A stretch of DNA of 64,000 nt. Origin: Pristiophorus japonicus. Taxonomy: Eukaryota. The stretch lies in contig NC_091982.1 in NCBI RefSeq assembly GCF_044704955.1, positions 103,788,001 to 103,852,000 on the forward strand, written 5' to 3'. Both the position numbers and the translations under genes were made by a program. Shown piece by piece: positions 1-64,000 of this stretch; position 1 is the first letter of the stretch, and each line of letters begins with the position of its first letter. Under the pieces are notes generated by a model, which did no database searches, was not told the DNA's origin, and saw only the letters and a list, made by a program, of their open reading frames with translations.

Positions 1-244
1 ATGCAAAAGACTAGTTCATGCGAGTTTCCTGGATTTATGCAGATAATGTGCAGACATAGATCTACGCTCAAAGTTGCCTGATATTGGCGTAACTGAGATT
101 CTGGAGAGTGATCATGATTTTATTTGCAATTTATTTTTACTTTTCTTACCAAAAACTGCACTATACGTAACCAAAATGCTATCAGTTATCATAAACTTAG
201 GCATCATTTCTGCTTAAATGCAATCCAGGGAAGTCGAGGCCTTT

Positions 245-545
245 AGTGTCGCACTGCACCATCAAAGATGATGCATTTAGCCTGTGATGTTAAACTGAGA
301 CCCCCATCTACTTGCTCAAGTGGACGTAAAAGATCCTTTGGCACTATTCGAAAAGCAGGGAGTTCTCTTGCTGACCTGGCCAATACTTATTCCACAATCA
401 AGATCACAAAATAAATTAACATGTAATTTATCTCATTGTTGATAGTGACATCTTGCTGTATGCAAATTGGCTGTCGTATTTGCATACATAACAAGTGGCT
501 ACACTTCAAATAAGCTGACAGCATAGAAATATCTTGAATATAAAT
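245..545 (+). mobile_element. Deu-domain tRNA-derived SINE fragment (SacSINE1-like)
   Basis: Motifs gtggacgtaaaagatcc, ggcactattcgaa, cctggccaata and atcttgctgtatgcaaattggctg recur in other copies in this window. Confidence 0.65.
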
Positions 546-566
546 CATTTGACATAAGAGGACAAG

Positions 567-1309
567 GGCCCGGAATTTGGAGTCAGCAGCGAAGAGAAGG
601 CATTCGCTGCTGGCCCCGAAGTACTCTTCGCACAAGGATCCGGAGTTGAGGAGGAATTTCTTCTTTCAGAATCTGTGGAATTCTCTACCCCAGAGAGCTG
701 TGGAGGCTGGGTCATTGAACATATTCAAGGTGAAGATAGACAGATTTTTGAATGATAAGGGAGTCAAGGGTTATGGGGAGTGGGAAGGGAAGTGAAGTTG
801 AGACCATGATCAGATGAGCCATGATCTTATTGAATGGCGGAGCAGGCTCAAGGGGCCAAATTGCCTACTCCTGTTCCTATTTCTTATGTTCTTATGTGAT
901 CCCTGTGTCACGAACATCAGGTATTTGACCTTCAATTTAAATCAACGGAAATTAGTGGGGATTCCCTTGAGCAAACTGCTGTGACGTCAACAGGCTGTCT
1001 AAGCAGCCAATCAAAACACAGAATTCTCACAGACAGTGACAAGGAAGTGAGTAAGTGGAGAATTTAACAACATAATCACTGCGAGAGAGCCGACATTTTC
1101 GTCAGTTTCAATGATTTGGCTGATTACACAGATTACCGGCTCTGTGGGGGGCGGGGGCACAGCGCAGCCTGTGGAGGATCTGTCATTGACTGACCACAAC
1201 TTCGAGATTCCTGTGCATGTGCCAAATTCCGAAGTTGCGGTCAGTTTCAAAGGCAGAATGACGGTGAACGCTGCCAGTTTGCCATCATCCCGATCGCAAA
1301 TTCCGGGCC
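567..1309. mobile_element. Harbinger-type MITE containing a CR1 3' fragment (~645-897)
   Basis: TIR GGCCCGGAATTTG at 567 and its reverse complement ending at 1309; 3-bp TSD AAG on both sides. Confidence 0.85.
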
Positions 1310-1879
1310 AAGGATTTAGACTAAAAGTATCATGGAATGTGCATTTGTCCTAAACTTAAACAACAAGTATATTCTTAGTGTTTGATTACTTTTATATCAA
1401 TACACAAAAAATAAGTTTGCAGCAGTGGTCATTTAGAGATTACCAAATGTCCAAAGCTCTTCAACCAGTTCAAGGACCACAGGAGGCCTTCCCAACAGTT
1501 TAATGGCACAGCAGGAGTTGTGGTGTTGACAGAACTGCAGAGATAGCAGAGATCACTCTATGTGAATGTGTGCTCCAAAGCTCACTGCTTGAAGGGCTGC
1601 AGAATTGACACCTGTCCTAGAAGATCAGGTCTTCACTGATGACACCTTGCTGTCATTAAAATGGAAGCCATCCACAGGGCAGGTGAAGATGATGAGAAAT
1701 AGACAACGTTATTGGCAACACATTTCAGTGGTCCACGCTCTGCAGGGGAAGAAAACACCTCTAGCCCTCTCAGTACAATGTCAGGTCCAGAGTAACATGA
1801 TGGGAGTTGTGCAACAACACAAGAGGCCATGGCTCCGAGTGCCCTTGGGCTGGAACACAGCTACTGATACTTCTGGCAT

Positions 1880-4423
1880 AAAGGCACAAAAGGAAAAGTG
1901 GCCCAACCATGGCTAACAAAAGAAATTAAGGATAGTATTAGATCCAAAGAGGAGTTATACAAAGTTGCCAGAAAAATAGCAAGCCTGAGGATTGGGAGCA
2001 GTTTAGAGTTCTGCAAAAAAGGAGCAAGAGATTGATTAAGAGGGCATAAATAGAGTATGAGAGTAAACTTGCAAGGAACATAAAAAACAACTGCAAAAGT
2101 TTCTACAAGTATGTAAAAAGAAAAAGATTAGTGAAGACAAATGTAGGTCCTTTAAATACAGAAATGGGAGAATTTGTAATGGGGAACAAGGATGTGGCAG
2201 AACAATTAAATAAATACTTTGGTTCTGTCTTCACGGAAGAGGACACAAATAACGTCCCTGAAATGCTAGGGAACAAAGGGTCTAGTTAGCAAGAGGAATT
2301 AAAGGGAATGATTATTAGTGAGAAGATAGTGCTGGAGAAACTAATGGGACTGAGGCTGATAAATCCCCAGGGCCTGATGATCTGCATCCCAGAGTACTAA
2401 AAGAGGTAGCCATGGAAGTAGTAGATGCATTGGTTGTCATCTTCCAAAATTCTATAGATTATGGAACAGTTCCTGCAGATTGGAGGGTGACAAATGTAAC
2501 CCCACTATTTAAAAAAGGAGGAAGAGAGAAAATAGGAAACTGCAGACCGGTTAGCCTGACATCAGTAGTAGGGAAAATGCTGGAGTCTATTATAAAGGAT
2601 ATAACAGCATACTTAGATAATATCAACGGGATTAAACAAAGTCAACATGGATTTATGAAAGGAAAATCATGTTTGACAAACTTAGTGGAGTTTTTTGAGG
2701 ATGTAACTGATAGAATAGATATGGGAGAACCAGTGGATGTAGTGTATTTGGATATTCAGAAAGCCTTTGATAAAGTCCCACATAAGAGGTTAGTGTGCAA
2801 AATTAAAGCACATCCAATTGGGGATAATGGCCCCAAGTTTCCACATGATTTGCTCCTGATTTTTAGGAGCAACTGGTGGAGAACGGAGTATCTTAGAAAT
2901 CGGAATTCTCCACATTTAAGTTTTCTGCAGTTCTAGTCAGGTAGAACAGTTTCAGTTTTGAACAGAATTTTTTTTTCAAAAGGGGGCGTGTCTGGCCACT
3001 GACGCCTGATTTGAAAGTTTCCACAGTGAAAACGTACTCCAAACTAACTTAGAATGGAGCAAGTGAAGATTTTTGTAGGCTTGAAAAAACCTTGTCTACA
3101 CATAAAAAAATTAGGCGTCCAGAACGAGGTGGGGGGGGGGGGGGGGTGGTGAAGGGAAGTCATTAAATTCTACAATAAATCATTAGTTATACTTATACAA
3201 ATATTATACAAATAAATCCAACCTGAATAAAAATTTATAAGCAAAGAAAAGATTAAATAAACCATGTTCCTACCTGTGTGAAAGTGCTTCAGGCAGGCCT
3301 TTCAGGCAGCGGTTTGCCGTCGGGACCGACCGACGGCAGTGGGGGGGGAGGAAGGGAGAAAGCTGCAGGAAGCCTCAGTACTTGAGGCAGCCGTTTGCCG
3401 TCGGGCCCGACGGACGGCAGGGGGAGAAAGCTGGAAGAAGCCTCATTGCTGATCATGGAAGGGCAATGTGGTTTTATTAAAAAATGTTAAAAATTGAACA
3501 GCTACAAAGAATTTGAATAGTCTCAAACAAGTGCATGTGTCCCGTTTATCACAGTCTATCTTTAATTACAGAATGCACTCCCTCACCCTCACACACAGAA
3601 ATATCAAGAAAATTAAAATGCAAGCCTTTGCAAGGGTTCAATAAACAAATTTTCACTTTTTCTGCAGCACTTTTTAAAATGGCCGAATGCCAATGTTTAC
3701 TTCAGACTGCGCCAACGCGCACGCTCCAACGCGCACGCGCAGGGTTGCTGGCATGAAAAAAACTCATTTAAATTGTACCCGCCCCCTCCTACTTACAAAA
3801 TCGGCGCGAGTGGTAGGCTCCGACCCCTGTGCGCCGCGCCAAGCAGACATCGAGCTGCAAAGCGCTCAAGAATAGCGCGTTTTTTTTTTCAGGCGCCGTT
3901 TTCGGCGTGAAAAACGGGCGTCCAGCTCGGAGGGGCGCCTGTTTTGCCGCGTGTGGAAACTTGGGGCCAATGTATTGGCATGGATTGAAAATTGGTTAAC
4001 TGACAGGAAATAGAGAGTAGGAATAAATGGGTCTTTTTTGGGGTGGCGGGCAGTGACTAGTGGGGTACTACAGATATTAATGCTTGGGCCCCAGATATTC
4101 ACAATATATATAAATGATTTGGATGAGGGAACCAAATGTAATATTTCCAAGTTTGCTGACGACACAAAACTAGGTGGGATTGTGAGTTGTGAGGAGGATG
4201 CAAAGATGCTGCAAGGCGATTTAGATAGGTTGAGTGAGTGGGCAAACACATGGCAGATGCAGTATAACGTGGATAAATGTGAAGTTATCCACTTTGGTAG
4301 GAAAAACATAAGGACAAAGTATTATTTAAATGGTGATGGCTTGGGAACTGTCGATATACAGAGGGACCTGGGTGTCCTTGTACACCAGTCATTGAAAGCA
4401 AACATGCAGGTGCAGCAAGCAGT
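1880..4423 (+). mobile_element. CR1 LINE copy A, decayed ORF2 (resumes at ~8749-9317)
   Basis: ORF2 pieces NCRPVSLTSVVGK, QHGFMKGKSC, YLDIQKAFDKVPH, FADDTK; interrupted by a MITE and by nested CR1 copies. Confidence 0.9.
2829..3968. mobile_element. Harbinger-type MITE inserted in CR1 copy A
   Basis: Perfect 16-bp TIR GGCCCCAAGTTTCCAC, TSD AAT on both sides; the CR1 sequence resumes after it. Confidence 0.92.
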
Positions 4424-5088
4424 TACATAGAAACATAAAAAATAGGTGCAGGAGTAGGCCATTCGGCCCTTCAAGCCTGCACCACCATTCAATAAGATCA
4501 CGGCTGATCATTCCCTCAGTACCCCTTTCCTGCTTTCTCTCCATACCCCTTGATCCCTTTAGCCGCAAGGGATATATCCAATGAACTGGCATCAACAACT
4601 CTCTGCGGCAGAGAATTACACAGGTTAACAACTCTCTGAGTGAAGAAATTTCTCCTCATCTCAGTCCTAAATGGCCTACCCTTTATCCTAAGTCTACGTC
4701 CCCTGGTTCTGGACTTTCCCAACATCGGGAACATTCTTCCCGCATCTAATCTGTCCAGTCCCGTCAGAATCTTATATGTTTCTATGAGATCCCCTCTGAT
4801 CCTTCTAAACTCCAGTGAATACAGGCTCAGTCGATCCAGTCTCTCCTCATATGTCATCCCGGGAATCAGTCTGGTGAACTTTCACTGCATTCCCTCAATA
4901 GCAAGAACGTCCTTCCTCAGATTAGGAGACCAAAACTGAACACAATATTCCAGGTGAGGTCTCACCAAGGCCCTGTACAACTGCAGTAAGACCTCCCTGC
5001 TCCTATACTCAAATCCCCTAGCTATGAAGGCCAACATACCATTTGCCCTCTTCACCGCCTGCTGTACCTGCAAGCCAACTTTCAATGA
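4424..5088 (-). mobile_element. CR1 copy B, 3' part (continues at ~8492-8748)
   Basis: CR1 3' tail at 4424; ORFs 4516..4857 and 4882..5091 give the CR1 ORF2 C-terminus (RPHLEYCVQFWSP, RRNFFTQRVV). Confidence 0.9.
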
Positions 5089-8000
5089 CATAAGAACATA
5101 AGAATTAGGAACAGGAGTAGGCTATCTAGCCCCTCGAGCCTGCTCCGCCATTCAACAAGATCATGGCTGATCTGGCCGTGGACTCAGCTCCACTTACCCG
5201 CCTGCTCCCCGTAACCCTTAATTCCCTTATTGGTTAAAAATCTATCTATCTGTGACTTGAATGCATTCAATGAGCTAGCCTCAACTGCTTCCTTGGACAG
5301 AGAATTCCACGGATTCACAACCCTCTGGGAGAAGAAATTCCTTCTCAACTCGGTTGTAAATTGGCTCCCCCGTATTTTGAGGCTGTGCCCCCTAGTTCTA
5401 GTCTCCCCGACCAGTGGAAACAACCTCTCTACCTCTATCTTGTCTATCCCTTTCATTATTTTAAATGTTTCTATAAGATCACCCATCATCCTTCTGAACT
5501 CCAACAAGTAAAGACCCAGTCTACTCAATCTATCATCATAAGGTAACCCCCTCATCTCTGGAATCAGCCTCGTGAATCGTCTCTGTACCCACCTCCAAAG
5601 CTAGTATATCCTTCCTTAAGTAAGGTGACCAAAACTGCACGCAGTACTCCAGGTGCGGCCTCACCAATACCCTATACAGTTGCAGAAGGACCTCCCTGCT
5701 TTTGTACTCCATCCCTCTCGCAATGAAGGCCAACATTCCATTCGCCTTCCTGATTACCTGCTGCACCTGCAAACTAACTTTTTGGGATTCTGTGCGGAGG
5801 GGAGCGGGTAGGTCCGAGGGCCTCCTCGTAGGACTGCTCCTGGGCACGGCCAAGGGTGCCATCAGCCGGTCCAGGCAGCGGGCGGTCGAGGGGGTCGTTC
5901 AACCTGACTGCCTGCCTCTCTTCCGCTCTTACATCCGGTCCAGGGTGTCCTTGGAGATGGAGCACGCGGTGTCCACCGGTACGCTCGTGGCCTTCCGCGA
6001 GAGGTGGGCACCGGAGGGACTGGAGTGCATCATCACGCCCGGCAACCAAATTTTAATTTGATTTTACGTTTTAAAGTTTAATTTGTTTTAATTGCCGGTG
6101 CTTTTAGTGTCCCCCTTCCCTTTTATAGGGGGCACTGGGGAAAAATTGTGATTTTAGTGCCCAAAAAAAAAAACAAAAAAAAAGAAAAACACAAAAAAGG
6201 GAAAAAAAAGGGCCTTGTAAATGTCTGGTGTGTCACCCAGGTCGGGTGGCACGGTTTAATGTTTTGTTTTACAGATAAACTCTAAAAGAGTTTCATGCAC
6301 AAGGACCCCCAGGTCCCTCTGCACTGTAGCATGTTGTAATTTCTCCCCATTCAAATAATATTCCCTTTTACTGTTTTTTTTCCCAAGGTGGATGACCTCA
6401 CATTTTCCAACATTGTATTCCATCTGCCAAACCTTAGCCCATTCGCTTAACCTATCCAAATCTCCTTGCAGCCTCTCTGTGTCCTCTACACAACCCGCTT
6501 TCCCACTAATCTTTGTGTCATCTGCAAATTTTGTTACACTACACTCAGTCCCCTCTTCCAGGTCATCTATGTATATTGTAAACAGTTGTGGTCCCAGCAC
6601 CGATCCCTGTGGCACACCACTAACCACCGATTTCCAACCCGAAAAGGGCCCATTTATTCCGACTCTCTGCTTTCTGTTAGCCAGCCAATTCTCTATCCAT
6701 GCTAATACATTTCCTCTGACTCCGCGTACCTTTATCTTCTGCAGTAACCTTTTGTGTGGCACCTTATCGAATGCCTTTTGAAAATCTAAATACACCACAT
6801 CCATCGGTATACCTCTATCCACCATGCTTGTTATATCCTCAAAGAATTCCAGTAAATTAGTTAAACATGATTTCCCCTTCATGTATCCATGCGGCGTCTG
6901 CTTGATTGCACTATTCCTATCTAGATGTCCTGCTATTTCTTTCTTAATGATAGTTTCAAGCATTTTCCCCACTACAGATGTTAAACTAACCGGCCTATAG
7001 TTACCTGCCTTTTGTCTGCCCCCTTTTTTAAACAGAGGCATTACATTAGCTGCTTTCCAATCCGCTGGTATCTCCCCAGAGTCCAGAGAATTTTGGTAGA
7101 TTATAACGAATGCATCTGCTATAACTTCCGCCATCTCTTTTAATACCCTGGGATGCATTTCATCAGGACCAGGGGACTTGTCTACCTTGAGTCCCATTAG
7201 CCTGTCCAGCACTACTCCCCTAGTGATAGTGATTGTCTCAAGGTCCTCCCTTCCCACATTCCTGTGACCAGCAATTTTTGGCATGGTTTTTGTGTCTTCC
7301 ACTGTGAAGACCGAAGCAAAATAATTGTTTAAGATCTCAGCCATTTCCACATTTCCCATTATTAAATGCCCCTTCTCATCTTCTAAGGAACCAACATTTA
7401 CTTTAGTCACTCTTTTCCGTTTTATATATCGATAAAAGCTATCTGTTTTTATGTTTTGCGCAAGTTTACCTTCATAATCTATCTTTCCTTTCTTTATTGC
7501 TTTCTTAGTCATTCTTTGCTGTCGTTTAAAATTTTCCCAATCTTCTAGTTTCCCACTAACCATGGCCACCTTATATGCATTGGTTTTTAATTTGATACTC
7601 TCCTTTATTTCCTTGGTTATCCACGGCTGGTTATCCCTTCTCTTACCGCCCTTCTTTTTCACTGGAATATATTTTTGTTGAGCACTATGAAAGAGCTCCT
7701 TAAAAGTTCTCCACTGTTCCTCAATTGTGCCACCGTTTAGTCTGTGTTTCCAGTCTACTTTAGCCAACTCTGCCCTCATCCCACTGTAGTCCCCTTTGTT
7801 TACACATAGTACACTCGTTTGAGACACTACTTCCTCACCCTCAATCTGTATTACAAATTCAACCATACTGTGATCACTCATTCCGAGAGGATCTTTTACT
7901 AGGAGATCGTTTATTATTCCTGTCTCATTACTCAGGACCAGATCTAAGATAGCTTGCTCCCTTGTAGGTTCTGTAACATACTGTTCTAAGAAACAATCCC

Positions 8001-8491
8001 ATATGCATTCTATGAATTCCTCCTCCAGGCTACCCCGTGCGATTTGATTTGACCAATCGACATGTAGGTTAAAATCCCCCATGATTACTGCCGTTCCTTT
8101 TTCATATGCCTCCATTATTTCCTTGATTATTGCCCGTCCCACCGTGAAGTTATTATTTGGGGGCCTATAAACTACACCCACCAGTGACTTTTTCCCCTTG
8201 CTATCTCTAATCTCCACCCACAATGATTCAACATTTTGTTCTTTAGAGCCAATATCGTCTCTCACAACTGCCCTGATATGATCCTTTATTAACAGAGCTA
8301 CCCCACCTCCTTTCCCTTCTTGTCTATCTTTCCGAATTGTCAGGTACCCCTGTATGTTTAATTCCCAGTCTTGGCCACCCTGCAACCACGTTTCTGTAAT
8401 GGCCACCAAATCATACCCATTTGTAATGATTTGTGCCGTCAACTCATTTACTTTATTTCGAATGCTGCGTGCGTTTAGGTAGAGTGTTTTA
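5089..8491 (-). mobile_element. Young CR1 copy C with nearly full ORF2 (APE endonuclease + RT), interrupted by a Tx1 fragment
   Basis: 728-aa ORF 6256..8442 with AITETW, VYRPP, GDFN, SDH and RT motifs GVPQGSVLGP and FADD. The C-terminus continues at 5790-5184; 3' tail at 5089. Confidence 0.95.
5791..6290 (+). mobile_element. Tx1-clade LINE 3' fragment inserted in CR1 copy C
   Basis: Open ORF2 C-terminus LLVGLLLGTAKGAISRSRQR...FRERWAPEGLECIITPGNQILI*, then a 3' UTR ending AAAAGAG; same family as the inserts in the Gypsy LTRs. Confidence 0.75.
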
Positions 8492-9317
8492 ACTGATGAA
8501 CCATGACACCCAGATCTCGTTGCACCTCCCCTTTTCCTAATCTGCCGCCATTCAGATAATATTCTGCTTTCGTGTTTTTGCCTCCAAAGTGGATAACCTC
8601 ACATTTATCCACATTATATTGCATCTGCCATGCATTTGCCCACTCACCTAACCTGTCCAAGTCACCCTGCAGCCTCTTAGCGTCCTCCTCACAGCTCACA
8701 CTGCCACCCAGTTTAGTGTCATCTGCAAACTTGGTGATATTACACTCCAGGTGAGACCGCACTTGGAGTATTGTGTGCAGTTTTGGTCTCCTTACCTAAG
8801 AAAGGATACACTTGCAATAGACGGAGTGCAGCGAAGGTTCATCAGACTGATTCCTGGGATGGCAGGACTGTCGTATGAGGAGAGATTGGGTCGACCAGGC
8901 CTGCATTCAGTAGAGTTTAGAAGAATGAGAGTGGATCTCATTGAAACGTATAAAATTCTGACAGGGTTGGATAGACTGGATGCGGGGAGGATGTTTCCCC
9001 TGGCTGGGATGTCTGGAACAAGGGGTCACAGTCTCAGGATATGGGGTAGGAAATTTAAGACTGAGATGAGGAGAAATTTTTTCACTCAGAGGTGAACCTG
9101 TGGAATTTTCTTCCACAGAAGGCTGTAGAGGCCAAGTCACTGAATATATTTAAGAGGGAGATAGTTAGATTTCTAGAAACAAAAGGCATCAAGGGGTATG
9201 GGGAAAAAGCGGGAATATGGTGTTGAGATAGAGGATCAGCCATGATCATATTGAATGGCAGTACAGACTCGAAGGGCCGAATAGCCTACTCCTGCTCCTA
9301 TTTTCTATGTTTCTATG
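8492..9317. mobile_element. Remainder of CR1 copy B (minus, ~8492-8748) and probable 3' end of copy A (plus, ~8749-9317)
   Basis: ORF 8475..8762(-) has FADDTK; ORF 8751..9095(+) has RPHLEYCVQFWSP; tttctatgtttctatg tail ends near 9317. Confidence 0.85.
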
Positions 9318-11028
9318 ATGCAGGTCGAGGAATGACCTGGAAGGCAACAGACTGGTTTGATAAGAGCAATGGACTCATCCACCATGGATGGCTGGGATAA
9401 GAACAAATGGAGTGACAATGACTGCCCCCAGATTACCAGTCACCAGCACTGCATTTAAAATCTACCCAAAGGGGCAACCAGGGGTGTCCGTGATTGTGGA
9501 AAAGGAAGAGCAGCTCTTCCAGGAGCTCTGGGAGGAGAGGCAGTTTTATGTTTTATTTACACAATTAAGAATTGGGAACGGTGGGGGAGATCAAAAGTCA
9601 CTCAGGGAAATGAGTGACTCTTCCAAGACCTGGAATGATAGGCACCACTGGGGCCAACTACCAGTTTGAGGTTAAATACTTGCCAAGGAGGAATTGTATA
9701 AATAGAGGCATAATGTCTCCAATGCCACAAGAGATGTAAGACCCACGTCTGATACTGCAGATGTCTAACTATGGCATTATTTATGAGGACAAAGGTAGTC
9801 CAGGCAAGCTTTGAGGTGTTTCCAGGCCCAGCTCCAGGAGCAGGTGGAACAAGAAACTTAAAAAAAAACCCGGCAGCCCAGAGGAAATACAGAATGGCTG
9901 CAGCTGCAAAGCATTCCATTCATGGCAAAGACTGAATGGATGCAACAGCAACAGAAGGAACTTGTGTTGGAAAATGTAATCTGCTATCCAACAAAAGCAA
10001 GCCCAAATCACAGGACCAGAGTTAGGAGTCACCAGCTGTCAAGTTGCACAAAAAACAGTTGTGCGTATGCAAGTTTTTTCTGTCCTCCTCCTCCCTCCCA
10101 TCCTCCAAAATATACGTCAGCCCAGAGGCAGGAGCAGTCACAGCATAGCCCAGAGATCAAGGAGGGTTCACAATCAAAAGTTGCCAAGACTCCTGGAGCC
10201 TGCATTCTGTAGAAGTGTGTGGATCCAGGCCAAGAAAGATCACAGCAGGCCACAGGTTGGTATGCAGTAATGAAACCAATCAGAATATATCTGAGGGTAG
10301 ACTACCTGAAAGTATTTCACTCAATCCACCAAGGATGTACTGCCCAAACAAGTTGGACAAAGCACTTGGCCTGGTTTTGGTATCTTGAAACAGGACACTG
10401 CCAACCAACCATCATGCTTCAAGAAGCAGACTATTGTGTATGCCTGCAATGAGCATATCCAAAGTAGTGCTTAAACTTAGTGCGGTATAAGGAGGACAGA
10501 GGCTGGCATTTTCCACTTCTGTGTTGCCCAGCTCAGGATCTTCTGCTCATTAACAGATACAACAAAATCATAGGTTGGGGAGTACAGAATCAGAAAATCC
10601 CAGCCTGAATCTTCAGAAGAGGCAAGCAAAGGCAGAGTTAATTGGCAAAGTCAGTAGCTCATGTCTCTTTGTTTGGAACATTTTAGGAATGCTTTGTATG
10701 AAGGATAAGGGATTCAATTTTCCCCAATGCTGTTTTTTGGCGTATTTGAGGAGTTATGCCCGTTTTTTGGGGACCTGACTAGGCTGCCCAAAAAATTTAA
10801 AGTTTCCCTGTTCTAATTTTTGAAATTGGCACCGCGCAGCCTGTCCTTTAGCTTTGGGGGTGGAGCCTAAGGTCTACGTCGAGAAAAAGAGATCCCCCTT
10901 CTGCACATGGGCGGAAAAAAAATTACGTTTTCTATGTGACTGGTATGGGCGCATATGCCCAGTACATCTCACAGTCTGCATTAAGCCAATTTTAAAGAGC
11001 CAGTTGTGTGTGAGAACTTTTATTCTGA

Positions 11029-12670
11029 GTGGAAAAAATCGGAGCTGCAATATGTAACTCGGCTCAAGGACCAAGAATTTCTCACAGGATGGTGGAGGCC
11101 CTGATTACTGTAATTGAGGTCAGATGGCATGAGCTGGACACCAGCAAAGGTCAAATAAAAGTTTCCCCAAAAGAAATGCAGAAACGCTGGAACCAACTTG
11201 CTGAAGATTACTGTGCAATGGTAACCAACCCGAGGTCCGGAGGCCAGTGCAAAAAGAAGTAGCAGGACCTTGGTCAAACAGTTAGTGTAAGTAATATTTT
11301 CATTTATTCACTGGAATTGCAATTGTAAATGTGACCATCTGCATGTCTCACCCAGCAGCAAGACACCCTCTCTAAACAATTATATTTTCATCTTTGCAGA
11401 GGAAGGCGGCCCATGACAAAAGGGAAAGAATTCGAACAGGAGGAGGCCCGGCAAATCTGCACCCACTGACACCCTTGGAAGAGAGGGCCGCTCTTTGATG
11501 GGTCCTGCCTGGAGAAAAGCAACCACCACTGCACACTGGGTCCAAACTCAAGGGAGAGGGTAAGTCCTGCAAATTCCACAATCTGTCTTTGCTAAATGTT
11601 AAGTAATGCACAGGCTAGCCATGCTTTGGTTCATGGGGATGTCTCCATCAGCTATGCTTCGGTTGATGCAATGTGCTATCATTCATCATGGTCCTTCAAA
11701 TAGCCTGCTGCCTGCACTGTGTGAGCCTACTCATGCCACCCTGCCCCCTCCTCTGCTGCTAACCATTTGTCTGTTCTGTTATATTTTGCAGAACTTAAGG
11801 CCAACTCTGATGAGGCTGAAACCGATGCAGAAGATGATTCAGACGTGGACGGGCCTGAAGAGGAGAATATCTTCCAATCTGATATTCCAGACCAAGAGCA
11901 TGGAGGTGAGGGGGAGGGAGAGCATGAAGCCCCAACTCTTGTACTCACTCTGGAGGAGTTGCTGGTGCCACCCATTGAGGTTCCAGCCCCTTTCCTGACT
12001 GGTGTGAGTGTTGGGACATTTCATGGTTTCACACTGTCCGAGGCTGCGGGTCCCAGTGGGGTGCAGCGAGCCTCAACCAGGGCCCACCGTCCGAGGCTGC
12101 GGGTCCCAGTTGGATGCAGCAAGCCACGCCCAGTGTGAGGAGGCGAAGGAGAGCTCAACGGCGCTCTCCTGAGATGCAGAATGTAACAGATGTGGTTCAG
12201 ATGATGGCAATGAGTGGGGAGAGCATTGACCTTATGCGATCACTCCTGGACACCATCGGTGGGGTGGGTGATGAGGTATTGGGACTGTCGGGAGAAGTAA
12301 CAACATTCTCGCGAGAAATACGAACACTGTCTGGGCGCATTAAGGATGCAATGTCACAGGTAGTTGAAACGCTGTCGGGGCACATGAGGGAGGGAATGTC
12401 AGAGGTAGCTGCTGCAATAAGGAAACACGCCCAGACTCCGCGGCCATTGACAGAATCAACTGGCTCTCTCACTCCAATCCTCAGACCAACCTCTGAAGAG
12501 GCCCAAACCGAGCCTTCCACATTACTGCTTGCCCACGCCCTCCAACAAGATGTATGCATTACCCGAGATGCTCGAAAGAATTAAGCTTGGTACCAACCTG
12601 AAAAACGCTGCGCCACTGCCTGCAGGCAGGGGTCGAGTCACCAAGACCAAGCGCAGCGGACGGTCTTAGA
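11029..12670 (+). pseudogene. Harbinger Myb/SANT-like DNA-binding protein gene, spliced, disrupted
   Basis: Exon 1 has VEALITVIEVRW...KRWNQLAE...RSGGQCKKK*QDL and a GTAAGT donor at ~11287. Exon 2 follows tttgcag at ~11400 (RKAAHDKRERIRTGGGP) with a donor at ~11560. Exon 3 follows ttttgcag at ~11792 with an acidic tract and a probable coiled coil. Ends approximate. Confidence 0.75.
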
Positions 12671-12698
12671 ATAAATTGGAGGAGAGATGGGCGCAGCC

Positions 12699-14801
12699 TG
12701 TAGTGTATGTAGGCACCCTTAGCAATGACTCCACAAGGCAGGGTATGATACTTAAACTGCATTTTTCATATCCTTATTGTCATGCCCAGGGGAGGCGATC
12801 AGTGGTGGGCTATGGGAGATTGTGGTGAGGGTTGTGTGGTTGCCAGGTGTGACCCCTGTGCTTGAGGCTGGCCTCGTACGTTTCCCCTCCCTCACACACA
12901 GACCATGTGGGTGTCACTGTTGTGGGATCCCTCGGGGGCATGGTGTGTATACACTGTGATGTGGGTAGTTGTGGGCAGGGCCACAAGACTGGGTGGGCTC
13001 CTTGTCCACCGTTGCTGTGGGGTGGTGGGCAGGGCCACAAGACAGGGTGGGCTCCTTGTCCACCAATTGGGATGAGGGTCAGGTCATCCCAGGGTTTGCC
13101 AGGGAAGCTGGAGGGTATTGACCTCATGCTCCTGGTGTTGGCCCTGGTGGCCAGGGGTTGTAGTGTGGTGCAGGTTGCCATTGGTGGTGGCTGGGCTGCC
13201 CATTGACCAATGTCCCTGTAGTGGGTGTGCTCCCTGTGTGTGTGTCCTGCAAGGGGCATCACATTTCCTATCATTATCGTTAAGCATAATAAACTTGTTC
13301 TTAACCTTACTGACACCTGCATTCATCTCATTAGTCACATTAGTTAAACCAGCATCACAATTCATGGTTACATTGCATACATTTTCATTCTTGCACCCTT
13401 TAATTGCATCTTTAGCTTTAAAGTCCGTGTACTCAAATAGTTGAAACTTCCCATTTAAATTTTTTGGGTTACCGGTCTCCTTTAAGGGAGCCTTCAAATT
13501 CAATTGGTCGTTCAGTGTCACGTGATGTTCCTCCAATGCTTCACGTGGTATGGACGTGGCCATTTTGATTTTAGGTTCTACTGTTTGTGGTGCGGCAGCC
13601 ATTTTCTGGTCTTGCTGCAGGTAGACTGTGGTGCTCTTTTTATCCACAGATTCGATCCTGGATGTTGGGAATCATTTTCTTTCGTCGATGTTCACCTCTT
13701 GGAGTCCTGCCTCGGCCCAGAAAGTGGAGTTTGGATCCTCGGTCCTGGAGATTTCACCATGGTGTTGTGGCGTCGTCGCTGCGCCGTCGAGCTGGACAGT
13801 GGAACCTCCGGATGCAGCGATGGATCCATGTTCAAGATCGATTGCCGGAGCCCGGAGGCCTGGGCGCAGCTTCGCTTGGACAGGATGCTGTTGTGGTCGT
13901 TTGGGGGGATTCATCCAAAGTTCTTCAAAGGTCGCTTGGCTCATCGCAGACCGGATCGCCCCTGTGTTGATCTCCACAGAAACTGGGACCTCGTCGATAT
14001 CTACTTTCATTGTTCACGGAGAACTTTCGGTAGTGCAGGTATGAGTTCCATACTCTTCTTCCAGGGGTTGAGCAACTTTACCTTCATCTGTGTCGGAGCC
14101 CCGGTGATCAGCCAACTCATCAGAGATGTGGTGAGTAAAGCTTTTTCTGCTCATCCTTTGAAGGTGCCTTTTCTCTTTGCATGCATAGTCTTTGTAGGGG
14201 CACTGGTGGGCCCTGTGGTTTCCTCCACAGCGCCAGCAAGGGGCTAGCCGGTTTGCCCCATGTGGCAGACTCAGGGTTGCAGGACTCTGGGCAGCGTTTC
14301 TGCCCTTAGAAGTATCAATGCGGTGCACTGCTCTCGTCGGTTTAGAGTCCCTTAGTGCTTCATTTAGGTGGTCGCCAAAGTCGCACGGTGCAGCTAGTCT
14401 CCTTAAGTATTCCAATCTTTCTACAAAAGCGTCCCAATCTTCCCCATCGGTAAATTGCTGAAAGATGCTGAGATTCGACATGTTGAGCGTGTGGTTCGTG
14501 ACCTCGTATTCCCGTCGCCAGTTGTAGTGTATGTAGGCACCGTTAGTAATGACTCCACGAGGCAGGGTATGATACTTAAACTATGTAGACCTGTAGTCCT
14601 TTATTTGCAGCTCCTGAGTGAGGACAACAAGCTGTGAGTTCCTTTTTATACTGGGTTACCTGCAGTGTGCAGGTAACCCTTAGGTCTCCAGCAGCAGCAC
14701 CCTCTGGTGTACAGGTAAGGTGTGTACAGTGTAAGGGTACATTCAGTGTTGCATAACAGTGTTACAGACATCACACAGTAAACAGGCGTGCATACACAAC
14801 A
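12699..14801 (-). mobile_element. Internally deleted Gypsy LTR element nested in the Harbinger
   Basis: 5-bp TSD CAGCC on both sides. 5' LTR 14523-14801 (TG...CA), PBS-like TGGCGACG next to it, gag start MSNLSIFQQFTDGEDWDAFVERLE, CCHC knuckle CWRCGGNHRAHQC, protease remnant VSVEINTGA. The 3' LTR is cut down to ~12699-12760. Confidence 0.88.
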
Positions 14802-15113
14802 CAGCCTTTCTTTGCTGCTGTTGTTATTATTGTTACTGTTGTAACTGTTCTCAAATTAAAAGTTTTTTGTAAATAATGTAAATTTACAAGTTTAAAAGTT
14901 TGTAAGTGATCTTAACTGAATAGTTTAACGTTTGATACAAAGAATATTTTTATTAAAGCTAAGTACAAACAAGTGTTAAAATTTTGAATAAAATATATTT
15001 TAAATTATAACTGAATCATTTACATTATTTGTTCCATTATTAACATAACACAACATTACGGAACAGGTTCAAACAGTAAACATGGTCCATTTTGAATAGT
15101 TGCCGCTGAGCCT

Positions 15114-16312
15114 TCAGGCAGAAAAGCGTTCACGGATGAGCTTCTGGAGCAAGGCTCGAGCAATCGTTAAAGGGGCATGACAGCCCGCCCTCCTCTGCCG
15201 TCGTGCTCCAGCTTCAGGTAGTTGCATGGCTTCCTCCTCCTCCTCGTCATCTGCATCTTCCTCCTCATCATCAGCCACTCTCACCTCAGGTGGGTCTTCT
15301 ACTACCAGCTGCTGTTGCCTCATGATGGCTAACTTGTGCAGCATGCAGCAGACAACAGTGAACTGACCGACAATCTCAGGGGAGTATTGCAAGTAGCCTC
15401 CGGAATGGTCCAGGCATCGGAAACGCTGCTTCAAGATGCCAATGGTCCCCTCTATTATGCTGCTCATCGCAATATGTGACAGCTTGTATTCCTGCTCAGT
15501 TTCTGTCCGGGTTACGCGTTAGGTTGTCATGAGCCAGGTGTCGAGGACGTATCCTTTGTCCCCCAGCAGCCAGCTCTGCCTTCTGGCTGCTGCTGAAACA
15601 TGGCAGATATAGCGCTCTCACATAGGATGAAAGCATCATGGGTGCTCCCAGGGTATCTCGCATCAACTGCCATGATGCGATGCATGTCGTCACACACGAG
15701 CTACATGTTCATGGAATGGAAGCCTTTTCTGTTCCTGTACATCTCGGAATCCTCCAAAGATGCTCGCAAGGTGATGTGGGTACAATTAATGCAGCCCTCT
15801 ACCTTGGGGAAACCAGCAATCCTGGAGAAGCCCACAGCCCTGTCACGCATTGCTTGGGCGGTCATGGGGAACTTTATGTAGTCATTCCTCTGGGCATATA
15901 GTGCAGCAGTCACCTGTCGAATGCAGATATGTGTTGCATGTTGAGAAATGGTGCACACATCCCCAGTTGAGGCCTGGAATGATCCAGATGCATAAAATGA
16001 AAGTGCAGCTGTAGCCTTTACTTCAACTGACAAAGCAGTCCTCACGCTTCTGGGGTGCAGGTCAGCTTTTATTAACTCACAGATCTCGGTTACAACTTCT
16101 TTGTGGAAACGCAGCCTTCTCACACAGTCTTCCTCACTCAGGTGCAGGTATGAACGCATGTCTCGATATACCCGACGTGAGTAAGGCCCCCTGCCCATCA
16201 TCCTACGTGCTCTGAGATTCCTGAGGTGATGCTGTCTAATCAATCTTCTCCTCCGCAGCACCATCATGCAGAAGGCTTGCACGAGGTATAGCATTGTCAA
16301 TATTATCCTCAT
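15114..16312 (-). pseudogene. Harbinger (HARBI1-like, DDE_Tnp_4) transposase, frameshifted
   Basis: RRLRF, ALSFYASGSFQ, GFPKVEGCINCTH (catalytic D replaced by N), YRNRKGFHS, WLLGDKGY, IIEGTIGILKQRFRCLD, CCMLHKLA; split over ORFs 15701..16360 and 15114..15467. Confidence 0.92.
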
Positions 16313-18434
16313 AATTAAATTGTAGCTTTGCAACAACCTCAAAACTGCAGGACAAAGCACTCACACCTCTTCTTCCCCCTCTCTCCAAGGTGGATGCCTT
16401 AGTATGGGCCACATCCTGGTCTGCGCATGCGCAATAGGTTTGCTTACAACGGGAAGCTAGGCATTCAATGAAGACATTTGGAGCAACAAAGTGTAATGCA
16501 ATTCTTGAATTTTTTCAAAGTACCACCCCACCACCAAACTTCTCCTCACCAGGCTCGAGGGTCGGAGCGTCAGCTGGCAGAATCGCTCACTCGCCCGGAC
16601 ACTGGGGCTCAGGGCTCAGCTTCCACCACACACCCCTCCCCCCGGGTTTTTTTTGAAGCTGAGCCCCTGTGTCCGGGCGAGGGAGCGATTCTGCCGGGTG
16701 ACGCTCTGGCCCTCCAGCCCGGTAAGGAGAGGTTTGATGATGGGGGTGGTATTTTGAAAAACATCAAAAATTCAACAATTGCATTACTCATCCAATTTCT
16801 CCCTTTTGACTTTGAATGATGCATATTTTCTGCCTTCTTCACTCCCTCCAAAACTTTGGCTAAAAACAATGGCATCTTTCTGCGCCAATTTTGTAATGTG
16901 CGCTGATTTTTGTTAAGTGCCCAGAAGGTTTTTTGGGAGTGGTCACATACGCTGTAACTTTGGGGAAACTTGGAGATTTTAATTTACTCCAAAAAAAGCG
17001 CAAATAATTGAGGAAAATTGAGCCCAAGGTGTGGAGCTGTTAAAGCTGGAACGACGCGTTCCTTGTTGGATTGAAACAATATTTTTACGCAGTGCAGAGC
17101 TGGATTGTAACAGCAAACTATTTTCCATCTTTTCAAGGAGGTAGGTGTCTGCCAGAAAAGTGGCTCCAGGTGTAACAAGCCGCGGAGTGGCCAAGATTTT
17201 CTTCTTTGGGGCTCACTAGCCTGCAATATTCCTGTTATTAAAATGAATGGGGGGAAATCTTAGGAATTTGAGGAAAACTCCACAGCCAGTTTATTGGTGA
17301 TTGGCTCAGGTCCTTGGTTCAGAATGGTAGTGGGGGAAGGTTATGCTGATCCCTCCCTTGCAATTGGAAAGACCTCCCCCCTCTCTTCATTGTGGGGTTT
17401 TAAGGGGGAAATCTTCCTTTTTTTATGTAACACAAGCAAGTTTTGCGTTGACCCAGGCAGCAGGAGAGTTATATTCTTGCCTTGACCTGGACCGTAGTTG
17501 TAAGGATTAAACTATCCGTGTTGTTATCAATAAAGTTTGTTCAGGCAATTAAATAAAATCGACATCTAACTGCTGCTGTTTGCTTTGCACCAACCTTGGT
17601 GAAGCTGGTCCTAACCGTATCCCAAATAGACTTTCTCACCTTACAGTAGTGTATCAACAATGTTCAATTTTAGGGAATGTGCTCGGTGCAGCCTGTTTAC
17701 GTCTGCTGGATGTTCACATTAAAAATGATACAAACTCTGATCAGCTAGCTCAACTGTTTTATTGACACGCTTCCAACTCCTCCTGTGACATGCTGATCCT
17801 GGCCTCTGGGATGCGTCTTCAGTAATGTGATCATCATCTTTCCAGGTTCAGTGACAGTCTTCTGTCTCCCTGCGTACAGTTTTACCATTAAACTGTCACA
17901 AGAATGGAGCACCACTCCAACCTATAGTAGATAATAAGTCTATCAGTCCTATTTACAGATTCCTTTTGATATCGAAGGCAAGAACCTTTCTTTTTAGAAC
18001 CTTAGGTTACGAAAATTTAAATATTACTTCAGGCAATCTAACCCATCAATTGTTCCCACTAACAGTGGAGTTTTCACTAAATCTGCATGAAGATATCAGT
18101 CCAAATGACTTGCTCTGGAGACTCGAAAGACTAGACACTTCCTTCCTGGGGCGCTAATGGGACGGACACCTCAGCACCGTTGCCGCGTCCGAGGGGCCCT
18201 TCCCTCACTTAAAGGGAAGGGCCTACACTGCCAACTCTGCAGAAGAAAAAGAGACCTATCTGGACCACCAGGGAGCGGGGGTGCCATGCGATCAGCCCGA
18301 CACTGAAGCAGAGTGCCGGGCTGAGCGATCTCGGCCAGGATCCTGTGGAGAAACCAGATCAGCATTGGGAAAACAAAGCCTCAGGATCTACATCGGAATA
18401 TTGCATTCAAGGAGCAGCAGGAGATCGTCGCGAG

Positions 18435-18793
18435 GTGCGGCAAGTGTTTTTGTGGCGGAGGAGCGGCGAATGAGGGTACGGGGCCCAGAAGAGCCGAGAG
18501 CCCAGGGACAGCACGGGCCTACCCACACTGCAATATGTGTGCGCACTAGGTCTGTGCAGCAGAGCAGGTCTCCAGTCGTCCTGGTTAACTCTTGCCACTG
18601 GATAAAGGCCTAGCTCTGTCAAGCCCGTGTGGTGGCTGATGTGCAACGGTCACCACACATTTAAAAAATCCACATACCGGCATCTTCTACCCCTTCAATT
18701 GGAGTTCAGGACTGGAACATCAGGTCCTTCATTTAAACATCTGTGAACTCATGGAAGCAAGTCATCCTCATTCAAGGGACTGCCTATAATGAT
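18435..18793 (+). mobile_element. Short non-autonomous retroelement with RTE-like 3' tail
   Basis: A second copy lies inverted at ~27926-28290. The tail tggaagcaagtcatcctc resembles the RTE 3' end at ~26575-26610. Confidence 0.65.
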
Positions 18794-21700
18794 TTAAATC
18801 AAATTCATGTCAAATAGTGGGGCTGGGGGGGGGGGGGGGGGGGGGTGGGTTCAGGTGAACCGAAATGTAAAAAGTCAAAGAGAAAGGAGAAAGCAATAGA
18901 GCAGGGTAGCGATGGAGGAAATGATAACCAGAGTGTGACAGGAAGGGACAGAATGTATAAACATAAGAGTGTATCAGAAAGTGGGATCAAAGCAGGGAAA
19001 AATGGTAAAAAGACAAAATTAAAAGCCCTTTATCTGAATACACGTAGCATTCATAACAAGATAGATGAGTTGACGGCACAAATCGATACAAATGGGTATG
19101 ATCTGATAGTCATTACAGAGATGTGGTTGCAAGGTGACCAAGGCTGGGAATATTCAGGGGTATTTGACAATTCGGAAGGATAGACAGAAAGGAAAAGGAG
19201 GTGGGGTAGCTCTGTTAATAAGGGATAAGATCAGTGTGTTAGTGAGAAACGATATTGGCTCAGAAGATCAAGATGTAGAATCAGTTGGGTGGAGATAAGA
19301 AATAATAAGGGGAAGAAGTCACTGGTGGGCGTAATCTATAGGCCCCCTAACAGAAGCAACTCTGTTGGCCGGAATATAAACCAGGAAATAGTGGGAGTAA
19401 AAAGGGAACAGCAATAATCATGGGTGATTTTAATCTCCATATTGATTGGACAAATCAAATTGGCCAAGGTAACCTTGAGGAAGAGTTCATACATTGTATC
19501 CGGGATGGTTTCCTTGAACAGTGCGTTGTGGAACCAACCAGGATTAATAAATGACCTCATAGTAAAGGATCCTCTAGGAACGAGTGATCATAGCATGGTT
19601 GAATTTCAAATTCAGTTGGAGGGTGAGAAAGGTGGGTCTCAAACCAGTGACTTGATCTGAAATAAAGGCGATTACAAAGGTATGAAGGTAGAGTTGGCTA
19701 AAGTGGACTGTTGATGAGCAGTGGCAGGCATCTAACTCTCAACAAAAATATATCCCAGTGAGAAAGAAAGATATGAGAAGGGAGAACTATCCATGGCTAA
19801 CTAAGGAAATAAAATATGGTATCAAATTAAAAACAATGGCATACAATGTTGCCAAGATTAGTGGGAGGCTAGAGGATTGGGAAATTTTTTAAAACCAACA
19901 AAGGACAACTAAAAAAAAAGATGGATTATGAGAATAAACTAGCAAGAAATATAAAAATAGAAAGTAAGAGTTTCTACAGGTATATAAAAAGGAAGAGAGT
20001 AGCTAAAGCAAACATTGGTCCCTTAGAGGGTGAGACTGGGAAATTAATAATGGGGAACGGAAATGGCAGAGACTTTGAACAAATATTTTGCATTGGTCTT
20101 CACGGTAGAAGACACTAAAAACATCCCAATGATAGATTATCAAGGGAGGGGGGAACTTAAAACAATCACTATCACTAAAGAAAAGGTACACGGTAAAATA
20201 GTGAGAATATGGGCTCAATTTTCCCCAAGCCCGTTTTCTAGTGTATTGCCAGAGTTATGCCCGTTTTTCTAGGCCAGAAATGCGCCGGAAATAATTTGAC
20301 AAAGTTTCCCCGATGTATAATTTGAATTTGGCACCGTGCAGCGTGTTCAGTCACCTCGGGGAGCCTGCTGTCTGCACTGAAAAAAGACGCTGCACTTTCT
20401 GCGCATGCGCAGAAAAAAAAAGTTATGTTTTTGACGTCGTTGCAATGGACGCGCATGCGTAGTACAGCTCCGAGTTAACAATCAACCACTTTTAAAGAGC
20501 CAGTTGTGTGTGAGAGAACGTTGAGTGCTATGTGAGAGCATTGGAAATCTCATTGTGAGGAGGCTCATGACGACCCTACGCGTAACCCAGACGGAAACTT
20601 ACCGTGAATACAACATGTCACACATTGCGACGCGCAGCATCATCGAGAGGACCATTGGCATCTTGAAACAGCGTTTCCAATGCCTGGACCATTCCAGAGG
20701 CTACCTGCTGTACTCCCCTGAGATTGTCAGGTCTTTGCAGGTGACACTAAACTGGTTGGCGGTATAATCTCTGAGGAGAACGCAAAGAGGCTGCAGGGTG
20801 ACTTGGACAGGTTAGGTGAGTGGGCAAATGCATGGCAGATGCAATATAATGTGGATAAATGTGAGGTTATCCAGTTTGGGGGCAAAAACACGAAGGCAGA
20901 ATATTATCTGAATGGCGGCAGATTAGGAATAGGGGAGGTGCAACAAGACCTGGGTGTCATGGTACATCAGTCATTGAAAGTTGGCATGCAGGTACAGCAG
21001 GCGGTGAAGAAGGCAAATGGTATGTTGGCCTTCATAGCTAGGGGTTTTGAGTATAGGAGCAGCTAGGTCTTACTGCAGTTGTATGGGGCCTTGGTGAGGC
21101 CTCACCTGGAATATTGTTTTCAGTTTTGGTCTCCTAATCTGAGGAAGGACGTTCTTGCTATTGAGGGAGTGCAGCGAAGGTTCACCATACTGATTCCCGG
21201 GCTATCATATGAGGAAAGACTGGATCGACTGAGCCTTTATTCACTGGAGTTTAGAAGGATGAGAGGGGATCTCGTAGAAACATAACATTCTGACGGGACT
21301 GGAAAGGTTAGATACAGGAAGAATGTTCCCGATGTTGGAGAAGTCCAGAACCAGGGGACACAGTCTAAGGATAAGGGGTAAGCCATTTAGGACTGAGATG
21401 AGGAGAAACTTCTTCACTCAGAGAGTTGTTAACCTGTGGAATTCCCTACTGCAGAGAGTTGTTGATGCCAGTTCGTTGGATATATTCAAGAGGGAGTTAG
21501 ATGTGGCCCTTACGGCTAAAGGGATCAAGGGGTATGGAGAGAAAGCAGGAAAGGGGTACTGAGGTGAATGATCAGCCATGATCTTATTGAATAGTGGTGC
21601 AGGGCCGAACGGCCTACTCCTGCACCTATTTTCTATGTTTCTATGTTAAAAGAAGTGGCTGCAGAGATAGTGGATGTATTAGTTGCAATCTACCAAAATT

Positions 21701-23155
21701 CCCTGGATTCTGGAGAGATCCCAGCGGATTGGAAAACCGCAAATGTAATGCCCCTATTTAAAAAAAGGAGGGAGACAGAAAGCAGGAAACTATAGACAAA
21801 TTAGCCTAACATCTGTTGGGAAAATGCTGGAGTCCATTATTAAGGAAGCAGTAGCAGGACATTTGGAAAAGCAGAGTCAGCATGGTTTTATGAAAGGGAA
21901 ATCATGTTTGACAACTTTGCTGGAGTTTTTGGAGGATGTAACGAGCAGAGTGGATAAGGGGGAACCAGTGGATGTGGTGTATTTGGATTTCTAGAAGGCA
22001 TTCAATAAGGTGCCACATAAAAGATTACTGCATAAGATGAAAGTTCACAGGATTGGGGTAATATATTAGCATGGATAGAGGATTGACTAACAGAAAATAG
22101 AGTTGGGATAAATGGGTAATTTTCCAGTTGGCAAACGGTAACTAGTGGGGTGCCACAGGGATCGGTGTAGAGGCCTCAACTATTTGCAATCTATATTAAT
22201 GATTTGGATGAAGGGACCGATTGTAATGTAGTCAAGTTTGCTGATGATACAAAGATGGGTGGGAAAGCAAGTTGTGAGGAGGACACAAAGAATCTGCAAA
22301 GGGATATAGACAAGCTGAGTGAGTGGGCAAAAATGTGACAGATGGAATATAATGTGGGAAAGTGAGATTATCCACTGGCAGGAAAAATAAAAAAACAAAT
22401 TATTATTTAAATGGAGAGAAATTACAAAATGCTGCAGTACCGAGGGACCTGGGGGCCCTAGTGCATGAAACACAAAAAGTTAGTATGCAGGTACACCAAT
22501 TAATCAGGAAGGCAAACAGAAAGTTGGCCTTTATTGCAAGGGGGATGGAGTATAAAAGCAGAGAAGTCCTGCTACAACTATATAGGATATTGGTGAGACC
22601 ACACCTAGAGTATTGTGCACAGTTTTGGTCTCCTTATTTAAGGAGATTTACACTTGCATTGGAGGCAGTTCAGAGAAGGTTCACTAAGTTGATTCCTGAG
22701 ATGAAGGGGTTGACTTATGAAGAAAGGTTGAGCAGGTTGGACCTATACTCATTGGAGTTTAGAAGAATAAGAGATGATCTTATTGATACATGTAAGATAC
22801 TGAGGGGGCTGGACAAGGCAGATGCAGAGAGGATGTTTCCACTCGTGGGGGAATCTAGAACTAGGGAGCATAGTTTAAGAACCGAGATGAGGAGGAATTT
22901 ATTCTCAGAGGGTCGTAAATTTGTAGAATCCTCTGCCCCAGAGAGCTGTGGAGACTGGGTCATTGAATATATTTAAGGTGGAGACAGACAGATTTTTGAG
23001 CGATAAGGGAGTAAAGGTTATGGGGAGCAGGCAGGGAAGTGGAGCTGCCCCCAAGATCAGATCAGCCATAATCTTATTCAATGGCGGAGCAGGCTCGGGG
23101 GGGGGGGGGGGGGGGTCAATGGCCTACTCCTGCTCCTATTTCTTATGTTCTTATA
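18794..23155 (+). mobile_element. Decayed CR1 (APE through 3' tail) interrupted by a Harbinger derivative and a second CR1 3' piece (~20740-21645)
   Basis: LKALYLNTRSIHNKIDEL, ITEMW and SDH motifs; RT resumes at ~21646; tail ttcttatgttcttat at ~23150. Confidence 0.88.
20211..20730. mobile_element. Rearranged fragment of the same Harbinger family
   Basis: Starts with TIR GGGCTCAATTTTCCCCAA and follows 10710-11010, then plus-strand transposase piece EYNMSHIATRSIIERTIGILKQRFQCLDHS. Confidence 0.8.
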
Positions 23156-24394
23156 TCAGTATGTTGCATGTTATTGCTAAAAGTTTGAGCTCCTAAACTT
23201 AGGAATCCCAGCTGTCCCCTAAAGGCCAACAAAGCATACATGTGAACCATTACATGTTATGGCATTTTTACAGATAGCAGTTCACCCAAAGTTTGGGTAG
23301 TGCTTTAAAGCATGGGGTATCATGCAGCGGTTCTTGAGTCCTAGGAAGTCCGGCAGGGGAGGAGATGTTGAGGATCACAATCAATGTTCCATAAGGTACC
23401 CGGCTGCGCAGCAATCGCGAGGTCCCGTGCAGGCCGCTCACCAGCTGTTGCCATTGGAAGAGATACCGTACAAAAAATTTAAAGGGACTATGCACAAAAA
23501 AAAATCAGAGGGAATATTTTCCACAATGGCCCTGAAATTGCAGTCGGAGGCTTCCCGCGGGGCAATGCCTCCGATCCGCAAATAGAATGCCCGCGTACCT
23601 GGTGGTCCTGGAGGTTCGGAGATTCACAGCGCTGCCTCAGCACTGCACTGGGGTGTCGGCCTAGATATTTTTGTGCTCAAGTCCCTAGAGTGGGACTTGA
23701 ACCTACAATCTTCTGACTTAGAGAAGCGTGCTGCCCACTGAGCCACAGCTGACTGACTGGAGGGTTATGCTGATAAGAGTTAGATGAGTAAGGATGGGAG
23801 GAGGCTCGAATGGAGCATAAACGCCGGCATGGACTGGTTGGGCTGAGTGGCCTGTTTCTGTGCTGTATATTCTATGTATTTCTAAGTAATATTGTACTAT
23901 TGAGTTATGCACTTATAGTGGATGCCCATTGGACACTGCTACAGGTGTACTTTTGGCAGGGCTACACGCCATAAATGGGCACAATCGGGATATAACCGCC
24001 TAGAAATATGGGCATATCATGTGCTTTCCCAGTGGTAGTTGTGCTAACACTGGAATCCCCTGTTGAAAAATGGCTAGAGTTTCATTTCAATATTATAATA
24101 AATTGGATATGACACCACTTCGTTATGACTCAGCTGTGATATCAGCAATATTATACAATGGGGTCAATGTGACATAAGGCCATCGTACTAATGGGATGTT
24201 GCTTCAATGTTATAATGGATTGACTACGCCATTTCAGTATTCCAATGGGTCAAGTATGACGACATTCAATGTTCATTCTACTTCTCATTGGGAATATGCA
24301 AGTCCACCCCCCTCGTAATTTCATCCATATAAAATCAGCTGCGCTAGGCTTCACCTTTGAGCAGAATGTTTTCAGATTTCATGTTTCCACCCCT

Positions 24395-25212
24395 GTCACA
24401 GGACTGAAATGACCCTAATCAAAATTACAAATGACATCCTCTGCCACTGTTGTGACTGTGGTGCACTATTCCTCCTCAACCTCAGTGGAGCCTTTGACAT
24501 GGTCGACCATAACATCCTCCTCCAATGCCTCCTCGGTTAGCCAGCTCATTGGTACGGCCCTTGTTTGTTTGTACTCTTGTCAAATCGTAGCCAGAGCATC
24601 TCCAGCAGCAGCTTCGCTTGCTGCCCAACAGTATTGCCTCTACAATTCCTCCAAGGATCTATCCTCGGCCTCCTCCAGTTTTCTAATCTACACTTTACCC
24701 CTTGTCGACATCAACTGAAGACATGGAGTCAGCTTCTACATCTACCTCTTTCAACCCCTTCACTGGCTCGGTGTTGTCAGTTTGCTTGTCCGACATTAAG
24801 TCTTGAATGACCCACAATTTTCATTGAGAAGATCAAAGTCATCCCTGTCACAAACTCCATTCCCTCGCCACCATTTCCATCCCCCATCCTGGCCACTGAT
24901 TGAACCAGACTGTTCGCAACACTGGCATCATATTCGGCCCCGAGATAAGATTCCAACATCATCCACCTCGATCCCTGCCTCAACCAATCTGCTCTGGGTC
25001 CTATGCTCTGGAATTCAGTCTCTAAAATGTTCCATCTCTGCAACCCCTTTCTCCTTTAAGACACTGCCTAAAATTGACCTCTTTGACAAAGCTTTTAGTC
25101 ACCTTTCCCAATATCTCCTCCTCTGGCTCGGTTTCTGTTTTTGTCGAATTATGCCTCTGTGAAGCATTTTGGGACATTTTTCTAAGTTAAAAGACACAAT
25201 ACAAGTTGTTGA
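24395..25212 (+). mobile_element. Old L2-like LINE fragment
   Basis: Degenerate RT motifs ([13 protein letters not shown], AFDMVDH, QGSILG) and 3' tail tgtgaagc...gggacatttt...aagttgttg shared with the SINE tails. Confidence 0.65.
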
Positions 25213-25214
25213 CA

Positions 25215-26608
25215 CCGTGAGGGACTATGGAGCGTTGTCCTCCATTTCGGCTGCCCCCAAAAGTTTGTCACCATCATCCGCCTGCTCCATGATGACGTAC
25301 AAACCATGACCCTGACCAATGGATCCACCACAGACCCAATTCACATAGGGATCAGGGTCAAGTAGGGCTGCATCATCGTGCCAATGCTCTTCTCGATCTT
25401 CCTTGCCGCAATGCTCCATCTCACTCTCAACAAGCTCCCCAGGAGCTGGAGTGGAACTAAACTATAGAATCAATGGTAACCTGTTCAACTTTCGTCACCT
25501 CCAGGTTAGATCTACATAAGAATTAGGAACAGGAGTAGGCCATCTAGCCACTCGAGCCTGCTCCGCCATTCAACGAGATCATGGTCGTCCCATCCTCTGT
25601 CATCGAACTACAGTACGCGAAAGACGCTTGCGTCTGCGCACATTCAGAGGTGGAACTCCAAGCCAGTGTCAACATCTTCACCGAGGCGTACGAAACCATG
25701 GGCCTTACACTAAACATCCGTAAGACAAAGGTCCTCCAACAACCTGACCCCGCAACACAGCACTGCCACCCAGTCATCAAAATACACGGCACGGCCTTGG
25801 ACAATGTGGACCATTTTCCATACTATCGGCGCCTACTATCAGCAAGGGTAGACATCGATGACGAGGTCCAACACCGCCTCTAGTGTGCCAGCACAGCCTT
25901 CAGTCGCCTGAAGAAGAGAGTGTTTGAAGACGAGGACCTCAAATCTGGCACCAAGCTTTATGGTCTACAGGGCAGTAGTGATACCCACCCTCCTATATGG
26001 ATCAGAGACGTGAACCATATACAGTTGACATCTTAAAGCGCTGGAGAAGTACCACCAAACACTGCCTCTGCAAGATCCTCCAAATCCACTGAGAGGATAG
26101 ACGCACCAACGTCAAGTGTTCTTGCTCAGGCCAACATCCCCAGCATCGAAGCACTGACCATACTTGACCAGCTCCGTTGGGCAGGCCACATCGTCTGCAT
26201 ACCTGACACAAGACTTCCAAAGCAAGCGCTCTACTCGTAACTCCTACATGGCAGGCGATCCCCAGGTGGGCAGAAGAAACACTTCAAGGACACCCTCAAA
26301 ACCTCCTTGACAAAGTGCAACATCCCCACTGGCATCTGGGAATCCCTGGCCTAAGATCACCCAAAATGGAGGAAGAACATTCGGGAGGGCGTTGAGCACC
26401 TCGAGTCTCATTGCCAAGAGCATGCAGAAACCAAGTGCAGACAGCGGAAAGAGCATGCAGCAAAGCAGACTCCCCACCCACCCTTTCCTTCAACCACTGT
26501 CTGTCTGTCCCACCTGTGACAGAGACTGTAATTCCCGTATTGGACTGTACAGTCACCTGAGAACTCACTTTTAGAGTGGAAGCAAGTTTTACTCGATTTT
26601 GAAGGACC
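25215..26608 (+). mobile_element. RTE-clade LINE, 5'-truncated and decayed
   Basis: ELQYAKDA (YADD remnant), GLTLNIRKTKVL, DNVDHFPY and terminal C2H2 CPTCDRDCNSRIGLYSHLRTH; contains a ~70-bp inverted CR1 tail at ~25514-25582. Confidence 0.88.
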
Positions 26609-27925
26609 GAGATGAGGAGAAACTTCTTCAGCCAGAGAGTGGTGAACCTGTGGAATTCTCTACCACAGAAAGTTGTTGAGGCCAATTCACTAAATATATT
26701 CAAAAAGGAGTTAGATGTAGTCCTTACTACTCGGGGGATCAAGGGGTATGGCGAGAAAGCAGGAATGGGGTACTGAAGTTGCATGTTCAGCCATGAGCTC
26801 ATTGAATGGCGGTGCAGGCTCGAGGGGCCGAATGGCCTACTCCTGCACCTATTTTCTATGTCTATGATGATGACTGTCCCCTACCACTACCACATTCCTT
26901 TTTACTCCCCCCAATTTGAATGGCCCCCTGTACCACAGTGCTTGGTCAGTTTGCTGATCCTCCCTGCAGTCCTTGCTCTCATCCACACAGGGAGCAAGAG
27001 CCTCGAACCTGTTGGACAGAGCAAGGGCTGAGGCCCCTCCATCACCAAGTCCTGGATCCCCATACCTGCCTTGCTCATAGTCACCATCCTGTCCCTAACC
27101 AAGACCAAATTTGAATTATGTAACTAAAGGGGTTGACTCTCTGCTTGAACACAGCATCCAGGGAACTCTCCCCCTCCCAGTTGTGTCGCAGTATTTGAAG
27201 CTTGGACTCCAGCTCATCAACACGGAGCGGAAGTTTCTCGAGCTGTAGACACTTACTGCAGATGGGGACAGTATAGTTGGGATAGATACTGTTCTCTGCA
27301 GCCGAGAAGGTTATGTTGCCTGCCACGGTTAAGGACATCTCTTCTGGGCTGGAGAGGAACTTGGAGTGGGAGGGGAAAGATCCAGTTGTCGTGATCCATG
27401 TAGATACCAATGACATAGGTAGGATAAACAAAGGTTCTGCTGAGGGAGTATGAGCAGCTAGGGACTAAATTAAAAAGCAGAACCACAAAGGTAATAATCT
27501 TTGGATCACTACCTGAGCCACGAGCAAATTTGCATAGTGTAAATAGGATCAGAGAAATGAACACGTGGCTCAAGGATTGGTATGGGAGGAATGGGTTTCA
27601 ATTCATGGGCACTGGGATAGAAGAGAGCTGTTCTGTCGGGACGGACTTCATTTGAACCAGTGTCCTGGCGAATCAAATAACTAGGGCTGTAGATAGGGCT
27701 TTAAACTAAATGGGGGGAGGGGGAATGGAAATGTAAAAAGTCAAAGAGAAAGGAGAAGGCAAAAGTGCAGGGTAGCAATAGGAGAAATGACAACTAGCGT
27801 GTGATAGGTAGGGGCAGAGCGTATACACAAGACAAAATTAAAAGTTCTATATCTAAACGCACATAACAAGATAGCTGAGTTGACGTCACAAATAGAAATA
27901 AATGGATATGATCGGATTGCCGTTA

Positions 27926-28290
27926 CATCATCATAAGTGGTCCTTCATATCGAGGATGATTTGTTTCCACGCCAAAAAGGGATGTGTTCACAGGTGATTC
28001 AATGAAGGACCTAATATTCCAGGTCCTGAACTACATGTTGAAGGGTGGAAGATGTCTGTTCGTGGATTTTTTTAACGTGTGGTGGCTTTTGCACACCAAC
28101 CACCACACGGGCTTGACAGAGCTAGGTCTTGGTTTAGTGGCAAGGATTAACCAAGACGACTGGAGACCAACTCTGCTGCACAGACCTAGTGCGCACACAT
28201 TGCCGTGTGGCTGGGCCGTGCTGCCCCTGGACCCTTGCTTCTTCTGGGCTTCGATCACGTCGCTCCACAATCTCTCGCCGCTCCTCCGCA
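27926..28290 (-). mobile_element. Second copy of the RTE-tailed short element, inserted in the CR1 APE domain
   Basis: Reverse complement of 18435-18793; splits the CR1 motif IAVT|ETWLQG. Confidence 0.75.
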
Positions 28291-29021
28291 CCGAGACGTG
28301 GTTGCAAGGTGACCAAGGCTGGGAACTGAATATTCAGGGGTATCTGCCATTTCGTAAGGATAGGCAGAAAGGAAAATGAGGTGTGGTAGCTCTGTTAATA
28401 AGGGATAAGATCAGTGCAATAGTGAGAAATGATATTGGTTCAGAAGATCAAACCGTCGAATCAGTTTGGGTGGGGATAAGAAATAATAAGGGAAAGAAAT
28501 CACTAGTGGGAGTGGTCTACAGACCCCCAATAGGCACACTGTAGGACAGAGTCTAAATCAAGAAATAATGGAGGCTTGTACAGCAATAATCACGGGCAAT
28601 TTTAATCTTCATATTGATTGGACAAATCAAATTCACAAACGTAGCCTTGAGGAAGAGTTCATAGAGTGTATGCAGGATGGCTTCTTGGAACAATACATTG
28701 TGCAACCAATCAGGGAGCAGACTATTATAGATCTGGTAATGTGTAACAAGTCTGGATTAATTAATGATTTTGCAGTGAAGGATCCTCTTGGGAAGAGTGA
28801 TCATAGCATAGTAGAATTTCAAATTCAGTTTGAGGGTGAGAAAGCTCGGTCTCAATCTAGTGCCCTGAACTTAAATAAAGGTCATTCCAAAGGTAGCAAG
28901 GCAGAGTTGGTTAAAGTGGACTGGGAAAATATATTAAAGGGTAAGATTGTAGAAAAGTAGTGACAAACGTTTAAGGAGATATTTCATAACTCAGCAAAGA
29001 TATATTCCAGTGAGAAACAAA

Positions 29022-29600
29022 GGGCTAGAAATTGCATTGGCTTACCGCCCGGTTTCTGAGCAGTATTGGCCATTGTGGGTGATAACCAGGTTGGCCAGAA
29101 ATTGCCTAGCTGAGTTATGCCGGCGGTTTAGAGGTACTACTGGGGTGCGGACTACCAGCGTGCACCGTCCTCAGATCGCCCTGGCGCAATATTTGACGCA
29201 AGTATAAAAAAAAACGCCCACGAGAATCAGCAGAGGTGAGTAGGTCTGCAAGAAAAAGGTTAGTAATTGTTTTTTTTTGCTCATTATTTTAAATTCTGTT
29301 GTGGTGATTTAAGTTAAAAGGGTCTTGAGAATGTTATGATTTTTTTATGTTCTGTTTATTGAAAAAATATTTTTATCGTTTTTCTCCTCGGCCCAACCTG
29401 TAGCCTCAGGGTAAATTTTTAGTGAGTTTTTTTGTTTATCACTCATTTTCTTTAGGAACTGCCTAATTAACATTTTTTTTTGGTGGGTGGATTTATTTTG
29501 GGGGGGGGGGGGGTTGTTTTCACCGGCAATAATCTTGGGAATCTTAGCGGTCTTTTGGGTGGCAATCGGGCGTTGGCGGGCTGTTAGGAAATTCTAGCCC
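29022..29600. mobile_element. Harbinger-type MITE in CR1
   Basis: TIR GGGCTAGAAWTT at both ends, TSD AAA on both sides. Confidence 0.85.
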
Positions 29601-32334
29601 AAAGACTAAGAGAAGGATGAACCATCCCTGGCTAACTAAGGAAGTAAAGGATGGTATCAAATTGAAAACAAAGGCATACAATGTTGCAAAGAACAGTGGA
29701 AGGCCAGAGGATTGGGAAATTTTTAGAAACCAGGAAAGGATGACTTAAAAAAATGATAAAGACAGAGAAGATGGCATATGAGAGTAAACTAGCAAGAAAT
29801 AAAACAGGAAGCGAGTAGTTAAAGTAAACGTTGATCCCTTAGAGGATGATACTGGTGAATTAATAATAAGTAACAAGGAAATGGCAGAGACTTTGAACAA
29901 ATATTTTGGATCGGTCCATGTATTTGGATTTCCAGAAAACATTTGATAAGATGCCACATAAAATTGCACAAGATAATAAATAGCTCACAGGATTGGGGGT
30001 AATATATTAACGTGGATAGAGGATTGGCTAACAGAAAACAGAGAGTTGGGATAAATGGGTCATTTTCAGGTTGGCAAACTTTAATTAATGGGGTGCCACA
30101 GGGATCAGTGCTGGAGCCTCAACTACTTACAATTTATATTAATGACTTAGATGAAGGGACCGATTGTAATGTGGCCAAATTTGCTGATGATACAAAAGAT
30201 AGGTGGGAAAGCAAGTTGTGAGGAGGATGCAAAGAATCTGCAAAGAGATATAGATAGGCTCAGTGAGAAGGCAAAAATTTGGCAGATGGAGTATAATATA
30301 GGAAAATGTGAGGTTATCCACTTTGGTCGGAAAAATAAAAAAGCAAATTATTATTTAAATGGGGAGAGATTACAAAATGCTGCAGTACAGAGGATCTGGG
30401 GATTCTTGTACATGAAACACACAAAGTTAGTATGCATGTACAGCAAGTAATCAGGAAGACACATGGAATGTTGGCCTTTATTGCAAGGGGGATGGAGTAT
30501 AAAAACAGGGAAGTCCAGCTCCAACTGCGTTGGTAAGACCACACCTGGAGTACGGTGTGCAGTTTTGGTCTCCTTATTTAAGGAAGGTATACTTGCATTC
30601 AAAGTAGCTCTCGAGGTTGATGTCTGAGATGAAGGGATTGTCATATGAAGATTGAGCAGCTTGGGCCTCATTGGAATTTGGAAGAATGAGAAGTGATCTT
30701 ATCGAAACATAAGATTCTGAGGGGGCTTGACAGGGTAGATGCAGAGAGGTTGTTTCCCTCGCGGGGGAATCTAGAACTAGGGGCCATAGTTTCAGAATAA
30801 AGGGTTTTAAGACAGAAATGAGGAGGAATTTCTTCTCAGAAGGTCATGAATTTTTGGAATTCTCTACCCCAGGGAGCTGTGGAGGCTGGCTCTTCGAATA
30901 TATTAAAGGTGGAGATAAACAGATTTTTGAATGATAAGGGAGTCAAGGGTTATGGGGAGGGGGTTGCAAAGTGCTGCAGTACAGAGGACCTGCGGGTCCT
31001 TGTGCATGCAACACAAAAAGTGAGTATGCAGGTACAGCAAGTAATCAGGAAGGCAAATGGAATGTTGGCCTTTATTGCAAGGGGGATAAAGCATAAAAGC
31101 AGAGAAGTCCTGCTACAACTGTACAGAGCATTAGTGAGGCCACACCTGGAGTACTGCGTACAGTTTTGGTCTCAGTATTTAAGGAAGGATATACTTGCAT
31201 TGGAGGCTGTTCAAGAAGGTTTACTAGGTTGATTCCGGAGATGAAGGGGTTGACTTATGAAGATAGGTTGAGTAGGTCAGGCCTATACTCATTGGAGTTC
31301 AGAAGAATGAGGGGTGATCTTATCGAAACATATAAGATAATGAGGGGGCTAGACAAGGTGGATGCAGAGAGGATATTTCCACTCATGGGGGAAACTAAAA
31401 CTAGGGAGCATAGTCTCAGAATAAGGGGCTGCTCATTTAAAACTGAGATGAGGAGGAATTTATTCTGAGGGTTGTAAATCTATGGAATTCTCTGCCCCAG
31501 AGAGCTGTGGAGGCTGGGTCATTGAATATATTTAAGGTGGAGATACACATATTTTTGAGTGATAAGGGAATAAAGGGTCATGGGGAGCGGACAGAGAAGT
31601 GGAGCCGAGTCCATGATCAGATCAGCCATGATCTTATTAAATGGCGGAGCAGGCTCGAGGAGCCAGGTGGCCTACTCCTGCTCCTATTTCTTATGTTATC
31701 ATGGATCGTGTCATTTACATGTTAAAGCAATGCTTCAGTTGCTACAGCCTGGCAGAACATACTTTATTCTGTCCAATGCACATGCACAGAACTCCATTCA
31801 CCGCTCACTTAAGTTTGTAAAGTCCTAGTAGATCCAAGTGGGTCCTCTAATCACATTATTTTTAAAACAGGTTTGACACTGCATGGGGGCTCTATTCCAT
31901 GCAGTATCAAACCCAAGTAGGGACGGAGGCCAATGTCACACGCTGCTCCAGAGTCAGGTTGGGAGCCAGCCCACGAGTTGGACACCCAGAAAAGCACATT
32001 TGCAGTAATTGGGAGCAGGGATCCTGTATTAGTTTCCCTTCCCTAATGCAAGGGGGCGCTGAAGCCAATTGTAGGTCCCCTTCCGCTGTTCTGGTTAAGA
32101 TCAGCTAACAGCGCAGACAGGAGCGCGAATTGCTGGTCTGACATTCTCGCCTAGCAGTCAGAAGATTGAGAGTTCAAGGCCTACTCCAACCGAGGCTGAC
32201 ACTGCTGCACAGGACTGAAGTGGTGCTGCATGGCGAAAAGCATCATCCTTCAAACAACACAATACAATGAGGTGTCGTCTGCCTGCTGCAGTGGTTCATA
32301 CATTGATCCCAAAATTATATTAAGCAGAGATAAA

Positions 32335-33073
32335 GGGGCTGATATTCACCTTGGCCCGAAACGGGTTGCACCTTCCGCTCCTTAAGTGTTTTTTCTGCTG
32401 CGTCGGATGGGGTTGCCTCTTTCGGTAAATTCAGCTCTGTCGTTTTTTTGAAGCGGACTGGAAGTTGGTCATAATGGAGGCGGAAGTGGGGCAGGACGGT
32501 GTCTCCGCCACTGTCAGTCAGCAGCAGAGCGGTGATGATGTCATTACGCGTGTGCGTCACTGCATCTCTCCCCTTCACTTAAAAGGGAGAGAAGCAGCGA
32601 TTCTTTAGGTTCAGTCCACTGGGCCAACAGGGAGGAGTTCAGCCGAGCCATCGGTCTGGCACCCATGAGGGGGTGCCCAGCTGCCTGTTGGTGGACTGGC
32701 AGTACCTGGGGGCATAATTGTCCGTTCAACATGGAAGTCGACCGGCAAAAAAAAATGGCGGCTACGGCAGTGGGCCGTTGCCTTTAATGGCCGCCGCGCA
32801 GCCAAGTCCCACACAGAAAATAAGATGCACCCGCAGATTGTGGATTTTTGCAGGTGAATTTGGCTGGAGATGCGATTGAGGTGCGGCCTTTGATGACGAA
32901 CTTAGGACCGGTCGGCAGCAGCAGGGCGGAAGTGGGGACCACCAGAAAAATCCCCGAGCTAAATTTCGTTGGCAGCGGCCATTGGACCGTAAGTCAGCAG
33001 CCGCTCTATTCCGCCACCTTGCCGCTGCTTTCTGGCGGTAAGAGGCGTTTTTGGGGAGCTGAATTTCGACCCC
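32335..33073. mobile_element. Harbinger-type MITE just downstream of PLS3
   Basis: Imperfect TIR GGGGCTGATATTCA versus GGGGTCGAAATTCA, TSD AAA, GC-rich interior. Confidence 0.7.
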
Positions 33074-33154
33074 AAAATTTGCTGGATCATCTATTGCTTT
33101 CCTGCTTAACCTGGAAAAAGTAGAACATTTTGTACACTGGAAAAAAAACAAAGT

Positions 33155-34262
33155 ATCACATATGTATCAAAACTTTTATTTTCATCAACCTTTGCCACCA
33201 TTTCCATACAATATTAATGAAAGCTTTGCTGAGCAATTAAAAATTTAGATTAGTAAACGCTAAATCCCAGGACTTAAAACACACCTCAAACATCTTGGCA
33301 TTTTCCACTTTGGGAACCCTGAGATGAACCAAAGCACCCCAAAGGCCCTACTTTTCCAACACGTTTAATTCTGATGCAGTTCTCTAAACTCAAGAACTTT
33401 GGCACTTTTCTGCATAAAATGATTGCGTAATATTTTAAATAAAATGTATTGATCTCTTATGTGGCTTTTTTTTAAAAAGCAATTTTAAAAAGATATCAAG
33501 ATACAGAGTAAAATGCTTCATAATTACTTGGACAATGGAATGTACTGAAGGCTATACCTGGAAAGAAAAGTTAGAAGGGCAATGCAATCTTCACCAAAAA
33601 TAAAATACACACAGAAAATGCTTCAACTGCACAATATGTCAGTCAGCATCGCTAAATAGTAAAAAAGTTTGGTCTAGAATCTTTCATTGTAACTTATACT
33701 GCAAATTGTGTTGAGTCACAGAAGAATAGCAATGTTGGGCTAGAATATATAGTGAACAGTATGCACACATCATGGGGGAAAAAAATCACCAAGTTAATTA
33801 TATGGAATGCAACAAAGAGCAGTGATTGTCAAATTCTGTAAAAGTGAGATCTTTAGTTTTTGTTCAAAAATGAGAACCATCTCGATTACATCACCAATTA
33901 CCTCTAAACCAAACAGTCTAAAGCCAACTTCAAAAAGCCCAGCATAATCCATGTCCGACCACAATATATGATCAGTACTCTAATTGAGGGGGAGAAACCT
34001 GATGGTGCAGATATAACAGAGTATATTGGCATCTTCTGTGTTTATATATGAATACATTTCATTGTGTACCTTGCTAAATTAATGGATTACCATTTCAGGA
34101 AAAAATAATATATGCAATCCTCTCTTCCCAAGCACCTTGTTCTAGTCTTGGAAAGCAAAAAAACAAAACTAGTTCTGCCAACAGTATATTTCAACCTGGA
34201 AATATCTGAAAGGCCAATCGTTTGCTTGTGGTGACATTTATCTTGATAAGTCAGCATCTTGT
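33155..34262 (-). other. PLS3: PLS3 3' UTR with probable polyadenylation signal
   Basis: AT-rich stretch after the stop codon with no repeats that I recognise. AATAAA on the minus strand at 33175-33180 is followed by a T/GT-rich tract. The cleavage site is inferred. Confidence 0.65.
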
Positions 34263-34415
<153 letters not shown>

Positions 34416-34617
34416 TCACTACTGCTCATTTTCCATCTGCATCACCTGTTGCATTTAAATATAGCTCTTTTCCGTTTGCAAACTATTTATTAAGCTACTT
34501 TTCACAGATCATGTGAGTTCCAAGTACAGATACTGTGTGTAGAAATTATATAATATTTGCTATTGCACAGGGCCAGATGTTTTAAATGCTCTGCACGTGC
34601 CTAGATTGTAAAGTTGT

Positions 34618-35067
34618 TTATATGAAGAGAGGTTGAGCAGGTTAGGCCTATACTCATTGGAGTTTAGAAGAATGAGAGGTGATCTTATTAAAATGTGTAA
34701 GATTCAGAAAGGGCTTGACAGGGTAGATGCAGAGAGGATGTTTCCCCTCGTGGGGGAATCTAGAACTAGGGGGCATAGTTTCAGAATAAGGGGTCGCCCA
34801 TTTAAAATGGAAATGAGGAAGAATTTCTTCTCGGAGGGTCATAAATCTATGGAATTCTCTGCCCTAGAGCTGTGGAGGATGGGTCATTGAATATATTTAA
34901 GGTGGAGATAGACAGATTTTTAAATGATAAGGAAGTCAAGGGTTATGGGGGGAGTGCAGGGAAATGGAGTTGAGGCCAAGATCAGATCAGCCATGATCTT
35001 ATTAAATGGTGGAACAGGCTCAAGGGGCCAATAGCCTACTCCTGCTCCTATTTCTTATGTTCTTGTA
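34618..35067 (+). mobile_element. CR1 3' fragment in the last PLS3 intron
   Basis: [18 protein letters not shown] and the CR1 3' tail. Confidence 0.9.
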
Positions 35068-35207
35068 TGACGGTCTTTTTCCAGTAATACTTAACGATTT
35101 CTAACACAAATCTAATTTACTATCAAATACATTCACAATTGACTTTCTACATGAGTATAAGAGAAACGGTGTCACTTAAAAGTACCAATAAAGTTCAGGC
35201 AACATAC

Positions 35208-35332
35208 TTGGCATTGTCTTGCTTATCGTCATCAGAAAGGACCCCAGTCTTCACCAGTTCATAGTTAATAGAGTTAGGTTGAATAGCATCAATCAAATCC
35301 AGTATCGGCAAACTTGAACTTAAGTTCCTGTC
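35208..35332 (-). CDS. PLS3: Plastin-3 penultimate coding exon (125 nt)
   Basis: acacag|...|gtatgt boundaries. Encodes [41 protein letters not shown](K), in CH4. Confidence 0.94.
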
Positions 35333-35464
35333 CTGTGTAAAGTAGTTTTTGCATTAGATTATGAATTGTTACAATCCCTTATGTCTCTTTGAAGCACCTG
35401 GTGACATTTGTGTCCTGAAAAGCTGCTATATAAATGCAAGTTTGTTTTGTTATTACATTCAGCA

Positions 35465-35912
35465 AGAAAAAACAGACTTCCATTTATATACTTTTCACAT
35501 ATCAGGACATCCCAAAGTACTTTGCAGCTGATGAACCAACTTTTGAAGTGCAGTCACTATTGTTGTGTAGGCAAATGTGACAGATAATTTTCAAACAGCA
35601 AGCTCTGGCAAACTGTAAATATGTTAAATCACAGAATAATGTTTTCTGATTGTGCTGATTGAAAGATAAATCTTGCCAGGATACCAGTAGAACTTGCTGT
35701 TTTTCAAAAAAGTACCATGGGATCCTTTACATCCACTTCAACAGATTGGGCTGCGGTTTAACATCCAAAAGTTGGCATCTCCAACAATGCAGCATTCCCT
35801 CAGTACTGTACTGAAGCATCAGTCTTGGTTATGTGCTAAAGTCCTGGAAGGGGTTTGAATCAATGACCATGTGCCTAAGATGAGAGTGTGAGATCAATGA
35901 GCAAAGCTGACA
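35465..35912 (-). mobile_element. Deu-type SINE (further copies at ~36660-36990 plus and ~61695-62095 minus)
   Basis: Reverse complement of the 245-545 motifs, with a tRNA-like head (tcagc...ggttc) at the high-coordinate end. Confidence 0.6.
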
Positions 35913-38129
35913 ATGGGAGAAGCTAAAGCACTGGACACTGTAATACAAGGTAGACCTCCTATTTAGGTAACAACAAAAAGGATCAGAATAGCTACTCCAC
36001 AGGATATATTTACACTTTTGTTATTTATCTCCTTCATTTGGAGAACCACTATTTTGGGATACCTTCTCAGCTATTCATCACTATCTTATGGTAACATAGT
36101 CATTACTGCAGATAGGTCAATGCTCATGACTTTAGCAGGCCACTCTGTCCTCCCAGCTGAAACCTGACCGCCCCCGTCTTGCACAGCATAAACCAAAAGC
36201 AAACCTGTGCTTCTCAGTCTTTGAGTCCACCTCTCTGTAGAATACCTTGTCAACTAGGTGCCAGCATAATTTAGTACCCTTTTTGTGTCCATCTTGACTT
36301 CGCCTTCTTCCAATCAGAGTAGTGTGTCTTTTTACCTCTTTCACATAGAATCATAGAATGGTTACAGCACAGAAGGAGGCCATTCGGCCCGTCAAGCCCG
36401 TGCTAACTCTCTGCAAGAACACTTCAGCTAGTCCCACTCCTCTGCCCTTTCCCCTTCCCCATAGCCCTGCAATTTTTTCCTTCAGGTACTTATCCAAATC
36501 CCTTTTGAAAGCCACGCTTAGATCTGCTTCCACCACCCTTTCAGGCAGTGCATTCCAGATCCTAACAACTTGCTGCGTACAAAAGTTTTTCCTTCATGTC
36601 ACCTTTGGCGCATATCTGGGGAAGTAGCTGCAATTTTCGCAGGTACGTAAATTCATCCATCACTTCCATTTCATCATCATCAGTACCCAGTGAGTCAGTA
36701 AAGCAAGTCTCTGTCTCCTGTCCCAGAGATTCAGAGGATGTTGAAAATTCCCAGATATGCAATTAAAGAGCAAGGAGCTCTCCCAGTGTCTGAGGCAACA
36801 TTTTTCTCCCTCAACCAACATCACCAAAACAAATAAAATCATCATACCTCACTGCTATTTGTGTGTCTTGTGTGCAAAATTACTGCCGCATTTAGCAACA
36901 TACAGTTCATTTCCCAACACATTGCAATTGAAAGCAATTTGTTGTATGTTTAGTGCTTTGAGATGTTTGAAGAACATGTTACACTGCTACACATATGCAC
37001 ATGTCTTTTTGGTGTCCTTATATTATGAGCTCAGGGAAGCAGAGGACGATCTCTCACTTCTTTTCTTCATTATCCATTCCCTTACCCAACCAAGAAGCCA
37101 GTAAGAATACCACCATTCAGGTCCTTTAATAGATTCTGGCCTAGTCTTGTGTGTTTAAGATCAACATTTTGATTTAACAAATACCCTTTTGAAGATTTTT
37201 ATGCCAGTCTATGTGTGTTATATGACTGAAGATGCATTGCCCTCAGATGGTAATGGAACAGGTCCTCAATACGAAGGCCAAAACTCAGATCACAAGATAA
37301 TTATCGATGACGAAGGCCATTTGGCCAAACCTAATTTGTCAAACCAGAGAGATCCTAAAGTCTACCCATTTCAGCACCTTCACTGCTCTTCGTAGGACCT
37401 TATTCCAAACATTGATCACTCTGTGTGAAGAATACTTTCTAATATGAGACCTAAATTTGCCTTTTACTACTTTGAACCCGTGTTCCCCATAGAATTTAAT
37501 TTAAATATTCCAGATTTGCTTTTTCTATTCCCTTAACCATATGATACATCTCCACTAGATCACTTCTCAGACACCACTTTGGCCTCTGACCATTGAATTT
37601 CTACTCCTTTCTCCGTGCAGGAGTTGTTGAGAGGAGAGAGAAGGAAGAACGAGAAAGGAAGGAGTGAAAGAAAGGAAGGAGAAGAGAAATAGGAGTAAGA
37701 GGAGAGATGAATGGAGAGAGGGGAGAGAATCAGAAAGAAAATGAGAATGTAAGAGACACAAGGAGTGCAGCAGTTGCTCACTTGTTAGTGGTTATGGTTT
37801 GAAACAATCAGGAGAGAGTTAAACAGACTGGTACCTGTCAGAGAGATTACAATTTAAGAAAAAAGCAACATAATATTTGGATTGGAACAACGGAGGGCTA
37901 GGGAGAAATAAATTTAGCAAGACTGATCCACAAGATCCATGTGAGTAAAAGGGAGATCTGGAGAATCTTTCAAGTCCATGATTTGTTGATTAAATGTTAA
38001 TAGTGTACAAAAATAACTAGTTTATGAATATCTTTGTATGCATCATTGTTGCTTGAAATGTATGTACTTAGTCATTGCGCTAATGATCACAAGACTAAAT
38101 TAAAATCCCGACTGTAATAATTGTGTTTT

Positions 38130-38891
38130 GTAGGTAACAGAGCGTTGGAAAAGCCAGTATGAGATGGTTGTGTTGGTGCCTCCTGTGTGAAGCATGGGAA
38201 CGGTCAAGTGCATTGCTTAATGTGGGCAAAGTGACACAGTAGAATTGGGAACCAAGAGTGGTAGGAGATGGAGTGAGTAGGAAAGAAGAGGCAAGCTCCT
38301 ACTCAAACTCTAGTCTGAACACCTACGAGGGATTCTTCCTTAGGATGTACAATGTTACCTGCACTGTGGTGACAACGTACTTGATTGAGGAAGGAATCCA
38401 GGTGTGTGTAAAATGATCAAGGCAAAGGAACTACTGTGTTACTACCACCGCAACTATTGTTTTACAGGACTAACAGGTCCTGTCCCATTGAAAGGTCCAG
38501 TGTTGTTTTACTCCGCATCCACACACAATCATCAAACAATACATTTTAATCAAATCCTATGCTCAAATTAAACTGATATTAAATGAGACACTCAAGTATG
38601 CACTGCACAATTATGAGGAATGATATTCCACTGTTGTCTGAGGACTTCAGTGAGCTCGTGATGCGACTGAACTCCTTGAAGAATTTCTATGTACTAGAGC
38701 AAGAAAACTCGAGAATAGATGTTGAAATTGAAAGCACAGGAGATGCGTCACACTGGTGGGATATTGGACTTAGTACATCAGCTCGCCCTTGGGTTCGTAT
38801 TATTTCACACACTCGGGTAGTTCTCCAACTTGTAATGATAGGGTATTTGATATATGTAACTAGTGTAGTAAAAAATGTTAAAAAGGCTTAA
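38130..38891 (+). pseudogene. Possible retroviral env-like remnant
   Basis: Cys-containing motifs GNYCVTTT and CCFTP, then in ORF 38583..38891 a heptad-like helix, HWWDIG, a hydrophobic segment and a short basic tail. Confidence 0.4.
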
Positions 38892-39084
38892 GCACCTCAC
38901 TGGACAGCTAGAAGTGTCTCAACTCTGGAAGGAAATTAAGTGAAGGAAGAATTCCCTTTTTGACTTGACTTATAAGCCAAATGTGTATCATTATCATGAT
39001 ATTACGAATTAATGACACACACATATAACTGAGGAAGATCCGAAGCAGTGTAGAGGTAGGGTAAGATCAGGAAGAAATGAGGTG

Positions 39085-41304
39085 GTATGCAACTGATGTT
39101 GAATATAAATGGAAAGGTTTTAAGAACAAGATTAACAATGTGGAAAAGAAACGTACCCAAAATGAAAAGGAAATGTGGTAAGAAAAAGCCAAAGTGGCTG
39201 ACTGGCTATGTACTAAGACAAATAAGACGTAAACAGAAATGTTTCTATAAATTAATATTTAATACTCAAATAAACAGGGTTGAATACAAGGAAGTAAAAA
39301 AAACAAAAGCTGATCACATCAGCAAAAAGGCTAATGGAAAAGAGGATTGTAGACAACTGTGGCAGTAATGGGAAGAGCTTTTTTAGTTATGTGAAGAGTC
39401 AGAGAACTATCAAAGACTCTATTGGGCCACTGAAGGGTGTTCAAGGACAGGTTACAAAGGACTCACTAAGTATAGTGGAAATATTAAATGAGTACTTTGC
39501 ATCAGTCTTCACCCTTGAAGATGTTGCTCGAACATTAGAATTTAATAATACTAGTTTTGTTAGTAACATTAACATAGATAAACATTGTTTTAGAAAGAAT
39601 TAAGAACTTGAAAATAGAGTAGCAGGGCCGGATGATATCCACCCGAGGGTCCTCCAGGAGATGGGGCATGTGCTGTGAGAGCCCCGGCCTGTATTTTTAA
39701 TAGCTCACTGCACTCTGAAATGGTTCCTACTGATCGGAATGAAGCTAATGTAGTCCCCATTTTTGAAAACGGTGACAAGACAGACCCAGGCCCATCAGTT
39801 TAACATCAGTAATAGGTAAGATGCTTGAAGGGATCATAAGGGATGCAATATATGAACACTTGGATAGGGAGGGACATATTAGAGACACCCAACATAGCTT
39901 CATAAAAAAATAAGTCACGTCTCACAAATCTAATTGTATTTTTTGAAAAAGTTACAAAGTTGGTGGATGAGGGAAGCCCGGTAAGACATTGTCTACTTAG
40001 ATTTCCAAAAAGCTTTTGACAAGATACTGCATAAAAGGCTTCACTATAAGATCGGAGCCTCTGGTATTAGTGGAAATATACTGAGTTGGATTCAGAACTG
40101 GCTGGCAGAACACAGGCAAAGAGCAGTTATAGATGGGTTTGGATCTGTTTGGACACCAGTCACCAGTGGTGTCCTGCAGGGGTCAGTGTTGGGACTCTTG
40201 CTTTTTATTATTTTTATTAATGATCTGTATTTTGGGGCTGGGTGCACAATTTGCAGATGATACCAAGACCTGAGCGAGTATTAGAACTGTAGAAGATGCT
40301 TGTCTGCTTCAGGCAGATCTTAATGTGTTGGGAGATTGGGCTCAAGACTAGAAAATGATGTATAACTTAGATAAGTCCAGTGTTATACATGTGGGCAGGA
40401 CAAATGCTCAATTCATACACCCTCCAGGGAAAGGCATTAAAGTTGGTGGAGGTAGAAAGAGATGGGCATTCTAATGCACACATCCTTAAAGCTACATGAG
40501 CAGCGATAGCTAGAGTAAATAGGGTGTTGGGGTGTATCCATAGGACAATTGAGTATAAGATGAGGCCTACTGTTTTGTCCTTGTACAAGACCTTAATCAG
40601 GCTGCACTTGGAATACTGTGTCCAATTTTGGTCTTCTCACATGGTGGGTGATATTGAGGCTCTGGAAAAGGTGCAGAAGAGGGCCACTAGACTAATTCCA
40701 AGTCTCAAGTATCTTAGTTATCAAGATGGGCTAAAAGAGTTGGGACTCTACTTTAGAGCAGCGTAGACTTAGGGAGATCTGATTGAGGTTTATAAGATAA
40801 TGAAGGGAATAGACGGTGTTCCAGCTGACAATCTATTTAATTGAAATAAATTAGGCAAGACCAGCAGTCACAAATTTAAGTTGTAAAGGGCTAGATCTAG
40901 GTTCGACATCAGGAGGTGGTTCTTTTCAGAGATAATAGTAGACCTTTGGAACATGCTGCCTTTCATGTGGTGGATGCAGACTCGCTGAATTCGTTCAAGT
41001 GAAAGCTGGATTTGTTTCTGGCTGCAGCAGAGACCACCTCTTACAGAAGGTAGGTACTGCAGGGAATTCAGGGCCAGAATGATCTCCTGGATTAGTTTTG
41101 ATCATCGAGATGTGTCGGAGAGGAATTTCCCAGATTTTTTTCCCCCCAAATTGGCCTGGGCTTTTTAAAATCTGTTTTTTTGCCTCTCATTGGAGATCGC
41201 ATGGTTTCGGGTGGGGTGTATAAGTTGTGATACACAAAGTATCTCAATTGTGTGGGACAGGCTCGATAAACCAGATGGTCTTTACCTGTCCGCCATTGTT
41301 CGTA
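39085..41304 (+). mobile_element. Divergent CR1 family copy with longer 3' UTR
   Basis: KPKWLT, SFFSYVK, LNEYFASVFT, YLDFQKAFD, RLHLEYCVQFWS; 3' end differs from the other CR1 copies. Confidence 0.85.
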
Positions 41305-41414
41305 GGAACAGAGGATACCCCAGGTGGGGCAAAACTGAAACTGGAACCGGAACGGTGAATCGAACCTGTGTAGGGGCTTGGAGGTTGCTCCTCCCCTTCA
41401 AAAGAAATGGACTC

Positions 41415-42368
41415 TGTGAAAGTTTCCATTTCGGATTACCCCCACTAACATGAACTAAATGAAATAAGTATCATTAGTTATAGGTTCAAGTTTGTATTAT
41501 GTAACTGCTACATAAGGTACAGAGATTCTTGAATATTTTTTTTTTAAATTAGTGTAGTATACCCTGTGTAGAATCACTTAGATTTAAAATGAAAGAATAA
41601 AATGGAAGAAACCAAGGCGCTCGGCCTTGCTTGGCCAAATTAAAGATGCTTTCCTAGCTGAACAAAACAGGCAACAACACTAGAGAAATTAATAAAATTC
41701 CAGGGACTGAGATAAGAGGCAATGGGACTATAAGATCATGGAATGTTATGATATCTGCAGTGAATTAAAAACATAGGCCCCTCATGGAAACAACATGGAC
41801 ATTATGGAGACCTGTTCTGTTTGTATTGCCACAGCTATCCCAGATATGAGTCTTGATGGTCAAAAACAGATGTCAGGGCGTCACAAAATTAGAATCTGTA
41901 TAAAACCAAGGTGCTGCGGATATGGCATCTTTAGCATTGGATTTTGGGTTTGGGGTGTATGCCAGTGATTGGTTCAGAAGGATTCCACAGGTTTTGAATG
42001 GGATTAAGGGTACAAGAAGGGGTCTCTCAGACACTTAGGTTGTAGAGGCATTCGGCAGAATAGAGCTTGGGAATATCCACCAGACGAACAGAGGAGGGAT
42101 TTGGGTTAGCGGAGGACCCACACATCACACCAGGAGGATGAGGGAGCCTAGAGGCCAGGGTCGGCGCGGAGATCTCGACTTCTACCAGGCATAACGGGCA
42201 ATATAAATCTTGATTGCATCTTGTTTAACTAGTGCTCCGATGCTACAATGTATCACGTCTCGCTTACACTGAATAAACTGCAATTACCGTCAACAATATG
42301 GGTCAAGTCGAATCCTTTGGATCTTAGGAGTGAAAGGGTTAATTGGCAACAACCCAGAAACTCTAACA
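41415..42368 (+). mobile_element. Putative LTR downstream of the env-like remnant
   Basis: Purine-rich tract before TGTGA, TATAAAA at 41899, AATAAA at 42272, ends TAACA. No partner LTR seen. Confidence 0.35.
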
Positions 42369-42664
42369 CACTGTTACTGGTTATTATTAAATATACTTCG
42401 TTCCAAATACATGGTTGTGTTTGAAGCTTTGTCTGGAGGAAGCTGAAGACTGATGCTCACACAGGTCTTCACAGCAAGTCCACCACAATGACCTAGCTGT
42501 CTACCAACTGAGGTTAAAAGGCAACTGATAAATTGTCTGGAGGTGCATTCGTGCACCTCCCAGCCACTCGCTGAGAAGGATTTACCTGCGAGGAAATCAC
42601 CTACTTACAATCTCAGCTCGGGCACAGAAAGGTAGAGCCGTGACTTTTTTTAAAAACTGCTTAC

Positions 42665-42788
42665 CTTAAAACTCTGGATGGTAGTTGACTTGCCTGCCTC
42701 TCTCAATGTCTTATTTACCCAAGTGACAATGATATCATCGTTGGCTTTCTGACCATCACCCAGATCTTCAAGAACATTCAGTGTATAC
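42665..42788 (-). CDS. PLS3: Plastin-3 coding exon (124 nt)
   Basis: aatag|...|gtaagc boundaries. Encodes [41 protein letters not shown]; [16 protein letters not shown] is characteristic of PLS3 rather than LCP1 or PLS1. Confidence 0.95.
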
Positions 42789-43013
42789 CTATTAATACAC
42801 AATTGTAATTTTAGGACAAATGTGAAAATAGTTAACACTTGACTTAAATGCCGAGACATCCCAACTGACCTTGTAATAACCCATTTGTTTTAAATCAGTT
42901 GTATTGAAGCAATACCTACTTGAAAATCTAGGCGATAATGTATTTAAATGCAAGGTCGCAATGATGCCACCCATATCTTGCTCATACATCAACAAATCGC
43001 AGTGAAATACAAT

Positions 43014-43693
43014 GGCCCGGAAATTCCGATGTCCTGGGTCCATACGAAGTTTCTACGGACCCTGGAGGGCATCAGAAAAGCTGGGTTTCAGTGCGCAATG
43101 CGCATGCAGGGCAAGATTTCCGGTATTTATGAATATCTTGCCCTGCAAATGTCCTTTAAAATCTTGCGCCTGTATAGTTTTACAGGCGCAAGTGTTTAAA
43201 AATACACAGACATTTTAAAATAAAGTTATAGAAACACATTTTATTTTTAAAAGCCCGCCCCACTACGGTAAGTTTATTTTAAGGCTTAATTAAAAATAAC
43301 TTACAAAAAAAATATTTTCCTGACTTTTTTTTTTAAAAAGAACTTTAATTTAAATGAATGTTAACTATGTAATTTCTTTTCTTTTTTTAAATTATGTTTT
43401 GGGTGTTTTGGGGCGGGGTTCTCATTCATAGTAATAGGAGTTCCCGACATACAGAACTCATTATTATTATTATTATTATTATTATGAGTGAGAATTTATA
43501 CTACACCTGATTGGCTGCTGTCTCCAGACCCCGGCCTGCGCACGTCCCCACGTGCACGCGCTGCGACGCGCAGTCACCAGAGGCCTCAGGCTCAGAAGTT
43601 CCAACAGGCACAGCAGCAACAGATAAGTGCGCATCTTTTTTCCCTATTTCACTCGTTTACCCGCGGGAAGACCTCAATTGGAATTTCAGGCCC
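43014..43693. mobile_element. Harbinger-type MITE in PLS3 intron
   Basis: TIR GGCCCGGAAATTCC versus GGGCCTGAAATTCC; the flanks (AAT, GTT) do not match as a TSD. Confidence 0.7.
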
Positions 43694-43743
43694 GTTTTAT
43701 TATTGAACAGTCTTTTAGCAGAATTTTGTAACAGTGCTAGTAC

Positions 43744-43877
43744 CTTCTCATCAATTGCCAGACCAAGGCTAGAGTTAATGTTGAGATTCCATCATTCAGA
43801 TCCTTCCCATCAATGCCCACAAGAGAAAACTTTGCTCGATTCCTTCCCAAGTCAACTGCATAATTGCAGTTTTCCAG
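43744..43877 (-). CDS. PLS3: Plastin-3 coding exon (134 nt)
   Basis: tttag|...|gtacta boundaries after a 90-nt intron. Encodes [44 protein letters not shown](R). Confidence 0.95.
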
Positions 43878-43967
43878 CTAAATAAATAAAACATGTTTTT
43901 AGAATAATAAAGCCAGTTAAATTCTGCTAAGTGTCCTTCTACGCCTTTAGGGTAGGAACCAACCTAC

Positions 43968-44082
43968 CTTTTTCATGTTGGCACCTAGTTTGGGATATGG
44001 CGGCTTGTTCACTTTATTCCAGTCAACTGAGACCTTGATTTTTTCGTACAGCTGCAATATCACGAGAGCGTCTACTAAGTCA
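43968..44082 (-). CDS. PLS3: Plastin-3 coding exon (115 nt)
   Basis: ttacag|...|gtaggt boundaries. Encodes (S)[38 protein letters not shown]. Confidence 0.95.
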
Positions 44083-45948
44083 CTGTAAGAGGAACAAAAT
44101 TCTTAATATTTCAAAAAAGCCTAAAAGACAAACAGAGCTGTAGCCGTCTTCCTAGAATCTGCGTTAAATGTTCCGATTCAACCAAATCTGTTACCCAATC
44201 TCAGAGGAATCACAATTTAACACTAAATATTCCAGATTTTTGTGTTGAAACAGATTTCCGATTAACAGTCCTGCAGAAAGGTTCAACAACAACTTGTATT
44301 TATACAGCGCCTTTATTATTAGCATTTATAGATAGATTTGATATTAAAGAAAAGGTTTTGGTTTCAAATCTGCCCTAATTGAGCTTCCCATATAAAGTGT
44401 GTTGCATATTCACTGTAAAGGCACTAATATACAAATACTAGTTTGAAGCTGGCATTTGTTTAGAGTGCCATGAAGTCAGCAGAGTGGAACTATCACTTTT
44501 TTGGCCAGTTGTCAAACAACAGCACGCCACATATGCATGACCAGAGCTTTACTCAGCCATACCGGAAGGCAGGTTAAAAGGGCGATGAGACAATCAGCTA
44601 TTATAAAGCTGAGAAATTAAGCTCAATAAAAAGGGTCCCACGTGATCTGGTGGGATCTTTGTAAAAAAGTTGCTATGTAACAGTTGCAGTTACACTACAG
44701 CCAGTCCAAAGTTGCAGCAACACGAGACCATCTCTGAAATAGCTTAATATTTGCTTAGCTTAGTTCAAATTGGGAGACTTGATTTCTGAGCCACCTATTT
44801 TCAGGAGACCCAAGGCCTAAACTACACTACCCATCATACATTAACACAAAGATTCCAGCTTTGCATCAGCACAAAATTGGCCAGCACAACTGGCCTACTA
44901 ATGGGAGTGAACACATCATATTGAACCTTAGGCAAGATTGCCGTGGCTTTCCCAATGTTAGTTTTTGAAATGCACCTTGAATTAATGTTCATGCCTCATG
45001 CAGTCTAATCACAGATTAATCCAGGTGTTACTGTGTTAGGAAACATCATTTCTAAAAGGACAGAGATGCAAAGTAGGGTCGCAGGGTAATGTGACACTTT
45101 TTTTTTTAAAAAGCGACTCCAAAACACAAGAGCATAGTTTTCCTTCATTGCAGTATATGTTTCAACTTGTCTACTGCCATGCCAAAAACAAATTCCTGAA
45201 AATTAAGGTCTGCCTGTCATATAGCAGGTGCCACACATTGTTACATAAGCAAATTTTTATCACATTTCTTTAAGTAAAAATAAAAAGTCCCTGTTGTTTT
45301 TTTCTGACCTTGGGGAGAAGCTGAGCACCTGCTGATCCACAGACATACTTCCCCAGTGCATGAGATTACCCTCAAATTGACCTCCGAGACTAATTGCTTC
45401 TGGGCTGATCTAAGTGTCCTCTAATGAGAAGCAATCCCCAGGAAGGGTTGGCAGCAGAAGACTCCGGAACTGGCCAGCAGCAGCACAGAATTTTTTTGCT
45501 CCTCCTGGCCCCACCAAAAAAAAGTTGTTTCTTTCCTGGACTGTTTTCTGAGTGGCCTCTAAAGTCCCTCAAGGACGGCTGATTAGGCCGCTCACCATCC
45601 AGTTGAGCAGAGCATCCGTGGCAGTTGCTCCGCCTATTTGTACCTGCAACCCTGTACCTGTGTACATCACGGGATCCCAATTTACATAACTTAACAAGGC
45701 TCCCACCTGATTCAGATGGACTTCTGGCCCAGTTCGAAAAGGCCCTGGGAAAAACATGCAGGATCAGAGCAGGAATGGGGAGGTTCGTCCATCACTCCGA
45801 TTTGAGGGCCATTGTTCCTGTTTGGCGGACAGTTAAAATTGGTCCCAATCACTCCATATTAACACTTGTAATTGGTAGTTGAACCCAGTTGTTAAACCAA
45901 AACTGTATTAATCATCTCTTTCATTTCAGGTGAAAATATTTCCTCTTA

Positions 45949-46053
<105 letters not shown>

Positions 46054-46825
46054 TTAGCGAAAGAAAACTGTTGGAGAAATTAATTATTTCCATTTGAGCA
46101 AAACTTATTACATAAAGGTAACATTTGCAACCCCGCTCCCCAACACCATTAGAGGAAATTTTAATGAAAATGCATGCTTGAAAAATTACAATGGAACCCT
46201 CAAGTTTCTTACTATCATAGTAGACCTCCTGTGGCATTGTTCACAGGTAGTCTGGAAGCGCAGTTATCTGGTAAAGTGGAATTATCCCTTTAAGGCTGCT
46301 TCTCATGCACTTGCTGTGTAGAAATGACCTAAATGAGTAATTGCAGGTCATGGTAGCTACATCTTGAAGTCTTGTGGCCAAATAGAGGGTACTGGTCTAT
46401 TTCTGGCTCTTGGTCAGAATGACCCAGCAAGAAATGTCTGGCTTTTCCTTTTCATTTTAAAATGGAAAAAAGTGTTTTGCATTTGTAACTTGGTTGAACA
46501 TGTTGCGGAATATTGGGTGCACAACAAATGCAAAGTTCGTAGATAAATAGATAACTTAAGACAAGAACAAATTCCGAACATGTCCACTGCTCAATTTCCC
46601 TTCCTCCTACATATTATGCACCGACACCTGATTTTTCAACTTTCGACACACACTCAGACCATTGACAATTCTGCACAACCTAGCGATAAAGTTTTATTTT
46701 TCTTTCTGGGATGTGGGTGAGGCTTAGAAGACTCAATTTTATTGCCCAACCCCAGATGTTCGGCAAATATAGTTGTGGGCCTTCTACTTGAACCACTGTA
46801 ATCCTTGGGGAGAGTCAGCAACAAT

Positions 46826-49624
46826 GGGGCCAAGTTTCGGCCTGAGTTGCTCCTGTTTTTTTGGAGCAACTGGTTTAGAATGGAGTATCTTAGAAATTGC
46901 AATTCTCGGCATTTAATTTGCTCCAGTTCTAGTCAGTTACAGTGGAAATGGCTGAGATCTTAAACAATTATTTTGCTTCGGTCTTCACAGTGGAAGACAC
47001 AAAACCATGCCAAAAATTGTTGGTCACGGGAATGTGGGAAGGGAGGTCCTTGAGATAATCACTATCACTGGGGGGCAGGGGGGGGGGGGGGGTAGTGCTG
47101 GACAGGCTAATGGGACTCAAGGTAGACAAGTCCCCTGGTCCTGATGAAATGCATCCCAGGGTATTAAAAGAGATGGCGGATGTTATAGCAGATGCATTCA
47201 TTATAATCTACCAAAATTCTCTGGACTCTGGGGAGATACCAGTGGATTGGAAAGCAGCAAATGTAACTCCTCTGTTTAAAAAAGGGGGCAGACAAAAGGC
47301 AGGTAACTATAGGCCAGTTAGTTTAACATCTGTGGTGGGGAAAATGCTTGAAGCTATCATTAAGGAAGAAATAGCGGGACATCTGGATAGGAATAGTGCA
47401 ATCAAGCAGACGCAACATGGATACATGAAGGGGAAATCATGTTTAAGTAATTTACTGGAATTCTTTGAGGATATAACGAGCATGGTGGATAGAGGTGTAC
47501 CGATGGATGTGGTGTATTTAGATTTCCAAAAGGCATTCGATAAGGTGCCACACAAAAGCTTACTGCAGAAGATAAAGGTACTCGGAGTCAGAGGAAATGT
47601 ATTAGCATGGATAGAGAATTGGCTAGCTAACAGAAAGCAGAGAGTTGGGATACATGGGTCCTTTTCGGGTTGGAAATCGGTGGTTAGTGGTGTGCCACAG
47701 GGATCGGTGCTGGGACCACAACTGTTTACAATATACATAGATGACCTGGAAGAGGGGACAGAGTGTAGTGTAACAAAATTTGCAGATGACACAAAGATTA
47801 GGGGGAAAGCGGGTTGTGTAGAGGACACAGAGAGGCTACAAAGAGATTTAGATAGGTTAAGCGAATGGGCTAAGGTTTGGCAGATGGAATACAATGTCGG
47901 AAAATGTGAGGTCATCCACCTTGGGGGAAAAAAAAAAACATTAAAAGGGAATATTATTTGAATGGAGAGAAATTACGACATGCTGCGGTGCAGAGGGACC
48001 TGGGGGTCCTTGTGCATGAATCCCCAAAAAAGTTAGTTTGCAGGTGCAGCAGGTAATCAGGAAGGCGAATGGAATGTTGGCCTTCATTGCGAGAGGGATA
48101 GAGTACAAAAGCAGGGAGGTCCTTCTGCAACTGTAAAGGGTATTGGTGAGGTCGCACCTGGAGTACTGCGTGCAGTTTTGGTCTCCTTTCTTAAGGAAGG
48201 ATATACTAGCTTTGGAGGGGGTACAGAGACGATTCACTAGGCTGATTCCGGAGATGAGGGAGTTACCTTATGATGATAGATTGAGCAGACTGGGTCTTTA
48301 CTCATTGGGAGTTTAGAAGGATGAGGGGTGATCTTATAGAAACATTTAAAATAATGAAAGGGATAGACAAGATCGAGGCAGAGAGGTTGTTTCCACTGGT
48401 CGGGGGGACTAGAACTAGGGGGCACAGCCTCAAAATATGGGGGAGCCAATTTAAAAGAGAGTCGAGAAGGAATTTCTTCTCCCAGAGGGTTGTGAATCTG
48501 TGGAATTCTCTGCCCAAGAAAGCAGTTGAGGCTAGCTCGTTGAATGTATTCAAATCACAGATAGATTTTTAACCAATAAGGGAATTAAGGGTTACGGGGA
48601 GCGGGCGGGCAAGTGGAGCTGAGTCCACGGCCAGATCAGCCATGATCTTGTTGAATGGCGGAGCAGGGTCGAGGGGCTAGATGGCCTACTCCTGTTCCTA
48701 ATTCTTATGTTCAGTTTGGAACAGATTTTTTTTCCCAAAAGGGGGCGTGTCCAGCCACTTACACCCGTTTTAAAAGTTTAGGCAGTGAAAACATACTCCA
48801 AACTAACTTAGAATGGAGTAAGTGTAGATTTTTGTACGCTCAGGCGTAGGTTACAAATCAGGCACTGGGAATGGGGGGGGGGGGGGAGGGGAGGTTTAAA
48901 AGGGAAGTTTACAAACATTAAACACTTCAGTTTTACAAATAAAGAGCCATCATCAATAATAAATGATAAATACATCAATAAATCAATCAAAAAAAATTAA
49001 TAAAAAATACAAAAAATGTTATCAATAAATAAAACATGTTCTACTTACCGACTGCAGAACTGGGAGTCCTCCAACAGCGTGCTGGGACGGCCCCCCCCAG
49101 TGTGTCTCTGTCAGTGTCTGTGTTTCTGACAGCGAGGGGAGGAGGAGGAGGGGGGAGGGAGAAGGGGGAAGAGGCGGGAGGGAGAGAAGGAGGCTGAACA
49201 GCCGGGCCCAAGACTTGGGGCTGGATCTACAGGTAGGTGGAGTCGGGTCTTGGGTCCCGGGGGCGGGAGCGGAGGTCGGGTCGCCGGGGCGGGGTGGGGA
49301 GAGCGCGGGTCGGGTGGGAGCTGAGCCTTATCCACGCAGCCCCAGTGAGGCCATTCGGCCAGGGCTAGGGGCTGCATGCTTCGGGCCCCTCCCACAGTTT
49401 TGGGCGCCTGGAGCTACTGCACATGCACGCCCACTGTAGCGCGTATGTGCAGAGGTCCCAGCAGTTTTCAGCGTAGGGACCTAGCTCCGCCCCCCCACAG
49501 CTTATGCTGCGCCGCACCCAGCTTCAGAGGACCTGCAGGGAGCTGGAGAATAGGTAAGTTTTTTTTAGGCGCACTTTGTGGCGCGAAAACGGATGTCCAA
49601 CGGCGCAGCCCGAAACTTGGGCCC
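46826..49624. mobile_element. Harbinger-type MITE related to 2829-3968, split by a young CR1
   Basis: TIR GGGSCCAAGTTTCGG, TSD AAT on both sides; left arm matches 2829-2940 and resumes at ~48712. Confidence 0.88.
46942..48711 (+). mobile_element. Young CR1 RT-to-tail copy, same subfamily as copy C
   Basis: 288-aa ORF 47095..47961 is nearly identical to the RT part of ORF 6256..8442; tail aattcttatgtt. Confidence 0.93.
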
Positions 49625-50886
49625 AATGAAGGGGCAGCAATATAAAAGAGTACGTGATTTGGAGATGATGGCTTTCCCAGGACATTGCCGTTTGTCCGAC
49701 TCAGTGGCAACGGTCACAAAGTCACAAGGTAAAGTTAACAAGTTGCTGCAGTACATCCTCTAAAGCAGGGGTTCCCAAACTGTGGTACACGAGACATCTC
49801 TGGGGGTACGTGGGAGAAATTGTCCAACGGTGGATTTTAATTATTATATTTATTGTATTTTTATATTAGGCTACTCAGGCAAAGTTTTAAAACTCTGTGG
49901 GAATTTATTTTATAAAGTAGTTAATTTACTTCAAGATGTATCAATCAGAATACAGATGCAGAGAGACTATGATGTACAGCGCCCTCACCTCCAATCATCG
50001 TACACTACAGCGTGGTTTCAGTTACCCAGTAAATGTCCAGTGTAAAGCCTGTATGCTGGTAGATCTGGAAGGGGGTACACAATAAGCAAAGTTTGGGAAC
50101 ATCTGCTCTAGATAGTATACGCTGCAACTCCAGTATACTGGTAGTGAAGGAAGTTGATACTGAGCCCAACAGCAGGTGCCAATTAAACAGTTCTTTCTTT
50201 GGTGGTGCCAAAGTTAAGTGTTGCATGTGCACCCATCCCTTAGTCTTATAGATGGTAGAAAGGCTTTAAGGGGTCAGGTGGTGAGCCACTTATAATAGAC
50301 TACCTAGTCTATTTGGTGTTTTATGGTCAGTGTTGATGTGGATGGTCCAGTTAAGCTTCTGGTCAATGTTGACCTCCAATTCATTGATGGTTAAAGGTCA
50401 GCAGTTGGGCTTTGTTCCTGTTGGAGATGATGCATGCCTGGCACTTGTTACCTGTCATTTCTCAATCCAAGCCTAGATGTTGTTCTGGTCCTGTTATTGG
50501 CTAGAATGGGTTGCTTCATTAACAGAGAAGCTATGAGTAGCACTGAATGCTGTCAAATTGTGAGCAAACAGCCCCACTCCTGGCCTTATGATGGCGTGAA
50601 ATTTACCAATGAAGCATCTGAAGATGCTTGGGCTCCGGGCACTAACCGAAGGAACTCTTCCAGCTGGGGCTGCAATAACTGGTCTCTGACAACACCACCA
50701 TTTTCCTTTGCATCAGTTATGACCCCAGCCATTGACCTTGGTTTTACGAGGGCACTTTGGTGCCATATTCAGTTGAATATTGCCTTGATGTCAAGGACAA
50801 TCAATTTCACCTCCAGCTCTGGCTTTCAGTTCCTGGGTGTAATGTATGCACCTGTGAATATGCTCGCAGATTTGTAGAGCTGTTGC

Positions 50887-51114
50887 TCATCACGCCCAGC
50901 AACCAAATTTTAATTTGATTTTAATGTCTAAAGTTTAATTTGCTTAAGTTGTCGGTTTTAGTGCCACCCCCCGCCCCCCCGCCTTTTAGCCAGGGGGCAC
51001 TTGTATAATGTGTGTTTTTGTGCCCCAAAAAAAAAAACAAGGGGGCACTTGAAAAGTTTTTGGAGTATGCCCCCCCTTTAATCTTGATTATTAGTTTAGT
51101 TTACAACAAAATAG
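50887..51114 (+). mobile_element. Tx1-clade 3' fragment A in the 5' LTR
   Basis: Starts tcatcacgcccagcaaccaaattttaatttga (matches ~6030-6060), ends AAAATAG, flanked by TTGTAGAGCTGTTGC on both sides. Confidence 0.8.
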
Positions 51115-51129
51115 TTGTAGAGCTGTTGC

Positions 51130-51864
51130 CCCTTTCCATTCTAAGTGGAAGGGATTCCTGTATTGGCTGCTCTCGCACACCCTCCATTTTGCCATCCTCA
51201 TTTGCCATTCGAACACGCCATGGCGCAGCACCTTACCATCCAGAGGAGGCGGGGGTCCCCAATGAAGGGCTCTCTATGCGGGAGACCTCCTTTTATCTAT
51301 TGGCACCTTGGCCTGGAGGGTGTTGCACACGGCAGTTCCGTGCAATAAGTTTTTAAAAATCAGTTCACAGACCCCCAGGCCGCCTGCAATTTCTGCGGTC
51401 TGGAGGCGTCCGTGTTCCATGTTTTTAAATACAGTGTTTGACATTACAGCCCCTCTTCCATTATTTGAAGGGGCTGCTCCTCGATTTTTGGCTGCACATC
51501 AGTCCCACACTCCTGATCTTTGGGCACCCGGTGCAGAGAAGCGGGCAGGTCGGAGGGCCTCCTCATGCGACTGCTCCTGGCCAAGGTGGCCATTAACAGG
51601 TCCAGGAAGTTGAGGGGGTCGTTCAGCCCGACTGGCTGCCTCTCTTCCACAGCTACGTTCGCGCCTGGGTGTCCCTAAAGATGGAGCGCGTGGTGTCGAC
51701 TCGTACGCTCGAGGCGTTCTGTGGGCACCGGAGGGACTGGAGTGCATCATTACAACAGAGAACAGGATTTTAATTTGATTTATTAAGGTTCCCTTGAACA
51801 TTTATTTGTTAATTTGCAGGTTCTAGTCATTGTGCACTTGGCTTAAAGTTATAATTTAAAAGAG
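51130..51864 (+). mobile_element. Tx1-clade 3' fragment B in the 5' LTR
   Basis: LAWRVLHTAVPCN, zinc knuckle ACNFCGLEASVFHVF and ORF2 C-terminus; ends AAAAGAG; same 15-bp direct repeat on both sides. Confidence 0.82.
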
Positions 51865-54800
51865 TTGTAGAGCTGTTGCATTGTGAGTGGCTTAGTCAGT
51901 CACGTGATGTTCACAAGACTCAATAATACACCAGTCGGTTGAGTCTAGGTCATCCACAATGAGGTTGTGAACCTAGTGGATGAACTGGTAATGTGTAATG
52001 TTTATTTGTTAATAAACCAACTAGTTTTTAATAGCAATGTGTTTCTATGAATTCTTAAGCAAAGAACCTATGAAGTAAATACATTACAAAATGGTGAAGA
52101 GAATGGGAGTTTCATCATGAAGACATTTTGGTGGAATTTCCTTTTATGAGAAGGCAAATGCAAGTGGAGTACAGCAAGCAGTTATATCGGCAGCATAGTC
52201 CCCAAATGAGAGTCTGGCCGTAACATTTTTTTTTGTGAATAGTGAACAGTGTTGAACTGACAAAAGGAGCTTGTGGAAAGCCAGAGTCATTGAAAAGCAA
52301 TTCAAGATTATCAAGAGTGATTAACGGCTATTAAGCGAAGCTAAGAAGATAACATGGATGTGACAATTATGTCAGTAATTTGGGAGCTTTTGATAAGAAT
52401 AAGGAATCATTTAGATCCTACAGTAAAAGATTGCAAATGTTTTTTTAAAGCTAATGACAGCAATGAAATCTCAGCAGGTGTGGCAGGTTCACAATTAAGC
52501 AATCAAGCAGTTCAGGCGAAGCTGAAAGCTATTCTGTCAGTCATGATTGGAGCAGAGAATTATAGTATCTTAGTGAATTTGTCAACCCCGAGAAAGGTTA
52601 AGGATGCTTCATTCTCAGACGTACTACTGATATTGGAGAATCATTTAGAAATAGCGGAGAGCTACAAGTTCGTAATCAGAAACCAAAGACCTGATCAAAC
52701 TATCAGTGAATACATTGTTGCCATAAGAAAATTATCTCTACACTGCAATTTTGGAGGATTCTTAAATAGGGCTCTTCGAGATAAATTTGTATGTGGACTA
52801 ACAGATGAATGCATCCAGTCAAAATTGTTAGGTATGAATGATCTCTCTTGAGAAAGCTTGCAAGATAGCCACCTCCATGGAGGTGGCAGAAAAAAATATT
52901 AAGGAATTTCACCCATTATCAGCAGTAGTAGCAGTTCACAGCCACTGGGCTGTAGAAACAAAGAGGATAAGTCAGAGGGAGAGTTATGAAACCAAGAATA
53001 ATCAATGTCATAGGTGTAATGGCAACCATACCGCACAACAATGTCAATTCAAGTGGGCAAGATGCTACTGGTGCCAAGTAAGGGAACACATTGCAGCCAC
53101 ATGTAAATCCAAGGACAGGCCCAATGATAATCAAAGACTTCACTGGGTGGAAACTGATCAGAACAGGGTAGGTTTTGGTCTATAGGCAGTGAAGGGCAAG
53201 GCAATATATTCCTCGTCAGGATTTCAGAACGTTAGTATTGATTAATAATCGATGGATTCCGACGACAAAAAGGTACAGCGGCTGATTGCTCAATAATGAG
53301 TCAGGATGTGTATTACAAGAATTTCAGGGGCACACCATTAAAAGCGAGCTCAGCAAAGCTGAAAACATATTCAGGGAAAAAACTGCAGACCCTTGGACAA
53401 ATGGAGTGTATAGTACCAAACCAGGGGCAACAAGCAAGCTTATTATAGCGAAATACGACAATCGGCCGACACATATGGGCAAAGATTGGGCAAGAGTGCT
53501 TTGTTTGGATTGGTACAACATCTGTAGTACAGAAATGGTTAAGTCTGACTAGATACTCTGCTGGAGAAATATGCTAAGATGTTGAGGACTCATACGAGGG
53601 CATCAAGGGATACAATGCACATAATTGGATTAGGTTGGATGTCAAACCTATTTTTGTAGACCAAGGCTGGTACCATATGCATTAAAATCGCAGGTTGAGC
53701 AAGAGCTTGATAAGTTGGAGAAATAGAGTTTTAGTGAAGACTGAGGAGTGACTGGGCCACCCCGTTAGTTGTAGTTCCAAAGGCAGACAAAACGGTACGG
53801 CTCTGTGGGGATTATAAAATTATTCTGAATCGTGCACTTGATAATGAACATTACCCTTTACTGACATCACAGGACCTGTATGCAGAAATGGCAGGAGCCA
53901 AAGTCATCACAAAACTGGATGTCTCCCATGCTGATGCTCAACTCCACGTTGACAAGGATAGTCAACAGTATCTGACAGTCAACACTCACAAAGGTTTATA
54001 TTCATACACTAAATTGCTCTATGGTATCAAGTCCTCACCAAAGATATTTCAGGCTACCATGGATCAGATCTTACAGGGAATAAATCACTGTTTGTGCAAT
54101 CAAGATGATGTGTTGATAGCCACCGGCACAGAGAAGGTAAACCTGGAAATCTTAGAAGTATTCAGACATTTCAATGACCATAATCTGAAGCTGAAGAGGA
54201 GTAATGTGCATTCATACAGCATGAGGTGCTTTAGCTAGGATTGCAGTTAGATGAAAATGATCAGCAACCAGTTAAGGAGAAAGTGCAAGCCATCATGATG
54301 GCTCCGGAACTGAAAAACATTACTTAATTCCGATCCTTTTTAGGCATGGTCCAATATTATGCTTGTTTCCTTCCTGGACTAGTAATGGCACTCGCACCAC
54401 TCCATTATTTATTAAAGAAATGTGTGCGTTGGATATGGGACAAAGAGCAACAGAATGCATACAACACATGCAAGCGATGCTTGAGCAGTAGTGCTCTTCT
54501 CATCCCTTATAAACTGCCTCGTGAACTAAGACTAGCATGTGATGTCTCTGGGCATGGTGTGGGAGCAGTGATCAGCCATGTTATGAATGACGGGCAGGAA
54601 AAAACGGTTGCCTTTGCATCATATATGGTCGACAAAAGCAAACAAAATTATGCCCAGATTGAGAAAGAGGCTTTCGCATTTATATTTGGTATTAAAAAGT
54701 TACCAGTTTTTTTGGGGACGCCAATTCAAGCTAGTAACTGATCACAGTTACTAGCTATCCTTAGCACAAAGGCGGAAATTCCATCTATGGCAGCCTTCAG

Positions 54801-55751
54801 GATGCAAAGATAGGTTATTTTTTTGTCTCCGTATGATTACAAAATCGATTATCATACATCAAAGCAGAATGCAGTGGCAGATGCCCTTTCAAGATTGTCT
54901 CATGAAGATTCTGAAATTGGCCGTGAACAGTCAATTTTTACTCTAGATGTCGTTGATGAGGATTTCCCAGTCACCACCTCAGTTATTGCAGAGCACACAC
55001 AGAACGATGCCACGTTACAGTAGGCCTATTTTCGGTTCTGGAGCTATGCGAGGATGGTCTGACGATCAGACGCATTTAGACAAATCAGATCGAATTATCA
55101 TGTGAGCAGGGATGTCAAATTTTTGTCTTATAATACTCCTGTGAAGCACCTTGGGACATTTTACTACTTTAAAGGCACTATATGAATACAAGTTGTTGCT
55201 GTTGTTGTTGTTTAAAATGGGGCCGAGAGTAGTAATTCCCAGTGCACTATGGGCCAAAGTCTTGACGGAACTTCAGAGTTAGCATACTGGCATGAAAGCA
55301 AAAAGGTTTATTGGCCTGGGTTGGATAAAGACTAAGAAGTATTAGTTAGTAACTGTACGATGTCAAGACTGCAAGGCCATGCCAGCTAAAGCGCCGCTGC
55401 AAACATGGACTTGGCCAACATTCCAAAGAATACATATTGATTTTTGCAAGAGGGGCAGTGATAATTTTCTGGTTCTAATTGATAGTCATTCAAAATTGCT
55501 CGAAGTACAACATATGGAGTCATCTACTACTACAGAGCGTATATTGCATGAATTACTCGATATTTTTGCATGCCATGGTCTGCCTGAAGAAATGGTGTCA
55601 GACAATGGACCGCAATTTCGGTCCATGAAATGTGCCAGACAACGGTAACAAACACACATTGGTAGCACCATATCATCCTGCTTCGAATGGTGTAGCTGAA
55701 AGATCGGTCAGAATTGTCAAAGGGGCTTTGCGGAAACAAGTTCTACAGACT

Positions 55752-57164
55752 TGTAGAAAAGAGGCAGACAAAAAGCAGGAAACTATAGACCAGTTAGCCT
55801 AACATCTGTGGTTGGGAAAATGTTGGAGTCCATTGAAGTAGTAGCAGGACATTTGGAAAAGCATAATTTGGTCAGGCAGAGTCAGTATGGATTTATGAAG
55901 GGGAAGTCATGTTTGACAAATTTGCTAGAGTTCTTCGAGGATGTAATGAACGGGGTGGATAAAGGGGAACCAATGGATGTGGTGTATTTGGACTTCCAGA
56001 AGGCATTTGACAAGGTGCCACATAAAAGGTTACTGCACAAGATAAAAGTTCACAGGGTTGGGGTAATATATTAGCATGGATAGAGGATTGGCTAACTAAC
56101 AGAAAACAGAGTCGAGATAAATGGTTCATTCTCGGGTTGGCAATCAGTAATTAGTGGGGTGCTGCAGGGATCAGTGCTGAGACCCCAACTATTTACAATC
56201 TATATGAATGACTTGGAAGAAGGGACAGAGTGTAACATAGCCAAGATTGCTGACAATACAAAGATGGGAGGAAAAGCAATGTGTGAGGAGGACAGAAAAT
56301 CTGCAAAAGGACATAGACAGGCTAAGTGTGTGGGCAAAAATTTGGCAGATGGAGTATAATGTTGGAAAGTGTGAGGTCATGCATTTTGGCAGAAAAAAAA
56401 TCAAAGAGCAAGTTATTATTTAAATGGAGAAAGATTACAAAGTGCTGCAGTACAGCAGAAACTGGGGGTACTTGTGCATGAAACAAAAGGTTAGTATGCA
56501 GGTACAGCAAGTGATCAGGAAGGCCAATGGAATCTTGGACTTTATTGCAAAGGGGATGGAGTATAAAAGCAGAGTCTTGCTACAGTTATACAGGGTATTG
56601 GTGAGGCCACACCTGGAATAATGCGTGCAGTTTTGGTTTCCAGATTTAAGAAAGGATATACTTGCTTTGGAGGCAACTCAGAAGGTTCACTAAGTTAATT
56701 CCAGAGATGAGAGGGTCGACTTATGAGGAGAGGTAGAGTAGGTTGGGCCTGTACTCATTGGAATTCAGAAGATTGAGAGGTGATCTTGTCGAAATGTATA
56801 AGATTATGAGGGGGCTTGACAAGGTGGATGCAAAGGAAATGTTTCCACTGATGGGGGAGACTAGAACTAGGGGGCATAATCTTAGAACAAGGGGCTGCCC
56901 ATTTAAAACTGAGACGAGGAGAAATTTATTTTCTCGGAGGGTTGTAAATCTGTGGAATTTGCTGCCTCAGAGAACTGTGGAAGGTGGGACATTGAATAAA
57001 TTTAAGTTAGAGATAGACATTCTTAACCAATAAGGAAATAAGGAGTTAAGGGGAGCTGGCAGGGAAGTGGACCTGAATCCATGATCAGGTCAGCCAAGAT
57101 CATATAAAATGGCAGGGCAGGCTCGAGGGGCCGTATGGCCGATTCCTGCTCCTATTTCTTATGT
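55752..57164 (+). mobile_element. CR1 3' portion inserted in the Gypsy integrase
   Basis: RT motifs and 3' tail; AGACT on both sides is a possible TSD; integrase resumes as LANFLFKYRTMPHSTTGYTPAELL. Confidence 0.9.
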
Positions 57165-58171
57165 AGACTGGATCATCGGTAAGCATGAAGCATGGGTTAG
57201 CAAATTTTCTGTTCAAATACAGAACTATGCCCCATTCTACAACAGGGTACACACCTGCTGAATTATTGCTGAAGCGTAGGCTGAGGACGTGTCTCAGTTT
57301 ATTGCAACCAAACTTGTCTGATATGGTAGAGAAGGCACAATTGGTGCAGAAAAGTCATTATCATTTCAGTATTAAAGAGAGGTGCTTTCAAAATGGTAAT
57401 CAGGTCAGAGTTCACAGTCTGTCAAAAAGGGCAAGTCCACACAAATTGGACATTGGTACAATTATTCGGCTATGTGGCACCAAGAAGTACTTGGTCAAAA
57501 TTGGTGAATACATCAGGAAGTTTCATGTGTTTCTTGTGAATGATGCACCTTCGTTACCATGAGTAGATGAGTACAAGGCTGACTTGGCGATGATCAGAGT
57601 GATTTGGCAGGTCCAAGTACTTCAACAGACACAACGTCCATATTCAATTCAGATGCAGCCAATTGAAGGCAGTTGTGCGGGTATGGAACAATCTCGCAGA
57701 GACTCTATCTTCCAAGGGAGGAGGTGGAGTTGGGGTTCACTTGAGAAGATCAATGAGAAAACACAAACCAACGAGACAGGATATTAATAACTGGGAATAT
57801 CAAGATCTTAGGAAGAAAGCTAACACTTGGACTGATGTAAGGGTTTCATGGAAACTCAAGAGAACACAGGAAGATAGAGGTCAGGAATCCTGGGCTACAC
57901 GCTCTGAAAACAGAAATTCCCCAAGACAGTCTCCCGAGTCAAATAAGAATATTGAAAATGTGGCTAGCCAGGCAATTGCAAAGAAAGGAGGTCGGAGCAG
58001 GAGAAAGCTAAAAGCTTACAAGATACTCAGGCTCAGCAGTTGAATTTGTAAAATTGTAATCATAAGTAATCTTTTTGAAATATTGTATAAAGACCTTGCT
58101 TCTAAAAAAAAGGGAAGCAGTGCAATGTATGCACCAGAGTGTGTATGCTCACAGGTTTGTAGAGCTATCGC

Positions 58172-58681
58172 CTCCCTTCCACCTGCAATTTCTGCAGTCT
58201 GGAGGAGTCAGTTTTACACATCTATGTACAATGTGAGGTTGCATTATTCCATTATTTAAAGGGGCTGCGCCTCAATTTTTGGCTGCACTTCTGTCCCATG
58301 CTCCTGATCTTTGGGCACCCGGTGCGGAGGGGAGCAAGAAAATCGGAGGGCCTCCTCAAAGAACTGCTCCTGGGCCTGGCCAAGATTGCCATTAACAGGT
58401 CCAGGCAGAGGGTGGTCGAGGGGGTCATTGAACAGACTGGCTGCCTCTCTTCTGCAGCTACGTTCGCGCCTGGGTGTCCCTGGAGATGGACACGTGATGT
58501 CCACCGGTATATTCGAGGCCTTCCGCGACAGGTGGGCATCAGAGGGACTGGAGTTTCAACATGGAACAAAATTTGAGTTTAATTTAATGTGTCACGGTTC
58601 CCTTTAATGTTTGTTAGTTAATTTGTGGTTTGTGTGCCATTACAAAATGGGGCACTTGTATGAACGTTCTACCCAAAATAG
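58172..58681 (+). mobile_element. Tx1-clade 3' fragment C in the 3' LTR
   Basis: CNFCSLEESVLHIYVQC knuckle, ELLLGLAKIAINRSRQR; ends AAAATAG; flanked by ttgtagagctatcgc and ttgtagagcggttac. Confidence 0.82.
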
Positions 58682-59487
58682 TTGTAGAGCGGTTACATTG
58701 CGAGTTGCTTAGCCAGTCACGTGATGTTCACAAGACTCCATAAAACCCCAGTCAGTTGAGTCTAGGTCATCCGTGATGAGGTATGCAGTTGTGAGCCTAG
58801 TGGATGAACTGGTAATGTGTAGTCTGATTGTTAAACCTTTGTTAATAAACAAACTAGTTCTTAATAGCAATGTGGTGCTATGAATTCTGAAGCAAAGAAC
58901 CCTTGAAGCAAATACATTACACTGAGTTATGTTTGGATCAAGGCTGTAACTTGTTGATTTTTGAATGTGGCCTGGGTTATTCTTCCTCCCTTTGAGGAAG
59001 CAGCTGCTGCTACTACTAGGATCTCCTGACAATACAGTAAGCCACTGGAAACTTGCTTTGAACCTTCCGATGCAAATCCAGAGGAATATTATTAACCCAC
59101 GCGGTGGGTAACTGAAAGGCTCTGAATCGTCCGTACATTTACACCTTGCTCAATTTAATTGCCCACTGATTTCAATGGAAAGTAAAATTGGGTGAGATAT
59201 AAAACGGTTGACCCATCCAAACCCCTCCATTTCCCGTTGGGCCAGAGAGATTCAAATTAAACCCCTCGCCCACCCTGCCAGATCCCCACCACTCTTGATG
59301 TGCTGGGGTAATAAATTAGCTAAGTTGTGACTCCACAGCCTTAAATTGCCCTGTGGAATAATCAAAATTTCCACAAACGTCTTGGTTTAAAAAAAATGCT
59401 TAAGCTTTCGAGGTCTCATCAGAGAGGTCAACACTGGGTTCAAAGTCACTTTCCAGAAATACATGAGATTCATCTAGATAGTTTTAC

Positions 59488-59683
59488 CTTCCAGCAGACT
59501 CCAATCAATGTCTTGATTTACAGGTTTCTGAAGTGCTGGATACTTGTTGAACAGATTAGCTACAAATGCCAAATTCAGTTTAGGGTTCCCTTGGACAACA
59601 TCTGCTGGGGTCACAAACTGTCTGCAGCCCAGTCTGTCTGCCTCCTGCAACATGTATTCAGCTCGCTTCATGTCATCTTTCTC
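59488..59683 (-). CDS. PLS3: Plastin-3 coding exon (196 nt)
   Basis: tgtag|...|gtaaaa boundaries. Encodes [65 protein letters not shown](G); overlaps ORF 59474..59671. Confidence 0.95.
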
Positions 59684-61483
59684 CTACAATAATTCAAACA
59701 ACAACATAAGTGATAATACAGTGAGTCAAACGCTCCTTAGTATTCATCATCATTTACCGATCTTACATTCTTAAAATAATGTTCCTGATTTTGCGATAGT
59801 AATGACAGTGAAACTGTCAGCATTCGCCGTCATTAGTCCTCTGAAACGGACCATAACTTCAGGATTTAGCGCCTGTGCAGATAAACGTGGAAATCCTGAA
59901 GTTGCAGTCAGTCATTCGCTGCTCCATCACAGGTTGCGCTATGGAACTCCCCAGAGTCAGCAATCAGTGAAATCATTTAAACTGACGAAAATGTCCCCTT
60001 TTTCACGGTTTAAAAAAACCCTAAAATGTTGAGTCTTGCTAAAAGAGGTGTAACTGGGTTTTAACGGTGTACTGACTGAACAACCGTTCTGCCCCAGAAA
60101 AATTAATTTTTATATTTGTTTATTAACCCCACATCTTTACTTCATTTTTGTGTTTTTTCTCCAATTTATTTAAGGCTGTATAAATAGCATATTGAATTAG
60201 TTAATACACACCACTGCCACCTATCTTAGTTATTTAGTGCCATTTCTCCCCATTTTAAGACTGCTTTATATTCATGTATGACCAATCTTTAATTAATTTT
60301 TCCCAGTTTCACACATTTTTTTAATTACTCCTTTCTCTTTCCTTTCCCGTGTCCTCTTCCCATTCTCTGCCCCAGTCGCCTCACCCCCACCCCCCTCTGC
60401 CCTCCCTGTCGCCCCCTCCCCACCCCTCCGCCCATCGCAGTACTGAAAGTGATGTCTTTATTCACGCATCAGATTTTAAGTTGCATCAAAATTACACTTC
60501 CTAACTGATCATTAAAACATCCCGGTCTTTGTACCTCTCCCAAGTCCGTTCTCAGAATTAAAATGGAAACGAGTTTTCAAACTTTCTCGCCACCTTCTTG
60601 TGAAATGAGGCCATGCAGCACAAGTTATAAGTTTGTGAAGAGAGTGCTTTTGTAAGCTTTAAAACAGTGTGGGAGCATTAACAGGACAAGTTGATGGCTG
60701 TGATGCAAGTAATGTTAAAATGCTGGAGCAGACAGCTAAAATCTCCATTTTTATGGTTATTTCCCTTTTTCTATGGAGACTAATTTCAGGAATGCTTTCT
60801 CCCATTATTAGCCTCAGGGGCATCTGTAGGAAAGCCCTATCCATCAGCATCAGAACAGTTTCTGGTTGTCAATCATTATGCATCTGAGTTTTGAAAATTC
60901 AGAGGCAGCCGAGTTAAGCTCGTGCACTCAGCTGGTTTCTAAGGGGAAGAACTGTCCTGTTTGAAGATGACTGACATCCAGGACTGGTATACTGACCACA
61001 GGAGACGTTCCTCATTCACCCTCAGTACAGGAAGCTCTCTGCAGAGAGGGGAATCTCATGGGGCACAATAGGAACCAAAAACACTCCTTTCAAGGTTATG
61101 CTAAACTGCTCAACAACAAAAAACTAAAATTTTAAAAAATTGTCCTTCTCCATTTTCACTTCATAAAAACAAATGATTTCAACAGCTTTAATAGCAAAGA
61201 TTTTATAATCTGAACTCAGGTTTGCTTATCTGATTAAACAGTTAAAAACTCCAAGATGGCAGAAAGCCTTAAAGTTTTGTACAAATACCGTACTCCACCG
61301 ACTCTTAGTCCAAGTCAGACCAACAAGTCACTAGTTAGTAAATTATATATTTATTAATTGATCATCATTTACACAGTTTGTGATGCAATTTATTTAGGGA
61401 CTGTAATAAATTATTTCCTCAAAAGTTTCATCAGTTCTTTGGGAATGATTTGTGTGTTATTATAGAGAGACACTCGTACTTAC

Positions 61484-61579
61484 ATTGAAGCCCCGCATGT
61501 TGATGTCAATACATGGTTCACCTTCTTTATTGCCTTTTGGTGAAATCTGATTCAGAAGATGATAGTAGGCCCTTGAATC
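61484..61579 (-). CDS. PLS3: Plastin-3 internal coding exon (first exon visible in window, 96 nt)
   Basis: Minus strand reads ttttcag|GAT TCA AGG...TTC AAT|gtaagt and encodes [32 protein letters not shown], close to the plastin-3 CH2 segment [32 protein letters not shown]. Upstream exons were not found in the window. Confidence 0.93.
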
Positions 61580-62604
61580 CTGAAAACAAACAAAATAGAT
61601 CAGATACAAACACCACTCTTAACAAAAGTAGATGTACTGGAATAGCAATGGTAAGATTTAAACGAATGCCATTTATTGAATTATGAAATGTAACTAAAGA
61701 AGTTGTATATATTTAGCACCATTCATGTCCTCGGGGTGTTCCAAAGTGCTTTACAGCCAATGAAGTACTTTTGAAGTGTGGTCACTAATGTAGGAAAAAC
61801 AGCAGCCAATTTGTGCACAGCAAGTTCCCACAAAGAGCAAAGCATTTAATGACCAGATAAGTAGTTTTAGTGATGCTGGTTGAGGGATAAATATTGGCCA
61901 GGATACCCTGCTGAGATGGGATCTTTTAAGTTCACCCAAGAGGGCAGACAGGGCATCGGTAAATGTCTCATCTGAAAGACCCTCATTACTACTCTGGAGC
62001 ATCAGCTAAGATTATGGGCTCAAGTCTCTGGAGAAGGACTTGAACTCTCAACCTTCTGACTCAGATGAGAGTGCTACCACTGAGCCACGGCTGACACCTC
62101 TCAATTCAGGACAAGCTGAAAATGCCAAATTAAAAGTGTTCCGGGATGAAGGAAGACATTGCAGGTGCAAATTAGGCCAAAGTGGGGACTGGGTCACTGA
62201 AGTCCATATAATCACAGATGGCAAATGGTCATAAATCCAGAGAAAACTTTAAAACCAATGAGTTACAAACAGCAGCATGTTTATTGACCACAAGGTGGCA
62301 CTGCTTCCCTTTTAAATCTGCTCAAAGAACTCTGCAAACACAACAACTTCAAAAGGTCTGACATTTAATCGAAGATGTCCCTGTTGATATTTGTGCAATA
62401 ATCATATAGATTATAGTAGATATAAAGGTTACTAATTCACTAATACATCAGCAAGAAAAATATTCATTAATGATGGTCTACTCAGTCAGAAAGTGGAGGC
62501 AAAAACTCAATCATTGTAAGATGGAAATCGCAGGTCCCGTGATTGGTTGGGGGCGGGGGGGGGGGGGGGGGGGTGGAAGGAGAGGTTGTATTGGAACTCC
62601 TCAG

Positions 62605-63440
62605 ATAATGAAGCAGTCCATGCCTGCATGCAGCAAGACCTGGACAACATTCAGACTGGGCTGATCAGTGGCAAGTAACATTCGCGCCACACAAGTGGCA
62701 GGCAATGACTATCTCCAACAAGCGAGAATCGAACCATCGCCCCTTGACATTCAACGGCATTACCATTGCCGAATCCCCCACCATCAACATCCCGGGGGTC
62801 ACCATTGACCAGAAACTTAAATACTGTGGCAGTATGGGCAGGTCAGAGGCTGGGTATTCTGTGGCAGGTAACTCACCTCCTGACTCCCCAAAGCCTTTCT
62901 ACCATCTACATGGCACAAGTCAGGAGTGTGATGGAATACTCTCCACTTGTCTGGATGAGTGCAGCTCCAACACAAGAAGCGCGACACCATCCAGGACAAA
63001 GCAGCCCTCTTGATTGATTCCCCATCCACCACCTTAAACGTTCACTCTCTCCACCACTGGCGCACCGTGTCTGCAGTGTGTACCATCTACAAGATGCACT
63101 GCAGCAACTCGCCAAGGCTTCGTCGGCAGCACCTTCCAAACCCGCGACCTCTATCACCTAGAAAGACAAGGGCAGCAGGTGGATAGGAACACCACTACCA
63201 CATCCACATTCCCGTCCAAGTCATACTCCATCCTGACTTGGAAATATATCGCCGTTCCTTCATCATCGCTGGGTCAAAATTCTGGAACTCCCTCCCTAAC
63301 GGCACTGTGCGAGTACCTTAACCACAAGGACTGCAGTGGTTCAAGGTGGCGGCTCACCACCACCTTTCTCAAGGGCAATTCGGGATGGGCAATAAGTGCT
63401 GGCCTTGCCAGCAACGTCCACATCCCAGGAACAAATAAAA
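62605..63440 (+). mobile_element. 3' fragment of another CR1-group LINE
   Basis: DLDNIQ, TIYMAQVRSVMEYSPLVW, HSLHHWRTV and KFWNSLP motifs; short 3' UTR ending aataaaa. Confidence 0.75.
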
Positions 63441-64000
63441 GGAAGGCCCCGTGATATTTGTGGGCGGGGGGGGGGGCTGTGGTTTGGGGTGGTAAACCAA
63501 AGGAGGACAGAGTAGTTTTTTTACGCAGCGAGTAATTTGCCAGTTGTCGTAAATCTGTTACCTCTGGTTACCGCCCCTCCCGCCAGTAGAAACAGTTTCT
63601 CCCCACCTACTCTATCAAAACCCATCACTGTTGGTTACCTGTGGCCTTGGGGAAATGGTTCGGATTAAATGCACATGGCGGCATAGCAGTGGTTCTTAAG
63701 ATACTGATCAAGGGAGAAAAGGTCAATCTAAGCAGTGGTGTGCCTTAATAATGCACATTGAGAAGGACATCTAATTGGCAAAGTGCCTGTGCATTTTACC
63801 CAAGTGTCTAAGGACCATTATCATTACTTGTAGAACAATTTCCTGTGTGTAACAAAATCGCAAATCCGTTTATAAAGAACAAGTTTATTACATGCGGTGT
63901 ACAATGATTACCTCCCATAACGTTTCACCTCAACTGCAATTCTTCAACCATTCTCCCTGCATATTTCCCCAACCAAAGTAACCATTTCACATCTACTTCC

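Follow-up and report, generated by a model that had tools for sequence, protein, structure and literature searches.

Repeated insertion of a Tx1-clade LINE at one site in a Gypsy-type LTR, and likely later targets in CR1-type LINEs, in Pristiophorus japonicus

The Gypsy element and its LINE inserts

The window analysed here is the whole 64-kb stretch of Pristiophorus japonicus DNA. It contains a decayed Gypsy-type element with LINE inserts in both LTRs, a younger member of that LINE lineage, and sites of a second kind in CR1-type LINEs. The main features are as follows.

5781..6291, + strand: young copy from this LINE lineage, antisense in a CR1-type LINE; 92.5% to the reference
6292..6305, + strand: CR1-type target TTCATGCACAAGGA, immediately after the young copy
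48007..48020, − strand: CR1-type target site, perfect and empty
50838..52088, + strand: 5′ LTR of the Gypsy-type element, with TG...CA ends and host duplication, split by two LINE inserts
50872..50886, + strand: target site copy 1, LTR side, a T plus the 14-bp duplication; upstream context as in natural empty LTRs
50887..51114, + strand: LINE insert A, 228 bp, last ORF2 codons and a long 3′ UTR; its start is position 6916 in the intact reference
51115..51129, + strand: target site copy 2, exact 15-mer
51130..51864, + strand: LINE insert B, 735 bp, C-terminal part of ORF2 and a short 3′ UTR; begins at position 6281 of the reference, to which it is 81% identical
51865..51879, + strand: target site copy 3, exact 15-mer, with the remainder of the LTR behind it
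52089..58120, + strand: Gypsy internal region, broken (PF00078, PF17919, PF00665)
52345-52851, + strand: gag-like frame of the internal region (frame only)
53738-54238, + strand: Gypsy RT
54328-54741, + strand: Gypsy RNase H
55346-55648, + strand: Gypsy integrase
55757..57160, + strand: fragment of a separate CR1-type LINE, lying within the integrase region; ends approximate
56469-56482, − strand: empty CR1-type target with 1 mismatch, within that fragment
58121..58921, + strand: 3′ LTR, split by one LINE insert, with a purine tract immediately upstream
58157..58171, + strand: target site copy 4, 2 mismatches
58172..58681, + strand: LINE insert C, 510 bp, 81% to the reference
58682..58696, + strand: target site copy 5, 2 mismatches

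The element is of the Gypsy (Ty3) type, as had been assigned, with paired TG...CA LTRs, the order RT-RNase H-integrase and a 5-bp host duplication (CTGGG/CTGAG) on its flanks. Its gag-like frame has no Pfam match. The name CR1, for the fragment at 55757..57160 and for the targets lettered B and C below, is a tentative label based on sequence motifs.

The original prediction placed three exact 15-mers in the 5′ LTR and two copies with 2 mismatches in the 3′ LTR, around three inserts of one orientation that carry the end of ORF2 and differing 3′ UTRs, and we find all of these where they were located. Of ORF2, insert A has just the final codons, about ten. The inserts end in CAAAATAG (A and C) or TAAAAGAG (B). 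Taken within the window alone, the site repeat is marginal, as 5 of 100 shuffles also reach five copies at ≤3 mismatches; its reality is settled by the genome-wide counts given below, for which reversed-pattern controls were 0. The two LTRs around the inserts can be aligned with 90% identity across 209 columns, whereas inserts B and C share 83% identity over ORF2 and 72% over the UTR, with different tails. Copying of one ancestral insert together with the LTR is thus rejected, and the predicted independence of the insertions stands.

Target site, LINE family and genome-wide counts

The intact reference LINE is 7,182 bp long, with an ORF1 of ~697 aa that has no Pfam match and an ORF2 of 1,299 aa that matches PF03372, PF00078 and, below its cut-off, PF13966. 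As in the Tx1 clade, ORF2 has an N-terminal APE endonuclease, an RT and a C-terminal zinc motif. The PDB matches of the endonuclease are L1 endonuclease structures only. ORF2 is 49% identical over its full length to that of Xenopus Tx1, the closest named element among the matches listed, and at the level of sequence comparison the predicted Tx1-clade membership of this intact relative of the inserts is confirmed. We observe 5′ truncation, two ORFs and 14-bp target-site duplications in this LINE.

Three targets are used, lettered separately from the window inserts: A, in the LTR, is TGTAGAGCTGTTGC; C is TCTGTGGACAAGCA; and B is the TTCATGCACAAGGA already listed. Targets B and C are a homologous single site in two CR1-type LINE subfamilies, in which our LINE lies antisense, and the opposite strand of both translates to the same LGVLVH-type motif. 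The relatives, from sharks, rays, birds and turtles, are endonuclease-RT proteins, and in no case does the source use the name CR1. Exact junctions of LINE tail and site number 9,018 at A, 1,170 at C and 15,691 at B (control 0 for each), A sites in LTRs are filled in 3,158 cases and empty (exact matches) in 1,303, and empty B sites number 20,834; all these counts include DNA-level duplicates, and two sets of 99% identical segments account for 8 of the 30 B loci looked at first. A LINE is considered target-specific when >20% of its flanks lie within one repeat (Kojima 2015). Here LTR sequence lies downstream of 22 of the 29 other best matches to the insert 3′ end, which are of the old type, and TTCA, the first four bases of target B, stands directly behind 11,423 of 12,417 young tails (92%). 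Flanks are related in that 24 of the 29 continue into the site (≤3 mismatches), and the four followed by neither site nor LTR have flanks that still start TGT. The predicted targeting of a Gypsy LTR, with the site regenerated at each insertion, is therefore upheld by junctions and stacks, with the amendment that the LTR is the oldest of three targets.

The duplication was predicted to be 15 bp and is most likely 14 bp, judging from the junctions. The LINE ends in ...AGT, its 3′ junction being fixed and free of a poly(A) run. CR1-type empty sites are preceded by A, yet the LINE tail there still ends AGT, so the T that the LTR has in common with the LINE end is probably a coincidence. Among 23 single inserts at old LTR loci, 15 agree at base 14 and 5 at base 15. 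The 14-bp duplications reproduce the local variant of the site, and such variants repeat throughout whole stacks (L345, L348-L350; L037, L056). Off-target copies have duplications of 11-16 bp, starting TGT behind A tails and mostly TTC behind B tails.

The reading we favour, with a probability of roughly 0.8, is that truncated Tx1-clade copies entered one fixed LTR site, at thousands of loci, by target-primed reverse transcription, left a reusable 14-bp duplication, and later took CR1-type sites through two target changes. The APE endonuclease would nick the bottom strand where the site begins, and the RNA probably continues into target sequence, pairing with the primer, by analogy with the read-through RNA proposed for R1 (PMC2718515). 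Repeated rounds would most likely each duplicate the 14 bases and leave a site open to reuse.

Parts of this behaviour are already known from earlier reports, namely LTR targeting and stacking by Tx1-type elements and the arrays of R1. Tx1L of Xenopus laevis (YTX2_XENLA), which inserts in the DNA transposon Tx1D (PMC4494074, PMC1950540), resembles our LINE in ORF2 identity, in its APE endonuclease and RT, and in having another transposon as target; it differs in that here an LTR and then the ORF of another LINE are targeted, with three targets per lineage and a shorter hairpin loop. Among crocodilian elements, as far as that report describes them (PMC4494074), Tx1-8_Crp and Tx1-4_AMi favour LTR elements, Tx1-Mar and SINEU-3 target Mariner-N4_AMi, and Tx1-9_AMi targets Harbinger, so that related families there also use dissimilar sites, and SINEU-3 has tandem copies sandwiching a duplication. 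Those preferences are old, at 85-91% to consensus, whereas the youngest branch here is intact; and, as described, they differ from the base-exact site, the ~26,000 exact junctions and the LINE target seen here. Some families of the Tx1-Mar/Keno group, whose RTs group with Keno and to which Tx1-8_Crp as well as Tx1-4_AMi belong, show a U1/U2-derived head; the head here carries an old target site. Tx1 LINEs had thus already been paired with LTR elements in crocodilians, and LTR targeting by itself matters less. What is new is that the same lineage has two further targets, at a homologous site in two CR1-type LINE subfamilies; in searches of the openly accessible literature, neither a Tx1 LINE with CR1 as its target nor the present family came up.

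Order of the targets and what may set them

In a tree of 47 ORF2 copies, the A copies form a basal ladder, all 16 C and 13 B copies fall in one clade with one A-site copy (SH-aLRT 98), and B is a single clade (SH-aLRT 100). Median terminal branches are 0.032 for A, 0.020 for C and 0.004 for B, and C and B elements carry a decayed A site in their 5′ head. From the tree, the ages and this decayed site, the likely order is the LTR (A), then CR1 site 1 (C), then CR1 site 2 (B), and the fixed CR1-type sites of the younger branches likely record two target changes. Since L175, a copy at the LTR site, is sister to B, the step from C to B rests on a common CCAAT head and weakly resolved branches. ORFs are intact in the youngest branch, B. 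Intact copies had been expected in the LTR; the LTR site occurs in 0 of the 20 stretches with intact copies examined.

The endonucleases at the three targets are ~91-97% alike. The move from A to C would have needed no fixed endonuclease change, as none is found, and the move from C to B would have been accompanied by the seven that we observe, several in DNA-contact loops. Aligned to L1, position 15 adjoins Asn19, 65 falls on Lys70 and 113 on Asn118, which are named DNA contacts of L1 (PMC8565326). T65 and C67 are common to Xenopus Tx1 and to A and C copies, so the B state is probably derived; 40 full-length A and C loci were chosen by a pattern that fixes these two residues. As a mark of LTR targeting the pair was rejected, because such loci comprise 18 C, 14 A, 1 B and 7 unclear cases as classed by eye.

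These changes are what one would expect if the protein alone set the target, through RT or C-terminal changes for A to C and endonuclease changes for C to B, the RNA tail being irrelevant. We consider this a serious alternative at a little under even odds. Besides the B changes at or beside L1 contacts, the commonest residue of young A and C copies differs outside the endonuclease at ORF2 positions 251, 348, 381, 404, 699, 855, 1102, 1187 and a few others (only 7 young A copies were compared), and no clear RNA-borne extra target bases were found in off-target copies with both ends seen. However, one hairpin loop type is found in copies at all three targets; L248 occupies a B site despite T65, C67 and A74; L175 groups with C and B, yet its site is A; and off-target sites agree mainly in the first 3-4 bases past the nick, those that would pair with an RNA tail. 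In a published chimera, L1 did not acquire the specificity when it was given the Tx1L loop (PMC1950540). More tentatively, target choice may be partly inherited by position: a transcript with target bases at both ends could, on landing in a new repeat, re-aim all its descendants while the endonuclease stays unchanged and adapts only later. If so, the LINE left a dying LTR family to parasitise the coding region of another LINE, and its 5′ head records earlier targets.

The system bears on how APE-type LINEs gain and change strict target sites. With three successive base-precise targets, young copies that are intact and few candidate residues to consider, all in one genome, the roles of protein and RNA become separable. 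For targeted gene insertion, it is of interest that this vertebrate LINE has a 14-bp target.

Stacks and shared 5′ breakpoints

Adjacent inserts have a common 5′ breakpoint in 29 of 41 pairs (17 of 27 when each locus contributes a single pair), compared with 100 of 5,497 pairs (1.8%) between loci; over 5,000 shuffles, sharing had a mean of 1.1 and a maximum of 6. At 1.8% between loci, microhomology hot spots are insufficient as the cause; 24 of 47 LTR-side junctions are without microhomology to the reference. Young neighbours with one breakpoint show 60-93 differences over ~2.3 kb and have different tails. In four arrays the neighbours have a common 30-nt head absent from other arrays, and in three of the four they differ elsewhere at 84-273 sites. 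Among the DNA-level duplicates included in the counts is an array pair with no more than 5 differing sites. Identity of neighbours peaks near the junction, at 0.93 in bases 1-10 and 0.85 in bases 81-120, the last bin holding some UTR.

Breakpoints common to neighbours from different RNAs point to homology-guided joining of the second strand. Where the site lies before an earlier copy, the upstream top-strand end would reach tens of bases into that copy and could anneal to the new cDNA, and the newcomer would thereby take its neighbour's 5′ breakpoint or head. In chimeric L1 insertions the cDNA is joined by homology to a resident L1, an outcome rare in L1 assays; in the stacks here it appears to be the majority outcome. 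To our knowledge, second-strand joining is the least understood step of LINE insertion, and the stacks offer thousands of natural read-outs of it. R1 in Drosophila 28S rDNA likewise has a 14-bp duplication, an invariant 3′ junction and tandem arrays at the duplicated site (PMC2718515), but it belongs to another clade and targets a host gene, and the available text on it does not mention breakpoint inheritance between neighbours.

Tandem duplication or gene conversion of DNA after insertion could also yield common breakpoints, and near-identical neighbours (L124-L126, 5 substitutions in 7.2 kb; L275-L276, 4 in the first 4.4 kb) and two-unit repeats (L187, L189) are of this kind. As a general cause we consider it unlikely, since most sharing pairs differ along the entire body, in UTR length and in tail, sharing occurs also in two-copy stacks with nothing to recombine from, and identity is greatest near the junction. 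Capture of LINE pieces once or a few times, spread with Gypsy or by segmental duplication without targeting, is very improbable, for although the site lies near the LTR start, where a 3′-LTR insert could reach both ends by copying, and segmental duplicates are among the counted loci, it is already refuted by dozens of breakpoints and UTR types at one site, and empty LTRs are common, the window's two LTRs carry different inserts and the same behaviour is seen at two unrelated targets.

Inserts A and B of the window have different 5′ breakpoints, which counts against breakpoint inheritance there. The stacks show weak polarity: judged by tail type, the upstream site is favoured for addition by 13 to 3, judged by ORF2 identity by 16 to 13, and array L348-L350 has an insertion at an inner site, against upstream addition.

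Insertions of a Tx1-clade LINE at one LTR site

The Gypsy element of the window is bracketed by a 5-bp host duplication and has the domain order RT, RNase H, integrase. Its LTRs contain three exact copies of a 15-mer and two with 2 mismatches, and the three inserts at these repeats (A, 228 bp; B, 735 bp; C, 510 bp) each carry an ORF2 end and differ in their UTRs. The LTR pair that had been claimed is recovered with halves 90% alike. Inserts B and C are not one insertion copied with the LTR, being 83% alike in ORF2 and 72% in the UTR, below the 90% of the surrounding LTRs. The original prediction is right on the events inside the window; LTR targeting by such LINEs already has precedent.

Using the 3′ end of insert C as a query, we fetched 29 other loci (the best of 40 scored); the site lies downstream in 24/29 and LTR sequence in 22/29, and in the 4 loci with neither the flank begins TGT. 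With the LTR as a query, 29 loci judged by eye comprised 14 empty, 13 filled and 2 ambiguous sites. Exact-pattern counts across the 5.9-Gb genome gave 9,018 junctions of tail plus site, 3,158 last junctions leading into the LTR and 1,303 empty LTR sites, with 0 for reversed-pattern controls; all these counts are rough because exact patterns are biased towards copies with few mutations and also count segments that have been duplicated. Stacks at the LTR site (target A) reach seven inserts and show numerous breakpoints and UTR types. We put the probability that this LINE targets a specific site at about 0.97. A second LTR subtype, whose site ends in A, is also targeted (loci such as L037, L046, L053 and L056), and the variant base recurs in its duplications.

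The full-length LINE measures 7,182 bp and has two ORFs, of which ORF2 encodes an APE endonuclease and RT. ORF2 is 49% identical to that of Xenopus Tx1 over its length; the closest proteins found, from a shark (71%) and a ray (69%), match over partial lengths, which makes a cartilaginous fish the probable host. Among 150 scored protein matches, ~58 (counted by eye) have an open frame of ~1,300 aa, and many of the intact-frame copies lie in head-to-tail arrays with a 7.2-kb period.

Further targets in CR1-type LINEs and their probable order

The LTR site is absent from 20/20 stretches around intact copies. These copies end ...AAAAGAGT, followed by TTCATGCACAAGGA (target B), where the LINE lies antisense in the RT ORF of another LINE, which we take to be CR1-type; the protein search names no clade. 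Target C, TCTGTGGACAAGCA, is the site homologous to target B in a different CR1-type subfamily and was found from copies with an older endonuclease motif (40 of 495 fetched). Junctions number 15,691 for target B and 1,170 for target C, and are inflated by segmental duplication: in the first 3.3 Mb of contig C1, 3-kb segments that are 99% identical form two sets (L142/L146/L149/L155 and L143/L144/L145/L148). There are 20,834 exact empty target B sites, and TTCA follows 11,423 of 12,417 young tails.

B-type features of the window
5781-6291, young B-type copy
48007-48020, empty B-type site
22456-22469, 30403-30416 and 30997-31010, minus strand, three B-type sites within CR1-type copies, diverged and empty

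A CR1-type fragment (55757-57160) nested in the Gypsy integrase region also holds an unused B-type site, so that a single locus has target and former target one inside the other. CAGGT lies a few bases from the end of the B-type tail (young 3′ UTR, e.g. L102), like the LTR just upstream of site A, a likeness that may be chance. The upstream flank of the short young copy L332/L353 may resemble a tRNA gene end.

The base before the empty site at targets B and C is A; therefore the final T belongs to the element, and most likely 14 bp are duplicated instead of the 15 bp originally proposed. Local site variants recur along entire stacks, which shows that the target supplies the duplicated bases. 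In off-target copies the duplications measure ~11-16 bp; they start TGT with A-type tails and mostly TTC with B-type tails. Inserts of only 11-12 bases, the tail alone, have a full duplication (L189, L283, L151, L164), so reverse transcription can end very soon after it starts.

In an ORF2 tree of 47 copies (CpG columns removed; 8 of 40 older-motif loci excluded as short or unassigned; 5 rows lacking a target label), A copies form a basal ladder, C and B copies with one A-site copy (L175) form one clade (SH-aLRT 98), and B copies form one clade (100). The tree is rooted by the most diverged A copy and by T65 and C67, common to Xenopus Tx1, A and C, an A/C agreement partly built in by the motif used to pick loci. 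Median terminal branches for A, C and B are 0.032, 0.020 and 0.004. Full-length A copies start right at the LTR site, behind which stands GAGGCG; at the start of C and B copies a decayed LTR site separates CCAAT from GAGGCG. In the full-length copy L350 the 14-mer at the 5′ junction is unlike the local variant, a sign that transcripts may carry the site of the donor with them; the old target would thereby have become part of the head. Succession from the LTR to the CR1-type sites is very probable, and it is possible, if somewhat doubtful, that the RNA tail helped to bring about the switch.

R196V, in the endonuclease hairpin loop, arose within A. No fixed differences were found over residues 1-240 between young A (7 copies) and C (16); position 220 alone differs in its commonest residue (Q in 3/5 versus R in 13/16). 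The B endonuclease differs at 15, 21, 65, 67, 74, 113 and 159. By alignment to L1, position 15 adjoins Asn19, 65 is Lys70 and 113 is Asn118, which are DNA contacts in L1 according to excerpts of PMC8565326. Loop grafts alter specificity without transferring it (excerpts of PMC1950540). Locus L248, at target B, has part of the older endonuclease residues.

Shared 5′ breakpoints in stacks and arrays

We defined a shared breakpoint as 5′ ends within 3 nt, using 136 bracketed inserts, 106 of which start in ORF2, at 71 LTR loci. Adjacent mapped pairs share it in 29/41 cases (17/27 at one pair per locus) and pairs between loci in 100/5,497; 5,000 shuffles gave at most 6 shared adjacent pairs. Among young B stacks chosen for their even spacing, same-breakpoint neighbours have unlike tails and 60-93 differences across 2.2-2.5 kb, and so come from different RNAs. 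Full-length neighbours have a head common within the array and in no other array (4/4 arrays); of the neighbour pairs sharing a head, three differ at 84-273 sites and one at 5. Longer duplications of downstream sequence occur at the 5′ junctions of L187, L200 and L202.

We consider homology-guided 5′ joining reasonably likely. In the simplest reading, the upstream top-strand end would reach into the resident copy and anneal to the new cDNA. However, the window's own insert pair has no common breakpoint, support for polarity is weak (tail type 13 to 3, identity 16 to 13), and some arrays are simply duplications of DNA.

As described in excerpts of PMC4494074, Tx1 families sit in Tx1D, Mariner-N4_AMi, Harbinger and LTR retrotransposons, and SINEU-3 has tandem copies around a duplication. 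R1 arrays have 14-bp duplications, with RNA read-through pairing proposed (excerpts of PMC2718515), and R1Bm needs downstream target RNA (cited in excerpts of PMC7265360). In the literature, with Repbase and Dfam outside the search, we found no report of a Tx1 family that targets CR1, and none of stacked copies that inherit a breakpoint. New in the wider lineage are a succession of three targets, each base-precise and the second and third within another LINE, as well as intact young copies and a mechanistic signature in the stacks.

Two full-length arrays have a 7.2-kb period, G000:C1:364.29-364.42 Mb (L129-L134), where spacing suggests ~14 or more units, and C1:9.71-9.77 Mb (L275-L277), where it suggests 8 or more; some of their junctions are TTCAAGCACAAGG or are without most of the 14-mer. 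Three neighbours at G000:C1:316.09-316.11 Mb (L278-L280) have one common truncated frame of 743 aa; the scan found no B-type site there, and they are probably a DNA-level amplification.
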